Below are positions 1-54,307 of a DNA stretch of 54,307 nucleotides, in pieces. The stretch's first letter is position 1. Each line of letters opens with the position of its first letter. The stretch is from the NCBI GenBank assembly GCA_050943215.1, contig JBMNOU010000006.1, positions 1-54,307 on the forward strand, written 5' to 3'. Under the pieces are notes generated by a model that did no database searches, had not been told where the DNA came from, and saw only the letters and a program-made list of their open reading frames with translations. This DNA is from Christensenellales bacterium. Lineage in GTDB: Bacteria; Bacillota; Clostridia; Christensenellales; SZUA-584. Made by a program: the position numbers and the translations under genes.

Positions 1-15
1 AAGGAGCGCCCCCAT

Positions 16-240
16 ATGAAAAGCAAACCGGATGACAGGAGTAACAATGTGGAAAGGATACAAAGAAACATCGACATGACGATCTACAACATGGAACTGG
101 CAGACGAGCTGATCGCCAAGACCTCTGATGAGAAAATGAAAAAAACGTTGACCGAAAAGAACGAGAGGAGAAGAAGAGCGCTTGAAGGCATGCGCCGAGA
201 AATACGCGACGAAGCGGCCAACCAAAAAGAAAACGATTAG
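16..240 (+). CDS. tlp: Small acid-soluble spore protein, Tlp family
   Basis: KPDDRSNNVERIQ..I..TI.N and EKNERRRRAL..MR.EI.DEA motifs; AAGGAG RBS at 1-6. Confidence 0.9.
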   Translation: MKSKPDDRSNNVERIQRNIDMTIYNMELADELIAKTSDEKMKKTLTEKNERRRRALEGMRREIRDEAANQKEND

Positions 241-304
241 CACATCGCCTCTGTCAAAAAACACCTCTCTAGCGGAACCGCTGTTTTTACCCATGGTATA
301 TGCA

Positions 305-326
305 AACGCCTGCTAATTGCAGGCGT
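305..326. terminator. Hairpin between convergent genes
   Basis: ACGCCTGC-taatt-GCAGGCGT inverted repeat between tlp and the next convergent gene. Confidence 0.6.
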
Positions 327-354
327 CTATTTTGTATCATGGTATTGCCGGCCG

Positions 355-1650
355 CTACATCGCTTCGATTTCTTCCCTTGCGATCTTCACCCAATTTGTC
401 AGATTCTCCGGTTTGTTCGCCAGCGTATGGTTGTCCTTCATAATAAGCTCAAGGCAACAGTCCTTTGCCTTTTTAAGAACATCTCTGATGTCCTCTCGGA
501 CGGCATTTTCATCCATGTTAGGCACAGCGAGAAAAGAGGGCGACGGTTTAGCGGAATATACGTAATCGTGCTTTAATTTATCCGCCATGAGTTCTCTATT
601 AGCCCATGCCGATACGGACACCCGCCTTAAGTTTTTAACCGTCTTAATAAGGTCAATCCTATCGTCCATCGGCTCACAGCAGCCATAGCATGTCAGCCCA
701 AACCGCTCCATCAGCTTTTTATGATATGGGAAGATGAACTCGCTAAACATCCCGGGAGATACCCCAACGGTAACCTGACTTTCGGCAAGCCCCCACATAT
801 CCTTTGTCTTCACATGCCCGTTAAATCCGGGAGACGGCAGCTCATCGGTAAACCCTATTCCGCCCGAGCCTACGTAAGTGCCGTCGTTATTAAGCCTCAT
901 CAGATGGTTTTCTTCGAGGAAGTCAAGACGCCGCCACATATTGTCGCAGATCATTCCCATCAATTTGTGGACTTCGTCCGGGTAGTCGTACATATCCGTA
1001 AACATATTGGCCATGCCGCGCAGAAAGACGAATTCGTCAGTCAGCCCGAAAGACCAGTACCACGTAGTCTTCTGTCTGACAGTCAGTATACCGTCAAAAA
1101 TCTCGTGTGCGATTTCTTCTGTAATGTTCGTAGTCTTATAATCGATATCAAGTATTGGCTCGATGATATCGGTAAGTTGAGCATAATTATCGAGTATAGT
1201 ATCGATATGGTACGCGCCGCCGCCTTCAAGGCGCGCTTTGCCGGTTGCTTCCTTCCCTCCTTTAATGCCCCATGACGGTATTGAAAACCTATGCGGTACA
1301 TCAAAAAACGGTTCGATCACGTAGTCATCGTTCATCTCGGTTCCCCAGAAGATCAGCTTTCTTAGCCACAGTTCCCAGTGCCTGGCAAGGCTGTTGCTGC
1401 ATACTATCTGGTCATCCGTTATGATCTCGTTCCAGCCGTTTTCGGGATCACACAAAATGACGGGACGTGTTTTTTTCAGCCCGTTATGATCTGTCCAAAG
1501 CTTTTTGTTATCCGCCATCCTCGGCAGCGCCGCGAGTTCGGCCACCTTTTTGGCGAGGTCTTTTAAAACCGCCCTCTCATTATCCGAAAAATCAAGATTA
1601 GAAACATCCGCAACGTTATAATTAACGGTAAAGTTGCTGTGCTCAAACAT
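355..1650 (-). CDS. Uroporphyrinogen decarboxylase / methyltransferase-like TIM-barrel protein
   Basis: LRGM..MF.D.YD.P, VSP.MF.EFIFPY and YGCCEP motifs; GGAGG RBS places start at 1650. Confidence 0.7.
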   Translation of the reverse strand: MFEHSNFTVNYNVADVSNLDFSDNERAVLKDLAKKVAELAALPRMADNKKLWTDHNGLKKTRPVILCDPENGWNEIITDDQIVCSNSLARHWELWLRKLIFWGTEMNDDYVIEPFFDVPHRFSIPSWGIKGGKEATGKARLEGGGAYHIDTILDNYAQLTDIIEPILDIDYKTTNITEEIAHEIFDGILTVRQKTTWYWSFGLTDEFVFLRGMANMFTDMYDYPDEVHKLMGMICDNMWRRLDFLEENHLMRLNNDGTYVGSGGIGFTDELPSPGFNGHVKTKDMWGLAESQVTVGVSPGMFSEFIFPYHKKLMERFGLTCYGCCEPMDDRIDLIKTVKNLRRVSVSAWANRELMADKLKHDYVYSAKPSPSFLAVPNMDENAVREDIRDVLKKAKDCCLELIMKDNHTLANKPENLTNWVKIAREEIEAM

Positions 1651-1805
1651 AATGCTACCTCCGGTCATTTATAATTGAAGAATTCGACAGCAAAAAAATA
1701 TCTCCTTGCTTTATATCTTTTATAAACATTAGATGTAATAGCAGATAAAATCTTTTTATAAATCATAAAAAATTACAACGGACCACACTGCATAGCAGCC
1801 GGTAA

Positions 1806-2300
1806 TTACAGTTTCGTACCGCATTCCCGGCAGAACTTTGTACCGGGAGGGTTCTTTGCACCGCAATCCGGACAAAAAGAGGAAGAAGGGTTTTCGAGTT
1901 TAGTGCCGCACTCCGCACAGAATTTAGTGCCCGGGGTGTTTTCCATACCGCAGCTTTTGCATATCATCGCATCGCGCTGTTGCTGCTCGGCACGCTTTTT
2001 CTCTTCGGCCGCATCCTGAGCGCTCGATAGTTCTTGTTGCTTTCTTTGCAGTTGTTTGTCAAGTTCTAAAACCTCGCCAAAAAGCTCGGTAAATTCTGAG
2101 AAGCCGCCCGATTTTAAATGCTCTTCGTATACTGCAATACCAATGCGGGCCAGCGCCGTCTGCTTTTTGTTTTTGAGTTCACTTAGCTCCCCGTTAAGCA
2201 AAAAAGCGTTCATTGATCCATCATTTTTGGCTTCCTCGCTCATAAACGGCTGCATGCCCTTAATAAACCCCCCGAGACCGCTAAAAAAATCGCTCATCAT
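1806..2300 (-). CDS. Coiled-coil protein with C-terminal double zinc ribbon
   Basis: CxxCG..N.PG.KFCxxCG occurs twice. Confidence 0.85.
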   Translation of the reverse strand: MMSDFFSGLGGFIKGMQPFMSEEAKNDGSMNAFLLNGELSELKNKKQTALARIGIAVYEEHLKSGGFSEFTELFGEVLELDKQLQRKQQELSSAQDAAEEKKRAEQQQRDAMICKSCGMENTPGTKFCAECGTKLENPSSSFCPDCGAKNPPGTKFCRECGTKL

Positions 2301-2557
2301 ATGACCTCCTATAATAAGGTGATTATTGTTTGCGGCCGGGCAGAGACAAAACGCAAAACTCGCCTCGCTGCCGCCGCCCTAAACAACACCAACAAAGTAT
2401 TCATATGTTTTACATAAATTAAGCTTTTGCCCATTTATATCATATCCAACAATTTGCGCAATTGCAATAAGCTTTTACCTTACGCTACATTACGAATACC
2501 CCAAAATTAAAGGGAATCGGCCGCGGGATATTGCCGCTAACTAAAAACGTGAGCACG

Positions 2558-3187
2558 CTATTGACCGAGTATCCGCTTTAGGTTTTCAATCGCCTTCTCG
2601 CCCGCCTTTTTAAGGATTTCTTTCTGGTCACCAGAACCGCCCGATGAAACGCCGATGTAATAACCGTTAGACAAAACATAGAGGCCGGGCATTCCCATAA
2701 AGGCTTCGTCTCCGATCTTTGGTGCCTCTGCGTTAGGCTCGCTCATCACTTGTTTTAGCGCGTCGAATATACTGGAAGGTGTTTGCTGCGTTTCGGGCTC
2801 GAGAAATGCCTGCTGGATAATGGATATCTGCAGAAAACTCTTGGATGTCTGGCTTTCCGCGCTGTAAAGGCACGTTTTTAGCCCGAGTGCGGGCTGTTCT
2901 TTCTTCTCTCCTTCCTTCACTTTCTCCCCGATCAATTCTTCCGCGTCTTTTTTGGAAATCAGCTGGCCAGGCTCTATCATCTGCGCCGCAGACGCACTCG
3001 GTGACTCAGAGCCGCTGGCAGACGAACTTGCTGACTCAGAGCCGCTGGCAGATGAGCTAGGTGACTCAGAGCCGCCCTGTATCGAGGTTGTTGCCGCTCC
3101 TTCCGATTTAGAGCCGCCCCCCGAACATGCTACAAAAATTATAGCAACGCATAAAAAAATAGCCAAAATGAAAACGAACTTTTTCAT
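2558..3187 (-). CDS. Lipoprotein with Ser-rich linker
   Basis: Signal peptide ending in FVAC lipobox; low-complexity Ser/Ala linker. Confidence 0.75.
   Translation of the reverse strand: MKKFVFILAIFLCVAIIFVACSGGGSKSEGAATTSIQGGSESPSSSASGSESASSSASGSESPSASAAQMIEPGQLISKKDAEELIGEKVKEGEKKEQPALGLKTCLYSAESQTSKSFLQISIIQQAFLEPETQQTPSSIFDALKQVMSEPNAEAPKIGDEAFMGMPGLYVLSNGYYIGVSSGGSGDQKEILKKAGEKAIENLKRILGQ
2988..3076. repeat. 30-bp tandem repeat x3 (coding)
   Basis: TGACTCAGAGCCGC at 3002, 3032 and 3062; encodes GSES(P/A)S(S/A)SA units. Confidence 0.9.
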
Positions 3188-3331
3188 ATTGAAACCTTCC
3201 TTAAATTATTTGTTGTTGTAATGAAAGTATGGCAGATTTGCCCATAAAATATACCAGATTTGTTTTATCGAAGCCAGAAGAAGCCGCGCTTTAAGCCGTC
3301 GGTCAAATAAAAAAACGTCTTATCGGTTGCT

Positions 3332-4309
3332 TTAATAGGCGGGATAGTGTGTGTTTTTGGACGACCATTCCATTATATTCATAGCGTGCCCCGTCTCTTC
3401 ATCCTTTAATTCGCCGGCGATGTAGAATCCGCGATTTTTTAGAAATTGAACAGAGGCGTCGTTGTCTTTGTACACCCTGGCACTAAGGCAAGGGTGCTTT
3501 GATTTTGCGGCATTTAGCAGTTTAGTGCCGATTCCTGTCTGCAGCGCCTCGAGCGAAACGCATAGCGCGATGATACTAGATTCCTCCGTAATGCTGATAA
3601 ACCCTCTCACCTGACCGCGATCTATATACACAGTAGTGTCCGCCGCTGTGCGGATCGCATGTCTGGCCGAATCATACCGGCCATGCCAGTACCGCTCGCC
3701 GATAGAGCCATTCGCCAAAATATTGGCATGAAGCCATATCTGCATGATCCCGCCTATATCAGCCTCTAAGTATTTGCGCATAAACGGTGCATCCTGCTCA
3801 AAAACGCTCTGCTGTTTGTTTTTACGGAAAACCACCGCAGGATCTAAAAATTTATTGACGATGAACGCTACGAAAATACCGAAAACCGTCTCTCCCAGCC
3901 GGGCAAGACCATAATAGACAGGCTCTATGTCATGCTTTCCAATAAGTATGATCAGGTATACGACAACGCTGATCGACGCGCTGGCCCAAAGCCGCAGCAC
4001 GTTGCATAGGTATATGATCATAACAACGCCCAGCGTGGCTAGCAGTGCCGTTAAAGTGCTGGGGATCTCGTTGTGCAGCATCAAAAACAGTACGCCCATT
4101 ACAGAACCGATTACAGTGCCTACCACCCTATCAAGGCCTGTTTTGATAGTATTCTGCAATGATGATTTCATGCAGATTGTCGCAGCTACGGCAGCCTGAA
4201 CACCGTTAATATCGCTACCCACATTAATCAGCTGAAACACAAGCAAGCATATTCCTACCGCCACAGCGGTTTTGATATTTCTCATTCCGATCTTAAATCT
4301 GGAATTCAT
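3332..4309 (-). CDS. Aromatic acid exporter (FUSC-like) membrane domain fused to GNAT acetyltransferase
   Basis: N-term IGMRNIKTAVAV...RVVGTVIG; C-term GIGTKLL...N..SV.F....GF. Confidence 0.75.
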   Translation of the reverse strand: MNSRFKIGMRNIKTAVAVGICLLVFQLINVGSDINGVQAAVAATICMKSSLQNTIKTGLDRVVGTVIGSVMGVLFLMLHNEIPSTLTALLATLGVVMIIYLCNVLRLWASASISVVVYLIILIGKHDIEPVYYGLARLGETVFGIFVAFIVNKFLDPAVVFRKNKQQSVFEQDAPFMRKYLEADIGGIMQIWLHANILANGSIGERYWHGRYDSARHAIRTAADTTVYIDRGQVRGFISITEESSIIALCVSLEALQTGIGTKLLNAAKSKHPCLSARVYKDNDASVQFLKNRGFYIAGELKDEETGHAMNIMEWSSKNTHYPAY

Positions 4310-4560
4310 CTGTCCTCCTTAGTCGGCACGGTTAACAATATTGCCCATTTGCAATAGCACCAAGCGTTGACCGCTATCAATCGGGGGTGTGCTCTATATA
4401 AATGGTTCTAAAGGGCAAAAAGTCGGCAAGAACGGACACTGCCTTTTGTATTATTTTATCGAAATCCGCGTTTAAGTCAATAGCAGCATACTATTGGGTT
4501 GTCATGCCAACCCGACCGCTGTTATTTGATATTGATAACTCGCTATGTGGTTTGCCGCGG

Positions 4561-5079
4561 CTAGACTAGATCCTTGCGCAAAATATAGTCTGTTTGATGG
4601 TCTTCCCCTAAATAAAAAGGATGTGCGCCAATACGATAGAATCCTTCTTTTTTATAGAACCGGATCGCTTTCTCGTTTTTATCCCATACACCCAGCCATA
4701 GATATGAATTCCCCCGTGCATTTGCGTGTTCAATAGCCTTGCCGATCAGCGCGGTGCCAAGGCCTAAGCGCTGATGCTCTTTTTTAACGTATATCCTCTC
4801 AATTTCAAGAGACTTTGGGTCGTGAATATCTGTCTGCGCGCCAAATTCATTGATTTTGATATACCCTGATAATTCCCCATCCGCATACACAAAATAAAAC
4901 AACGCGAGGGGATTTAATAATTCATCGAGCAGCTTGTCCCGATTAAAAGCCTGGTCAAGGTACGCTTTGAGGTTATCGGGCGTATTCACAGACCCAAAAG
5001 CGTCGGTAAACGTACTAATCGAAAGCGCTCGAAGCGTTTCAAGATCATCAGTTATGCATTCTCTAAAGGTCAGCTTCAT
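4561..5079 (-). CDS. GNAT N-acetyltransferase, PaiA-like
   Basis: LEIERIYV, GLG..LI, WLGVW.KN..AI.FY...GF, GED.QTD motifs; AAAGGAG RBS places start at 5079. Confidence 0.85.
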   Translation of the reverse strand: MKLTFRECITDDLETLRALSISTFTDAFGSVNTPDNLKAYLDQAFNRDKLLDELLNPLALFYFVYADGELSGYIKINEFGAQTDIHDPKSLEIERIYVKKEHQRLGLGTALIGKAIEHANARGNSYLWLGVWDKNEKAIRFYKKEGFYRIGAHPFYLGEDHQTDYILRKDLV

Positions 5080-5130
5080 TTTTTCTCCTTTATGTTTCGG
5101 GCAGCTTGGCAAAATTTCCACCGGTTTCCC

Positions 5131-5538
5131 CTATATCTGCGACAGTTCTACAAACCTTACTTTAACGTCTCTATATAGCCCCTGGTATACTCTAAACAGC
5201 TTTTCATAAACAGCCACATTCTCTTCAATCGGATGGGTGACCGTTTCAACCGCGAGGCACTGCGCTGCGTGTTCGGTATCTCTCCAAACACCGGCGCCAA
5301 CCCCTGCGACCACAGCGGCGCCGTACGCTCCGCCCTCCGCCGCGCCTGTAAGCGTTTTAACAGGCAGATTAAAGATATCCGCCTGTATCTGCCGCCAGAC
5401 TGGGCTTTTGCTCCCTCCGCCAGAGGAAATCACCTCGGCTGGGCAAAACGCCGGGTTAAGTTTCCGTATCAGCGCGTATATTTCTTTCAATCCAAAAGTG
5501 ACCCCTTCCATCACCGCGCGAGCCATGTCTCCCCTGCC
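5131..5538 (-). pseudogene. 3' fragment of an FGGY carbohydrate kinase (xylulokinase-like)
   Basis: GRGDMARAVMEGV, GGGSKS..W.QI.ADI and EGGAYGAA motifs; only ~135 codons of a ~500-aa family remain, cut by phage sequence at ~5538. Confidence 0.85.
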
Positions 5539-5539
5539 A

Positions 5540-6118
5540 TTACTCAGCCATCCCCTCTAGTTTCTCATCAAACTCGACCGTGATCTCATCCACAGCGGTA
5601 TCCGCCTCGGCCTTTTTCTCCTCCAGCTCAAGCCTCTTGATCGCAATATCCATCGCCGTCTGCTCCTGCACCGTAGGCAGATCAAATACGTTACGGATCA
5701 CATACGCGAGGTCACGGAGAGAGCTCGTAAAATCCTTGAGTGCTTTGGTGTCATACTTGTCATACTTTCGCTCCTCGACTCTTGTGGCGCCCATCCCCAG
5801 GCCTTCTGTGACAATATGCCTTTTAAACTGTTCCTGATCGGCCATCATTTGCTCCACCATCAGCGTTGCCGTATCCGTGGCATCCCTCAGCCTTATAAGC
5901 TGAGCAGCACACGCGCTCGCGTTTTTGTCAGCGACCTTTTGTAACGTGCTTTTTGTCAATTTTTCTTTGTATGTTTTTCTTGCCTCGGTCCATCGCTCCT
6001 TTGATGCATGACCTTTGAGCGTATTGAACGAAACGCAGTGTTTATCGGCCAATTTGCGGTATGATATGTCCGTTGTTGCGTATTCCGATTTGATTTTCAT
6101 CCAATTTATTTCAGCCAT
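5540..6118 (-). CDS. Terminase small subunit-like protein
   Basis: N-term W.KIK.EY....ISYRKLA.KH.V HTH typical of terS; position at end of early region. Confidence 0.7.
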   Translation of the reverse strand: MAEINWMKIKSEYATTDISYRKLADKHCVSFNTLKGHASKERWTEARKTYKEKLTKSTLQKVADKNASACAAQLIRLRDATDTATLMVEQMMADQEQFKRHIVTEGLGMGATRVEERKYDKYDTKALKDFTSSLRDLAYVIRNVFDLPTVQEQTAMDIAIKRLELEEKKAEADTAVDEITVEFDEKLEGMAE

Positions 6119-6294
6119 AACACACCCCTCACCACAATTCTATAATAAGGCGTTTGTGGTGTTCTCCCCCTCGCTGTTTTTAAGCAAACGAAAAGACCCC
6201 TGCTTTGAGAGGCCCCTTCGGGATGTGATAACGCCAGGGAGAGTATCCACGGCTGGCATCTATAATCTATCATGCCGGCCGCTTTCATTCTCCC

Positions 6295-7065
6295 CTACAC
6301 TTTCGGTTTCTTCTTGGACATTTTGCCGACATATTTTATCCAGATCGATTTTCCGATGCGTGCTATTACTTCTCCCTCCGTCAGCGGCTTCGGGTTCTCT
6401 TGTTCTTGCTGTTCTGCCGCGAATGTCGTTCCCATGTGTAGCAACCTATTAATCGCATCGCTTGGCGTATGCCCGTCCCATTTGGGTGCATTATAAAGAA
6501 TCGGCACTGAGAAATATCTCCAATACGGCTCAATATCATAGTGATATGTCGCTTGTCCGTTTGGGGTTTCAATACCGACGATAAACATTCCGTCATACAT
6601 CGTTCCGTCGTGATGTGCCCTTGACTTCCACGCAATATGTGGATTAGCATTGCATATCACCGAAAACAGTATTGCGCGATGGGCGTATAATTCATTAAAC
6701 GTGTGATACCCGTCGGATATTTCGCCTATCGGCCTGCTTTCTCGTTCCTGCTGGGCGCGGAGGGCGGATTCGGCTGTTGGATTATTAAGCCCCAACGCCG
6801 CATATCCGGCAAAGTGCGGTATTTTATCTCCGGGTAAATATGTCATATCGAGGACATATGTTATCTCTCGCACTATGCTATCTCCCGTAAAGTCGAGTGT
6901 TTCAGGGTTCCATTCTTCCAGTATGACCGTATCGCCCACGGCATATGGCCTGTCCCATTTGCGGATTTCAAACGGCTTCAATCCGTCCTTGACCGCCTTG
7001 AAATATTCCGGCCAGCATTTCAATCTGTGTTCCATTGGATGCTGTATCGCTCGTTCCGTATTCAT
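6295..7065 (-). CDS. ASCH/DUF3850 domain fused to WDGH-type phage domain
   Basis: HRLK.WPEYF.AV..G.K.FEIR..DR.Y.VGD; ISDGYHTFNELY.HR and WDGHT motifs. Confidence 0.75.
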   Translation of the reverse strand: MNTERAIQHPMEHRLKCWPEYFKAVKDGLKPFEIRKWDRPYAVGDTVILEEWNPETLDFTGDSIVREITYVLDMTYLPGDKIPHFAGYAALGLNNPTAESALRAQQERESRPIGEISDGYHTFNELYAHRAILFSVICNANPHIAWKSRAHHDGTMYDGMFIVGIETPNGQATYHYDIEPYWRYFSVPILYNAPKWDGHTPSDAINRLLHMGTTFAAEQQEQENPKPLTEGEVIARIGKSIWIKYVGKMSKKKPKV

Positions 7066-7418
7066 TCCGCCGTGACCTCCTTCCCGAGCGTTTTAATATA
7101 ATGCAGTTTGAGTTCGCGGCGTTTCTTATGCCCGCAATCAACGCATAGCGCTTTGTAACTTCCGATTGAAATTGAAGATGTATAGTCCTCAATCACCGTG
7201 TCAGTTTTACCGCATTCGGAGCATGCCCCATATTCGGCTTCGGTTGTGGAATATTCGACCGTTACGATTCGTTGCGCATAAAACTCTTTTTCGCAGTTTC
7301 CGCATGTTTGAAGCCCTAAATCTTCTTCGCCAGATTCGACTTCCCAGCTGTCTATATCTTCATATCCGCAGTACGGACAGACGATATTGCGAGTATATTC
7401 GTGGTCGATTTTCGCCAT
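7062..7418 (-). CDS. Phage zinc-ribbon protein
   Basis: CPYCG plus three further CxxC motifs. Confidence 0.7.
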   Translation of the reverse strand: MAKIDHEYTRNIVCPYCGYEDIDSWEVESGEEDLGLQTCGNCEKEFYAQRIVTVEYSTTEAEYGACSECGKTDTVIEDYTSSISIGSYKALCVDCGHKKRRELKLHYIKTLGKEVTAE

Positions 7419-7475
7419 ATCACTGCCCCTCCTTCATCATCCGCTCAAACTCTTTTTCCGCTTTCGTTATATCAT

Positions 7476-7811
7476 TCATGTCGTTTTACCGTCCATCCCT
7501 GGCATTGCCCCCATTCCGGCATGAGCGTCGGTTATTTCTTTCGCCGTTTCATATGTCTTTTCGAAGATCTCTGCCTTGCATGGATATATCTCGCCAGCTA
7601 CACCTTTGATAATGTAATCGCCCTCCTCACAACGCATTCGCCCTTCCGGTGTTTGAATCATGAGATTGATTTTAATAGGATCAAATATTCCTACAGCGCC
7701 CATAAAAAACATGATCCCGTCGTTAAGTTTACGTTCTGCCCATCTCGGCATTTCATCATACCCGAGCCTAAATGCCTCAACCACAATCGGTTTTTTTCTG
7801 TATTTTGCCAT
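7476..7811 (-). CDS. Conserved phage protein (KYRKKP...GDYII.G..GE.YPCK family)
   Basis: Recognisable motif string common in phage early regions. Confidence 0.8.
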   Translation of the reverse strand: MAKYRKKPIVVEAFRLGYDEMPRWAERKLNDGIMFFMGAVGIFDPIKINLMIQTPEGRMRCEEGDYIIKGVAGEIYPCKAEIFEKTYETAKEITDAHAGMGAMPGMDGKTT

Positions 7812-7814
7812 CGC

Positions 7815-8024
7815 TCAAACCTCCTCCCCTCTGTACCATCCCTGGCACTTTTCTTTCGGGTAATACCACTCTCCCATGATCTCTACTCTCGGCAGCCCGT
7901 CAGCCACCACTTTTTTAAACGCATTATTTCCGTCATTTGTGTACGGATATAAAAACTCTCTGCGGAATACACTTTCCGCCAAATACCTGTCTGTAGGTAC
8001 ATAAATCCCGCTACTCTTGCTCAT
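7815..8024 (-). CDS. Small phage protein, possibly excisionase-like
   Basis: Coupled ORF; GLP.V.I...W.YP pattern. Confidence 0.5.
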   Translation of the reverse strand: MSKSSGIYVPTDRYLAESVFRREFLYPYTNDGNNAFKKVVADGLPRVEIMGEWYYPKEKCQGWYRGEEV

Positions 8025-8752
8025 TGATTGCCTCCTCTCACACGATGATCATAATCGCTGTACTCGACCACCTCGCACATCTCTAAGAGCCGGCTTAGCG
8101 TGTGCAATCCATATCCGTGCTTTACTCCGTTTTTTATCTCGCCATCCGCAATCTCGTCCGCAGTCATGTTTGTCGTGATAATCAGCTTCTTTTCTCTCTC
8201 GTATGCCTGATCCACAAAATCCGCCATCAACGACCGGCTTGTCTCCGTGCCCGATTCTTTGCCGATGTCGTTGATTACGATAACCCGCGCCTCGAAAATG
8301 TTATCAATCGCGTCCTCTACATGCCCGTATGAATCATACAGTCTCGTCTGCAGACGTTTCGCGCTTGACACATACGCCAAGTCTCCGCGCTTTGCGAGCT
8401 CGTTGACGATCGCTGCAGCGAGATGGTTTTTACCTATCCCGATTGGACCTGCCAGCATTATCCCCTTGTTGCTTTTACCCTGAGCAAACCGGAGACAAGC
8501 ATCATACGCTTCTTTGTTGTTTTTGTTGACTCGGAAATTGTCAAACGTTGATCCGGAGAACTTCTCACCGAGCCGGCTCTTCGCTGCGTCGATGTAAAAC
8601 CGATCAGCCATCTCTCGAATCATTTTTTCCTTTTCAGCATCGCGCTGAGCTTTGACCCGCTCGTATCCAATCGCGCTGATTCTCTCTGCAAGCCTTTTCT
8701 CTGCGATCTCTAAATTTTTAGCCATCAAACCGCTTACCTGTATTTCCATCAT
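8021..8752 (-). CDS. DnaC/IstB-like helicase loader ATPase
   Basis: TFDNF, Walker A GPIGIGKN, Walker B VINDIG, IITTN, SRL.EMC. Confidence 0.9.
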   Translation of the reverse strand: MMEIQVSGLMAKNLEIAEKRLAERISAIGYERVKAQRDAEKEKMIREMADRFYIDAAKSRLGEKFSGSTFDNFRVNKNNKEAYDACLRFAQGKSNKGIMLAGPIGIGKNHLAAAIVNELAKRGDLAYVSSAKRLQTRLYDSYGHVEDAIDNIFEARVIVINDIGKESGTETSRSLMADFVDQAYEREKKLIITTNMTADEIADGEIKNGVKHGYGLHTLSRLLEMCEVVEYSDYDHRVRGGNQ

Positions 8753-9465
8753 GACCTCCCAAACCGATATTCTGCCGGCAGCTCTTTGCGAGGAGCCTTG
8801 CCTTTTTTCGCCTGTTCCTCTTTCAACCTGTCAACCACCCAGGACAAAATCGCACGGTAATCGCTTTTGTATGATTTACCCTTCGCGACCTTGTAATTAT
8901 CGAGAATCTCAATCATGCGTTTTGTGCTAGGTTCTCCAAAGCGATCAATGAGTGACATGTATTCGTCATTGGTCATTGAAACGGCCTCGGCATATTTTTG
9001 TTTAAGGGGGGATATAGGGGGGTTATTATCTTTCTTATCCTTCTTACCTTCTTTACTTTCTTTAGTTGTGGTTATCTGTTGGTTATCTGTTGGTTGTTTG
9101 TTGGTTCTTCGTTTGTTGCTTTGCTGGTTGTTTTGCTGGTTATCCTCCATAGCCATATCTTGATAATAACCGTATTTAACTATGGTTATCAGCGTAAACC
9201 TGTTGGTTGTCTTGGTGGTTATTTCGTTGGTTGAAATTAGCTTATTTATAGCACTGCGCACCTGCTGTACTGTCAACCCTGTTTCTTCCGCCAGTTTTTG
9301 CCTTGACGTTATAAGCTGTCCGCGCTTAATCTCCACACCCTGCCACCGCTTGTCCGCATAGTTAGCAGATAGCAACAGATACATCCATAGCCGGGACACA
9401 GGCACATCCTGATACCATTCCCATTTTAATACCGATCTGTGCAGCTTAATGTAACCGCTATCCAT
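8749..9465 (-). CDS. Phage replication initiator (replisome organizer)
   Basis: GYIKLHR...WEWY, RGQLITS...LA..TG, C-term YKSDYRAILSWV; internal iterons. Confidence 0.85.
   Translation of the reverse strand: MDSGYIKLHRSVLKWEWYQDVPVSRLWMYLLLSANYADKRWQGVEIKRGQLITSRQKLAEETGLTVQQVRSAINKLISTNEITTKTTNRFTLITIVKYGYYQDMAMEDNQQNNQQSNKRRTNKQPTDNQQITTTKESKEGKKDKKDNNPPISPLKQKYAEAVSMTNDEYMSLIDRFGEPSTKRMIEILDNYKVAKGKSYKSDYRAILSWVVDRLKEEQAKKGKAPRKELPAEYRFGRS
9025..9145. repeat. Putative phage origin iterons
   Basis: 11-bp tandem units TGGTTATCTGT (9069, 9080), TGGTTGTTTGT (9091), TGGTTCTTCGT (9102) next to a pyrimidine-rich tract inside the initiator gene. Confidence 0.75.
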
Positions 9466-9472
9466 GCCATTA

Positions 9473-9868
9473 TCACTCCTTGATATATTCGATCCCATTT
9501 GCCATATCTACCGGCTTTTGCTTGAGATATCCAAGGATTGCGTCCTTCGCCTCTTCCCATCCCCAGCACACGGCCGTTTTATATCCCTGCTCTGTGAGCC
9601 TCCTAAGCCATTCTTTCTGCGCTGGTGACGGTTTATTCTTACCGTACTTCATCTCGATATAAAGCCCGTGATACGGCCCCCTCGCCACAGGCAGGCATAG
9701 ATCCGGAACGCCTGCCTTGACTCCAGTCATTTTGAGTCTGATCGCCGTTACCTTGTGACGATGCCCTCCATTTGGGATATGGTACAGGCTTTTTAGTTCT
9801 GGATATTTGCATGTTTGCAGCTTCGCCCAATCCATCAGGTATTTTTGCTCAAGCTCTTCGCCCGTCAT
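9473..9868 (-). CDS. VRR-NUC domain nuclease
   Basis: HIPNGG, GV.AGVPDL, LYIEMK, Q..W...L. Confidence 0.9.
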   Translation of the reverse strand: MTGEELEQKYLMDWAKLQTCKYPELKSLYHIPNGGHRHKVTAIRLKMTGVKAGVPDLCLPVARGPYHGLYIEMKYGKNKPSPAQKEWLRRLTEQGYKTAVCWGWEEAKDAILGYLKQKPVDMANGIEYIKE

Positions 9869-10005
9869 GATTCGACGATCTCCATTAACTCTTTGATCGC
9901 CTTGGACATCTCTCTGGACGTCCAATCCTCGCAGTCATCATCTACCTCAATGCACGCCTGCTCACAAAGATATCGATAATATTCAACCTGTCTTTCCGTC
10001 GCCAT
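9865..10005 (-). CDS. Small phage hypothetical protein
   Basis: GAGGTG RBS; MATERQV.Y...S..I..L pattern; stop overlaps next start. Confidence 0.6.
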   Translation of the reverse strand: MATERQVEYYRYLCEQACIEVDDDCEDWTSREMSKAIKELMEIVES

Positions 10006-10142
10006 ATCACACCTCACAAGATTTTCGGGGCGTCCGGCTCGCCCCGTGCACAATAATTCAGAAAGCCCCAATGTAGGGAATACCTTTCTTTTAATATTTT
10101 TTGCCGGATAAGCTTTAGTCAAATTACCGGCACAAAGCCCTC

Positions 10143-10547
10143 CTAGAACGGCATCTGCTCGTCGTCAAGCGGTTCAAAATCACCGTCATACTCATCCATG
10201 CCTATATTATCCACCTCTGCCTGCCTCGAGCTCTCCTGTCCTTTTGGCGTCAAAAACTCCACATTTTCAGCGTGCAGCTCCGTAACATAGCGCTTATTGC
10301 CGTCTCGGTCCTCATAATCGCGTATCTGTATCATACCCTCAGCCAGCGCCTTGCGCCCTTTCGCCAAATACTTCGCGCAGTTATCAGCCAGGCCTCGCCA
10401 TGTCACCACGGGAATGAAATCCGTCTTGTCCTCTTTCGTCCTGGGCCTCTTGACAGCAAGCGTGAACGTACACACAGATATGCCTCTCGCCGTCGTCCTA
10501 AGCTCCGGATCCCTTGTTAAATTGCCTGTTATAATCGCTCTATTCAT
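10143..10547 (-). CDS. ssb: Single-stranded DNA-binding protein (phage)
   Basis: MN..I.GNLTRDPELR; acidic tail ending MPF. Confidence 0.95.
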   Translation of the reverse strand: MNRAIITGNLTRDPELRTTARGISVCTFTLAVKRPRTKEDKTDFIPVVTWRGLADNCAKYLAKGRKALAEGMIQIRDYEDRDGNKRYVTELHAENVEFLTPKGQESSRQAEVDNIGMDEYDGDFEPLDDEQMPF

Positions 10548-10852
10548 TTGTTCGCCTCCTCAAAATCCTTGCTCACCTTCCTCATCAGCTTATCGAGTGA
10601 TGGCATTTCCGGCTCAAGACCAAGAGCATATTCCATCTGTTCAATCTGCTTAAACGCTTTGATCAGATTCTTAACCTCACCCTGGCACATACGCAGCGCG
10701 TCGATGATTTCATCGTATATATCTCCGGCTCCCGTCTCTCCACTAAGTTCCGCAATATCATAATTGATCGCTGCGCGTAGCACATATGCAATATACCGAG
10801 GCGTAGCCTGCTCTGCTAAATAATCCCCTTTTCTGACTCTGTGATCCTTCAT
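10544..10852 (-). CDS. Phage hypothetical protein
   Basis: ATGA-coupled ORF in early operon. Confidence 0.6.
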   Translation of the reverse strand: MKDHRVRKGDYLAEQATPRYIAYVLRAAINYDIAELSGETGAGDIYDEIIDALRMCQGEVKNLIKAFKQIEQMEYALGLEPEMPSLDKLMRKVSKDFEEANK

Positions 10853-11091
10853 TCGTCCTCACCATCCTTTATAAATGCCGCGATGGTGGATGGCTGTGCT
10901 TTCGGTTTTCTGACCAAATCCAGCTCCTCCAGGTCAGGAGAAAAAAGGCGTAGTTTATTCGCATAATATTCTTTATCGCGCTGTATATCGCCATATTCCG
11001 TCAAGTCTGCTCGATCGCTTTTAAGCATCATCGCCTCATATGCAATCACCTCGTTTAGCATCTTTCTGTAATATCCGCTCTTTTGTGCCAT
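10849..11091 (-). CDS. Phage hypothetical protein
   Basis: Coupled ORF; start placed at MAQKSG. Confidence 0.55.
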   Translation of the reverse strand: MAQKSGYYRKMLNEVIAYEAMMLKSDRADLTEYGDIQRDKEYYANKLRLFSPDLEELDLVRKPKAQPSTIAAFIKDGEDE

Positions 11092-11093
11092 GT

Positions 11094-11285
11094 TCAAATA
11101 TCCCCACTTTCGTTTGTTTTGTTTGCAACGCAGTCCTCTATCGAGCATTCGTCAGCATGGCAGCAGTTAAAATCGCTGCACTTTATTTTGATTTTCGTAC
11201 TCACACATTTTCTCGTGCATAGCATACAGATATCATCTGCCTCCTGTATCTCCTGGCGTACATCATCACAGATCGGTTTCATCAT
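11094..11285 (-). CDS. Cys-rich small phage protein
   Basis: ATGA coupling, GGAGG RBS. Confidence 0.5.
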   Translation of the reverse strand: MMKPICDDVRQEIQEADDICMLCTRKCVSTKIKIKCSDFNCCHADECSIEDCVANKTNESGDI

Positions 11286-11449
11286 TTCGCCTCCTCAATC
11301 CTAGCCTCGTATCCATACCTCCGCCGGCCGCAGCACTCGCACGTGATCTTGACGTTCTTGCCTATGCTCCGGAGTGTGATCTTAACGGATCCGTGTCTTA
11401 GCTGCCTTATCCATTCTGCGCATGGCCGACATAACATCCTTGTTCCCAT
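11282..11449 (-). CDS. Small zinc-finger phage protein
   Basis: LCRPC and TCECCGRRRYG; GGAG RBS before 11449. Confidence 0.55.
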   Translation of the reverse strand: MGTRMLCRPCAEWIRQLRHGSVKITLRSIGKNVKITCECCGRRRYGYEARIEEAK

Positions 11450-11684
11450 CGCTTGTCTCCTCATAGCAGTACTTAAGCCATCCGGCATGAGGACAGACTC
11501 TCTCATAGTCCGGATTCTCGCAGTACAAACTAATGTGTTGATTTTTCTCTTCGGGTGACTGGAATTTGTGCATACAGATCGTATGCCCGAGATTACCCTC
11601 GCAACTGATTGATTGCCGCGCGTCGTGGATAAAGAACGGGCATACGACCGTGACGTTAGATGTTACGTTGCTCAACGCAATCAC
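11382..11684 (-). CDS. Cys-rich phage protein (CPFF...SCEG...YC...C)
   Basis: Cys pattern; follows upstream stop with RBS; 3' end overlaps next ORF. Confidence 0.55.
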   Translation of the reverse strand: MIALSNVTSNVTVVCPFFIHDARQSISCEGNLGHTICMHKFQSPEEKNQHISLYCENPDYERVCPHAGWLKYCYEETSDGNKDVMSAMRRMDKAAKTRIR

Positions 11685-11687
11685 CCC

Positions 11688-11999
11688 TTACTCCGCATAC
11701 TTACTATCTTCTTTGCCTTGACGCCACACTGATCTACAGTGTTCATGCGCAAGCTGCATCTGCCTATACCGCTGATACGCCCAGTTATATAGATCGCTCT
11801 TGCTAACATGCTTTATATCAGCAATCTTGCGCGCATTAGAGGCTATCTCCACCCAGCGCTGAGCGATGTACCAGCATTGTTTTGTGAGCCTATATGCTGT
11901 CTCGTAGTCCTCAGACTTGAGCATCAAATACGCTGTCGCAACAGTCTGATACTGTTCGCTATCCTCGGGCAGCAGCTCATCAAACTGACTTTCGCACAT
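11688..11999 (-). CDS. Phage hypothetical protein
   Basis: GGAGG RBS, helical ORF in operon. Confidence 0.6.
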   Translation of the reverse strand: MCESQFDELLPEDSEQYQTVATAYLMLKSEDYETAYRLTKQCWYIAQRWVEIASNARKIADIKHVSKSDLYNWAYQRYRQMQLAHEHCRSVWRQGKEDSKYAE

Positions 12000-12642
12000 C
12001 ATATACCTCCAGATTCTCATGGACATGCATCAGTTTGTACTCGCTTGCTGGGCCTGCGTTTGCCATGATATAGTCAGTGGCCTTTTTGAGCGATAAATGA
12101 TTTTCTCTCGCTTTGAGCTCGTAAATATAGTCAACATCGTCTGCGATTTTTTTCTCAATTCTCTGCTCGATTTCGCAATCCTCATAATTAGCCTCAATAA
12201 GATAGAGATCAAAGTTCGGTGCAGAAAAATCGATTCGGCATGTATCCGTTGCGTACATCATGCTTTTGTCATTGATCTGCACCTTATATCCGCAATTCGG
12301 CACATCGTGGTAGAGCTGAAAAGCCTCGACGATACAAAACGAATATTTATAGGTCTTATTAAGCGTAAGCACATCGACGTTCCCCTTACTAACTCCACAC
12401 TCAACCAGCGGTTTTACAAGCCATTCGCAGCACCCAAAACGCAGCGCAGGGCGTTCGTTTGCCATCCTACGGACCGTTGAACGTTTGAAATGATCTCCGT
12501 GGATATGTGTTAGTAAAACGATCCGCAAGTCTTTAATATGATTCTTTAAGCTCTTGTAGGAAACACCGCAATCAATGAGTATCGCATCCTCTATAATCAC
12601 GGCATTTCCTTTCGAGCCGGATGCAATGATCCTATATTTCAT
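11980..12642 (-). CDS. MBL-fold metallohydrolase (phage exonuclease-like)
   Basis: SGSKGN, IDCG, THIHGDH, YATDT, IEANY; adjacent to Bet. Confidence 0.9.
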   Translation of the reverse strand: MKYRIIASGSKGNAVIIEDAILIDCGVSYKSLKNHIKDLRIVLLTHIHGDHFKRSTVRRMANERPALRFGCCEWLVKPLVECGVSKGNVDVLTLNKTYKYSFCIVEAFQLYHDVPNCGYKVQINDKSMMYATDTCRIDFSAPNFDLYLIEANYEDCEIEQRIEKKIADDVDYIYELKARENHLSLKKATDYIMANAGPASEYKLMHVHENLEVYDVRKSV

Positions 12643-13324
12643 CTAGCGTAACCTTGCCTTTTGATTTGCCCAATGCCTTTATATCGTTTTGCCGTTCATC
12701 CAGATCAGTGCCGGTTGTGTTGATAACCTCTGCGTCAATAGGCTCACCCTCAACGTTCATACCCCCTAGTTCATCAGCAAATGCCTCCCTGAGAGCTCTT
12801 ACCTTTGCTACCTTTTCAACCATCGTAGCGCCCTTTTTATCCCAATTTGTATTGAGGCGTCCGTCTTTCTTTCTGCCGGCAACTTCGTCAAACGCGACAC
12901 TCATGTATTCAGGATATGTCCGGTCTTTACGGTATACTCTCGCCCATCCACCGACAAGCTCCTCGCCAGGTAATACCAAACATCCTGGCCGTTCGATTAT
13001 CTTGCCTTCTTTATCCAGCACTATGACACCTGTTTCCTTGCCGTCATATTGCGGATGCAGTATTGCACGTTTGATAAACACTTCCTTGGCGACAACGATC
13101 TGAGCCGGTTCATTACCGTACTTAATGCAATATGCCTCTTTTAAGAAAGGATTCAGTTGCCTTGCTTTGCAAAGCTCAGTGAAAAATTTAAATTCCTGGA
13201 CCGTTATTTTTGAATCTGTGCCGACGATGTACTTCTGAACAATACTCGGCGTAAGCAGGATCTTGCAGTTGTCGACTGCAAACTCCACGGCCAGCTCTTT
13301 GCTTTCCTTGACTGTTTCATTCAT
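12632..13324 (-). CDS. bet: Phage ssDNA annealing protein, Bet/RecT family
   Basis: LNPFLKEAY.IKYG, LVGGWA.VYRKD, W......M..KVA...ALREAF. Confidence 0.9.
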   Translation of the reverse strand: MNETVKESKELAVEFAVDNCKILLTPSIVQKYIVGTDSKITVQEFKFFTELCKARQLNPFLKEAYCIKYGNEPAQIVVAKEVFIKRAILHPQYDGKETGVIVLDKEGKIIERPGCLVLPGEELVGGWARVYRKDRTYPEYMSVAFDEVAGRKKDGRLNTNWDKKGATMVEKVAKVRALREAFADELGGMNVEGEPIDAEVINTTGTDLDERQNDIKALGKSKGKVTLDEI

Positions 13325-14150
13325 ATTTGTATCCTCCTTCGATCAGAAAGCTTTTCAGCGCCTTAAGCTTTGACAGCGGCGCGGTCACGCTAAACTCAAG
13401 CGTGAGCACCGGATCCTCTTCCTCTATATCACATGTCTGCTCGACAGGTGCCGTTTCCATGACGATCTGCTCGACTTTCTCGGCAGCCTCGGTCTGCTGC
13501 GCTTTGACCTGTTCGCGCGCTGTACGCTCTTCTTGCTCTTGCATCATCGCGTTATGACGCTCTGCAATCGTTGTAATCGCCTGTGATGCGTTCAGCGTTT
13601 TTTTATACTCGACCATGATCTCGTCCTTGTTGGCCTGTGTCTCGATCATCGCGATATCACTCTCGACTTGATTGATAAACGTTTTCGACTGATCCTTGAG
13701 CGACTTCATGCTGGCCGATAAATTGATCTTTATGCCGGCGCGCTCAATATTGAGAAAATCAATATTTTTGCTGATTGCATATTCATTGAAAAACTGCACC
13801 AGCTCGATCTCTTTTTCTTTTTTAAGGCCGTACTCAACCTCGTTGATCTTCGCAACCAAAACCTCGTCGGCAGATTTAAACTTCTCGCTGATATATTTTT
13901 TATATGCCTCCTCGAACTTGTTATACGGTGCAGCAATCGCGTTTTTAACCTCTTTACGCTTTTCCTCAAGCTCTGCAAACTCTTTCCTAATTTCAGCACG
14001 GACCTTTTTTGCATCCTTCACCGTATCCTCAGTCACGGCCAGCGCTTTTACGTATTTGACCTTTTCATCGATCTCATCACTGAGTGTCTTTAGCCGTTCC
14101 TCGATAATCGGGAGCTGTTTGATAATGATGAGCTGTTTGTTTTCGCTCAT
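13317..14150 (-). CDS. DUF1351-like coiled-coil phage protein
   Basis: VTEDTVKDAKK.RAE..K....LEE.RK.VK; typical neighbour of Bet. Confidence 0.75.
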   Translation of the reverse strand: MSENKQLIIIKQLPIIEERLKTLSDEIDEKVKYVKALAVTEDTVKDAKKVRAEIRKEFAELEEKRKEVKNAIAAPYNKFEEAYKKYISEKFKSADEVLVAKINEVEYGLKKEKEIELVQFFNEYAISKNIDFLNIERAGIKINLSASMKSLKDQSKTFINQVESDIAMIETQANKDEIMVEYKKTLNASQAITTIAERHNAMMQEQEERTAREQVKAQQTEAAEKVEQIVMETAPVEQTCDIEEEDPVLTLEFSVTAPLSKLKALKSFLIEGGYKYE

Positions 14151-14413
14151 AGTGCCTCTCCTCTCTTTGATAATCTCCAACATGTAACTCGGCGCCCTGT
14201 TATCGGATCATAGACCACGCCGGCCTCCGTTAAATATCCATCCTGCACAAGCTCTGTGATTCTCGGCCTGACAGCGTTCATATCTGCAAACCCGAGCTTT
14301 CCGGCGATCTCTCTCGCCGTCATATCGCCCTCCCATGCACCGAGGATCATCATCTGTCTAGTGCGCTTGTCCGTCTTTTCGTGACTTTCTCGCCTCGTGA
14401 CCTCTGTCAGCAT
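14147..14413 (-). CDS. Winged-helix phage protein
   Basis: MTAREIA...N.VRPRITEL...G. Confidence 0.75.
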   Translation of the reverse strand: MLTEVTRRESHEKTDKRTRQMMILGAWEGDMTAREIAGKLGFADMNAVRPRITELVQDGYLTEAGVVYDPITGRRVTCWRLSKRGEAL

Positions 14414-14447
14414 TGCTTTTTCACATCCTTTCCGGTATAATGTGCGT

Positions 14448-14484
14448 GTAAGTATTTTTCAGCGCTCTCGGGCGCTATTTTTTT
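14448..14484 (+). ncRNA. Putative ~37-nt phage sRNA
   Basis: TTGCTT(14413)-17-TATAAT(14436) promoter followed by hairpin AGCGCT-ctcg-GGCGCT and A-T7. Confidence 0.45.
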
Positions 14485-14750
14485 GTCAGCACCTTGTCGA
14501 GCAATTCGCGTCCGCAGCGTTCGCAAATCGACTCTCCCCTGACCGATAGCAAATTCTCTTTTGTTCCGCAGATTTTACATTTAGGCTTCAAGGCTTTGAT
14601 CACGAAAGTTTCTGCGTCGGGATGATAGATTTCAACGTCTGCGTTTTCAAACTGATACTCGTTCCCGTACTCTTTCCGCATTGCGACTGGAAAAACGATC
14701 TGTCCTTTGCTCGTCGCTCTGCCTTTAACGGACTCACCTAAATTTTTCAT
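14475..14750 (-). CDS. AbrB-family regulator with C-terminal zinc ribbon
   Basis: KGQIVFP..MRK swapped-hairpin motif; CKICG...ICERC. Confidence 0.75.
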   Translation of the reverse strand: MKNLGESVKGRATSKGQIVFPVAMRKEYGNEYQFENADVEIYHPDAETFVIKALKPKCKICGTKENLLSVRGESICERCGRELLDKVLTKK

Positions 14751-14871
14751 ACTGTTTTCTCCTTTGTGGTTTGTTATTGATGTGCTCCATGATTCCAATG
14801 CCGGCCACGGTAACCGTCAGGCCGACGGATCCAAAGATTAGCCAATAAAGCGCTGTAGATAAAGCGTACAT
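14734..14871 (-). CDS. 45-aa single-TM phage protein (not in ORF track)
   Basis: MYALSTALYWLIFGSVGLTVTVAGIGIMEHINNKPQRRKQYEKFR; GGAGG RBS; fills the gap between neighbouring ORFs. Confidence 0.55.
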   Translation of the reverse strand: MYALSTALYWLIFGSVGLTVTVAGIGIMEHINNKPQRRKQYEKFR

Positions 14872-14873
14872 TT

Positions 14874-15125
14874 TTACGACATCCTCCTTTCCCCGTATTT
14901 AACAATCTCTAAAACTTCACTATCGGAAAAATGCAACTCGCGCGCCAATATCCTTAAATACCCAAGCGTTATTACACTAGGGTTTTTTCGCCAATTATGA
15001 ATGGTAGGACGACTAACATTGATTTTTTTTGCAAGAGCCGTGATACTGATATCCTCGGCATCGATGCTTCCACCCATTGCCCGTAAAAAGGCTTTGTCAC
15101 GCTTGTCCTTGAATTTTTTAGCCAT
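14874..15125 (-). CDS. HTH domain protein
   Basis: ISITALAKKINVSRPTI..W. Confidence 0.75.
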   Translation of the reverse strand: MAKKFKDKRDKAFLRAMGGSIDAEDISITALAKKINVSRPTIHNWRKNPSVITLGYLRILARELHFSDSEVLEIVKYGERRMS

Positions 15126-15167
15126 GATCCACCGCCCGTTTCATATAGGTTTACGTTCTGTGTACTT

Positions 15168-15368
15168 TTATGAGAAAAAAATTTCTTCAACCGTTTTCCC
15201 ATAAAAATGCGCAAGAGAAATCTTTATTTCGTCTCTCGGTATTCTTAGGCCGTTTTCATAGTTAGATAGTGCTGATGGTGTGATGTTTACTGCTCTTGAC
15301 ACTTCAATGCGTGGTCTTTTGCCACGTAGTTCCAATAATTTCTGACCAATAATAGATGCGTCCGGCAT
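15168..15368 (-). CDS. Cro-like XRE regulator (switch 1)
   Basis: SALSNYENGLRIPRDEIK..LA.FY; divergent from repressor. Confidence 0.85.
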   Translation of the reverse strand: MPDASIIGQKLLELRGKRPRIEVSRAVNITPSALSNYENGLRIPRDEIKISLAHFYGKTVEEIFFS

Positions 15369-15388
15369 GGTAAAAGCCTCCTAAAAAA

Positions 15389-15489
15389 TTTACGATGTGT
15401 GTACATTCATAATATACCATCGCGACTCTATCATGTCAACACATATTGTAAACATTTTTCTTGCATAATAACACATTCTGTGTTATTAT
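15389..15489. promoter_or_regulatory. Genetic switch 1: divergent promoters and operators
   Basis: Leftward TTGACA-17-TATATT (15439-15411); rightward TTGCAT-17-TATTAT (15461-15489); ACACA-N4-GTRWW at 15389, 15439 and 15471. Confidence 0.75.
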
Positions 15490-15506
15490 TATTCTCGAGG
15501 TGTTGT

Positions 15507-16046
15507 ATGTTGAAATTTCCAGATATATTAAGAGATTTAAGAATCTCAAATAACTTAACCCAACAGGAATTAGCGTCGAAGTTAAAGATATCGAAAAGCA
15601 CCGTGAGCATGTATGAAAACGGGAAAAGGGAGCCGGATATCGAAACGTTTGAAATAATTGCCGATTTTTTTAATGTCGATATAAATTATCTAACCGGCAA
15701 TGTACCTGTTATGCCTACATACGATATTAAAAAACGGCGTATTGAATTAGACCTATCAATCGAAGATATGGGAAAGGCTGTGGGAGTAAGCAAATCAACA
15801 ATACAAAGATGGGAAACCGGAGATTTTGCTTCTATGAAACGGGATCAAATACCCTTGCTTGCAAACGTTCTGGAAATCACAGCCGAGGAACTAACAGGCT
15901 GGACAGCACGTCCCCGTACAAAGGATGAGTTAGAAATGCTAAATATATATCTTCGTGCAAAAAAAAGCGATAAAGTCGCCGTCAAGGCTTTAGTAAAAGC
16001 AATCGACAAGCTTTTAAAAATAGACGAACAAGGCGATGCCGATTAG
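15507..16046 (+). CDS. Phage repressor with two tandem XRE HTH domains and a C-terminal helix, no S24 domain
   Basis: LTQQELA..ISKSTVSMYENG and SIEDMG..VGVSKSTIQRWETG; GAGGTG RBS places start at 15507. Confidence 0.85.
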   Translation: MLKFPDILRDLRISNNLTQQELASKLKISKSTVSMYENGKREPDIETFEIIADFFNVDINYLTGNVPVMPTYDIKKRRIELDLSIEDMGKAVGVSKSTIQRWETGDFASMKRDQIPLLANVLEITAEELTGWTARPRTKDELEMLNIYLRAKKSDKVAVKALVKAIDKLLKIDEQGDAD

Positions 16047-16092
16047 CATTAGCATATCTATAAGATGTTATGAAATGTGTTGTGAACTTCAT
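15982..16092 (-). CDS. Putative 36-aa antirepressor, antisense to repressor 3' end (not in ORF track)
   Basis: MKFTTHFITSYRYANANRHRLVRLFLKACRLLLLKP; GAGGAGG RBS; SOS-box-like site and TATAAT upstream. Confidence 0.5.
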   Translation of the reverse strand: MKFTTHFITSYRYANANRHRLVRLFLKACRLLLLKP

Positions 16093-16111
16093 GGCGCCTC
16101 CTCAAACTATA

Positions 16112-16123
16112 GAACGTATATTC
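16112..16123. promoter_or_regulatory. LexA (Cheo-box)-like site
   Basis: GAAC-GTAT-ATTC, one mismatch to GAAC-N4-GTTC, directly downstream of minus-strand TATAAT (16131-16126). Confidence 0.55.
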
Positions 16124-16158
16124 TCATTATAGATAGTGTATGTACGTTTTTTGGGACA

Positions 16159-16199
16159 ACATGGTTGTATATGGATGATCTATCCATATACAACCATGT
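16159..16199. repeat. Perfect 18-bp inverted repeat
   Basis: ACATGGTTGTATATGGAT-gatct-ATCCATATACAACCATGT. Confidence 0.9.
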
Positions 16200-16233
16200 C
16201 ATGACAATACATTAATTTCAATTTTAGGTGATA

Positions 16234-16353
16234 TTATGGCAAAATCAAAAAGGTTACCAAGCGGGAGACGGCGCCTTGCGTGATATTGAGTCTTTTTGCG
16301 ATATCCTCTTGGGAAAAGTTCATTAGCGTCCGCTTTCTTTTAATAGCCGTCAT
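16234..16353 (-). pseudogene. Truncated cro-like HTH (switch 2)
   Basis: MTAIKRKRTLMNFSQEDIAKRLNITQGAVS then runs into unrelated sequence; AAAGGAG RBS. Confidence 0.75.
16236..16283 (+). pseudogene. Stump of a second integrase gene
   Basis: AGGTG RBS then MAKSKRLPSG, matching the MPKAKMLPSG start of the integrase at 17569. Confidence 0.7.
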
Positions 16354-16383
16354 CGTACTGCTCCTTTGCGTATCGCATTTATT

Positions 16384-16485
16384 AATGGTGTTGCTATTAA
16401 TTTACCACATGTATCCGTACACGTCAATAGCATTTCTATTAATCTATAAATATTTATTGCATATTATTAGCCAAACTATTATTAT
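16384..16485. promoter_or_regulatory. Genetic switch 2: divergent promoters and operators
   Basis: AATAG-N5-CTATT-like sites at 16384, 16426 and 16466; leftward TTGACG-17-TAAATT; rightward TTGCAT-17-TATTAT. Confidence 0.75.
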
Positions 16486-16502
16486 GGATATAAGAGGTAA
16501 CT

Positions 16503-17111
16503 ATGAATAGAATTAGGGAACTAAGAATTTACAATGGTTTATCGCAGGACGCCCTTGCGAAAATATTAAATGTGCATCAAACGGCCGTGAGCCAATGGGA
16601 AAAAGGCCGCACAACGCCGGATATCGAAGTGCTGCCAAAGATAGCTCAGCATTTTAATGTGAGTGTTGACTATTTGCTTGGAATAGAAACTTCTAATAGT
16701 ACTCATTTAAACAAAGGAGTTAAAATACCCGTCCTAGGTCATATTGCTGCTGGCATCCCGATCGATGCTATTGAGGATATTCTTAACTATGAGGAAATCT
16801 CTGCCGAGTGGACAAAAGGCGGATCCGAGTTTTTTGGATTCAAGGTAAAAGGCTCCAGCATGGAGCCTCGCATCCAAGAGGGCGATGTTGTCATTGTGCG
16901 CAAGCAGCCGGACGTGGAAAGTGGAGATATTGCAGCCGTAATTATTAACGGTGAAAATGCAACGGTTAAAAAAGTAATAAAGCATGATGATGCCTTGTTC
17001 CTAGTTTCGATCAATCCGGCTTATACGCCGATGTACTATACAGCAAAGGAAATTAAATCGTTACCGGTGCAGATCCTCGGCAAAGTTGTGGAGCTGAGGG
17101 GGAAGTTTTAA
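16503..17111 (+). CDS. CI-like repressor, XRE HTH plus S24 autopeptidase
   Basis: HTH; IAAG cleavage site; GSSMEP catalytic Ser; ATVKK catalytic Lys; ILGKV. Confidence 0.95.
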   Translation: MNRIRELRIYNGLSQDALAKILNVHQTAVSQWEKGRTTPDIEVLPKIAQHFNVSVDYLLGIETSNSTHLNKGVKIPVLGHIAAGIPIDAIEDILNYEEISAEWTKGGSEFFGFKVKGSSMEPRIQEGDVVIVRKQPDVESGDIAAVIINGENATVKKVIKHDDALFLVSINPAYTPMYYTAKEIKSLPVQILGKVVELRGKF

Positions 17112-17134
17112 ACATAAAAAGGGGGAATGGCTTT

Positions 17135-17560
17135 ATGGAAGAGAAAATCATTGACAGGGCTAACCCGTCTCTTGTTTTTATTTCTGTTTTTGTCGGGATG
17201 ATCATTTTTGCTGTCACGTATATTTTGGTGTTTTTGTTGTCCTCTTTGATAGCATATCTTGTAATCCAAGTGGGAATACTACGCTTTCTATTAAGCTTTA
17301 TTACTGGCGGATATGTAGACTATCCGATTTGCTTAATAAGCGCCATTTTATCATATGCTCTTATAGTTTTCTTGCTAGAAAAAATTAATAATGGTGACCC
17401 AAGATCGGAAAAGATGTCGCTTCGTATCTTAGGAATAGCAATCGTTTTGATTCATGTTGTCTTTTTAGTTTTAAATATTATTTATGGTAATTTTATAGGA
17501 TCAAACATCGCACAATTAATTGTTGGACTGGTTTTAATATACAAGTCCACAAAACTCTAG
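17135..17560 (+). CDS. Multi-TM phage membrane protein
   Basis: About four hydrophobic segments; lies between repressor and integrase. Confidence 0.75.
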   Translation: MEEKIIDRANPSLVFISVFVGMIIFAVTYILVFLLSSLIAYLVIQVGILRFLLSFITGGYVDYPICLISAILSYALIVFLLEKINNGDPRSEKMSLRILGIAIVLIHVVFLVLNIIYGNFIGSNIAQLIVGLVLIYKSTKL

Positions 17561-17568
17561 GATCGACT

Positions 17569-18627
17569 ATGCCTAAAGCAAAAATGCTCCCGTCCGGAAA
17601 CTGGCGTGTCCAAGTGTTTATCGGGTATAAAATCAACGATTCCGGAAAAAAAACAAAATGCTATAAGTCCTTCACTCATCCGTCTAAAACAGAGGCCGAG
17701 TATCTTGCCGTGCAATACAAACGAGAGAATGACGATATTGCAACCGTATATGATATCACCGTCCGAGAAGCTATGAATAATTACGTGAAATCCAGAACAA
17801 ACATCCTGTCTCCGACTACAATTCAAGGTTATGAGCAGATCATCCGGAACCATATGAAAAATATTATGGATATCAAGATCAACAAGCTCACACAGCAGCA
17901 AATCCAGCAGGCTATTAATGCAGACGCCAAAAATTTATCCGCTAAAACAATAAAAAACGCTCACGGCCTGTTGTCCGCCGTGCTCAAGCTATATCGGCCA
18001 AACTTGAGACTGACAACGTCGATGCCAAAAGAAAAAAAGAAGCTCAAGGAACTGCCGTCTCCGCAGAAATTGTTTGACGCTGTAAAAGGAACCAAGATTG
18101 AACTTCCTGTTCTGCTGGCCATGTGGCTGTCTTTTTCTATGTCTGAAATCCGAGGAATAAAAAAGAGCGATATAAAAGATGGCGTATTAACACTTAACAG
18201 ATCGATCGTTGATATTAAAGGAAAACCGATTGAGAAAAATGAAATGAAAGAGTATGAACGCACTCGCAAGCTCGAGATCCCGCCGTACATTATGAGCCTA
18301 ATAGAGAAATGCGAAGGGGAATATATCACAACACTGACAGGACAAGCAATTTACAAGCGCTGGACGCGCTTGCTTAAAAAAAACGGCATACCTCATATCA
18401 CATTTCACGACTTGCGCCATGTCAACGCATCCGTCATGCACCTGCTCGACATACCGGATAAGTATGCTATGGAACGCGGCGGATGGAAAACAGACAAAAC
18501 GATGAAGGCTGTTTATCAAAATGTTTTCTCTGACGAACGGATAAATGTTGATAAAAAAATAAACGAATATTTTGAAGGTTTTATACAAAATGAAGATACC
18601 GTATCACACGAAATATCACACGAATAA
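17569..18627 (+). CDS. int: Tyrosine recombinase / phage integrase
   Basis: LSPTTI.GY, FHDLRH, GGW, catalytic Tyr in AVYQN; abuts tmRNA 3' end. Confidence 0.95.
   Translation: MPKAKMLPSGNWRVQVFIGYKINDSGKKTKCYKSFTHPSKTEAEYLAVQYKRENDDIATVYDITVREAMNNYVKSRTNILSPTTIQGYEQIIRNHMKNIMDIKINKLTQQQIQQAINADAKNLSAKTIKNAHGLLSAVLKLYRPNLRLTTSMPKEKKKLKELPSPQKLFDAVKGTKIELPVLLAMWLSFSMSEIRGIKKSDIKDGVLTLNRSIVDIKGKPIEKNEMKEYERTRKLEIPPYIMSLIEKCEGEYITTLTGQAIYKRWTRLLKKNGIPHITFHDLRHVNASVMHLLDIPDKYAMERGGWKTDKTMKAVYQNVFSDERINVDKKINEYFEGFIQNEDTVSHEISHE
18602..18624. repeat. Direct repeat, putative integrase arm sites
   Basis: TATCACACGAA at 18602 and 18614, close to the att core. Confidence 0.6.
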
Positions 18628-18656
18628 AAAATGTGCCCTATTATAGGCACATTTTT
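18626..18656. terminator. Bidirectional terminator between int and tmRNA
   Basis: AAAAAATGTGCC-ctattata-GGCACATTTTT hairpin with A/T tracts. Confidence 0.8.
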
Positions 18657-19014
18657 GGTGGAGGCGAGGGGAGTCGAACCCCTGTCCGAAAATCCCAGTT
18701 TTGGATCTTCTCCGGGTGCAGCACAGGTATTGAGATTTCCCGTTTGGCACGCCCCATGTGCAGGCTATGCCGCGCAGTAGCTTTATAACCCCTTCCTTTG
18801 CTCAAAGCTTTGCAAAGGCGGTTCCCCTAAAAAATGATGCCTTGGCCCGGTGCTTAGGGAGACACCGGCAAGACATTACACTGCCTTAAGCAGCGTAAGC
18901 TAGTTCAGTTTTATCTGCAACTAAATTTAAGTTCCGGCTTTTTTACGCAGCTTCCGGGACTGCGACCCGCTTATCCAATTCCGGCAACCCCCGTCGAAAG
19001 CCATATACGCCCCC
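18656..19014 (-). ncRNA. ssrA: tmRNA; tag peptide ADKTELAYAA (18918-18886)
   Basis: 5' GGGGGCG...TTCGAC; 3' GGTTCGACTCCCCTCGCCTCCACCA; tag ORF ends in YAA; downstream of smpB. Confidence 0.97.
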
Positions 19015-19063
19015 ATGACCACCCCGGTGAAATTATCCAAGTAACGTCACCGGTAATCCAAGG

Positions 19064-19522
19064 TTACCTCGCCATCTTTGTGGCTATCTCTTTTTTCCTC
19101 TGTGCGTCACGTTCCATAATATCTTGACGCTTATCATATAGTTTTTTGCCCCTTGCGGCCCCGATCTCTATTTTAACTATTCCCCTTTTTAAGTATACCG
19201 CGAGAGGCACCAACGTAAACCCTTTTTGAGCAACAAACGACATCAGTTTTATGATTTCCCTCTTATGCAGTAGCAGTTTTCTAACCCTCAACGGATCCTG
19301 ACTCCATACGCTGCCTTTCTCATAGGGACTGATGTGCATATTATGAATAAAAGCTTCGTTATCTTTTATCCGCACAAAAGCGTCTTTTATGTTGGCTTTT
19401 CCACTCCTGATCGATTTTACTTCACTACCCACAAGTACGATGCCGGCTTCATAAGTATCCTCTATAAAATATTCATGCCGGGCTTTTTTGTTTCTTATTA
19501 ATATTTTTACCGTTTCACTCAC
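19064..19522 (-). CDS. smpB: SsrA-binding protein
   Basis: [38 protein letters not shown]. Confidence 0.98.
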
Positions 19523-19548
19523 AATACATACTCCCGGACATGATTATT

Positions 19549-21621
19549 CTATGCCGGCTCAAATTCAATGCGCGGTGGGTAAACGCTGACACCGGCTACG
19601 CGCACCCGAACCTCATCACCAAGGCTTATCTTACGCCCTTTGCGTTCTCCGATTACACAATATAATTTTTCATCGCATATATAGTAATCGTCCTGTAGGG
19701 ATGATAATGGTAGCACACCCTCAACCGTGTTGTCAAGCTCAACAAATATAACACTTTTTAAAACGCCGCTGACAATTCCATCGTATTCTTTGCCCTCTTT
19801 TCCAAGCATATATTCTGCTTTTTTCATGTCATCTACCATGCGTTCCGCATCCATCGCGGCTCTTTCCCTAATGCTGGATTGCCGCGCTATCTCATCAACT
19901 TTTTCCTCAAGCATATTTAAATGCTTAAGCGTAAGCCGTCCACCCAGATCAGCTTTTATAATTCGGTGCACGACAAGATCTGGATACCGTCTGATTGGCG
20001 AAGTAAAATGGCAATAATATTGAAAACTTAAGCCGAAATGCCCCTTGCATTCTGGAGAATACTCCGCTTTTTTTAGCGATCTTAACATGATCTGACTTAC
20101 GATGTTTTCGTGCGGAGTATCTTTTATTTCTTTCAATATGTTTTGCAGTACTTTTGGATGTATATGGCTAACCTTGCCCTTTATCTTTCCAAAGTTCGCA
20201 TAAAACACCGCAAACGCTTTTATTTTTTCATCGTCCGGCTGATCATGCACCCGGTAGATAAACGGTATCTCCCGCCAAAAATATTCTTCTGCTACAGTCA
20301 TGTTGGCTACCAGCATAAACTCCTCAATCAGCTTTTCTGCTTCGCCCCTATCTTTTGGCCTGACATCAATGACCCGGCCATGCTCATCAAATTTAAACGC
20401 CGTTTCTTCCAGTTCAAAATCGATACTGCCTTTTTCCTTACGTATTCCTCTAAGCAGTTTTGCTAGATTTTTCATTTCCATCAATTCTGCCAAGATATCG
20501 CTATACTTTTCTAACAGCTGCCTGTCTTTGCCATCAAAAATCGCGTTGACATCCGTATAGGTCATCCTATGCCTTGATTGAATCACACTCTTTACCAATC
20601 TGGAATTCTGAACTTTGCCATATTCGTCTATGGTCAAAATACAGGATAGTGCAAGCCTCTCTTCCCCTTTAGCCAGCGAACATATCCCGTTTGATAAAGA
20701 CTTAGGCAGCATAGGGATCACCATATCGGCAAGATAAATACTAGTGCCCCGCTTGAATGCCTCTTTGTCAAGTGCCGAGTCTTCCTTTACATAATGTGAT
20801 ACATCGGCAATATGAACGCCCAGCTCATAACCGCTTTCAAGTTTTTTAATGGACACTGCATCATCTAGGTCCTTCGCATCCTCCCCGTCTATTGTAAATA
20901 TCTTTTCGTTCCGAAAATCTTCTCTGTTTTTGAAAACGATCTTTGTCTGCGATACAACAGCAGCCTCTTTTTCGGCATCATCCGGGAATGCTTCGGGCAG
21001 ATGTAACCGTTTAATCAAACTCTTTACTTCAACATCGCTGATACCGGCAATCCCCAAGATCTCGGTAACGGTTCCCTCTGCGCAATTTTGTCCTTCCGCA
21101 CGTTTTTTCAAAGCAACGATTACTTTTTGCCCATCTTTTGCTCCACCAGCGCATTCCCGGGGAATAAATATGTCGTCAAGCCGTTCATCGTCGGGTATGA
21201 CAAATCTCGCCTTCATTGTACCGATAATCATCTTCTGATCGTTCTCTAAGATACGAACCACTTCGCCTTCCCTTTTTCTGTCGCTTTCTGCGGAAGATAA
21301 CAGCCGGACAACGACTAGGTCCTGATGCATCGCACCTTTCTTTTTATCCGCCGGAATAAAGATATCTCCGTCTTCGTCCGGTAAAAAGGCAAAGCCCTGA
21401 CGCTTGACGTCCAGTCTACCTGTATAAAAGCCATATTTTCCAGGCAAATACAGCTTTCCTTTTTTTGAAGTAAGTATTTTCCCTTGATTTACAAGCTCTT
21501 TTACGGCATTTCGCATCTCGATCGCGTTTTCAGCCAGTTTCATTTCGTCAATTAAATCGTTGTAATCAATTTTTTTATTATAAAATGACAGCGCCTTTAA
21601 TATGGTATCCTTTAAATCCAT
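19549..21621 (-). CDS. rnr: Ribonuclease R
   Basis: TIDGEDAKDLDDA, HIADVS, HFTSPIRRYPDL, C-terminal S1. Confidence 0.96.
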   Translation of the reverse strand: MDLKDTILKALSFYNKKIDYNDLIDEMKLAENAIEMRNAVKELVNQGKILTSKKGKLYLPGKYGFYTGRLDVKRQGFAFLPDEDGDIFIPADKKKGAMHQDLVVVRLLSSAESDRKREGEVVRILENDQKMIIGTMKARFVIPDDERLDDIFIPRECAGGAKDGQKVIVALKKRAEGQNCAEGTVTEILGIAGISDVEVKSLIKRLHLPEAFPDDAEKEAAVVSQTKIVFKNREDFRNEKIFTIDGEDAKDLDDAVSIKKLESGYELGVHIADVSHYVKEDSALDKEAFKRGTSIYLADMVIPMLPKSLSNGICSLAKGEERLALSCILTIDEYGKVQNSRLVKSVIQSRHRMTYTDVNAIFDGKDRQLLEKYSDILAELMEMKNLAKLLRGIRKEKGSIDFELEETAFKFDEHGRVIDVRPKDRGEAEKLIEEFMLVANMTVAEEYFWREIPFIYRVHDQPDDEKIKAFAVFYANFGKIKGKVSHIHPKVLQNILKEIKDTPHENIVSQIMLRSLKKAEYSPECKGHFGLSFQYYCHFTSPIRRYPDLVVHRIIKADLGGRLTLKHLNMLEEKVDEIARQSSIRERAAMDAERMVDDMKKAEYMLGKEGKEYDGIVSGVLKSVIFVELDNTVEGVLPLSSLQDDYYICDEKLYCVIGERKGRKISLGDEVRVRVAGVSVYPPRIEFEPA

Positions 21622-21767
21622 TGCATCTCCTGATTCCGCCCCAAAAACTCCGGAGCACTATTCCGGAAAAAAATAACGCCTTCCCCTTAAAAAATCTGGA
21701 AAGGCGTAACAGCGCTTCTTTACTTTGCAGCTTTCTAACTAATCTGCAGCCGATGTGCTATCCGCAT

Positions 21768-22148
21768 TTACCGGCCTATATCAGTATCCGTCTGGACCGC
21801 GGCAGTTATATCCACATTAGCCGTGCTATCCGGAACCTGCAAAGGCTCTGGTGTTGCTGATGCTTCAACTGCGGGCGTCGTGGGCTCTGTACCACTCGGC
21901 ATTATATAGACCTGAATAAAAACAAGCGCAACCGCCAATACCATGATACCAACAGCAGAAACCTTAGTCAGCTTTTTTAACGTACCCTCGTAGCCTTTCG
22001 CTTTACTTTTTCCAAGAAAAGATTCCGCTCCCCCGGCAATGTCTCCCGAAAGCCCGGCACTCTTGCCCGATTGCAGCAATACAACAGCCACCATAAACAG
22101 AGAAAATAAGCAAAGCAAAATTTCAATGACAAGTACTAAAGCGTCCAT
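21768..22148 (-). CDS. secG: Preprotein translocase SecG with extended C-terminal tail
   Basis: VLLQSGKSAGLSG.I.GGAE; upstream of rnr-smpB. Confidence 0.92.
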   Translation of the reverse strand: MDALVLVIEILLCLFSLFMVAVVLLQSGKSAGLSGDIAGGAESFLGKSKAKGYEGTLKKLTKVSAVGIMVLAVALVFIQVYIMPSGTEPTTPAVEASATPEPLQVPDSTANVDITAAVQTDTDIGR

Positions 22149-22301
22149 ATGACCTCCTAAAAACCTACAGCAGAGGTATTTTAACATGTGATGCAGTAAA
22201 AAGCAAGAAAAATATCTGGACCAACCTTTTAAAAAATAATGATGCCGCTGTGCTTATTTAACAAAGGTAAAAATTATTTATCTTAAAACAAAATCGGATA
22301 G

Positions 22302-22577
22302 CTATGCAAGAATGAGTTTCAAAACGAATAGCAGTATGATGCCCGGTATCCCAAAATATCCCGCTACCACCGTGCTTAAAGGGTTTATCGCAATTGTCAC
22401 AGAAAATAAACCGCCGATAAAGTTGATGAGCAAAAGAATTATACCGCCAAGAAATCCGCTGAGTACAAGTTTCAATATGATCTTTAAGGGGGCGAGAAGA
22501 AACCAGCCTGTGAAGTATAACAATACGAGACCGAGCGCGAAGAATAGTATTACCTGGAAGTCTATCCCCAGCCCCAT
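22302..22577 (-). CDS. bofA: Pro-sigmaK processing inhibitor BofA family
   Basis: IAINPLS....G.FGIPG motif; hydrophobic ~90 aa. Confidence 0.85.
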   Translation of the reverse strand: MGLGIDFQVILFFALGLVLLYFTGWFLLAPLKIILKLVLSGFLGGIILLLINFIGGLFSVTIAINPLSTVVAGYFGIPGIILLFVLKLILA

Positions 22578-22657
22578 ACAAACGCCCCCTAAAACACCAC
22601 CCCAAAAAGCCCTGACCCTTCGGGGAGCCCTTTAAAAAAACAGCACAGTATTAATAA

Positions 22658-22684
22658 ATACTATGCCTGAAAACTTTATTCTAT
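22658..22684 (-). promoter_or_regulatory. SigE-type promoter for bofA
   Basis: ATA-16-CATAGTAT on minus strand; bofA is sigE-controlled in B. subtilis. Confidence 0.5.
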
Positions 22685-22694
22685 AACCATTGTG

Positions 22695-23609
22695 CTATTC
22701 AATACCTAAAATGTCTTCTTCCCTTAAAACCATTGCTCCTTCGTTCCACATGCAGGCAATATGCCAGGCACTTTCCCCGAAATCAGTAATAACCGTTTCC
22801 TGCTGTCCGTCAACGGCTTTGCAGCAAAGGCTTTCCCCTTCAATATCACGGGTATAGTACATGCCTGACCGGTTGACGTTAAAGCCTTTGCATGGATATG
22901 ATATAACCGTTTCGATTTTTTGAAAATCAAGCTCCGTTTTCCTAATAAACCCGTTCGCGCTATCAATAAAATACACCACATTATCGGTTATATAGAACAT
23001 ATCGACGCTTTGATCGTACAAAACAGAGGGGCTGTCTCCGTTAATATGGGCACTGCAAATATATCCGCTGCTCGTATCCCGGTAATAAATTATATTGCCA
23101 TATACATTAAGGCAATCGGCGTTTTCTATCGTAGAAAAACCCGTTGACTGACCGTCAAGTGTTGCGCAATCTATGGCCCCGTCTTTGACATAGTACATCA
23201 GCGAATCGCTGATTTGAAGTAACGACACTTTTCCCGCTAGGATGCACGCCGGTTCGCGCGTATCCAGCGATGTTTTGTATATGCCGTCTTTTCTGCAGTA
23301 AAAAAGATATCCGTCGACAAGGTTCATATATAGACCACCCTTGTCGAGCACAAGGCTGCTTTCCCCGGTTTTAGGATCAGATCGCACCACGCTGCCGTAA
23401 TCATAAATATCCTGACCGGTGTAGACAAAAATGATATCATCTCCATCCTTTACCGCAAAACCGTAATTGAGTATGTTGCCTGTCGTTGTGCCATTGATAG
23501 CCGGTTCAGGTGTGCTATCCATCCCTGTTATGCCCTGCAGCAGAGAACATCCGCATAGCGCTGCTGCGGATGTAATCAGTATAAAAATCATAGCCAGTCT
23601 TTTTTTCAT
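22695..23609 (-). CDS. DUF5050-like beta-propeller lipoprotein
   Basis: LCGC lipobox; NGTTTGNILNYG; repeated IYY motifs. Confidence 0.7.
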   Translation of the reverse strand: MKKRLAMIFILITSAAALCGCSLLQGITGMDSTPEPAINGTTTGNILNYGFAVKDGDDIIFVYTGQDIYDYGSVVRSDPKTGESSLVLDKGGLYMNLVDGYLFYCRKDGIYKTSLDTREPACILAGKVSLLQISDSLMYYVKDGAIDCATLDGQSTGFSTIENADCLNVYGNIIYYRDTSSGYICSAHINGDSPSVLYDQSVDMFYITDNVVYFIDSANGFIRKTELDFQKIETVISYPCKGFNVNRSGMYYTRDIEGESLCCKAVDGQQETVITDFGESAWHIACMWNEGAMVLREEDILGIE

Positions 23610-23681
23610 TCACTTCCCTTTCCCAATATAGAAAAAACCGGCATTTGCATCCCGCAAATACCGGATAATTTCAAGCTTTTT

Positions 23682-24611
23682 TCACGCTTTTCCCGCACAT
23701 CCGAGAACATTTTCGATTTTGTTTTTAACAAGCTCTTTGATAGCCGCTCTTGCGGGTTTTAAATACTGTCTTGGGTCAAAGTGAGACGGATTCTCTGCAA
23801 GGTGTTTTCTGACCGTTGCCGTCATAGCCAACCGAAGATCCGAGTCAATGTTGATCTTACAGACCGCGCTATTGGCTGCTCTTCTCAGCATATCCTCAGG
23901 AACGCCCTTTGCACCTGGCATGTTTCCGCCGTATTTGTTGATCATATCAACAAAAGCCGGAATGACAGACGATGCGCCGTGAAGAACAATAGGGAATCCA
24001 GGTATCCTCTTTGAGACATCTTCAAGTATATCAAATCTCAGCTTAGCCTCGCCCTTAAACTTAAAGGCACCGTGGCTCGTACCAATTGCGATCGCCAAAG
24101 AATCAACTCCGGTTTTTTCCACAAATTCCTGAACCTCTTCGGGACGGGTATACGAAGCATCTTCTGAGGATACTTTTATATCATCCTCAACTCCCTCGAG
24201 CCGTCCAAGCTCCCCTTCAACAACAACGCCTCTTGCATGCGCGTATTCCACGACTTTTTTTGTCAGCGCAATATTCTCCTCAAACGGAAGATGAGATCCG
24301 TCTATCATGACCGATGTAAACCCACCATCAATGCAGTCCTTGCAGGTCTCAAACGAATCGCCGTGATCGAGATGCAGGCAAATGGGAAGACCTGTATCTT
24401 CAAGCGCAGCCTCAACCAGCTTTCTTAAATAAATCGGGCTTGCATATTGTCTCGCACCTTTTGAAACCTGAAGGATTAGCGGCGCATTGAGTTCTTTTGC
24501 GGCCTCCGTTATTCCCTGTACAATCTCCATGTTGTTTACGTTAAAAGCGCCGATAGCATAACCGCCGTCATACGCTTTTTTAAACATGTCTTTTGTTGTG
24601 ACTAATGGCAT
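23682..24611 (-). CDS. fba: Class II fructose-bisphosphate aldolase
   Basis: YAIGAFNVNN, HLDHG, GTSHG, VLHGASS. Confidence 0.97.
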   Translation of the reverse strand: MPLVTTKDMFKKAYDGGYAIGAFNVNNMEIVQGITEAAKELNAPLILQVSKGARQYASPIYLRKLVEAALEDTGLPICLHLDHGDSFETCKDCIDGGFTSVMIDGSHLPFEENIALTKKVVEYAHARGVVVEGELGRLEGVEDDIKVSSEDASYTRPEEVQEFVEKTGVDSLAIAIGTSHGAFKFKGEAKLRFDILEDVSKRIPGFPIVLHGASSVIPAFVDMINKYGGNMPGAKGVPEDMLRRAANSAVCKINIDSDLRLAMTATVRKHLAENPSHFDPRQYLKPARAAIKELVKNKIENVLGCAGKA

Positions 24612-24806
24612 TTTTCTTCCTCCTTATATATAAATATTAATTTTTCGTTTAAATCCTTTCGGTAAAGTATTATATATCATATTGTTGGCTAATAAAAGAG
24701 AAAAATTTCTCTAGCACAAACTTTTGTTGATTTTAAAGATGCCAATCCCGCCTTGCGATTGCCATTTGCACCAGGTATACTGTATAATATTTTTGGGGGT
24801 GGGCAA

Positions 24807-25217
24807 ATGCTGAGTATCGTTGTCATAGACGCCCAGGGCGGAGGTCTCGGTGCATCCATTGTAAAAAGGCTCTGCGAAAAATATGGTGGCCGGGTTAATA
24901 TACTTGCGCTTGGCACCAACGTAGTTGCTACGACAGCAATGAAAAAGAGCGGTGCGTCAGACTGCGCAACGGGCGAAAACGCAATCTGTTTTAACGTTAA
25001 AAATGCGGATGTTATCATCGGTGGTATAGGCATCATCGCAGCCAGCGGTATGATGGGTGAGATCACTCCGAAAATGGCTCAGGCCATTGCCGAGAGCAGC
25101 GCAACAAAAATCCTCATACCGATATCCAAATGCAACATCGTGATTGCGGGAACTGCAGACCTGCCCGCTAAAGATCTAATCGATCGAGCTACCGGCGCGA
25201 TTGCTTCATTACTATAA
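24807..25217 (+). CDS. DUF3842 family protein
   Basis: VIDAQGGGLG, ALGTN..AT.AM, ATGENA, GEITP.MA. Confidence 0.85.
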   Translation: MLSIVVIDAQGGGLGASIVKRLCEKYGGRVNILALGTNVVATTAMKKSGASDCATGENAICFNVKNADVIIGGIGIIAASGMMGEITPKMAQAIAESSATKILIPISKCNIVIAGTADLPAKDLIDRATGAIASLL

Positions 25218-26000
25218 CCCCATTATTTTGGTCTTTCTAAGTATTGCGTTATCGCAGCTATTTACCGCATCGGCTGTTGGAGCAATCACATAAATCATCA
25301 CCGTACAATCGTATTCATCAAAATATTTAGCATATATCCTGCCATACAGACTGATAAGCGCAAAATCCTCATCGGGCTTTTGCACCGGCGGACCGTATTG
25401 CAGATAGGCTGTTTTATTTTCTCTATAAATATGTGCGGCTCCGTTCGCCGTAATGAACGCGTCAATACGCGTCCACCCACTGCTGCCCGCATAATCAAGG
25501 TCCTTTTCGATGCAGCAGTCATTAACAGCAAATACCTGCTCGTTGCATCCAAAATTCTGCATTACAAGCTTAGTATAATCATACCGGACAGCAAGCGTCA
25601 CTTCTTTAAGATCAATATCACCATCCAAAAATCCAAAGACACCGCTGTTTTTCTTTACAGCATATGCGCCGTAAAACGAAGAATATTTGTCGCTTTGCCT
25701 TTGATAAATCAACGACGTCCGTGTGGCCGCGTCAAACGCGCCGAAGTTGTACATGATTGACATATCTGCATTGATTCCCGACCAGCCCGAAAAACCGTCT
25801 GCGTTATACGTCATAACAAAAGGATACCATCCGGGAGAGGACGGCATCTCGATTTGAAAGCCGTTTTTTCGCATCACGCTGTGTTTGCTATGCTGCCCCG
25901 AATAGATGCTCATCACAAGATAGCTTTGCAGGGCATAGAAAAACCAGAATACGCAAATTGCGCCAGCAGCCAATATTGATAAAATGATACACTTTTTCAT
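25212..26000 (-). CDS. Hypothetical membrane-anchored protein
   Basis: N-terminal TM/signal sequence; long ORF. Confidence 0.65.
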   Translation of the reverse strand: MKKCIILSILAAGAICVFWFFYALQSYLVMSIYSGQHSKHSVMRKNGFQIEMPSSPGWYPFVMTYNADGFSGWSGINADMSIMYNFGAFDAATRTSLIYQRQSDKYSSFYGAYAVKKNSGVFGFLDGDIDLKEVTLAVRYDYTKLVMQNFGCNEQVFAVNDCCIEKDLDYAGSSGWTRIDAFITANGAAHIYRENKTAYLQYGPPVQKPDEDFALISLYGRIYAKYFDEYDCTVMIYVIAPTADAVNSCDNAILRKTKIMGL

Positions 26001-26106
26001 AACAAACCCTTTATTTGAGGGCAAGAAAACACCCTTTGCCTTGCTTGCAAATAACATTGCTTAAAAGTATAATAAACCAAAATACGTCTTTCGCAAGGAG
26101 AATTTT

Positions 26107-27186
26107 TTGAGAGAGAATAAAAAAAAGCGCGTTGTCTGCGGGATGTCGGGCGGTGTCGATTCTGCAGTGGCTGCATATCTGCTAAAAAAACAGGGATTCG
26201 ATGTGATCGGCGTTTTTATGAAAAACTGGCAGGACGACGGTGAGCACTGCAGCGCCGCTGAGGATTACGAAGATGTCAAAAGCATCTGCTCTTCTATTGA
26301 TATTCCTTATTATACCGTTAATTTCGAAAAAGAATATTATGACAGGGTATTCTCATATTTTCTTGAAGAATATAGGCGCGGGCGCACTCCCAACCCGGAT
26401 GTGCTCTGTAACTCTGAAATTAAATTTGCCGCATTTCTCGATTACGCAAAACGGCTAGGTGCTCAAAAGCTGGCAACTGGGCATTATGCAAGAACAGGCG
26501 GGGCATTTGGCGCGAAGCTATTTAAAGCAGCAGATCTCACAAAAGACCAGACATATTTTTTATGCCTGCTTTCCAAGTCACAAATTGAGAGCGCGATGTT
26601 CCCTGTCGGGGATATGCAAAAAAGTGAGGTCAGACAGACCGCTGCCTCCCTTGGTCTTAAGGTGGCACAAAAAAAAGATTCCACTGGAATATGTTTTATC
26701 GGAGAACGCAAATTCCGTGAGTTTTTAGCCGGGTTTTTACCTGCCCAGCCGGGCGATATAAAAACGCCTGACGGCCGGATTGTCGGCACCCACCAGGGTG
26801 TTATCTATTACACTCTAGGGCAGCGGCGCGGTCTTGGTATAGGCGGTCATGCCAAAGGTTCCGGAGAAAGGTGGTTCGTCGTCGGTAAAGACGTACAAAA
26901 TAATATTTTGTATGTAGAGCAGGGCGAAACTGATGCGCTATATTCACGGGCGCTTTTTGCAACGGACATGAGCTATATTGATGGCCGTCCTCCCGGCGAA
27001 TACGAATGCTATGCGAAATTCCGGTACCGGCAGAGCGACCAGCGCGTGCACGTTATACCGCGCAGCGGCGGAGAATACATTGAATTCGCAAAGCGTCAGC
27101 GCGCCGTTACGCCGGGACAATATGTCGCGCTGTATCAGGGTGACGAATGCCTGGGCGGCGGTGTAATCGACGAAGTATATTATTAG
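26107..27186 (+). CDS. mnmA: tRNA 2-thiouridylase
   Basis: MSGGVDS, TPNPD..CN, KDQTYFL, DSTGICFIG, TPGQ. Confidence 0.98.
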   Translation: MRENKKKRVVCGMSGGVDSAVAAYLLKKQGFDVIGVFMKNWQDDGEHCSAAEDYEDVKSICSSIDIPYYTVNFEKEYYDRVFSYFLEEYRRGRTPNPDVLCNSEIKFAAFLDYAKRLGAQKLATGHYARTGGAFGAKLFKAADLTKDQTYFLCLLSKSQIESAMFPVGDMQKSEVRQTAASLGLKVAQKKDSTGICFIGERKFREFLAGFLPAQPGDIKTPDGRIVGTHQGVIYYTLGQRRGLGIGGHAKGSGERWFVVGKDVQNNILYVEQGETDALYSRALFATDMSYIDGRPPGEYECYAKFRYRQSDQRVHVIPRSGGEYIEFAKRQRAVTPGQYVALYQGDECLGGGVIDEVYY

Positions 27187-27195
27187 GAGGATTAA

Positions 27196-27888
27196 ATGGC
27201 CTACATCCCTTCTTGCGAAGAAGAAGCGCTGTTTTTAAAGAATTTTGATCCCGGAAAATACCAAAACCCAGCGGTCGCGGCTGATACCGCGCTTTTTGCA
27301 TTCTATAAAGACGAAATCAAAATCCTGCTGATCAGGCGCGGCGGATACCCGTATAAGGGCCACTGGGCGCTCCCGGGCGGTTTTGTAAATATCGATGAAG
27401 ACATTAGAACCAGCGCGGCGCGTGAGCTCTTTGAAGAAACAGGAATATCTGACATGTATCTAGAGCAGGCGTTTGTATGGAGCCGCCCAGACAGAGACCC
27501 GCGCCAAAGGGTCATTACAGTAAGCTATATCGCACTTGCGGATTTTTCAAAAATCTGCGCCAGGGCAGGAGACGACGCAGCGCAGGCAGAATGGTTCACC
27601 CTTTCCGGCTACAACAAGACTGAGGCTAGCGGTACCGTACGCATCCGCTATTTGCTCAGCGGCCCCGAAGCGCTGCAACCGATAGTGGCTTATCCGGCTG
27701 GCCGGATACAGGAGATTGCTTGCATTAAAAGCAGCGGACTTGCATTTGACCACGCTGAATCCATTGCGTATTCTTTTGAATGCATGAAGCAACGCATTAA
27801 AAACGGTGGTTTTCTCCCATTTGCGTTTGAGGATGAGCATCTGCAATCTTGCGCAAGAAACGCTATCTTAAACTCAGCTTTTGATTAG
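27196..27888 (+). CDS. NUDIX hydrolase (NrtR-like N-terminal domain)
   Basis: WALPGGF...E....A.REL.EETG, RDPR.R, LAFDH. Confidence 0.88.
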   Translation: MAYIPSCEEEALFLKNFDPGKYQNPAVAADTALFAFYKDEIKILLIRRGGYPYKGHWALPGGFVNIDEDIRTSAARELFEETGISDMYLEQAFVWSRPDRDPRQRVITVSYIALADFSKICARAGDDAAQAEWFTLSGYNKTEASGTVRIRYLLSGPEALQPIVAYPAGRIQEIACIKSSGLAFDHAESIAYSFECMKQRIKNGGFLPFAFEDEHLQSCARNAILNSAFD

Positions 27889-29000
27889 TCGTCCTTTGTT
27901 GCTGTCAGAAAAGGCAGTGCGTTATAAACGAGCGCACATACGCAAACCCCACCGATGCACCAAGCGGGATTGAATTGAACGGACGAAAGCCATCTTGAAG
28001 GCAGAATATACGAAAGGCTTGTCAAAATACCAGCCGATGGCAGCTTAATAAGCATCGAGCCAAACATCACGGTCGCAATAGTGATAACGGAAATCATCAG
28101 CATCAATACTGTTTGGTTTTTTATTTTGGCAACAAACGCAGCAATACCGCCATATGACAGTGTATATAGGGCAAACATCACGAGCAGCGGTAATATCGTC
28201 TCACCCGCTCCGGCCAATCCGAAAGCGGCAAGTGGAACCGCCAAAACAGGGAATATGTAGATGGCATCCGCGATGCATACGGATAGACGGTAACGTTCCA
28301 TAGAAAAAGCCCGCGATTTTAGCCTAGCTGAAAAATCCACGCTCCTTTTAGACATTGCCAGGCCCGACAGCATAAAAAAACAAACCAGCGCTGCCAGAAG
28401 ATATAACGAAGAGTATGCGGCATCTAGCAGCGGGGTAACTTCATCCGCTTCCCTCATAGCGTTCTGCCTGACAATTGACAATATCGGCTCATCCGTTCCC
28501 TTGCCGGTATCCTCAAACACCATTTCGTAAAGGATGCTGCCACCAAGCGCCCGAGCCTCGTTTGCACTGCGGCAATTCAGCCAAAGCCGTAACGCCTCTC
28601 CCCCTATGCTTTCCGATATTACGCCGGCAGCCGTGCTGTACGGTGATTTTAAAAGCTTGAGCGTTCCCTCAAAATCTCCTTGCCTGATGGATTTCTCAAA
28701 CCCTTTTTTTATGATAAAAACACCTTCCAGCTTGCCTGTCTTAAGATTCGCAGTCAACGTATTTTCATCTTCCTGAATAACCCATACCACTTTCAGCGCC
28801 TGCACATTTTTAAGCAGCAGTTTTGAAAATGCCGTATTATCCTCGTCAATCCACCCGATGGGTATGGGTGCATCCGGGATAATGAGGCCGATAAACGGTG
28901 ATAACGCTACAATAAGCGCCAGTGCAAAAAAAACGATGCCATATGCACTTGTGCAAAGCGTTTTTAACCTATATGTAATTGTACGGCCAAACAAACTCAA
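27885..29000 (-). CDS. ABC-2 type permease
   Basis: One N-terminal TM, extracellular loop, then several TMs; in ABC operon. Confidence 0.8.
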   Translation of the reverse strand: MSLFGRTITYRLKTLCTSAYGIVFFALALIVALSPFIGLIIPDAPIPIGWIDEDNTAFSKLLLKNVQALKVVWVIQEDENTLTANLKTGKLEGVFIIKKGFEKSIRQGDFEGTLKLLKSPYSTAAGVISESIGGEALRLWLNCRSANEARALGGSILYEMVFEDTGKGTDEPILSIVRQNAMREADEVTPLLDAAYSSLYLLAALVCFFMLSGLAMSKRSVDFSARLKSRAFSMERYRLSVCIADAIYIFPVLAVPLAAFGLAGAGETILPLLVMFALYTLSYGGIAAFVAKIKNQTVLMLMISVITIATVMFGSMLIKLPSAGILTSLSYILPSRWLSSVQFNPAWCIGGVCVCALVYNALPFLTATKDD

Positions 29001-30211
29001 GTTGTTCTCCTTTGAAAACGTATGATACTAAGCGGCAGAAGAATGATAATGTATAGGGCAAGTATGCCTACAAACGAAGCGAAGCCCTCCGCTTTGCCGT
29101 CAAACATACCGGATATGCCAAGCCTAAGCGCCGCGGAAAAAGGCGTATAATATGATATATCGCGTATTAGAGAGGGCATGTATGCGGACGGTACCAAAAG
29201 TCCACCGAAAAGCGCCAGCACAATAGCCCATATAAACGATATCCTAACCGCGAATGAATCTGTTTTGGAAAGCAGCCCAATAAGCATCATGCCGATGCTG
29301 ACAAAGCCGCAGAGCAATATGCCGGCTGCCAGCAGAATTAAAACATTGCCCGAAAAAACAGAAACCTCTCCAGTTATCACACACAGCACCAAGGCTAACG
29401 TGGTAAACTGAATAAACAACAACGCACTGCCCGCCAGCCATCTCGATACAAAACACGTTGCAGGAGAATAGCCCGACAAAAGCTGTCTGTGTATCAGTCC
29501 GGTCTTATAGTCATCGGCAGTCATACGCGCAATGGGCAATGCGCCAAGTGCGATAAACAGCACAATAAAACTCGCAGAGTAATATTCTATCGGCAACGCA
29601 CCGTCAAGAGGAGAAATTATGCCTGTTCGTTCATATAGATCCGACCTTGAAAGCACGCCGGTAAAGAACGTTCCCGCGGTCTGTTGATACGTCTTGGCGG
29701 CGGCATCTGGATCAACCCCGTAATCGATGCTGTCAGAATAAAGGACATTGACAGCGTGCTGTGCATGGCTAACAAGCTCGACCCCTGAACTAAGCGTTTC
29801 AAACAGTAGCGCATCTTCGAGAGGCATATTCGGGTTGCCATGATATGTAATAACCGCATCTCCCCCGCTGTAAAGATTTTTCTGCATGTTTTCGGGGATA
29901 TGAATGTACGCGGCCGCCCCGTCTTCCACCGCACGAATACCTTTTGCCTCGCTTCTAACGATTGTCGTTTTGATTAGACCGCCAAGGGATTCGCTCTCAA
30001 TAAGCCCTTGCAATATAGACTCGGTAAGCGGATCGTCATCTTCACAATAAACCGCGACACTGAACTTCCCTGCACGCACATCGGCAAAAAAGTATGGCGC
30101 TACCGTAATCGAAATTAATAGCACCAGCACGACCGGCGCCGCGACAGCAATGATTATGGCCGTTTTATTCTGCAGCAGCCTTTTTAAATCAACTGCAAAT
30201 AATTTTCCCAT
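28997..30211 (-). CDS. ABC-2 type permease
   Basis: Same topology; LFGGL.VP..YMP. Confidence 0.85.
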   Translation of the reverse strand: MGKLFAVDLKRLLQNKTAIIIAVAAPVVLVLLISITVAPYFFADVRAGKFSVAVYCEDDDPLTESILQGLIESESLGGLIKTTIVRSEAKGIRAVEDGAAAYIHIPENMQKNLYSGGDAVITYHGNPNMPLEDALLFETLSSGVELVSHAQHAVNVLYSDSIDYGVDPDAAAKTYQQTAGTFFTGVLSRSDLYERTGIISPLDGALPIEYYSASFIVLFIALGALPIARMTADDYKTGLIHRQLLSGYSPATCFVSRWLAGSALLFIQFTTLALVLCVITGEVSVFSGNVLILLAAGILLCGFVSIGMMLIGLLSKTDSFAVRISFIWAIVLALFGGLLVPSAYMPSLIRDISYYTPFSAALRLGISGMFDGKAEGFASFVGILALYIIILLPLSIIRFQRRTT

Positions 30212-30294
30212 TCGTCACCCTCTACGAAATAATGACATCACTAAAAAGTCTTTGTCTTCAAAGCCCTAAAACGGATGCAAAAAACCGGTACAAG

Positions 30295-31806
30295 CTAAAA
30301 CAAGCTGCCCAAAGAATTTAATCCTTTCAGAATATCCTCAAAGCTGCCCCATTCCTTTTCGTATATCCCATTCCAGTCCGGGCTGTCTTTAAGTGTTTTA
30401 AGGTCGAGACCCATTCTCACATCCGCATCAAGGATTAAATCAATCGACATCTGCTGTGAATTGGTTTCGCTATTGGTAAGATTTAAGTCAATCGTTACCG
30501 AATATTCGTTATTGCTGTCTTTTTTAATATCATATGTTCCGTCAAGCTCTATTTTAGCGCTGACTTGCTTGCTAGAAAGCGGGTCCTTCGATGCTGTGGT
30601 AAACGTTCCCTTGATTTTAACGCTGTCTCCATCATAGGTGGTTTGATAAGCCGCTTCCTGAACGGTTTCCCCGCTAACCTTCTCAATTATACTTTTATAA
30701 CAGGTTTTTTCGCTATATTCAGACATCATTGTAAATTCCGTATCCATATCGTTGTTGTCGATCAAGAAACGAATACCAGTATAGCGCCCCTGTCTTTGAT
30801 AAACAGACCATGAAAGTTGAATATACGGCAGTTCTTCTAATTCCTGCGAGTTTGTCATTTGATCTAAAGCGTTCATTAAATCTACATCTTTAAGCCCAAA
30901 AAATTGCGTGATCTCATTCAAAAAATTCTGTAATTCCTCGCTAAGCTCTCTATCTGCTTTCAATCGTCCGGCAAAGTCTTTTGCCATATTCTTGATTGCA
31001 TCAGAATTAAGAGTGGTAGTGACCGCGTTCATTTGAACATTTTTATCCTCCATTGGGCTGTAGACATCCTCAATGTCAGTCTTTGTATATTCATCGGGTA
31101 TAGACATTGCAAACGTTTCGAGCAAACGCATCAACATATCGCTGTCTTCATCCGGCAGAAACGGCAGAAACACCATAACTCTATCTTTTAATGGCATGCT
31201 CTTTAATAGATCTTCTTTTTTGGGCAGTTCGATCGGTACACAAGCAGCCTGACCCATTAAATCGAGAACAACGTTGTCTTCGATCAGATATGCTGCCAGC
31301 ACCTCCATGCCCAGCGCCCTTACTTTAACACCGAGATCGTTCATATCGTACTTTGTATCAAGATCAACAGTAATAGTATCAAACGGCATGTCGCGCTCGG
31401 TAAAACTATCCGATCCGATTTTAAGCCTTGACCCTATTTCAAATGGTTCTGCCAAAAGGCGATTGCCTATTTCTTTTTGGACACTGCCCGTCAGGCTAGC
31501 CTGGGTCTCCTGCTGCTCGCGAAAAAAATTATATGCAGCCACAACACCGGCATTGCCATTAAGCCCGCGGGCATTCTTTCCCGCGCCAAAAACCACGATA
31601 GCGCAAACAATTGCCGCGATTAAAAAAACCGCAGCGACCACAATCCAAATCCATGCCCTGCCTCTTTTCGGACCGGGTGATGCAGAGACAGTCTGCCAGT
31701 ATTGTTGCTGATGCTGCGCCAAAGGCTCGGGCGGCGGTGAGGCTGGCTGTAGATTCTCATCCCCACTTATATTGTCCCTGCCTTGCATATAGGTATCATT
31801 ATTCAT
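30295..31806 (-). CDS. Membrane-anchored hypothetical protein in ABC operon
   Basis: Pro/Gln-rich N-term, single TM, large extracellular domain. Confidence 0.7.
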   Translation of the reverse strand: MNNDTYMQGRDNISGDENLQPASPPPEPLAQHQQQYWQTVSASPGPKRGRAWIWIVVAAVFLIAAIVCAIVVFGAGKNARGLNGNAGVVAAYNFFREQQETQASLTGSVQKEIGNRLLAEPFEIGSRLKIGSDSFTERDMPFDTITVDLDTKYDMNDLGVKVRALGMEVLAAYLIEDNVVLDLMGQAACVPIELPKKEDLLKSMPLKDRVMVFLPFLPDEDSDMLMRLLETFAMSIPDEYTKTDIEDVYSPMEDKNVQMNAVTTTLNSDAIKNMAKDFAGRLKADRELSEELQNFLNEITQFFGLKDVDLMNALDQMTNSQELEELPYIQLSWSVYQRQGRYTGIRFLIDNNDMDTEFTMMSEYSEKTCYKSIIEKVSGETVQEAAYQTTYDGDSVKIKGTFTTASKDPLSSKQVSAKIELDGTYDIKKDSNNEYSVTIDLNLTNSETNSQQMSIDLILDADVRMGLDLKTLKDSPDWNGIYEKEWGSFEDILKGLNSLGSLF

Positions 31807-31822
31807 CCAAATTACCTCCTAT

Positions 31823-32512
31823 TTATTGCGTATAATATCTGACCGCATCAGACAAGCCATGAAACTGCCCGCCTGAAAAATCGATATTTCCATAATATCC
31901 GGGTTTGCCGTTTTTTAGTGCAATCATCTCGTCTGCCAGTATCTGCATTTCTTCGATATAATGGCTTGAAAAAATAATCGTCATACCACGGTTTTTCATC
32001 TCGCAAAGTATCGTGATGATCTTTTGCCTGTTTGCGATATCCACACCGGCAAGCGGTTCATCTAAAATGAGCAGCGACGGGCGAAGTACAAGCGATGCAC
32101 CTATGTTCAGTCTTCTTTGCATGCCGCCGGAAAGCTTCGAGACTTTTTTTGTTTCCACATCAGCAAGACCGATTGCTTCAAGCGTATCCTGATATATGTC
32201 TTTATTTTTATGCTTCATCCAGTAAAAAAGATTATCTTTAACGGAAAGCTCCTGCATCAGCGCGATTCCCTGTGGAACATATCCGATTTTCTCTCTGGCT
32301 CCGGCAGGATTGGCTATCGCATCAATGCTGTCAATCAAGATGGACCCGCTGTCAGGCTTTGATGCCGTTGCGAGTATTTTGAGCAGCGTTGTCTTTCCGG
32401 CACCGTTTTCGCCAATGACCGCAAGCGCTCTCCCTTTTTTGACGTGAATGGTTATTTCTTTTAAGTAGTTTGTTTTTCCATACGTTTTGGATAAATTAGA
32501 GGCAATTAACAA
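31823..32512 (-). CDS. ABC transporter ATP-binding protein
   Basis: GENGAGKT, LSGGM, LDEP. Confidence 0.95.
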   Translation of the reverse strand: MLIASNLSKTYGKTNYLKEITIHVKKGRALAVIGENGAGKTTLLKILATASKPDSGSILIDSIDAIANPAGAREKIGYVPQGIALMQELSVKDNLFYWMKHKNKDIYQDTLEAIGLADVETKKVSKLSGGMQRRLNIGASLVLRPSLLILDEPLAGVDIANRQKIITILCEMKNRGMTIIFSSHYIEEMQILADEMIALKNGKPGYYGNIDFSGGQFHGLSDAVRYYTQ

Positions 32513-32735
32513 TATATTAACCGTCCTTGTGATTTATACCCTTAGTATACCATGGAAAAAAAGGATAATAAATATTTACCGAGAATCTTTTTATTTACTT
32601 TATTCATTATTGATACTTTAAATATGTTTAAGAAATGGAATAGATAAAAAATACTGATTATGCCATGTTTATATAATAATTGCGCTTAAATTGTAAATAT
32701 CGTATAATATCAAATATTATGACAAAAACTTTTAT

Positions 32736-33230
32736 TTGGGGATGGATATGAAAGAGAGATTGAGCCGGACACAATTGTCTGTAATATCAGGCATCCTTAC
32801 AATTATCGCTCTGTTTGCAGGTATCATACTACTTGCAATGGTTATGTATGTTTTGGCTGACGCTTTAAACATCACTTTTGTTGAGTATATTGAATATGTA
32901 CTATTTATTACAATCAGCGTCATGATCATTCGCAATTGGATCACGGAATATGAGTATATCGTCGTTGATGGCGACCTGTTTGTCGACAGGTATATCGGCA
33001 AACGCTCGAAACGTATTTTCAGCGTGAGCCTGTCGGATATCACATATATCGGAAAGCAGCCGCCCAAAGATTGTCCGAGAAAAAAACAGCGGATGACATT
33101 TAAGTCAAAACGGCGCGGGGTTGCCTATATAGTCTACAACAACAGCGAAAAAAGATGTGCATATTTTAGTCCCAGCGAAAAAATGCTCAGCTTTATAAAT
33201 GAGCGAAAACAAGAGAAGCTAAAACCCTAA
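32736..33230 (+). CDS. Membrane protein with PH-like domain (DUF6106-like)
   Basis: Two TMs then EYEY...DG.L.VD.....S.R and FSP. Confidence 0.6.
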   Translation: MGMDMKERLSRTQLSVISGILTIIALFAGIILLAMVMYVLADALNITFVEYIEYVLFITISVMIIRNWITEYEYIVVDGDLFVDRYIGKRSKRIFSVSLSDITYIGKQPPKDCPRKKQRMTFKSKRRGVAYIVYNNSEKRCAYFSPSEKMLSFINERKQEKLKP

Positions 33231-34024
33231 ACAAACAGAGAAACGATAATCGCAGCAACCAATATGGCACCCGAAGCGATGCCGAATTTTAACAGATACT
33301 GTATATCGGTTATCTCGAAAAAGAAGCTTTTCCGGATTCCGCCCCATGCGAGCGTATGTTTTTTGAGTATGCTCCCTTTTGTAAAATCGATCCGCAACAG
33401 CGCAAACTCGCTAAGCGCGTAGAGTATTGACATAATAAACATGGTAATCGGCAATGCACCGATTCCCATAATGGGCAAGATAAGCGCATGGCTGCTAAAC
33501 CCAGCAATATTAAGCTGACCTTGAATCAGCAGATAGAGTATAAGAATATACGCGCAGAACGGGATTAAAAAAGCAACACCCGAAATAACCGCGGTGAATG
33601 TTGAAACGGCAACGGTTGTCAAAAAATCCGGGCGTTGGTTGACAATCTGTTTTGTCTCCCTGAAAGAATAATATCTATCTTTTAAGAAGTAAGGGCGATC
33701 CATCGCGCGCAGCCGTGCAGACATTTTTTTGTCCATAAACTTAAGATCCCGTGTCTGCAGCAGCTTGGTAAATTGCTCTTCAGATAGATCGTATTCTTCC
33801 TTTGGCTGATAGCCAAGTATATGCAGTTTGCTATATACCAGCGTATAAATTCGACCGATTTCAAATTTGTTGAATGAAAAAGGCGTTCTGACAAGAAGCC
33901 TAAAAACACGGGGGGTTTCGTCTTTTAAAGAAGAAATAGGTGTAAAATAAAGCCTATACCGGCTCATCCCAGTCACGCGCTCTTTAGAAAACAGCAGCAT
34001 ATTATCGCGTTCAGTCTTTTTCAT
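33227..34024 (-). CDS. Hypothetical membrane protein
   Basis: AAAGGAG RBS; three C-terminal TMs. Confidence 0.65.
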   Translation of the reverse strand: MKKTERDNMLLFSKERVTGMSRYRLYFTPISSLKDETPRVFRLLVRTPFSFNKFEIGRIYTLVYSKLHILGYQPKEEYDLSEEQFTKLLQTRDLKFMDKKMSARLRAMDRPYFLKDRYYSFRETKQIVNQRPDFLTTVAVSTFTAVISGVAFLIPFCAYILILYLLIQGQLNIAGFSSHALILPIMGIGALPITMFIMSILYALSEFALLRIDFTKGSILKKHTLAWGGIRKSFFFEITDIQYLLKFGIASGAILVAAIIVSLFV

Positions 34025-34120
34025 CGCATTCTCCTTTGGATGGTATTATTATTATCTCATACTTTTCGAAAATAGAAAAGGGTTGTATAGAAACATTTTG
34101 GCAGATAAACTTATATTGAG

Positions 34121-35521
34121 GTGAACAGGATGAACAGACAAACGCCCATTATGGATGCGGTATATACGATTTGTGATGACGTAAAGGCCCGGTTTTGCAT
34201 GCCCGGGCATAAAGGGGATATTGGATTTTTCTGCGGAGACATGCTGCACTACGATATCACCGAACTCCCAGGCACAGACAATCTGCTCTATCCGAAACAG
34301 ATTATCAGTGAATCTCAGGCCCTTCACGCAAAGTACATTGGCGCTGATGCAATCTATTATACAACCGGCGGTTCTACAGCCTGTATTCTCGCCATGCTGT
34401 CTTTGTTCAGAGGGAAAAAGGTAGTTTTTCCCCGCGGTATTCACTTAAGCGCAGCCAACGCGATCGCTATGTTTGATATCATACCGGTATATCTTGGCAT
34501 AGAACCTTGCGATTATCCGGCTGTGGTAAATGCCGATGATATTAAAAACGCCCTGCGAGCGCATAAAGATGCGGCGGCGGTTTTCATTGTTTATCCAAAC
34601 TATTTTGGTCTATGCTGCGATATCGAAAAGATCGCTAAGATTACACATAAAGCCGGTCTACCGCTCGTCGTGGATGCCGCACATGCTGCACATTTTGTTT
34701 ACTCCTCTCTGCTGCCTCTCGCCCCATCGCATGCGGGTGCAGATATCTGGACAGAGAGCGCACATAAAACACTGCCTGCGATGAATCAGTGTGCATGCCT
34801 TGGCATCGGTAAAAATGCATTGCTCGATAAAGAAAAAGCCAAACACGCATTGTCCGATATTCAAACGACAAGCCCATCCTATATTTTACTAACCTCGCTC
34901 GATTATGCACATGCCTACATGCGTGACAAAGGAGAACAGGAGCTCTATCGGATTATTAGCTTAAGCAACCGGTTTAAGGAAATGGTCAACGCATTGCCCG
35001 GATATTCCTGCCCTGAAATTTCCCAGACCGGTGCAGTAGACAAGGATTGCTTAAAGATGATTATAGACGTAAGCGGGACAGGCCACACGGGCATTGATGT
35101 TAAAAACATTCTTGCCAGTCAGGGAATACATGTTGAAGCGGCAGATATTAAAAATATCCTGCTGTTGTTGACGGTCGGCAACACAGCTGCCCATTTGGAA
35201 ACTCTCTATGAGGCACTAAAACGGATCGAAAGAACGCGCGGCAGAAATATATATTTTTCTCCCTACAGCATGCCTGAAGCCACAAAATATTCGCAAAATC
35301 ATCGGCTTTGGGGTAATATAGAAAAAGTGCGTATTGAACAGTCAGTAGGGTTGGTATCCGCATGCACGGCAGGCGTTTATCCTCCCGCAGAAGCCGTTAT
35401 TCAGCGAGGCCAAGTCATATCCTTTGAAATCGCCGGATATCTGCTTGAAGCGCAGCGGCAGGGATTCGACGTGTTCGGCATTGAAGATAACAGCATATGG
35501 GTATGCAAGGAGAAAATATGA
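34121..35521 (+). CDS. Orn/Lys/Arg decarboxylase family (YaaO-like)
   Basis: F.MPGHKG, D.TELPG.D.L, D.AH.AH, SAHKT, QTTSPSY, YPP. Confidence 0.9.
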   Translation: MNRMNRQTPIMDAVYTICDDVKARFCMPGHKGDIGFFCGDMLHYDITELPGTDNLLYPKQIISESQALHAKYIGADAIYYTTGGSTACILAMLSLFRGKKVVFPRGIHLSAANAIAMFDIIPVYLGIEPCDYPAVVNADDIKNALRAHKDAAAVFIVYPNYFGLCCDIEKIAKITHKAGLPLVVDAAHAAHFVYSSLLPLAPSHAGADIWTESAHKTLPAMNQCACLGIGKNALLDKEKAKHALSDIQTTSPSYILLTSLDYAHAYMRDKGEQELYRIISLSNRFKEMVNALPGYSCPEISQTGAVDKDCLKMIIDVSGTGHTGIDVKNILASQGIHVEAADIKNILLLLTVGNTAAHLETLYEALKRIERTRGRNIYFSPYSMPEATKYSQNHRLWGNIEKVRIEQSVGLVSACTAGVYPPAEAVIQRGQVISFEIAGYLLEAQRQGFDVFGIEDNSIWVCKEKI

Positions 35522-36198
35522 TTCAAAACTTAACTGGCAAAAGCAACATATATACGGCTGTCTTTTTAGACCTTGACGGTACGATTACCGAGTCGGGTAT
35601 CGGATGTATAAACGGCATTAAATATATGTTTGAAAAGATTGGATTTGCCCAATATTCTAAAGAAGAACTAAGCACATTTATAGGACCGCCCATCATCCAC
35701 CATTTGATGGAGCTTTACGGGTTTAATGAAAAGGACGCAACAAAAGCTTACGAATTTTTTAAGGAATATTACCATAACCAGGGTATTTATGAAAGCCGCC
35801 TGTATGACGGTATCAGAGAAGCCATCATAGATATAAAAGATTCGGGTAAAAAGATATATCTCGCCACTTCAAAACCGGAGGCTCAAGCTTTATGTGTACT
35901 TGAGCATTATAACCTGCTTTCGCTTTTTTCTGATGTGTTTGCCGCAAGGCATGATCTTGGCGTATACAATAAAAGCCAGGTTTTAGAGCGCGCAGTTTCG
36001 TTGATTGGCGGGATACCCCGCTCTATCATGGTCGGTGACAGGCATTACGATATACTCGGCGGAAAGCATGTCGGATTTGATACGGCCGGCGTTTTATACG
36101 GATACGGCGATATTAAAGAACTCACCGCCGCTGGCTGCGATTATATTGTAGACACGGCGCAGGATTTATCCAAACTGCTTGGGAGGAACAACATATGA
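35518..36198 (+). CDS. HAD-family hydrolase
   Basis: DLDGT, FIGPP, ATSK, MVGDR.YD, YGYG. Confidence 0.9.
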   Translation: MIQNLTGKSNIYTAVFLDLDGTITESGIGCINGIKYMFEKIGFAQYSKEELSTFIGPPIIHHLMELYGFNEKDATKAYEFFKEYYHNQGIYESRLYDGIREAIIDIKDSGKKIYLATSKPEAQALCVLEHYNLLSLFSDVFAARHDLGVYNKSQVLERAVSLIGGIPRSIMVGDRHYDILGGKHVGFDTAGVLYGYGDIKELTAAGCDYIVDTAQDLSKLLGRNNI

Positions 36199-36824
36199 AG
36201 GGTTTTTTTATTGCGTTTGAGGGCGCAGACGGCTGCGGCAAATCAACTCAATTACTCTTTCTTGCGGATTACCTTGAGGGCCTTGGGCTTAATGTTATCC
36301 GTACAAGAGAGCCGGGCGGCTGCCCCGTCGCAGAGAAGATTAGAAAGATTTTACTCGATAAGGATAACGGCGAGATGACCGCAGTCACCGAAGCGCTGCT
36401 TTATGCCGCCGCCAGGGCTGAACATGTAAGGCAAGTGATAAAACCTGCACTAAAAAACCAAAAAATCGTTCTTTGCGATCGATTTATTTATTCGTCTCTG
36501 GCATACCAGGGTTACGGACGCCAGCTCGGCACTCAAACGGTTTGGCAAATCAACGAGGCAGCAATATCCGGATGCATGCCCGACGTTACGGTATTTATCA
36601 ACGTCACGCCCGATTGCGCTTTTAAAAGAATGAACGAACATAAAGTGCATGATAGGCTAGAACGTGAGCACATTTCTTTTCATGAACGCGTTTTTGATGG
36701 ATTTACCGCACTTTTGAAAAGTGACGATGTCATATCCGTTGATGCGCAAGGCACAAAATACGAAACACATGAAATTATCAAACAAAAACTTATACCCATA
36801 CTCAAAAATGCGGGTGTGCTATGA
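36195..36824 (+). CDS. tmk: Thymidylate kinase
   Basis: FEGADGCGKSTQ, TREPGG, CDRF..SS.AYQG. Confidence 0.97.
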   Translation: MKGFFIAFEGADGCGKSTQLLFLADYLEGLGLNVIRTREPGGCPVAEKIRKILLDKDNGEMTAVTEALLYAAARAEHVRQVIKPALKNQKIVLCDRFIYSSLAYQGYGRQLGTQTVWQINEAAISGCMPDVTVFINVTPDCAFKRMNEHKVHDRLEREHISFHERVFDGFTALLKSDDVISVDAQGTKYETHEIIKQKLIPILKNAGVL

Positions 36825-37768
36825 CAAATAACACACAGGAAACCTTTTTAGAAGCCGCCGCAAACAAAAATATATCCGGCGCGTATCTGATCGTATGCAG
36901 TCGGATTAGTGTCGCAGATCGGTTGGCCAATGCATTTCTTATACGGCTATACTGTAAAAAAGGCGGATGTGGCATATGCACAGACTGCCAAAGAGTCAAG
37001 GAGGGTCATATCGATATAATGCGTCTGACTGCGCCTAAAATCGCGGCATTAAGAGAAGCGATCTCTTTTGTAGCCGAAAAGGCGTATAATGGCAGCCATA
37101 AATGTGTGGTTATAAAAAATGCGGATGATATGACGGATGCCGCAGCAAACAGCATTTTAAAAACATTGGAGCAGCCGCCCAATAATACCGTATTTTTGCT
37201 TGAGGCGCGGGCGGTGACTGCCGTGCTTCCTACTATTGTTTCACGATGCACATCGATATATATTAAACCAGAGAAAGAAGCCAAAAAAACCATTGCAAAA
37301 AAGCTTGGTGTTGATGACATTACCGCTCATATTTTGCGCGATTTGTCCGGTGGTTTTTTGGATGAGGCATTGCTCATATATAGCGATAAAGAGTTTTGGC
37401 AATCACGCGCAGCGGTTCTGGAGATATGCCAAAAGCTGCTAGACCAAAAGAACATGGCCATCAGCGCATATGCCGATTACCTAGAAACCAATAAAGAGCG
37501 TATCAAGCCGCTGCTCTGTGTAATGCAGTCATATTTTATGGACATTCTAATATATAAAAAAACGAAAAATGAACAGATGCTGGTCAACAGAGATAAAACA
37601 AGTCATATTAAGAATGCGGCGCAGCACTTTACAAGCGGTGCAATAAGTAATATGATAAATGTCATACTTAAAGCAGAGAGATGGTTTTTCTTTCCGGTCA
37701 ACTTTCGATTGGCTGTCGAAAAATTGTTTTTTGATATACTGGAGGAAAAGAACAAATGGAAAAAGTAA
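36821..37768 (+). CDS. holB: DNA polymerase III delta' subunit
   Basis: Zn motif, AANS.LKTLE.PP, LPTIVSRC; tmk-holB-yaaT synteny. Confidence 0.9.
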   Translation: MTNNTQETFLEAAANKNISGAYLIVCSRISVADRLANAFLIRLYCKKGGCGICTDCQRVKEGHIDIMRLTAPKIAALREAISFVAEKAYNGSHKCVVIKNADDMTDAAANSILKTLEQPPNNTVFLLEARAVTAVLPTIVSRCTSIYIKPEKEAKKTIAKKLGVDDITAHILRDLSGGFLDEALLIYSDKEFWQSRAAVLEICQKLLDQKNMAISAYADYLETNKERIKPLLCVMQSYFMDILIYKKTKNEQMLVNRDKTSHIKNAAQHFTSGAISNMINVILKAERWFFFPVNFRLAVEKLFFDILEEKNKWKK

Positions 37769-38637
37769 TTGGCGTTAGGTTTAAACGCGTCGGAAAAGTA
37801 TATTATTTCCTTCCCGGAAAAATTCAGTTTAATGAAGGCGACCACGCAATTGTTGAAACCGCGAGAGGTACTGAATACGGCGAAGTGGTCATCCCCGATA
37901 AAGAAGTCGATGAGAAAGACCTGGTAGCGCCTTTAAAGCAGGTTGTTCGAAGGGCCAATTCAAAAGACGATAAAAAGATGAAAGACAACAAACGTAAAGA
38001 AAAGGAAGCGTTTGAGATCTGCGAGAAAAAAATTTTAAGCCATAGCCTTCAAATGAAACTTGTGGATGTGGAATATACCTTTGATAATTCAAAAATCGTG
38101 TTTTATTTTACGGCGGATGGCCGGGTGGATTTTAGAGAATTAGTGAAAGATCTAGCCGGCATGTTTAAAACACGAATTGAGCTTAGGCAAATCGGTGTAA
38201 GGGATGAGGCTAAGATGCTGGGCGGCCTTGGGCCTTGCGGACGCCCTTGCTGCTGTTCCTGTTTTCTCGGAGATTTTAACCCTGTGTCTATAAAAATGGC
38301 GAAAGAGCAAAACCTTTCTCTGTCGCCCACAAAAATCAGCGGGCTTTGCGGAAGACTGATGTGCTGCCTTAATTATGAGCACGAGCATTATCGGGAAACC
38401 CGACGACGCATGCCAAAACAGGGCAGTATTATTGATACGCCCGACGGAAAAGGCATCGTGATCGAGAATAATGCCATTACTGAGAAAATCCGAGTCAAGA
38501 TAACACTGCCGGACGAAAGTATTGACGTAAAAACCTTTGATTTAGAGCAGATTAAATTCTCAGATGTTAATGGCCTTAACGATACGGATAATGATATTGA
38601 TATCGATGAAGAAATAAAATCACTGCTGGATGAATAA
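37756..38637 (+). CDS. yaaT: PSP1-domain protein RicT/YaaT
   Basis: FTADGRVDFRELVKDL, RQIGVRDEA, SG.CGRLMCCL. Confidence 0.95.
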   Translation: MEKVIGVRFKRVGKVYYFLPGKIQFNEGDHAIVETARGTEYGEVVIPDKEVDEKDLVAPLKQVVRRANSKDDKKMKDNKRKEKEAFEICEKKILSHSLQMKLVDVEYTFDNSKIVFYFTADGRVDFRELVKDLAGMFKTRIELRQIGVRDEAKMLGGLGPCGRPCCCSCFLGDFNPVSIKMAKEQNLSLSPTKISGLCGRLMCCLNYEHEHYRETRRRMPKQGSIIDTPDGKGIVIENNAITEKIRVKITLPDESIDVKTFDLEQIKFSDVNGLNDTDNDIDIDEEIKSLLDE

Positions 38638-38756
38638 GAATATGGTTATTCACTAAAAATACTTACTTAATTCATCAATAATTATCACCATCTGTTCTTG
38701 CTTTTTCTTGTGTATATGTTTAAAATACATGTATACAATCTACGGAGGTGAATCAA

Positions 38757-38927
38757 ATGGCATATATTATTACAGACGCTTGTGTTTCCTGTGGAGCTTG
38801 CGAAAGCGAATGTCCCGTCGAAGCAATCTCTGAGGGCGATGGCAAATTCGTTATTGATGCGGATCTTTGCATAGATTGCGGATCATGTGCAGATACATGT
38901 CCTAGCGAAGCAATTGAGCAAGGCTAA
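38757..38927 (+). CDS. 2[4Fe-4S] clostridial-type ferredoxin (not in ORF track)
   Basis: MAYIITDACVSCGACESECPVEAISEGDGKFVIDADLCIDCGSCADTCPSEAIEQG; GGAGG RBS. Confidence 0.95.
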   Translation: MAYIITDACVSCGACESECPVEAISEGDGKFVIDADLCIDCGSCADTCPSEAIEQG

Positions 38928-38940
38928 TCAAATTAAAGTG

Positions 38941-38970
38941 AAAAGGCCTGATGAAAAGGCCTTTTTGTTT
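38941..38970. terminator. Rho-independent terminator
   Basis: AAAAGGCCT-gatgaaa-AGGCCTTTTT. Confidence 0.75.
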
Positions 38971-39006
38971 TCAATGTTATTCTTGTTGATTTATGTATAC
39001 AAAATT

Positions 39007-39918
39007 TCATCGCATACTTTTTTCGTGTTTACTGTCAATTATGTACTTCCCGTCAAGCCTATAAACCGATTTTCCGCAATACGCATTCAACAGCGTTAAA
39101 TCAAAGCTATTTTTCTTTGGGTAGATCAATACGTCCTGGATATCAAATAAATCAGCTTCATTCGTATAGACAATTGTCTCGTTTAACTCAAAGCAATCGC
39201 AGGCACAGGCTTCGATATCATCCCCTAATGCATAATCGTTTTTTAGCGGCACAGATGCAATGATTTTGACACAGCCTTGAATATTTGTTTTAACCGGCAT
39301 CAAGCTGGCATTATTCAGACCGGAAATGCTAGTCTGATGCGCAATAAAGACGCCCCTTTGTGTAATAGATACATTCGCCATGCCTGCCTGAAGCGGCTTA
39401 TACCCGTCCGAAACGATAATATACAAACAAAATGTCTTTTCAATTGGCGTTTTCCATATCTTGTTGCCGGCAAAATCTTTATTCATATGAATTTTTTCGG
39501 TGGAACGGTATATGGTTTCATCTGATATGTATGCGACCCTAATATACCCTGTGGGCAGTTCTTTATCAAAAATCACCCGAAATTCAACGCCCGGATCATT
39601 TGCCTTTTTTCCAACACTTTCTTCGATAATGAATCCTGAGATACCGATGTCACCGGTGAGTTCATAAGTTATTTTTTGTGCAGCGGCTGGAACCCAATCT
39701 CCATTGCCTTCACTTTTTTCGCATGATACAATATCCACCATATCCGTTATCTCTTGAACTTCTTGAGAGCATACTTCTAAAACCCATCTTGACAGATCCG
39801 ACTCAGCAGCACCGTTACCGGACACATACACTGCTACCGTTGTTGTTCCTTCAAAACAAGCATACTCCGTTAATGTAAACGTAAAACCTTCAAGCGTAAT
39901 TTGATTATCTTCATTCAT
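39007..39918 (-). CDS. Hypothetical protein, candidate sporulation/coat protein
   Basis: AAAGGAGG RBS places start at 39918; sigK-type promoter upstream. Confidence 0.6.
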   Translation of the reverse strand: MNEDNQITLEGFTFTLTEYACFEGTTTVAVYVSGNGAAESDLSRWVLEVCSQEVQEITDMVDIVSCEKSEGNGDWVPAAAQKITYELTGDIGISGFIIEESVGKKANDPGVEFRVIFDKELPTGYIRVAYISDETIYRSTEKIHMNKDFAGNKIWKTPIEKTFCLYIIVSDGYKPLQAGMANVSITQRGVFIAHQTSISGLNNASLMPVKTNIQGCVKIIASVPLKNDYALGDDIEACACDCFELNETIVYTNEADLFDIQDVLIYPKKNSFDLTLLNAYCGKSVYRLDGKYIIDSKHEKSMR

Positions 39919-39956
39919 ATCTAAACCTCCTTTGAGAGCTAGCCCGAGACTATAAT

Positions 39957-39984
39957 AATGTATGCAAGGCTCTATCGTGATGTG
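39957..39984 (-). promoter_or_regulatory. SigK-type promoter
   Basis: CACA-16-CATACATT matches mACm-N16-CATAnnnT. Confidence 0.5.
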
Positions 39985-40129
39985 CAAATTGTCTGCTCCA
40001 TGAAAAAGGCCTATTGTATTGAATTAAAAACAGCATGACAAAGAGCAAATAATTTTATGGCATATGGATTTTTTAAAAATGTATATGCAAAGTAATCTTG
40101 CTATGTTATAATACTATCGTTTCACGTTT

Positions 40130-40203
40130 GCGGGTGTAACTCAATGGTAGAGTTCTAGCTTCCCAAGCTAGCTACGTGGGTTCGATTCCCATCACCCGCT
40201 CCA
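40130..40203 (+). tRNA. tRNA-Gly(CCC)
   Basis: GCGGGTG acceptor stem, CTAGC-TTCCCAA-GCTAG anticodon arm, GGTTCGATTCC, CCA end. Confidence 0.97.
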
Positions 40204-40293
40204 GCTTTTTTATTATTAACATAATATGCAAAAAGCGGCTGCGCATCAACCGCTTTGTTTAATTATATGACAAATGGGTTTTAATCCTTCTCC

Positions 40294-40563
40294 TTATTTG
40301 CCCGAGTCAGATTTAGATTTTTTTATTGTCTGTATATAAATTTGATTGGCGAATACTGTTACGCCTGTCACCAATATGCCCTGCAATATCCCGGATAGTT
40401 TCATATCGGCTAGAAAAAACCCGCCTACTATGCCAAGTCCGAGCAAAATCCACGGAATGAGCCAATCAGCGATATGGGGTGTTTTTTTTAGAAACAACCC
40501 AATTACATATAAAACAGGTATCAGAATATAGGCTTCGCTGATAATATAATCGAAAACATTCAT
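40294..40563 (-). CDS. Phage holin-family membrane protein
   Basis: LIPVLYVIG.FLK.TP.I.DW.IP; QGILVTG..VF.NQ. Confidence 0.8.
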   Translation of the reverse strand: MNVFDYIISEAYILIPVLYVIGLFLKKTPHIADWLIPWILLGLGIVGGFFLADMKLSGILQGILVTGVTVFANQIYIQTIKKSKSDSGK

Positions 40564-40806
40564 GAGTGAAACCTCCTTGTTTCTCTAGTTAAAACAGGTT
40601 TTCAAAAATCGAACTTACCCTCAAGCAGTAATGCAAACTCAAATAATCCTCTTTCATTAATATGCAAACTGGCACCGTATTAGTTCGTTAATTGCCGAAT
40701 GAATGTGTTCACTTTTTGTTTTAGCAGAAAGGTTGCTATTTATATAGCTGAATGATAGAATATTTTTAAACTAATTACATTTTATTAGGAAAAGGCTATT
40801 TTCATT

Positions 40807-41103
40807 ATGAAAAATGACATCGGGCTAAAAATAAAAAAGATGCGTCAGATCAAAAACATCTCCCAGAGTCAACTTGCAAAGAAGGCGGGAATCGCCCAAT
40901 CAACCCTCTCATTTATAGAAAACGGGAAAAAGAATCCTCAGTTTGATACACTATCTGCAATATGTAAAGGCCTTGAGACTAGTATATTAGAGATTTTGAT
41001 ATATGAAGAGAAGGATAGAAATATTAAAATTTTTGAACAACACGAACAAGGGCAAAATATCATAAAGGTTAATAGGATTAATCAAAATGTACCGGAATTC
41101 TGA
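40807..41103 (+). CDS. XRE-family regulator
   Basis: ISQSQLAKKAGIAQSTLS.IENG..NP. Confidence 0.85.
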   Translation: MKNDIGLKIKKMRQIKNISQSQLAKKAGIAQSTLSFIENGKKNPQFDTLSAICKGLETSILEILIYEEKDRNIKIFEQHEQGQNIIKVNRINQNVPEF

Positions 41104-41261
41104 TCATCGGATGATGCCTCCCGAAGCGGTTAAAGAATTAAAGTAGGCAACCCAAATAGTTTAGTGTTCTATCGTAAATATGGAAAGAATATGTTCGAAA
41201 AAAGGCCTCTCAGCTTAACCGGTTGATATAATCAACGGTTCCTAACAGAAAGCGAGAAATA

Positions 41262-42098
41262 ATGATGAAGATATATGCGCTGATAGAAGAGCATAAACGA
41301 AAAAACACTGCGCTTATTGCAGAGCATGGTTTTTGTTTGTATTTTGAACATGCCGGCAAACACATACTTTTTGATACGGGCCGCTCCGGTTCGTTTATCT
41401 ATAACGCGACGCTTTTGGGTATTGATTTGTCCAAAGTCGATGCGTGCGTAATCTCACACGCGCACAAAGGCCACACGGGCGGCCTCACTCCTTTTCTTGA
41501 TATCAATAACCACGCCAAAGTTTATATGAAGCGAACGGCAGCAGATGATTGTTATACAAAATACTATTCCCGATATGAAAGATCTGGTATTGAACCTTCA
41601 TTTTTTAAAAAAATCTGGGATAGAATCGAATTTATTGATAGCGATATGAAGATCGCGAACGGCGTAACTGCTTCCAGTGTTAACAAATACAGACGCTACC
41701 CACTTTATTCTTCTTTGATGTACAAAAAAAATAATCATGAGTGGGTGCGGGACGATCTTACCCAAGAACTTTTTTTGGCGATTAATACGGATGACACCGT
41801 TGTTGTCCTGACCGGCTGTTCTCATCAGGGTATCATTAACATACTGATGACCGCCGAAAAAAAGTTCGGCCACGTAACCGGCGTTATCGGCGGGTTTCAC
41901 CTAGAAGGTGCTAAACGTTTGGGCATACGGATAAAAAAAGAACCGTATGTTGAATTACGTGCAATCATAAAATATTTAAACAATCATAAAATCAAGAAAG
42001 TGTATACAAGGCATTGCACCGGTGAAAAACCCTTTGAGAAGCTTGAACTGCTGGCCCGCGCAAAAAAATTATATTCAGGAGACGTGATCGAAATATAG
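41262..42098 (+). CDS. MBL-fold metallohydrolase
   Basis: AEHG, LFDTG, SHAHKGH, GCSH.G, GGFHL, HCTG. Confidence 0.88.
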   Translation: MMKIYALIEEHKRKNTALIAEHGFCLYFEHAGKHILFDTGRSGSFIYNATLLGIDLSKVDACVISHAHKGHTGGLTPFLDINNHAKVYMKRTAADDCYTKYYSRYERSGIEPSFFKKIWDRIEFIDSDMKIANGVTASSVNKYRRYPLYSSLMYKKNNHEWVRDDLTQELFLAINTDDTVVVLTGCSHQGIINILMTAEKKFGHVTGVIGGFHLEGAKRLGIRIKKEPYVELRAIIKYLNNHKIKKVYTRHCTGEKPFEKLELLARAKKLYSGDVIEI

Positions 42099-42100
42099 CG

Positions 42101-42373
42101 ATGAATACACAAATACAGCAACGCATAGCAGGTATGGTTAAAAATATGCGCTTTGATAGAAAAAAACGGATAACAAAAAAAGAAAGAGCACTGTATGCCG
42201 GATTAGAAGAAAAGGTTGAGAAGATAATTATAGATTTAAATAAGCTACACCTGAGGCTTTGGCATGCTGTCTATAAAAAAGATTACCATTCACTGAACCT
42301 AGTTGACGCAAAGCAAATGCTAAGACAAATTTCACAGAGCATTAGTAACATTATAGACGAGGATTTAAGTTAA
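42101..42373 (+). CDS. Hypothetical protein
   Basis: Directly follows the MBL gene. Confidence 0.5.
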   Translation: MNTQIQQRIAGMVKNMRFDRKKRITKKERALYAGLEEKVEKIIIDLNKLHLRLWHAVYKKDYHSLNLVDAKQMLRQISQSISNIIDEDLS

Positions 42374-42385
42374 TTAGCAGCAAGA

Positions 42386-42733
42386 TCAATCCAAAATGAT
42401 AACGGCAAGAATTATTAATGTTTCGTCTTTTTCGTTGGATACCGCATGATACTTCCCACCTTTGCACACATTGCAGTCTCCCTTGCGAAAAGGCCTTAAA
42501 ATACCGTTATCGTCTAGTGCTCCCTCACCTTGCAGCACATAATAAATTTCCGTCTCCCCTAAGTGTTCGTGTCTTCCTACGCTGCATCCTTTTTCAAGGC
42601 TCATTTGTGAAAATAGTCGTGATTTTGCCGGCAACTCTTCTGAAGGAACGATGTGTAAGAAGTCAGTTATGCCATTTCCTCCACGAAGATGTTCTCTTTG
42701 TTGAACCTGCATCTGATCGTGCTGAATATACAT
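42386..42733 (-). CDS. Cupin domain protein
   Basis: G.H.H..E.EIYYVL.G; GD......G..H. Confidence 0.88.
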   Translation of the reverse strand: MYIQHDQMQVQQREHLRGGNGITDFLHIVPSEELPAKSRLFSQMSLEKGCSVGRHEHLGETEIYYVLQGEGALDDNGILRPFRKGDCNVCKGGKYHAVSNEKDETLIILAVIILD

Positions 42734-42754
42734 TTTATCACTCCTTAAAACGGA

Positions 42755-44026
42755 TTATCTTTCCACACGGATTGTATTCGCCACGCTCAAAACCTCGGGA
42801 AGATATTTGATATCGTTTACCGCACGTTTAACGGATATCTCCTTTGCCCGGTGCGTAATGAATATTAGCGGAACGCTTTCTTCGCTTTGTCCTTTTTGCA
42901 TAACAGATGCAAGGCTCACATTATAGGCCCCAAAAACACTTGATATCTTCGCCAGCACACCGGGAGAATCCTGAGCGATGATGCGCAGGAAGAATTCGCT
43001 TTCCCAATTGTTTTCAAAAGATATCTCGGACGATACCGTATCTTCGTTATAAAAAGTTGTATACCTATGATTTTGCCTGCCTGCCGCGTAAATAACATCC
43101 GAAACAACCGCACTTGCCGTAGGCATATCTCCGGCTCCTCTTCCGTATAGCATGATGTCGTCAACGATATTGCCGTGCAGAAAAACTGCGTTAAACGCGC
43201 CTTTAACGGAAGCTAGCGGATGCGTTAAAGGAATCATCGTGGGATGGACCCTCGCTTCTATCGTATTGCCCCTTTTCTTCCCGATTGCCAGCAGCTTTAG
43301 CGTATACCCTAGCTCGTTTCCATACATGATATCTTCCTGCGCAACATTTGTGATCCCTTCACGGTATATATATTCAACAGGTACCCGCACGTGAAACGCC
43401 ATGGAGGATAATATAGAAAGCTTGTACATTGCATCAAAACCCTCTACATCATTCTTTGGGTTCGCCTCTGCCATACCAAGCTGCTGCGCCTCTTTTAGAA
43501 CACTTTCAAAGCTAGCCTTTTTTTCTTCCATCTTGGACAATATATAATTTGTTGTACCGTTGATAATGCCCATAATAGATGTAATCTCATTGGCCTGCAG
43601 ACCATCCCATATTGTCCTTAGAAGTGGGATGCCACCGCCAACGCTTGCTTCAAAATATAAACCAGCACCGCTTTTTTTTGCAACCGCATTCAGTTCGGGC
43701 CAATGTCTCGCAAGAAGCTCCTTGTTTGCGGTAACAACAGTCTTGCCTGCATCAAGAGCTGCAATAATAAACTCCTTAGCGGGGCTGATACCGCCTATAA
43801 GCTCGATAACGATATGAATATCCTTATCATTAACGATATCCTCATAAAAATCCTTCGCCTTAAGCTCTTTAGGTATATCGATTGCATAATTCAAAGCCAG
43901 CACCTTTTTTAGGTTTAGCGATAGGCCTTCCTTGTGTTGTATACTGCTTTTCTGCGAGGCTATCGTTTTATAAACGCCAGAGCCAACCGTCCCAAGCCCG
44001 ACAAGTGCAATATTCACATCTTTCAT
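42755..44026 (-). CDS. hom: Homoserine dehydrogenase with ACT domain
   Basis: GLGTVGSG, VTANK, EASVGGGIP, NGTTNYIL. Confidence 0.96.
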   Translation of the reverse strand: MKDVNIALVGLGTVGSGVYKTIASQKSSIQHKEGLSLNLKKVLALNYAIDIPKELKAKDFYEDIVNDKDIHIVIELIGGISPAKEFIIAALDAGKTVVTANKELLARHWPELNAVAKKSGAGLYFEASVGGGIPLLRTIWDGLQANEITSIMGIINGTTNYILSKMEEKKASFESVLKEAQQLGMAEANPKNDVEGFDAMYKLSILSSMAFHVRVPVEYIYREGITNVAQEDIMYGNELGYTLKLLAIGKKRGNTIEARVHPTMIPLTHPLASVKGAFNAVFLHGNIVDDIMLYGRGAGDMPTASAVVSDVIYAAGRQNHRYTTFYNEDTVSSEISFENNWESEFFLRIIAQDSPGVLAKISSVFGAYNVSLASVMQKGQSEESVPLIFITHRAKEISVKRAVNDIKYLPEVLSVANTIRVER

Positions 44027-44823
44027 AATACTACTTTTTCCCTTCGTGTTCTGGCTTTTTTGGCATTGTTTCGATAAACGATATCAAGACCAATAAGCGT
44101 AAGCAAACTATTGATCTCATCGATATTACTCGTTTCCTGTGCAATCAGTTTGGCCAATCCGCCAGTCGCGATAACTCTCGGATCTCCGCCGACCTCTTTT
44201 TTCATCCGCCGAATGATGTAATCTACTTGACCGACATATCCATATATGATGCCCGCCTGCATGCCTGTTACTGTGCTTGTGGCGATCACCGTATCTGGCT
44301 TTACGAGCTCGACCCTTGGCAATTTGGCTGAGTTTACCGTCAGCGCCTCGGCCGAGATTTTAAGTCCGGGACAGATTGCTCCACCCAAAAAATCCCCTTC
44401 TTTTGACACAACGCCAAACGTTGTTGCCGTGCCAAAATCCACAACGATGCAGGGACCACCGTAAAGAGTATAAGCCGCAATCGCGCTGACGATCCTATCC
44501 GCTCCCAGCTCTTTCGGGTTATCGTATTTAATATTGATACCCGTTTTTATTCCCGGCCCTACAATCATAGCCGTTTTTCTAAAATAGATTGCGCACATAT
44601 GCTGCAGCGTATAGTTAATAGTCGGAATCACGGACGCGATGATGATCCCTTCAACGTCCTCCGGCTTGTGACTGCCGTGCGTGAAGAACGCCAAAATACG
44701 AATACCGTATTCGTCCGCAGTCCGGTCAACATCCGTCTTCATACGCCATGAATTAACAAGCTTTCCGCCAGTGAACAAACCGCATTTAATATTGCTGTTA
44801 CCAACATCGAGTACAAATACCAT
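44023..44823 (-). CDS. coaX: Type III pantothenate kinase
   Basis: DVGNSN, LGADR, DFGTATT, ATGG. Confidence 0.96.
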   Translation of the reverse strand: MVFVLDVGNSNIKCGLFTGGKLVNSWRMKTDVDRTADEYGIRILAFFTHGSHKPEDVEGIIIASVIPTINYTLQHMCAIYFRKTAMIVGPGIKTGINIKYDNPKELGADRIVSAIAAYTLYGGPCIVVDFGTATTFGVVSKEGDFLGGAICPGLKISAEALTVNSAKLPRVELVKPDTVIATSTVTGMQAGIIYGYVGQVDYIIRRMKKEVGGDPRVIATGGLAKLIAQETSNIDEINSLLTLIGLDIVYRNNAKKARTRREKVVL

Positions 44824-44860
44824 CTATTTCTCCGTTTTTTATAAACTTTTTTATCTACCT

Positions 44861-45466
44861 TTATGCTTTTTTCACCCTGTGCGCGTTCACTTTTTTCAGC
44901 GGTACAATGACAGCACCTGCAACAATTGCAGCAATCACAATCTCGATAATGGCATTGAGCCCGCCCCATGCGACAAGAAACGTAGTATAACTGCCACCAA
45001 CAGTTTCATTGCCGTGAAATGCCAGATATATACCCGAAAGCACAAGCAGGGAATGCACAAATGTACCCGCTGCCGCTGCGATACAAGCCGAAAGCACCAG
45101 TCCCCTGCGCCGTTTTAGCATTTCAAACAGCCATGCCGCAAATACAGGAAAGATGATGCGGGGCACAACGCAAATCAGCAAACTCCAGATGTTCCCGTTT
45201 GGGACAAAGGGGCTGAAGGCAAAAGCAACAAGCGGGTTGGGCGGCATGGATGTCCATATGATCAGCGCGCTAAGCCCCATTACCGCTCCTATAAAAGCTC
45301 CGGCCTTTTTGCCCAGAGTAAGCGCCACAATCAGCGCTGGAATATGCGCGAGTGTCGCAACGATTCCGGGGGATATCGGTAACGACCCAAGTACTGTGAA
45401 ACAAAACAACAGTTCAATCGCTGTAAACAGCGCCATCTGGACCCAAAAAAGTGTCTTGTTTTTCAT
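44861..45466 (-). CDS. ECF transporter S component, PanT-like
   Basis: T.LG..P, HIP, VPRI motifs; upstream of coaX. Confidence 0.8.
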   Translation of the reverse strand: MKNKTLFWVQMALFTAIELLFCFTVLGSLPISPGIVATLAHIPALIVALTLGKKAGAFIGAVMGLSALIIWTSMPPNPLVAFAFSPFVPNGNIWSLLICVVPRIIFPVFAAWLFEMLKRRRGLVLSACIAAAAGTFVHSLLVLSGIYLAFHGNETVGGSYTTFLVAWGGLNAIIEIVIAAIVAGAVIVPLKKVNAHRVKKA

Positions 45467-45473
45467 TTTTACC

Positions 45474-45582
45474 TCCGTTCGGATTTCGGATTTATCCCGA
45501 ATACCCGTCGTTTGATTTATTTGGCTTTTTTATATGTTGTGTAGCGCTGCGTTCCCGCATGCACTCACAAACAAAAAGCCTA
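45474..45582 (-). promoter_or_regulatory. Two-hairpin leader, pan RNA motif-like
   Basis: Two bulged-A hairpins between TATAAT (45594-45589) and the RBS of panT-coaX. Confidence 0.55.
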
Positions 45583-45627
45583 GACTGTATTATACCAACT
45601 GCGCTTTAGAAGCGCAATCACAAATTT

Positions 45628-46935
45628 CTATTCATCTTTGCGCATATATCTTCTTATTTCTTTGATTTTCTTCTCATACCCTTCATCCGACGGCTCGTAA
45701 TACACCCTACCTTTCAGGTTGTCCGGAAGATACTGTTGCGGGATGTAATGCCGATCATAATCGTGCGGATACCTGTACCCTTTTCCGTTTCCTAACGATT
45801 TGGCACCATGATAGCTCGTATCCCTCAAATGCAGCGGAACGGGCACCTGATAAGCGTTTTCCGCATCTGAAAAAGCGCTGTCCACTGCGGCAACCACCGC
45901 ATTTGATTTAGATGATTCGCATAGGAATATAATCGCCTGAGCGATGGAGAGCCGCGCTTCCGGCATGCCGACTAATTCAAGCGCCTGAGCCGCTGCAACA
46001 GCTTGAGTCATCGCAGATGGATTGGCAAGCCCGATATCCTCGCTTGCGTGTGCGATGATGCGCCTGACGATCAGTCTTGGGTCAACGCCTGCATAGATAA
46101 GCCGCCCAAACCAGAAGAGAGCCGCATTCGAGTCCGAACCGCGCAGCGATTTGCAAAAAGCGCTTAGCATGTTGTAATATTCCTCATCATTACATCTGAC
46201 TGCACGACGCTGTATCGACTGCTCGGCCGTCTCGAGACCAATGAATACGGTACCATCCCTATTCGGCGGAGTTGTCAGCACAGCCAGCTCAACTGCGTTT
46301 AGAGCGCATCGAGCATCGCCGTTGGCGATACTTGCAATATGATTGAGCGCCTGGGGCGCCATGCTGACTTTGAGAGCCCCAAAACCCCTTTCCTTATCAG
46401 AAAGCGCCCTGTTAATAATCTCGATTACGTCATCTTTTGACAATGCAAAAAGCTGGAAAAGGCGGCAGCGGCTGACGATCGCACTGGTCATGCTGACCAT
46501 CGGATTTTCGGTGGTCGAGCCGATAAATCGTATGATCCCTTTTTCAATTGCAGGCAGTATGCTGTCCGATTGCGTTTTTGACCAGCGGTGGCACTCATCC
46601 AGCAGCAGATATGTTGCTTTACCATACATCCTAAGCCTTGTTTGTGCCGCGTCAATGATCACCCGAACATCCTTTACACCGCTGGTCACGGCATTCAGTT
46701 TTTCAAATGCGGAACCGGTTGTATTAGCAATCACATGGGCCAGCGCAGTTTTGCCCGACCCGGGAGGCCCGAAAAATATCGATGATGTAAGGCTATCAGT
46801 TTCAATGGCGCGGCGGAGCAGCTTTCCCTTGCCAACAATATGAGTCTGGCCGGAAAACTCATCAATTATCCTCGGTCTCATCCTATCGGCCAATGGCGCT
46901 TTGTTATTGGCAATTTGATCAAACAAATCTTCCAT
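45628..46935 (-). CDS. rarA: Replication-associated recombination protein A
   Basis: PLADRMRP, GPPGSGKT, STTENP, KSLRGSD, ASEDIG.A, YPHDY. Confidence 0.95.
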   Translation of the reverse strand: MEDLFDQIANNKAPLADRMRPRIIDEFSGQTHIVGKGKLLRRAIETDSLTSSIFFGPPGSGKTALAHVIANTTGSAFEKLNAVTSGVKDVRVIIDAAQTRLRMYGKATYLLLDECHRWSKTQSDSILPAIEKGIIRFIGSTTENPMVSMTSAIVSRCRLFQLFALSKDDVIEIINRALSDKERGFGALKVSMAPQALNHIASIANGDARCALNAVELAVLTTPPNRDGTVFIGLETAEQSIQRRAVRCNDEEYYNMLSAFCKSLRGSDSNAALFWFGRLIYAGVDPRLIVRRIIAHASEDIGLANPSAMTQAVAAAQALELVGMPEARLSIAQAIIFLCESSKSNAVVAAVDSAFSDAENAYQVPVPLHLRDTSYHGAKSLGNGKGYRYPHDYDRHYIPQQYLPDNLKGRVYYEPSDEGYEKKIKEIRRYMRKDE

Positions 46936-47096
46936 TATTATGTAAAAGGTTTTCCTTTCATCTTTATATTTAAATAATACCATGACTACGATGATCTGAA
47001 AAGCTGCTTATAAAAAGGCCCAAAGTATCTTTCGATATATACACATCTGCATCACGTATGCTATAATGCTGAATATTTGTGTATTTGAGGTCAATA

Positions 47097-48284
47097 ATGA
47101 AACCGCAGCATAAACCGTATTTTATCTATCCACCCGTCATAGCGATATCACTATATTATTCGGTTATAGGGTATATGGTTCCCGAGATCAGAAAAACCCT
47201 TATTATCTCACTTACTCAGGCGGGGCTAATTTCATCAGCCCAGTCGATCGGCATCGCTGTTTCCGTTATGCTGTGTTTTTGTTTGTTTTCGGCCTTCAAC
47301 AAAACGAAGATTATGGCCGCAGCCTCGTTTCTCTTTGCACTGGGTATGATTATTCTGGGTTCATGTTCAACGATTTACTTGATATATGCTTTATGTTTTC
47401 TTATCGGTATCTTTTCGAATATTGTCGATGTAATGTCGAATGCAATTATTGCAGACATATCTCCGGACAGAAAAATATTTCATATCGGGCTCTTGCAAGC
47501 GCTTTTTTCCGCAGCGGGTGCAGCCGCACCGTATCTTGCAATGTTTCTTGGGGAGAAATACCCTGTTGTGTTCCGTAGCCTTGGAATATTTGCTATGCTG
47601 GTTTCATTCATATTTTTATTCGGCCTTTGGGATGAGGCAAAAAAGCCGACATTACTGGCACGGCATCACATCGGTACTACCGGTAAGCTGATAAGCACAC
47701 TTAGAAAAAAAGGGATAAAGCTTATCGTGGCCGTAAATTTTTTCAATTCGTTTTCGCAGATCAGCATCATCTTTTTTATTTCTAGCTATGTCAGTCGCTT
47801 AACGGGCAACTCTTCCGACGGTGCCCTAGCGCTTTGCATGCTGTTTGTCGGATGTATCCTTGGACGTCTTGTCTATGTGAAGTTGTCGCGCAAAATCTCC
47901 ACATATAGAATCATGTCGTTTGCCAATATAACCGCTTTGGCGGCGTTTATCATGATGCTATTTAGCCAAGATGCACTTGCTGCCGGAGTGTTTGCCTGCA
48001 TCGGTGGTATGGGGTTTTCTGTGAATTTCCCAGGTCTTGTTGTCGAAGCCTGCAACATTGTACGCAAGGATACGGCGGCGGCAACATCGCTTATATTCAT
48101 AGGTTATGCCGCGGCATGTCTCATTGCACCGCCAGTTATCGGTTCGATCGGGGACGCATGGGGATTAAGACCCGGCCTTATACTCAGCGCAGCTATGCTT
48201 ATTCCAGTGGTGATTATATCATTCGTTATGCAGAAAACCTTGCCTAAAGCCAACGCTAATGTTTTAATCGATGAAAGTCTGTAA
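47097..48284 (+). CDS. MFS transporter
   Basis: About 12 TMs in ~395 aa; P.IG.I.D..G motif. Confidence 0.85.
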   Translation: MKPQHKPYFIYPPVIAISLYYSVIGYMVPEIRKTLIISLTQAGLISSAQSIGIAVSVMLCFCLFSAFNKTKIMAAASFLFALGMIILGSCSTIYLIYALCFLIGIFSNIVDVMSNAIIADISPDRKIFHIGLLQALFSAAGAAAPYLAMFLGEKYPVVFRSLGIFAMLVSFIFLFGLWDEAKKPTLLARHHIGTTGKLISTLRKKGIKLIVAVNFFNSFSQISIIFFISSYVSRLTGNSSDGALALCMLFVGCILGRLVYVKLSRKISTYRIMSFANITALAAFIMMLFSQDALAAGVFACIGGMGFSVNFPGLVVEACNIVRKDTAAATSLIFIGYAAACLIAPPVIGSIGDAWGLRPGLILSAAMLIPVVIISFVMQKTLPKANANVLIDESL

Positions 48285-48312
48285 TAAAGCATGATATTAC
48301 GCATAAAAAGCC

Positions 48313-48412
48313 TTGACACACACGGCAGGAATGATTAAAATATTATCTGCATGTTTATCGTTCACTAGCCCCGTTCGGTACCTGCAAACGAAATAAAATG
48401 GGTGGACAACAT
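48313..48412 (+). promoter_or_regulatory. rplM promoter and L13-leader-like region
   Basis: TTGACA-17-TAAAAT; leader contains CACTAGCCCC upstream of rplM-rpsI. Confidence 0.6.
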
Positions 48413-48427
48413 TAGGAGGATAGCCTT

Positions 48428-48880
48428 ATGAAATCATATATGGCAAATCCCGGCTCCATTGAACGCAAATGGTATGTCATCGATGCTGAAGGAATGGTTT
48501 TCGGCAGAATGGCCAGCCAGATTGCTTCAATCTTAAGAGGAAAACACAAGCCGGAGTTTACGCCGCACGTGGACACAGGTGATTACGTCATAGTTATTAA
48601 TGCCGAAAAAGTTGTTTTTACAGGCAATAAGCTTCAACAGAAAGTTTACAGACGCCATTCTGGTTATGTAGGAAGCATGAAAGAAACAAAATACGAATAC
48701 CTTATGCAAGAAAGACCCGAGTTTGCAATGTATGAAGCGGTTCGTCGTATGCTACCTAAAAACAAACTCGGCAGACAGATGCTTAAGAAATTAAGGATAT
48801 ATAAAGGATCCGAGCATGAACACGCGGCACAAAAGCCCGAGCTTTTGCAGCTTGCAGGCGCTAAGAGGAGGAATAAATAG
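48428..48880 (+). CDS. rplM: 50S ribosomal protein L13
   Basis: [24 protein letters not shown]. Confidence 0.99.
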
Positions 48881-49272
48881 TGGCAAAAGTACAGTATTTA
48901 GGTACAGGAAGAAGAAAAAGCTCTATCGCAAGGGTCATCTTATCGCCTGGAGACGGAAAAATAATCATTAATACAAAAGAGATAGACGCTTATTTTGGAT
49001 ATGAAACGCTGATCATGCTTGTCAGGTCGCCACTGGTTCTGACCGAATGTCTGGGGAAATATGATGTCTTCGTCAACGTTAAAGGAGGCGGATTTACAGG
49101 TCAGGCAGGAGCTATCCGTCACGGCATATCAAGGGCACTGATAAAAGCAGAACCTGACTTTAGGTTAATGCTGAAAAAAGCAGGGTTTTTAACGCGAGAT
49201 TCCAGAATGAAAGAAAGAAAGAAATATGGCTTAAAGGCCGCACGGCGTGCACCTCAGTTCTCAAAAAGATAA
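48880..49272 (+). CDS. rpsI: 30S ribosomal protein S9
   Basis: [27 protein letters not shown]. Confidence 0.99.
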
Positions 49273-49322
49273 TACTTTTTTCGAACCAGATGCGGCTTTG
49301 CTATCGCCGTATCTGTTATATA

Positions 49323-49353
49323 TTAAGCGGGCTTTTAAGCCCGCTTTTATTTT
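49323..49353 (+). terminator. Terminator after rpsI
   Basis: AAGCGGGCTT-tt-AAGCCCGCTT followed by TTATTTT. Confidence 0.8.
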
Positions 49354-49379
49354 ACCGCTTAATAGTTTTGGAAACGCAA

Positions 49380-50464
49380 TTATTCTTCCCGCTCGCACAA
49401 CAGCATTGTCACATCGTCCGCTTTTGTCTGTGTAAACTTTAATTTGATTTCATCAAGCAGTTTTTGGCCGCGTAAGTCTTCGTTTGTTAGAATTGTTTGC
49501 AGCTTCAAGTTTGTCGCATCTCCAGTATGTATTCCATCAAGTCCGTCTGTATAAAGAAATAGCCTCTCTTTTTTTCAAGCATACCGCTTAATTCTTCGCG
49601 TTTGTGAGAACTGGCCCATCGGCATATCGGTGTGCCCGGCAGAAACAGCTCTTCAACCTGGCCTTTTTTGGTTATCAAAGGCGGTACGCTATGGCCGGCG
49701 TTAGCGTAGACAAATGCACCTGAGGACGGATCTAAAGCCAGAATAAAAATCGTAATGTAAATGCTCTCTTCCGTATTGAGCTCTTCGAATGAATCCTGAA
49801 TGTTTTTCAGCACTTGAATGGGAGATATGTTGGGCACTTTGCATTGCGCGAACATCTCTTGGCGTAGGTATACTGTCAGCATGGCAGGCATAACGCCGTG
49901 ACCTGATACATCCGCAATATACATGATGATACGTCCGTCCCGGGCAAGAAAGCAATCGTACATATCTCCACCAAGGGCTTCGCACGGTAAAAACTCAGCA
50001 TAGAATGAATACCCCTCAATTTCCGGCAAGTTGTGGCGCAGAATGGAAAGCTGCAAACTCCTGGCAATCTCAAGATCGTTCATCATACGAGAATTATTGG
50101 CCAATAATTTTTCTTTCAAATTTTGTCCATGTGTGATATCCGTAAATATTTCAAGTGAATAAGTTTCGTTATTATAAAAAACTGGCCCTGCGCTGACCGA
50201 ATAAACCCGGCCTTTTACCCTTCTTATTGTGCTATATCTGCGTCCGTCTCTGATGCATTTCTGTGCAATACAATCATCGCAATAACTTGCAGCACCCGGT
50301 ATCTTGTTACATCTTTCTCCTTGGTCGTTACCGAACCTTAATTTAATCGCATTGTTTGAATAGAGTATTGTTCCATCCGCATCGATCACGCGCACCATAT
50401 CCGGTATTTCATCCAAGACGGCTACAGAAAAAGCATTCGAACAAAATGCCTGCGCCTTATGCAT
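49380..50464 (-). pseudogene. PAS plus PP2C (SpoIIE/RsbU-like) phosphatase, frameshifted at A7 run 49575-49569
   Basis: GGD.YD, ADVSGHG and NAGH in frame 0; LFLYTDG and DDVT only in the -1 frame, ending at 49380. Confidence 0.85.
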
Positions 50465-50500
50465 AATATTACCCCTACACTGACCCTATGTTTGTTGCCT

Positions 50501-50755
50501 TTAACCTTTAAAATACTTCTCTTTCATCTCATGGAGCATCATTTCATCAACAATCAATTTATCTAGCACGTCGCTTTGCTTTAAGATCCTTTTATCTGTC
50601 CCCATATTAAAATCGCCTTTTTCAAAAAGTTCTAAAACCATTGCCTCTAATTTTTTTTGTTCTCTTGACAAACTTTCCAAAATCCTAATTCTTTCTTTAC
50701 CCAAAATTGTACGATTTATATCATTTCCATTATTTGATTCTATAAATTGATGCAT
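50501..50755 (-). CDS. Spo0E-like aspartyl-phosphate phosphatase family protein
   Basis: Two-helix small protein with ILKQSDVLDKLI resembling the SQELD.LI signature. Confidence 0.6.
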   Translation of the reverse strand: MHQFIESNNGNDINRTILGKERIRILESLSREQKKLEAMVLELFEKGDFNMGTDKRILKQSDVLDKLIVDEMMLHEMKEKYFKG

Positions 50756-50992
50756 ATGGTCGTTCCCCCCATAAATATATGAAACTGCCTTGTAAGATTA
50801 ACGTTTCTTACGTATCAGATTGCATTACGAAATACATTATTATATTTTTATAATCAGTTAGCTTATTAATTGATCGTTATTATATTTATCGTTTACTGGA
50901 TTTCCAAGTGCAATACTAAGAAAACGCTATTTACGATAACTTTCATCACTAGCTAGTATAATATCACACATCCTATTATTGTTGTATATACT

Positions 50993-50999
50993 TTCGACA
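50993..50999 (-). promoter_or_regulatory. Spo0A-box-like site
   Basis: TGTCGAA on minus strand in the AT-rich region upstream of the Spo0E-like gene; a 7-mer can occur by chance. Confidence 0.35.
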
Positions 51000-51167
51000 A
51001 AAAAAGTGTAAAATACACACGAAAGAATTATAATATAATGTAAAATTCGGTTGAGTTATCATAATATTGTAGCTTTTTTAGATATTGTAGGCTTATTCGT
51101 TTGATAAAAATAAAGATAAAATTATAACAAAAACTATACATTATTAAAAATGGTATTGTAATAATCA

Positions 51168-51385
51168 GGCTTAGTCCATCGCCTACGGGCACGTGCAATC
51201 CGCACTCGTCTTACTGTTTCTTAATTTCAGCTATCCTTCCTAGCCGATGCCCCTATTCACCTTCACATCTGAGCTCCGGATGCAAGCGGCAGCTTAGCCC
51301 AAGGTCAGCTATTAAGCGGATAAAACGGTGACGATCTAAACCCACACATAAACTTCCCGTAAAAGGGAAGCAGGCTGGATCTCTA
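51168..51385 (+). ncRNA. Structured ncRNA, CsfG-like
   Basis: Nested stems whose G-U pairs work only on the + strand; pyrimidine-rich internal loops; higher GC than flank; family call is from recall only. Confidence 0.6.
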
Positions 51386-51412
51386 GCGTCTTAAAGCTTT
51401 TGGTGTTAAGCG

Positions 51413-52342
51413 TTATTTGCCCGCTTTAACCAGCCCCTGGTCATATACACATCTTGGGAAGCTATGGCTTTGCGATTCAAATCTTTTACCGTTCATGTAC
51501 ATGTATTCATGGCCATTGCCTACTTCAAACATAACCGTCTTGAGCCAAAGCGCAATATGATCGGCACCGGTTTTTTTGTTGAACCTTTTATCTCCGTAAA
51601 CACTGTCGCCAACAATCGGCAGCCCATCAAAAGCAAGATGGGCTCTTACCTGATGCAGAAAATTAGTTACTGGCCTAACTCTTAGCAGTGACATCTCGTC
51701 TCTAACCAAGAGTGCAGTATACCGCGTCACAATCGGTTTTGCATCTTTTTGATGTTTATCTAATATAGCAACATGCTTTTTTGCCTTGTTCTGAGTAAGA
51801 TATGCCATCAGTTCGTCGCCTTCCTCGGCATGTCCTTTGACTGGACAAACATAATATCTTATAATCCTACGTTGGTTTAACGCTTCAACTAAAAATAAGT
51901 AAGCGTCTTCATGCTTAGCGAAAAGAAGCAGACCGCTCACGTATTTTTCAAGAGGATAAATCAGATATGGAACGAGCAGCGCTCTAAGGCTATACTGCCC
52001 CTTTTGCTTCATTAATTCTTCTACCATATTTACCACGTTGGGTTCCCCTGCTTCCGAAACCGTCGGTAGCCCTGCGGGTTTGTCAACAAAAACGAAATTT
52101 TCGTCCTGATATACATTTTTTGGTATCAGGTTAACGCCTAAAATATCGCCTGTTACAAATATTCGAATCACGTCCCCCGTCTTTACGGTATCATCTCCGT
52201 AAGCCTTTTGTCCGTTAAGCGTGATATCACCCGCTTTAAATGCCGCTTTAAATGCTTTTGGCGAGAAATCCGGATACATTTCTTCCAGCAAACCAGCCAG
52301 CTCTATACCGTTGTACGTTTTTTGTACTGTCAAAGAAACCAT
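51413..52342 (-). CDS. RluA-family pseudouridine synthase-like protein with degenerate active site
   Basis: S4-like N-term, DKPAGL, SGLLLFAK, HQVRAHLA..G.PIVGD..YG; HRLD replaced by YPLE. Confidence 0.8.
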   Translation of the reverse strand: MVSLTVQKTYNGIELAGLLEEMYPDFSPKAFKAAFKAGDITLNGQKAYGDDTVKTGDVIRIFVTGDILGVNLIPKNVYQDENFVFVDKPAGLPTVSEAGEPNVVNMVEELMKQKGQYSLRALLVPYLIYPLEKYVSGLLLFAKHEDAYLFLVEALNQRRIIRYYVCPVKGHAEEGDELMAYLTQNKAKKHVAILDKHQKDAKPIVTRYTALLVRDEMSLLRVRPVTNFLHQVRAHLAFDGLPIVGDSVYGDKRFNKKTGADHIALWLKTVMFEVGNGHEYMYMNGKRFESQSHSFPRCVYDQGLVKAGK

Positions 52343-52519
52343 ATGCCGCTCCTTATAATCAAATACAACAAAACTGATACTATTACAGTCATGATCAATA
52401 GTCAAGAAAGACGTATATTGGAATAGAAATAATCTGTAAACATATTTTTGATTGGTTTTACAACATAATTATTTATGGTATAATATCTATCGGTAATCAT
52501 AAGAAAAGAGGATTGTTTT

Positions 52520-53377
52520 ATGCTTCCCATTTGGCGTAACAGGCCGTTAATGGTCACTATCATCATCATTATCATATTGCTTGTTGCGCTGGTCATGACG
52601 GCAGGGGATCATAATATGTCCGGAACCGAGAGTGTAGTCGGCAGTATACTCTCTCCTGTCCAGAACGCATTTTATTCTGCAACGGATGCCATCGCAGATT
52701 TTTTTTCGCGGATATTCTCGGGTAAAGATCTGCAAACTCAAAATTTAGAGCTTCAGGCCGAGGTTGCCGAGCTTAAAGGACAGCTGCAACATTATAATGA
52801 AATCAAACAGGAAAATAAACGTCTGGCCAATCTGCTCAATTTTGATACTGAAACTGCAAATTTACAGTACGTAACGGCCAGAGTCATCGGTAAAGCTCCA
52901 GGGCATTGGTTTAATAAATTCATTATCAATGTCGGCCTCTTAGACGGTATTCAAGTGGACATGCCCATCGTCAACGGCGATGGACTTGTGGGAAGAGTGG
53001 TTGCAACTGGCGCAAATTGGAGCCGGATTATGACGATTGTTGATTCGTCAAGCGGAGTATCCGCCATTGTCGAACGTACAAGAGACATTGGCATACTCAC
53101 CGGAATAGTTTTTTCGGGAGATGAGAAGAACGCTTATTTGACGATGAGCTATCTGCCGCTTAATGCCGACCTTGTACCCGGAGACACAGTGATTTCGTCC
53201 GGATTAGCGGGTGTTTTCCCCAAGGGTATTCGTATAGGAGAGGTAATTGAAGTCAGTGAGAATGAAGATGGTATGAAAAACGAAGCAGTAGTTTCACCAT
53301 GGGTAGATTTTTACCATCTGGAAGAAGTGATGGTCATCACATCTAAACTGATAGACGTAAATGGAGCGCTTAAATGA
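52520..53377 (+). CDS. mreC: Rod shape-determining protein MreC
   Basis: TM, coiled coil EN.RL..LL, GLVGRV, SGL.GVFP.GI.IG.V. Confidence 0.95.
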   Translation: MLPIWRNRPLMVTIIIIIILLVALVMTAGDHNMSGTESVVGSILSPVQNAFYSATDAIADFFSRIFSGKDLQTQNLELQAEVAELKGQLQHYNEIKQENKRLANLLNFDTETANLQYVTARVIGKAPGHWFNKFIINVGLLDGIQVDMPIVNGDGLVGRVVATGANWSRIMTIVDSSSGVSAIVERTRDIGILTGIVFSGDEKNAYLTMSYLPLNADLVPGDTVISSGLAGVFPKGIRIGEVIEVSENEDGMKNEAVVSPWVDFYHLEEVMVITSKLIDVNGALK

Positions 53378-53895
53378 GATTTATTATTTTGTTTTTCGTT
53401 ACGGTAATCAACCTCGGTTTTGCCGGAACCGTCTTTCCAAACATCAATATCATGGGTATTGCACCGGATTTAATCATTTGTACGATTGCATCGATGGCCA
53501 TTCTGGAGAAAAGCATGATTGGCGCTGTTATCGGCCTTGTTTGCGGACTCGTGCTTGATTTATTCACGGGGGATATCGGGTTTTACGCAATTCCATATTT
53601 CGTTTCGGGCGCCATGATATTTTTCGTACGTAAAAGCGTCAATTATATTGATAAATTTTTATTGCCGGCTTTATTTGCGATGGGCGCTTACGTTATAAAA
53701 GAGCTGCTATTTGCACTACTAGCATACATGATGAATGCAAAATTTTCTCTATCGTATATGTTTATTCGATATATCTTGCCCGAAGCGGTGCTAACCGGCT
53801 TATTCATGCTGCTAATTCATTTTATCTTTTCTAAATTATATCGATCCGGCTCCATCAGACCAAAAGCCCAGGAAGATATTAAAAAGCTGCTATAA
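53374..53895 (+). CDS. mreD: Rod shape-determining protein MreD
   Basis: Hydrophobic; PDL and GL..D motifs; follows mreC. Confidence 0.9.
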   Translation: MRFIILFFVTVINLGFAGTVFPNINIMGIAPDLIICTIASMAILEKSMIGAVIGLVCGLVLDLFTGDIGFYAIPYFVSGAMIFFVRKSVNYIDKFLLPALFAMGAYVIKELLFALLAYMMNAKFSLSYMFIRYILPEAVLTGLFMLLIHFIFSKLYRSGSIRPKAQEDIKKLL

Positions 53896-53984
53896 TGATA
53901 ATTGCGCGTTGTTTGAACGTCGTTTTGAATCATGATATAATAGATTCCGGGCGGTTATCTGCTAAAGGTAAGGAGTAGATTCTC

Positions 53985-54307
53985 ATGAAAAAAAGGAATA
54001 GTGACAATGATGCTGTGAAAGAGCCCACACGAGTCAACTCAAAAAGTAAATTCACCAGTGAGCAATCCAATACAGATCTGATTAAAGAAACATCCGATAA
54101 CACTGCATTATCGAAAAAAAAACAAAGAGAACTGGAAAAGCAGCAGATAAAAGATATCCGAGCTCTAAACGAAAAGTACAGGCAAGATTCTTTCGAGCAA
54201 AAACAAAGCAGAAAGGCGGCCCTTTTTCTACTTTCCAAAGAAGAAAGGAAAGCTTTTTTATTATCGGAAAAAGAAGAGAAATTAAAGAAAAAACAACATG
54301 CAAATAC
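53985..54307 (+). CDS. Partial ORF running off the window; Lys/Glu-rich N-terminus
   Basis: AAGGAG RBS, ATG at 53985, open to window end; identity not determinable (PBP2 is plausible by synteny only). Confidence 0.5.
   Translation, partial: MKKRNSDNDAVKEPTRVNSKSKFTSEQSNTDLIKETSDNTALSKKKQRELEKQQIKDIRALNEKYRQDSFEQKQSRKAALFLLSKEERKAFLLSEKEEKLKKKQHAN

What the first reader, a model, noticed from the sequence alone, without database searches (positions are those of the whole stretch)
15982..16131. Candidate SOS-controlled, SinI-like mimic antirepressor encoded antisense to the repressor's own C-terminus
Seen: the switch-1 repressor has no S24 autocleavage domain. On the opposite strand, overlapping its last ~21 codons, is an unannotated 36-aa ORF with a GAGGAGG RBS, a TATAAT and a Cheo-box-like GAACGTATATTC between them. 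The peptide aligns without gaps to the repressor C-terminal helix: YRYANANRHRLVRLFLKACRLLL vs YLRAKKSDKVAVKALVKAIDKLL (7 of 23 identical, hydrophobic register largely kept). Part of the match (KA...LL) comes from the palindrome TAAAAGC-N9-GCTTTTA read on both strands, so one DNA stretch encodes both target and mimic. Established: SinI inactivates SinR by mimicking its oligomerisation helices, and LexA-repressed antirepressors induce phages such as 186 (Tum). Inference: DNA damage releases this peptide, which poisons repressor oligomers; the overlap would couple the evolution of the pair.
Basis: partly seen in the sequence, partly recalled or inferred. Interest (0 to 1): 0.8.

Follow-up and report, generated by a model that had tools for sequence, protein, structure and literature searches.

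The report
Hidden small antirepressor gene overlapping a prophage repressor
A 36-codon gene hidden on the opposite strand of a prophage repressor's tail is conserved in related prophages, sits behind a DNA-damage (LexA) operator, and probably makes a mini-protein that switches the repressor off, much like the AimX antirepressors recently described in Bacillus phages.

Summary
ORF 15982-16092 (-), its GAGGAGG, the TATAAT, the LexA-like box and the palindrome are all present.

The ORF is more than chance. I found 14 loci whose repressor carries the same C-terminal helical hairpin.
- 9 have an intact SD+ATG ORF of 32-39 aa in the same antisense frame.
- 1 (L221) has a free-standing, non-overlapping copy.
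- 3 have damaged copies and 1 has none.
- Among 84 related control repressors, 2 have any such ORF.

Six of the 14 loci carry a LexA-like box before the SD. The host's own Y-family polymerase gene has the same ten box positions.

Asp codons in the overlap are GAC 18:2, against 23:47 elsewhere in the same genes. GAC gives the peptide its invariant Arg and Cys.

A complex model places the peptide on the repressor's C-terminal hairpin only. The score is 0.61 and the best of 3 controls 0.00.

The closest known system is AimX/AimC of arbitrium phages (bioRxiv 10.1101/2025.11.23.689978). Here there is no AimR/AimP and no detectable homology. Everything is computational and no expression data were available.

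Verdict: a real, unannotated, probably LexA-controlled mini-antirepressor, and a new variant of a known kind.

The parts
15982..16092 (-). 36-codon small ORF (putative antirepressor), stop codon included. Codons 1-15 lie in the intergenic DNA and codons 16-36 overlap the repressor's last 21 codons including its stop.
   Evidence: The same-frame ORF is intact in 9 of 14 homologous loci. There is no Pfam or PHROG family.
16097..16103 (-). Shine-Dalgarno GAGGAGG, 4 nt before the ATG
   Evidence: SD-like pentamers lie 4-8 nt before the ATG in all 9 intact relatives and in L221.
16111..16124 (.). LexA (Cheo-type) box, one mismatch to AGAAC-N4-GTTCT, between the -10 and the SD
   Evidence: The same ten specified bases lie 21 nt upstream of the host's Y-family polymerase gene. 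Boxes with a core of one mismatch or none lie at the same place in L223, L202, L213, L215 and twice in L221.
16126..16131 (-). -10 hexamer TATAAT with no recognisable -35. TTGTCC lies 22 nt upstream, as in L202, and 23 nt upstream in L223.
   Evidence: The consensus promoter scan does not call it.
15958..15980 (-). Weak terminator-like hairpin (5 pairs) plus a run of 8 T, directly after the small ORF's stop and inside the repressor CDS
   Evidence: The fold is not better than shuffles (z -0.26). I did not find it conserved when reading the relatives' sequences.
15507..16046 (+). Prophage repressor, 179 aa: HTH_3, a second inserted HTH_3, and a C-terminal helical hairpin. No S24 domain.
15921..16013 (+). 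Repressor residues 139-169: two helices (139-152, 157-169). This is the predicted docking site of the peptide and the presumed dimerisation hairpin.
15168..15368 (-). Cro-like HTH gene, divergent from the repressor and first gene of the early lytic operon
   Evidence: RecT and DnaD/DnaC-like loaders lie downstream on the same strand.
15411..15439 (-). Strong sigma-70-type promoter of the lytic operon (TTGACA-17-TATATT, 11 of 12, with TG), the presumed target of repression

Best explanation
Window 15982-16092 (-) is a real, unannotated gene for a 36-aa antirepressor of the prophage repressor encoded on the other strand (15507-16046).

Shown in silico:
- The gene, with SD and ATG, is conserved in the same antisense frame in relatives.
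- Its frame is under selection.
- A LexA-type operator sits between its -10 and SD.
- A structure model docks the peptide on the repressor's C-terminal two-helix hairpin.

Inferred mechanism:
1. In the lysogen, host LexA sits on the box, which overlaps the transcription start, and keeps the gene off.
2. DNA damage removes LexA and the peptide is made.
3. Its C-terminal amphipathic helix, with invariant Arg23, Leu24, Cys29 and Leu31, packs antiparallel on the repressor hairpin (residues 137-172).
4. That takes the place of the partner subunit, so the S24-less repressor can no longer oligomerise on its palindromic operators.
5. The lytic promoter at 15411-15439 then fires.

The design is that of AimX/AimC, and by analogy SinI/SinR, but under LexA alone, without an arbitrium module. 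Convergent transcription into the repressor gene may add a smaller cis effect.
For: (1) Conservation. 14 loci have the repressor C-terminal hairpin (found with an HMM).
- 9 have an intact SD+ATG ORF of 32-39 aa in the same antisense frame, starting 28-70 nt past the repressor stop.
- L221 has a 35-aa free-standing copy ending 2 nt from the repressor stop. It keeps the invariant residues.
- Like-for-like control: 10 of 14 family loci against 2 of 84 distinct related repressors without the hairpin have an antisense SD+ATG ORF of at least 30 aa overlapping at least 10 codons (Fisher 4e-9, uncorrected for relatedness). With a LexA-like core the counts are 5 of 14 against 0 of 84.

(2) Selection on the peptide frame. 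Asp codons in the overlap of ORF-bearing loci are GAC:GAT 18:2, against 23:47 in the rest of the same genes (Fisher 5e-6). The host GAC share is 0.36, or 0.41 in the same codon context. GAC yields the peptide's invariant Arg and Cys, whereas GAT would give His and Tyr.

(3) LexA.
- The host has lexA with a box upstream.
- Its Y-family polymerase gene has a box with the same ten specified bases 21 nt upstream.
- The 2.07-Mb genome holds only 42 sites with one mismatch or none.
- L213 and L221 have perfect GAAC-N4-GTTC cores. In L221 the box directly follows a TTGACA-17-TATTAT promoter.

(4) Binding model. The full-length repressor plus peptide scored 0.61, 0.53 and 0.61, with the best of 3 controls at 0.00. 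That mark was reached by 58 of 80 solved complexes and 2 of 110 mismatched pairs. The three runs agree in at least 76% of contacts and the partner's pLDDT is at least 70. The interface is repressor 137-172 only, not the HTH domains. The hairpin helices are 139-152 and 157-169.

(5) Precedent. In AimX, a 29-aa ORF lies just downstream of a LexA site and overlaps the aimC 3' end in antisense by 30 bp. The peptide, not the RNA, relieves repression by blocking AimC oligomerisation (passages and sections 5, 9, 10, 11 read).
Against: - There are no expression, translation or binding data.
- The promoter has only a -10 and is not called by the scan.
- The box has one mismatch, and the SD-ATG spacing is short (4 nt).
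- The six loci of family f27, plus L212 and L214, have no LexA-like box, so SOS control is not general.
- 4 of 14 loci have a damaged or missing ORF.
- The frame's openness inside the repressor is only mildly improbable (0.23-0.81 per ORF-bearing locus).
- The loci are related, so the Fisher tests overstate.
- The alignments fed to the complex model were my own and shallow (16 and 10 rows). Complexes of the same design are solved (1b0n, 9sf2), so the pass may lean on likeness.
- The same prophage region also carries an S24-type repressor (16503-17111), which could sense SOS by itself.
Confidence: 0.7

Rival explanations
1. The functional product is the antisense transcript. A LexA-controlled convergent promoter drives RNA polymerase and RNA into the repressor's 3' end, causing transcriptional interference or RNA duplex cleavage. 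This would resemble what was once proposed for aimX and is recalled for lambda oop. The ORF would be secondary.
For: - The promoter, box and 65-nt overlap are convergent with the repressor.
- A weak hairpin plus T8 follows the ORF inside the repressor CDS.
- The AimX authors state that they cannot rule out a cis role for antisense transcription.
Against: - SD and ATG are kept in one frame in 9 loci.
- The codon bias favours particular peptide residues.
- L221 keeps the peptide without overlapping the repressor CDS.
- The RNA fold is no better than shuffles.
- For AimX, a recoded allele worked and a start-codon mutant did not.
Confidence: 0.13
2. The peptide is real but has another target or role. 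It could be a membrane-active type-I-toxin-like peptide held down by the repressor mRNA's 3' end. It could also bind LexA, or the neighbouring S24 repressor, rather than the overlapping repressor.
For: - It is a small cationic, leucine-rich peptide convergent with, and overlapping, another transcript.
- It belongs to no known family.
Against: - Charged residues interrupt every hydrophobic stretch, so there is no membrane-spanning run (alignments).
- The model docks it specifically on the repressor hairpin, with all three controls at 0.00.
- It occurs only with this repressor hairpin family.
Confidence: 0.1
3. The ORF is a chance by-product of the repressor's conserved amino-acid sequence and AT-rich flanks.
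For: - The antisense frame is open with probability 0.23-0.81 per ORF-bearing locus given the amino acids.
- The single-window box count is at chance.
- Gene callers never predicted the peptide: the only hit in 1.84 billion representatives is one unrelated repetitive protein.
Against: - 10 of 14 family loci against 2 of 84 controls carry such an ORF.
- The ATG and SD lie outside the repressor CDS.
- The GAC bias is strong.
- L221 has a free-standing copy.
- LexA-like boxes recur at the same place in loci whose flanking DNA otherwise differs.
Confidence: 0.05

Closest known systems
AimX antirepressor / AimC repressor of extended arbitrium systems in Bacillus phages phi106, W23, BMBtp14 (Kabel et al., bioRxiv 10.1101/2025.11.23.689978; PDB 9sf2)
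   Same: - A very small ORF (29-80 aa) convergent with a short repressor that lacks a cleavage domain. In phi106 it lies just downstream of a LexA site and overlaps the repressor's 3' end in antisense.
- The peptide binds the C-terminal oligomerisation domain and blocks oligomerisation and DNA binding.
- A divergent cro-like gene and replication genes follow.
   Different: - There is no AimR/AimP upstream: no real ORF lies on that strand between 16132 and 17560, nor in the relatives.
- The host is Clostridia-type, not Bacillus (names).
- The overlap is 65 nt rather than 30 bp.
- The peptide profile finds nothing in the PDB.
- The repressor profile matches 9sf2_A only over the HTH and linker. 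The fold match to 9sf2_A is weak (E 5e-3 to 8e-3).
- The authors report very few aimC/aimL homologues outside arbitrium systems.
SinI / SinR of Bacillus subtilis (PDB 1b0n)
   Same: - An XRE HTH repressor with C-terminal helices used for oligomerisation.
- A small helical antagonist forms a heterocomplex in place of the homo-oligomer. This description is taken from the AimX paper's discussion.
- SinR appears among weak fold hits.
   Different: - SinI is a separate, non-overlapping gene homologous to the SinR tail and is not LexA-controlled (recalled).
- Here the similarity of peptide and repressor tail is marginal: 0 to 1473 of 2000 shuffles reach it, depending on the locus.
- There is no Pfam match of any kind for the tail or the peptide.
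LexA-repressed antirepressors of Gram-negative phages (Gifsy phages, PMC3121763; Tum of 186 and AntC of N15, recalled)
   Same: The prophage repressor is not cleaved. SOS acts through a LexA-repressed antirepressor gene. For PMC3121763 I saw the search listing and abstract only.
   Different: Those proteins are larger and non-overlapping, and they belong to other hosts and other repressor families. No sequence relation was tested beyond the negative Pfam and PHROG scans.
Lambda oop antisense RNA (recalled, no call)
   Same: A short convergent transcript overlapping the 3' end of a regulator gene, reported to be LexA-sensitive.
   Different: oop acts as RNA. Here a translated frame is conserved and selected.

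Membership tests
AimX/AimC extended arbitrium module | Small ORF convergent with, and sometimes overlapping, the 3' end of a short HTH repressor without an autocleavage domain | tested here: met
   for the window. The same holds in 9 relatives.
AimX/AimC extended arbitrium module | ORF lies downstream of aimR-aimP on the same strand and depends on AimR | tested here: not met
   No plausible ORF lies on the minus strand between 16132 and 17560, only a 39-aa HTH fragment and ORFs antisense to other genes. No large same-strand ORF is found upstream in the 13 relatives. AimR was not searched for by profile.
AimX/AimC extended arbitrium module | Detectable homology to AimX or to the AimC oligomerisation domain | tested here: not met
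   The peptide profile finds 0 PDB chains at E up to 10. The C-terminal profile finds only an unrelated chain at E 0.62. The repressor profile matches 9sf2_A over positions 4-79 of 110 only.
AimX/AimC extended arbitrium module | Peptide binds the repressor's C-terminal oligomerisation domain and prevents oligomerisation | tested here: inconclusive
   The complex model supports binding at residues 137-172: score 0.61, best of 3 controls 0.00. This is a prediction only.
LexA-repressed phage antirepressors | LexA operator overlapping the antirepressor promoter | tested here: met
   The motif is at 16111-16124, 1 nt from the -10. The same ten bases precede the host Y-family polymerase gene. It recurs in 5 other loci. 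Actual binding is not testable here.
SinI/SinR | Antagonist is homologous to the repressor's oligomerisation helices | tested here: inconclusive
   The ungapped overlay gives 8 identities, reached by 83 of 2000 shuffles, for the window. In 6 of 10 loci the best overlay puts the peptide's Tyr on the invariant Tyr148 and its C-terminal Leu pair on Leu169/170. Significance varies from 0 to 1473 of 2000 shuffles.
SinI/SinR | Match to a Pfam model of the SinI/SinR dimerisation domain | tested here: not met
   No such family appears at E up to 10 for the repressor tail or for 4 peptides.
Type I toxin-antitoxin | Small hydrophobic peptide with a membrane-spanning stretch | tested here: not met
   In the alignments, Arg or Lys interrupts every hydrophobic run. 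No transmembrane predictor was run.

The most novel reading that the evidence does not exclude
This is a natural sense/antisense protein pair. The antirepressor's binding helix (peptide residues 21-33) is encoded on the opposite strand of repressor residues 163-176. That stretch is part of the very helix it is predicted to bind antiparallel, so repressor and antirepressor specificity are hard-wired to co-evolve on about 40 bp of shared DNA. The overprinted pair has persisted through diversification of a Clostridia prophage lineage. It was resolved once by duplication of the repressor's 3' end (L221). It also shows that AimX-type micro-antirepressors exist independently of arbitrium signalling, as a purely LexA-gated induction switch.
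Probability: 0.45. Interest if true: 0.75.

Novelty: new variant of a known kind. Interest (0 to 1): 0.62.

Why it matters
Many gut Firmicutes prophages have short XRE repressors with no cleavage domain, and how they sense DNA damage is mostly unknown. This case gives a concrete, testable answer for one family: a 32-39-aa gene that annotation pipelines miss. A profile of the peptides found none among 1.84 billion predicted protein representatives.

It extends the AimX principle, published in late 2025 for Bacillus arbitrium phages, to arbitrium-free prophages of another class. It is also an unusually clear example of two interacting proteins encoded on opposite strands of the same DNA. There is measurable dual-coding constraint and a natural 'uncoupled' control locus.

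In practice, it suggests scanning the 3' flanks of S24-less repressors for LexA-box + SD + short antisense ORFs when predicting prophage inducibility.

Tried and rejected
- Close full-length relatives of the two-HTH repressor: none. It is a singleton among 74 hits. The region-restricted search found only itself, with 2 candidates.
- blastn and tblastn against phage records gave one HTH-only match and then no match.
- The first locus scans returned 171 loci that share only the HTH. I reused them as controls.
- The class-wide genome sample gave only weak chance-level hits besides the own genome.
- Pfam and PHROG scans of the peptides found nothing.
- The profile search of 1.84 billion representatives gave one irrelevant repetitive protein.
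- RNA evidence: no RNA holder was listed.
- RNA structure of the antisense transcript is no better than shuffles.
- The terminator-like hairpin after the ORF is weak, and I did not see it in the relatives.
It therefore does not explain the family.
- The 18-bp inverted repeat at 16159-16199 has no other copy in the genome.
- A homodimer versus heterodimer comparison was not possible because only one complex job is allowed.
- Supplementary files of the AimX preprint (AimX lists, AlphaFold models) were not seen. They might already hold relatives of this family.

Full report
WHAT IS THERE

The window holds the lysogeny end of a prophage. Its parts are:
- an integrase at 17569-18627 (+);
- a repressor at 15507-16046 (+);
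- a divergent cro-like gene at 15168-15368 (-), behind a strong promoter at 15439-15411;
- RecT and DnaD/DnaC-like loaders further along the minus strand.

The repressor has two HTH_3 domains and no S24 domain. A model (pLDDT 87) adds a C-terminal hairpin of two helices, residues 139-152 and 157-169.

On the minus strand, the ORF 16092-15982 encodes 36 residues. GAGGAGG lies 4 nt upstream. The LexA-like 14-mer is at 16111-16124, and TATAAT at 16131-16126 is 1 nt from that box. The first 15 codons are intergenic. The other 21 overlap the repressor's end.

IS IT MORE THAN CHANCE?

Taken alone, no.
- One-mismatch boxes occur twice in the window against 1.09 expected.
- The promoter lacks a -35 and is not called by the scan.
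- Given the repressor's amino acids, the antisense frame is open with probability 0.235.

The decisive evidence is comparative.

FINDING RELATIVES

The two-HTH repressor itself is a singleton. However, single-HTH repressors of 116-124 aa share both its first HTH and its C-terminal hairpin. The window protein is therefore that family with a second HTH inserted.

A profile of the hairpin found:
- 5 of 40 genomes of the host's family, own genome included;
- 8 of 401 genomes of the order;
- 6 of 23 genomes of a second family;
- two viral contigs.

A class-wide sample added nothing convincing. In all this gives 14 loci, the window included. In the large protein collection the hairpin profile found 20 proteins among the 8000 candidates scored. 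Some are named as Clostridia or Eubacteriales regulators.

THE ANTISENSE GENE IN RELATIVES

| State of the small ORF | Loci | Count |
|---|---|---|
| Intact, ATG preceded by an SD-like pentamer, same antisense frame, 32-39 codons, starting 28-70 nt beyond the repressor stop | window, L223, L202, L213, L215, L217, L222, L218, L219 | 9 |
| Free-standing 35-codon ORF with the same invariant residues, ending 2 nt short of the repressor's stop codon | L221 | 1 |
| Start position reads AAG | L216 | 1 |
| Frame broken at an A-run | L214 | 1 |
| Stop at codon 2 | L220 | 1 |
| No copy | L212 | 1 |

The free-standing copy lies on DNA that aligns to a repressor 3' end (24 of 36 bases against L217, reached by 6 of 300 shuffles). 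Its sense frame there is broken.

For a control I used the 171 loci fetched earlier that share only the HTH. Of these, 170 had the HTH ORF. After dropping duplicates (same last 30 residues) and loci with less than 170 nt downstream, 84 remained. Two have any antisense SD+ATG ORF of at least 30 codons overlapping at least 10 repressor codons. None has a LexA-like core. The same script on the family gives 10 of 14 and 5 of 14. The 10 include L214's out-of-frame ORF, and L221 is not counted. The Fisher values, 4e-9 and 3e-5, ignore relatedness and overstate.

SELECTION ON THE PEPTIDE FRAME

In the peptide alignment, Arg23, Leu24, Cys29 and Leu31 are invariant. The Arg and Cys arise from two conserved Asp codons of the repressor only if these are GAC. 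GAT would give His and Tyr.

| Where | GAC | GAT |
|---|---|---|
| Asp codons in the overlap, 10 ORF-bearing loci | 18 | 2 |
| Rest of the same genes | 23 | 47 |

Fisher's test on this table gives 5e-6. Both GAT codons are in the window's variable tail. The host's GAC share is 0.36 overall and 0.41 in the same codon contexts. At amino-acid identities of 31-57% to the window's hairpin, inherited synonymous sites should be largely randomised. This points to dual coding.

SOS CONTROL

The host has lexA with a box upstream. Genome-wide there are 4 perfect and 38 one-mismatch sites for AGAAC-N4-GTTCT in 2.07 Mb. One of these lies 21 nt before a Y-family polymerase gene and has the same ten specified bases as the window's box.

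Boxes whose core has one mismatch or none lie between a -10-like hexamer and the SD in L223, L202, L213 (perfect core) and L215. L221 has two, the first with a perfect core directly after a TTGACA-17-TATTAT promoter. The six loci of the second host family, plus L212 and L214, have none. Three of those six carry another palindrome instead. LexA control is therefore a feature of part of the family.

BINDING

I modelled the full-length repressor (16-row alignment) with the peptide (10-row alignment). The scores were 0.61, 0.53 and 0.61, and the best of 3 controls was 0.00. That mark was reached by 58 of 80 solved complexes and 2 of 110 mismatched pairs. The runs agree in at least 76% of contacts, and the partner's pLDDT is at least 70.

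The interface is repressor 137-172 and peptide 3-33. The HTH domains are not touched. The lowest-error pairs (162 with 25 and 29, 166 with 22, 25 and 26, 159 with 29, 32 and 33, 169 with 21 and 22) show antiparallel packing of the peptide's C-terminal helix on helix 157-169. The invariant Cys29 sits at the centre of this interface, as do Leu25 and Leu26.

Peptide residues 21-33 are encoded opposite repressor residues 163-176 (coordinates). Part of the bound helix and the binding helix therefore share DNA.

This is a model's confidence, not a measurement. Complexes of the same design are solved (1b0n, 9sf2), and my alignments were not part of the tool's calibration.

MIMICRY

The best ungapped overlay of peptide on repressor tail puts the peptide's Tyr, which is encoded outside the overlap, on the invariant Tyr148. 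It also puts the C-terminal Leu pair on Leu169/170. This holds in 6 of 10 loci. Significance ranges from 0 to 1473 of 2000 shuffles, and is 83 of 2000 for the window. That is suggestive of a hairpin-like mimic and no more.

WHAT IS KNOWN

I read a November 2025 preprint (10.1101/2025.11.23.689978: passages and sections 5, 9, 10, 11). It reports the following for Bacillus arbitrium phages.
- aimX encodes a 29-80-aa antirepressor.
- In phi106 it lies just downstream of a LexA site, with a 30-bp antisense overlap on the repressor gene aimC.
- A recoded allele works, and a start-codon mutant does not.
- The authors compare it to SinI/SinR and report very few aimC/aimL homologues outside arbitrium systems.

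The structure 9sf2 (phi106 repressor with AimX) appears among weak fold hits of both repressor models, as does SinR 1b0n.

By sequence, the family profile matches 9sf2_A only over the HTH and linker. The hairpin and peptide profiles find nothing relevant. No aimR/aimP-like gene precedes the small ORF, either here or in the relatives. Two further literature searches found no description of this family. Supplements were closed.

The module therefore works like AimX/AimC but fails the membership tests of arbitrium linkage and homology. I call it a new variant of a known kind.

LIMITS

Everything is computational. No RNA run was listed. The loci are few and related, and four copies are decayed. 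The same region carries an S24-type repressor that may also respond to SOS.

Noticed in passing
window 16234-17111: A second immunity module lies between the small ORF and the integrase. It has an XRE+Peptidase_S24 repressor (16503-17111, +). Divergent from it is a 39-codon fragment matching only positions 1-29 of the 55-position HTH_3 model, a truncated cro-like gene (16353-16234, -). Transcription from that broken switch would run toward the small ORF.
   Followed up: partly
window 16159-16199: A perfect 18-bp inverted repeat with a 5-nt loop lies just upstream of the small ORF's -10. It has no T-run on either side and no other copy in the genome. Its function is unknown. It could be an insulator, an operator or a recombination scar.
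   Followed up: partly
window 15507-16046 (residues about 73-138): The window's repressor is the only one of 16 aligned family members with a second HTH domain inserted between the first HTH and the C-terminal hairpin. It is a singleton in the 5.8-billion-cluster collection.
   Followed up: partly
L221:1388-1495 (+) and upstream: An uncoupled copy of the small gene ends 2 nt from the repressor stop. It has a canonical TTGACA-17-TATTAT promoter and two LexA-like boxes. Its DNA resembles a duplicated repressor 3' end whose sense frame is broken.
   Followed up: yes
L214, L216, L220, L212: These are decayed or missing copies of the small gene: a frameshift at an A-run, AAG at the start position, a stop at codon 2, and absence. 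This fits prophages locked in lysogeny, or assembly errors in the A-run case.
   Followed up: partly
window 15470-15484: A palindrome of 6-bp arms with a 3-nt spacer lies between the repressor gene and the lytic promoter. Similar ACAC...GTGT palindromes stand at the same place in L003/L212. They are probably the repressor's operators and imply binding as a dimer.
   Followed up: no
G000:C101:1540-1553 and C42 upstream of 6779: These are host SOS boxes. One lies 21 nt before a Y-family polymerase gene and one upstream of lexA. recA shows none in the 350 nt read.
   Followed up: partly
window 16154-16159; L202; L223: TTGTCC lies 22-23 nt upstream of the TATAAT in the window, L202 and L223. That is too far for a normal -35. 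It may be a factor site or belong to the neighbouring plus-strand gene.
   Followed up: no
L216, L217, L222 upstream of the small ORF: These loci lack a LexA-like box. Within 110 nt upstream of the small ORF they share an AT-rich palindrome and tandem TCGACA-type repeats. This hints at a different regulator.
   Followed up: no
PDB 3op9: A Listeria innocua regulator (Pli0006) is the only solved chain matching the family profile nearly end to end: positions 1-104 of 110, E 2e-12. It is also the top fold hit of the single-HTH model. Its gene neighbourhood was not examined for a small antisense ORF.
   Followed up: no
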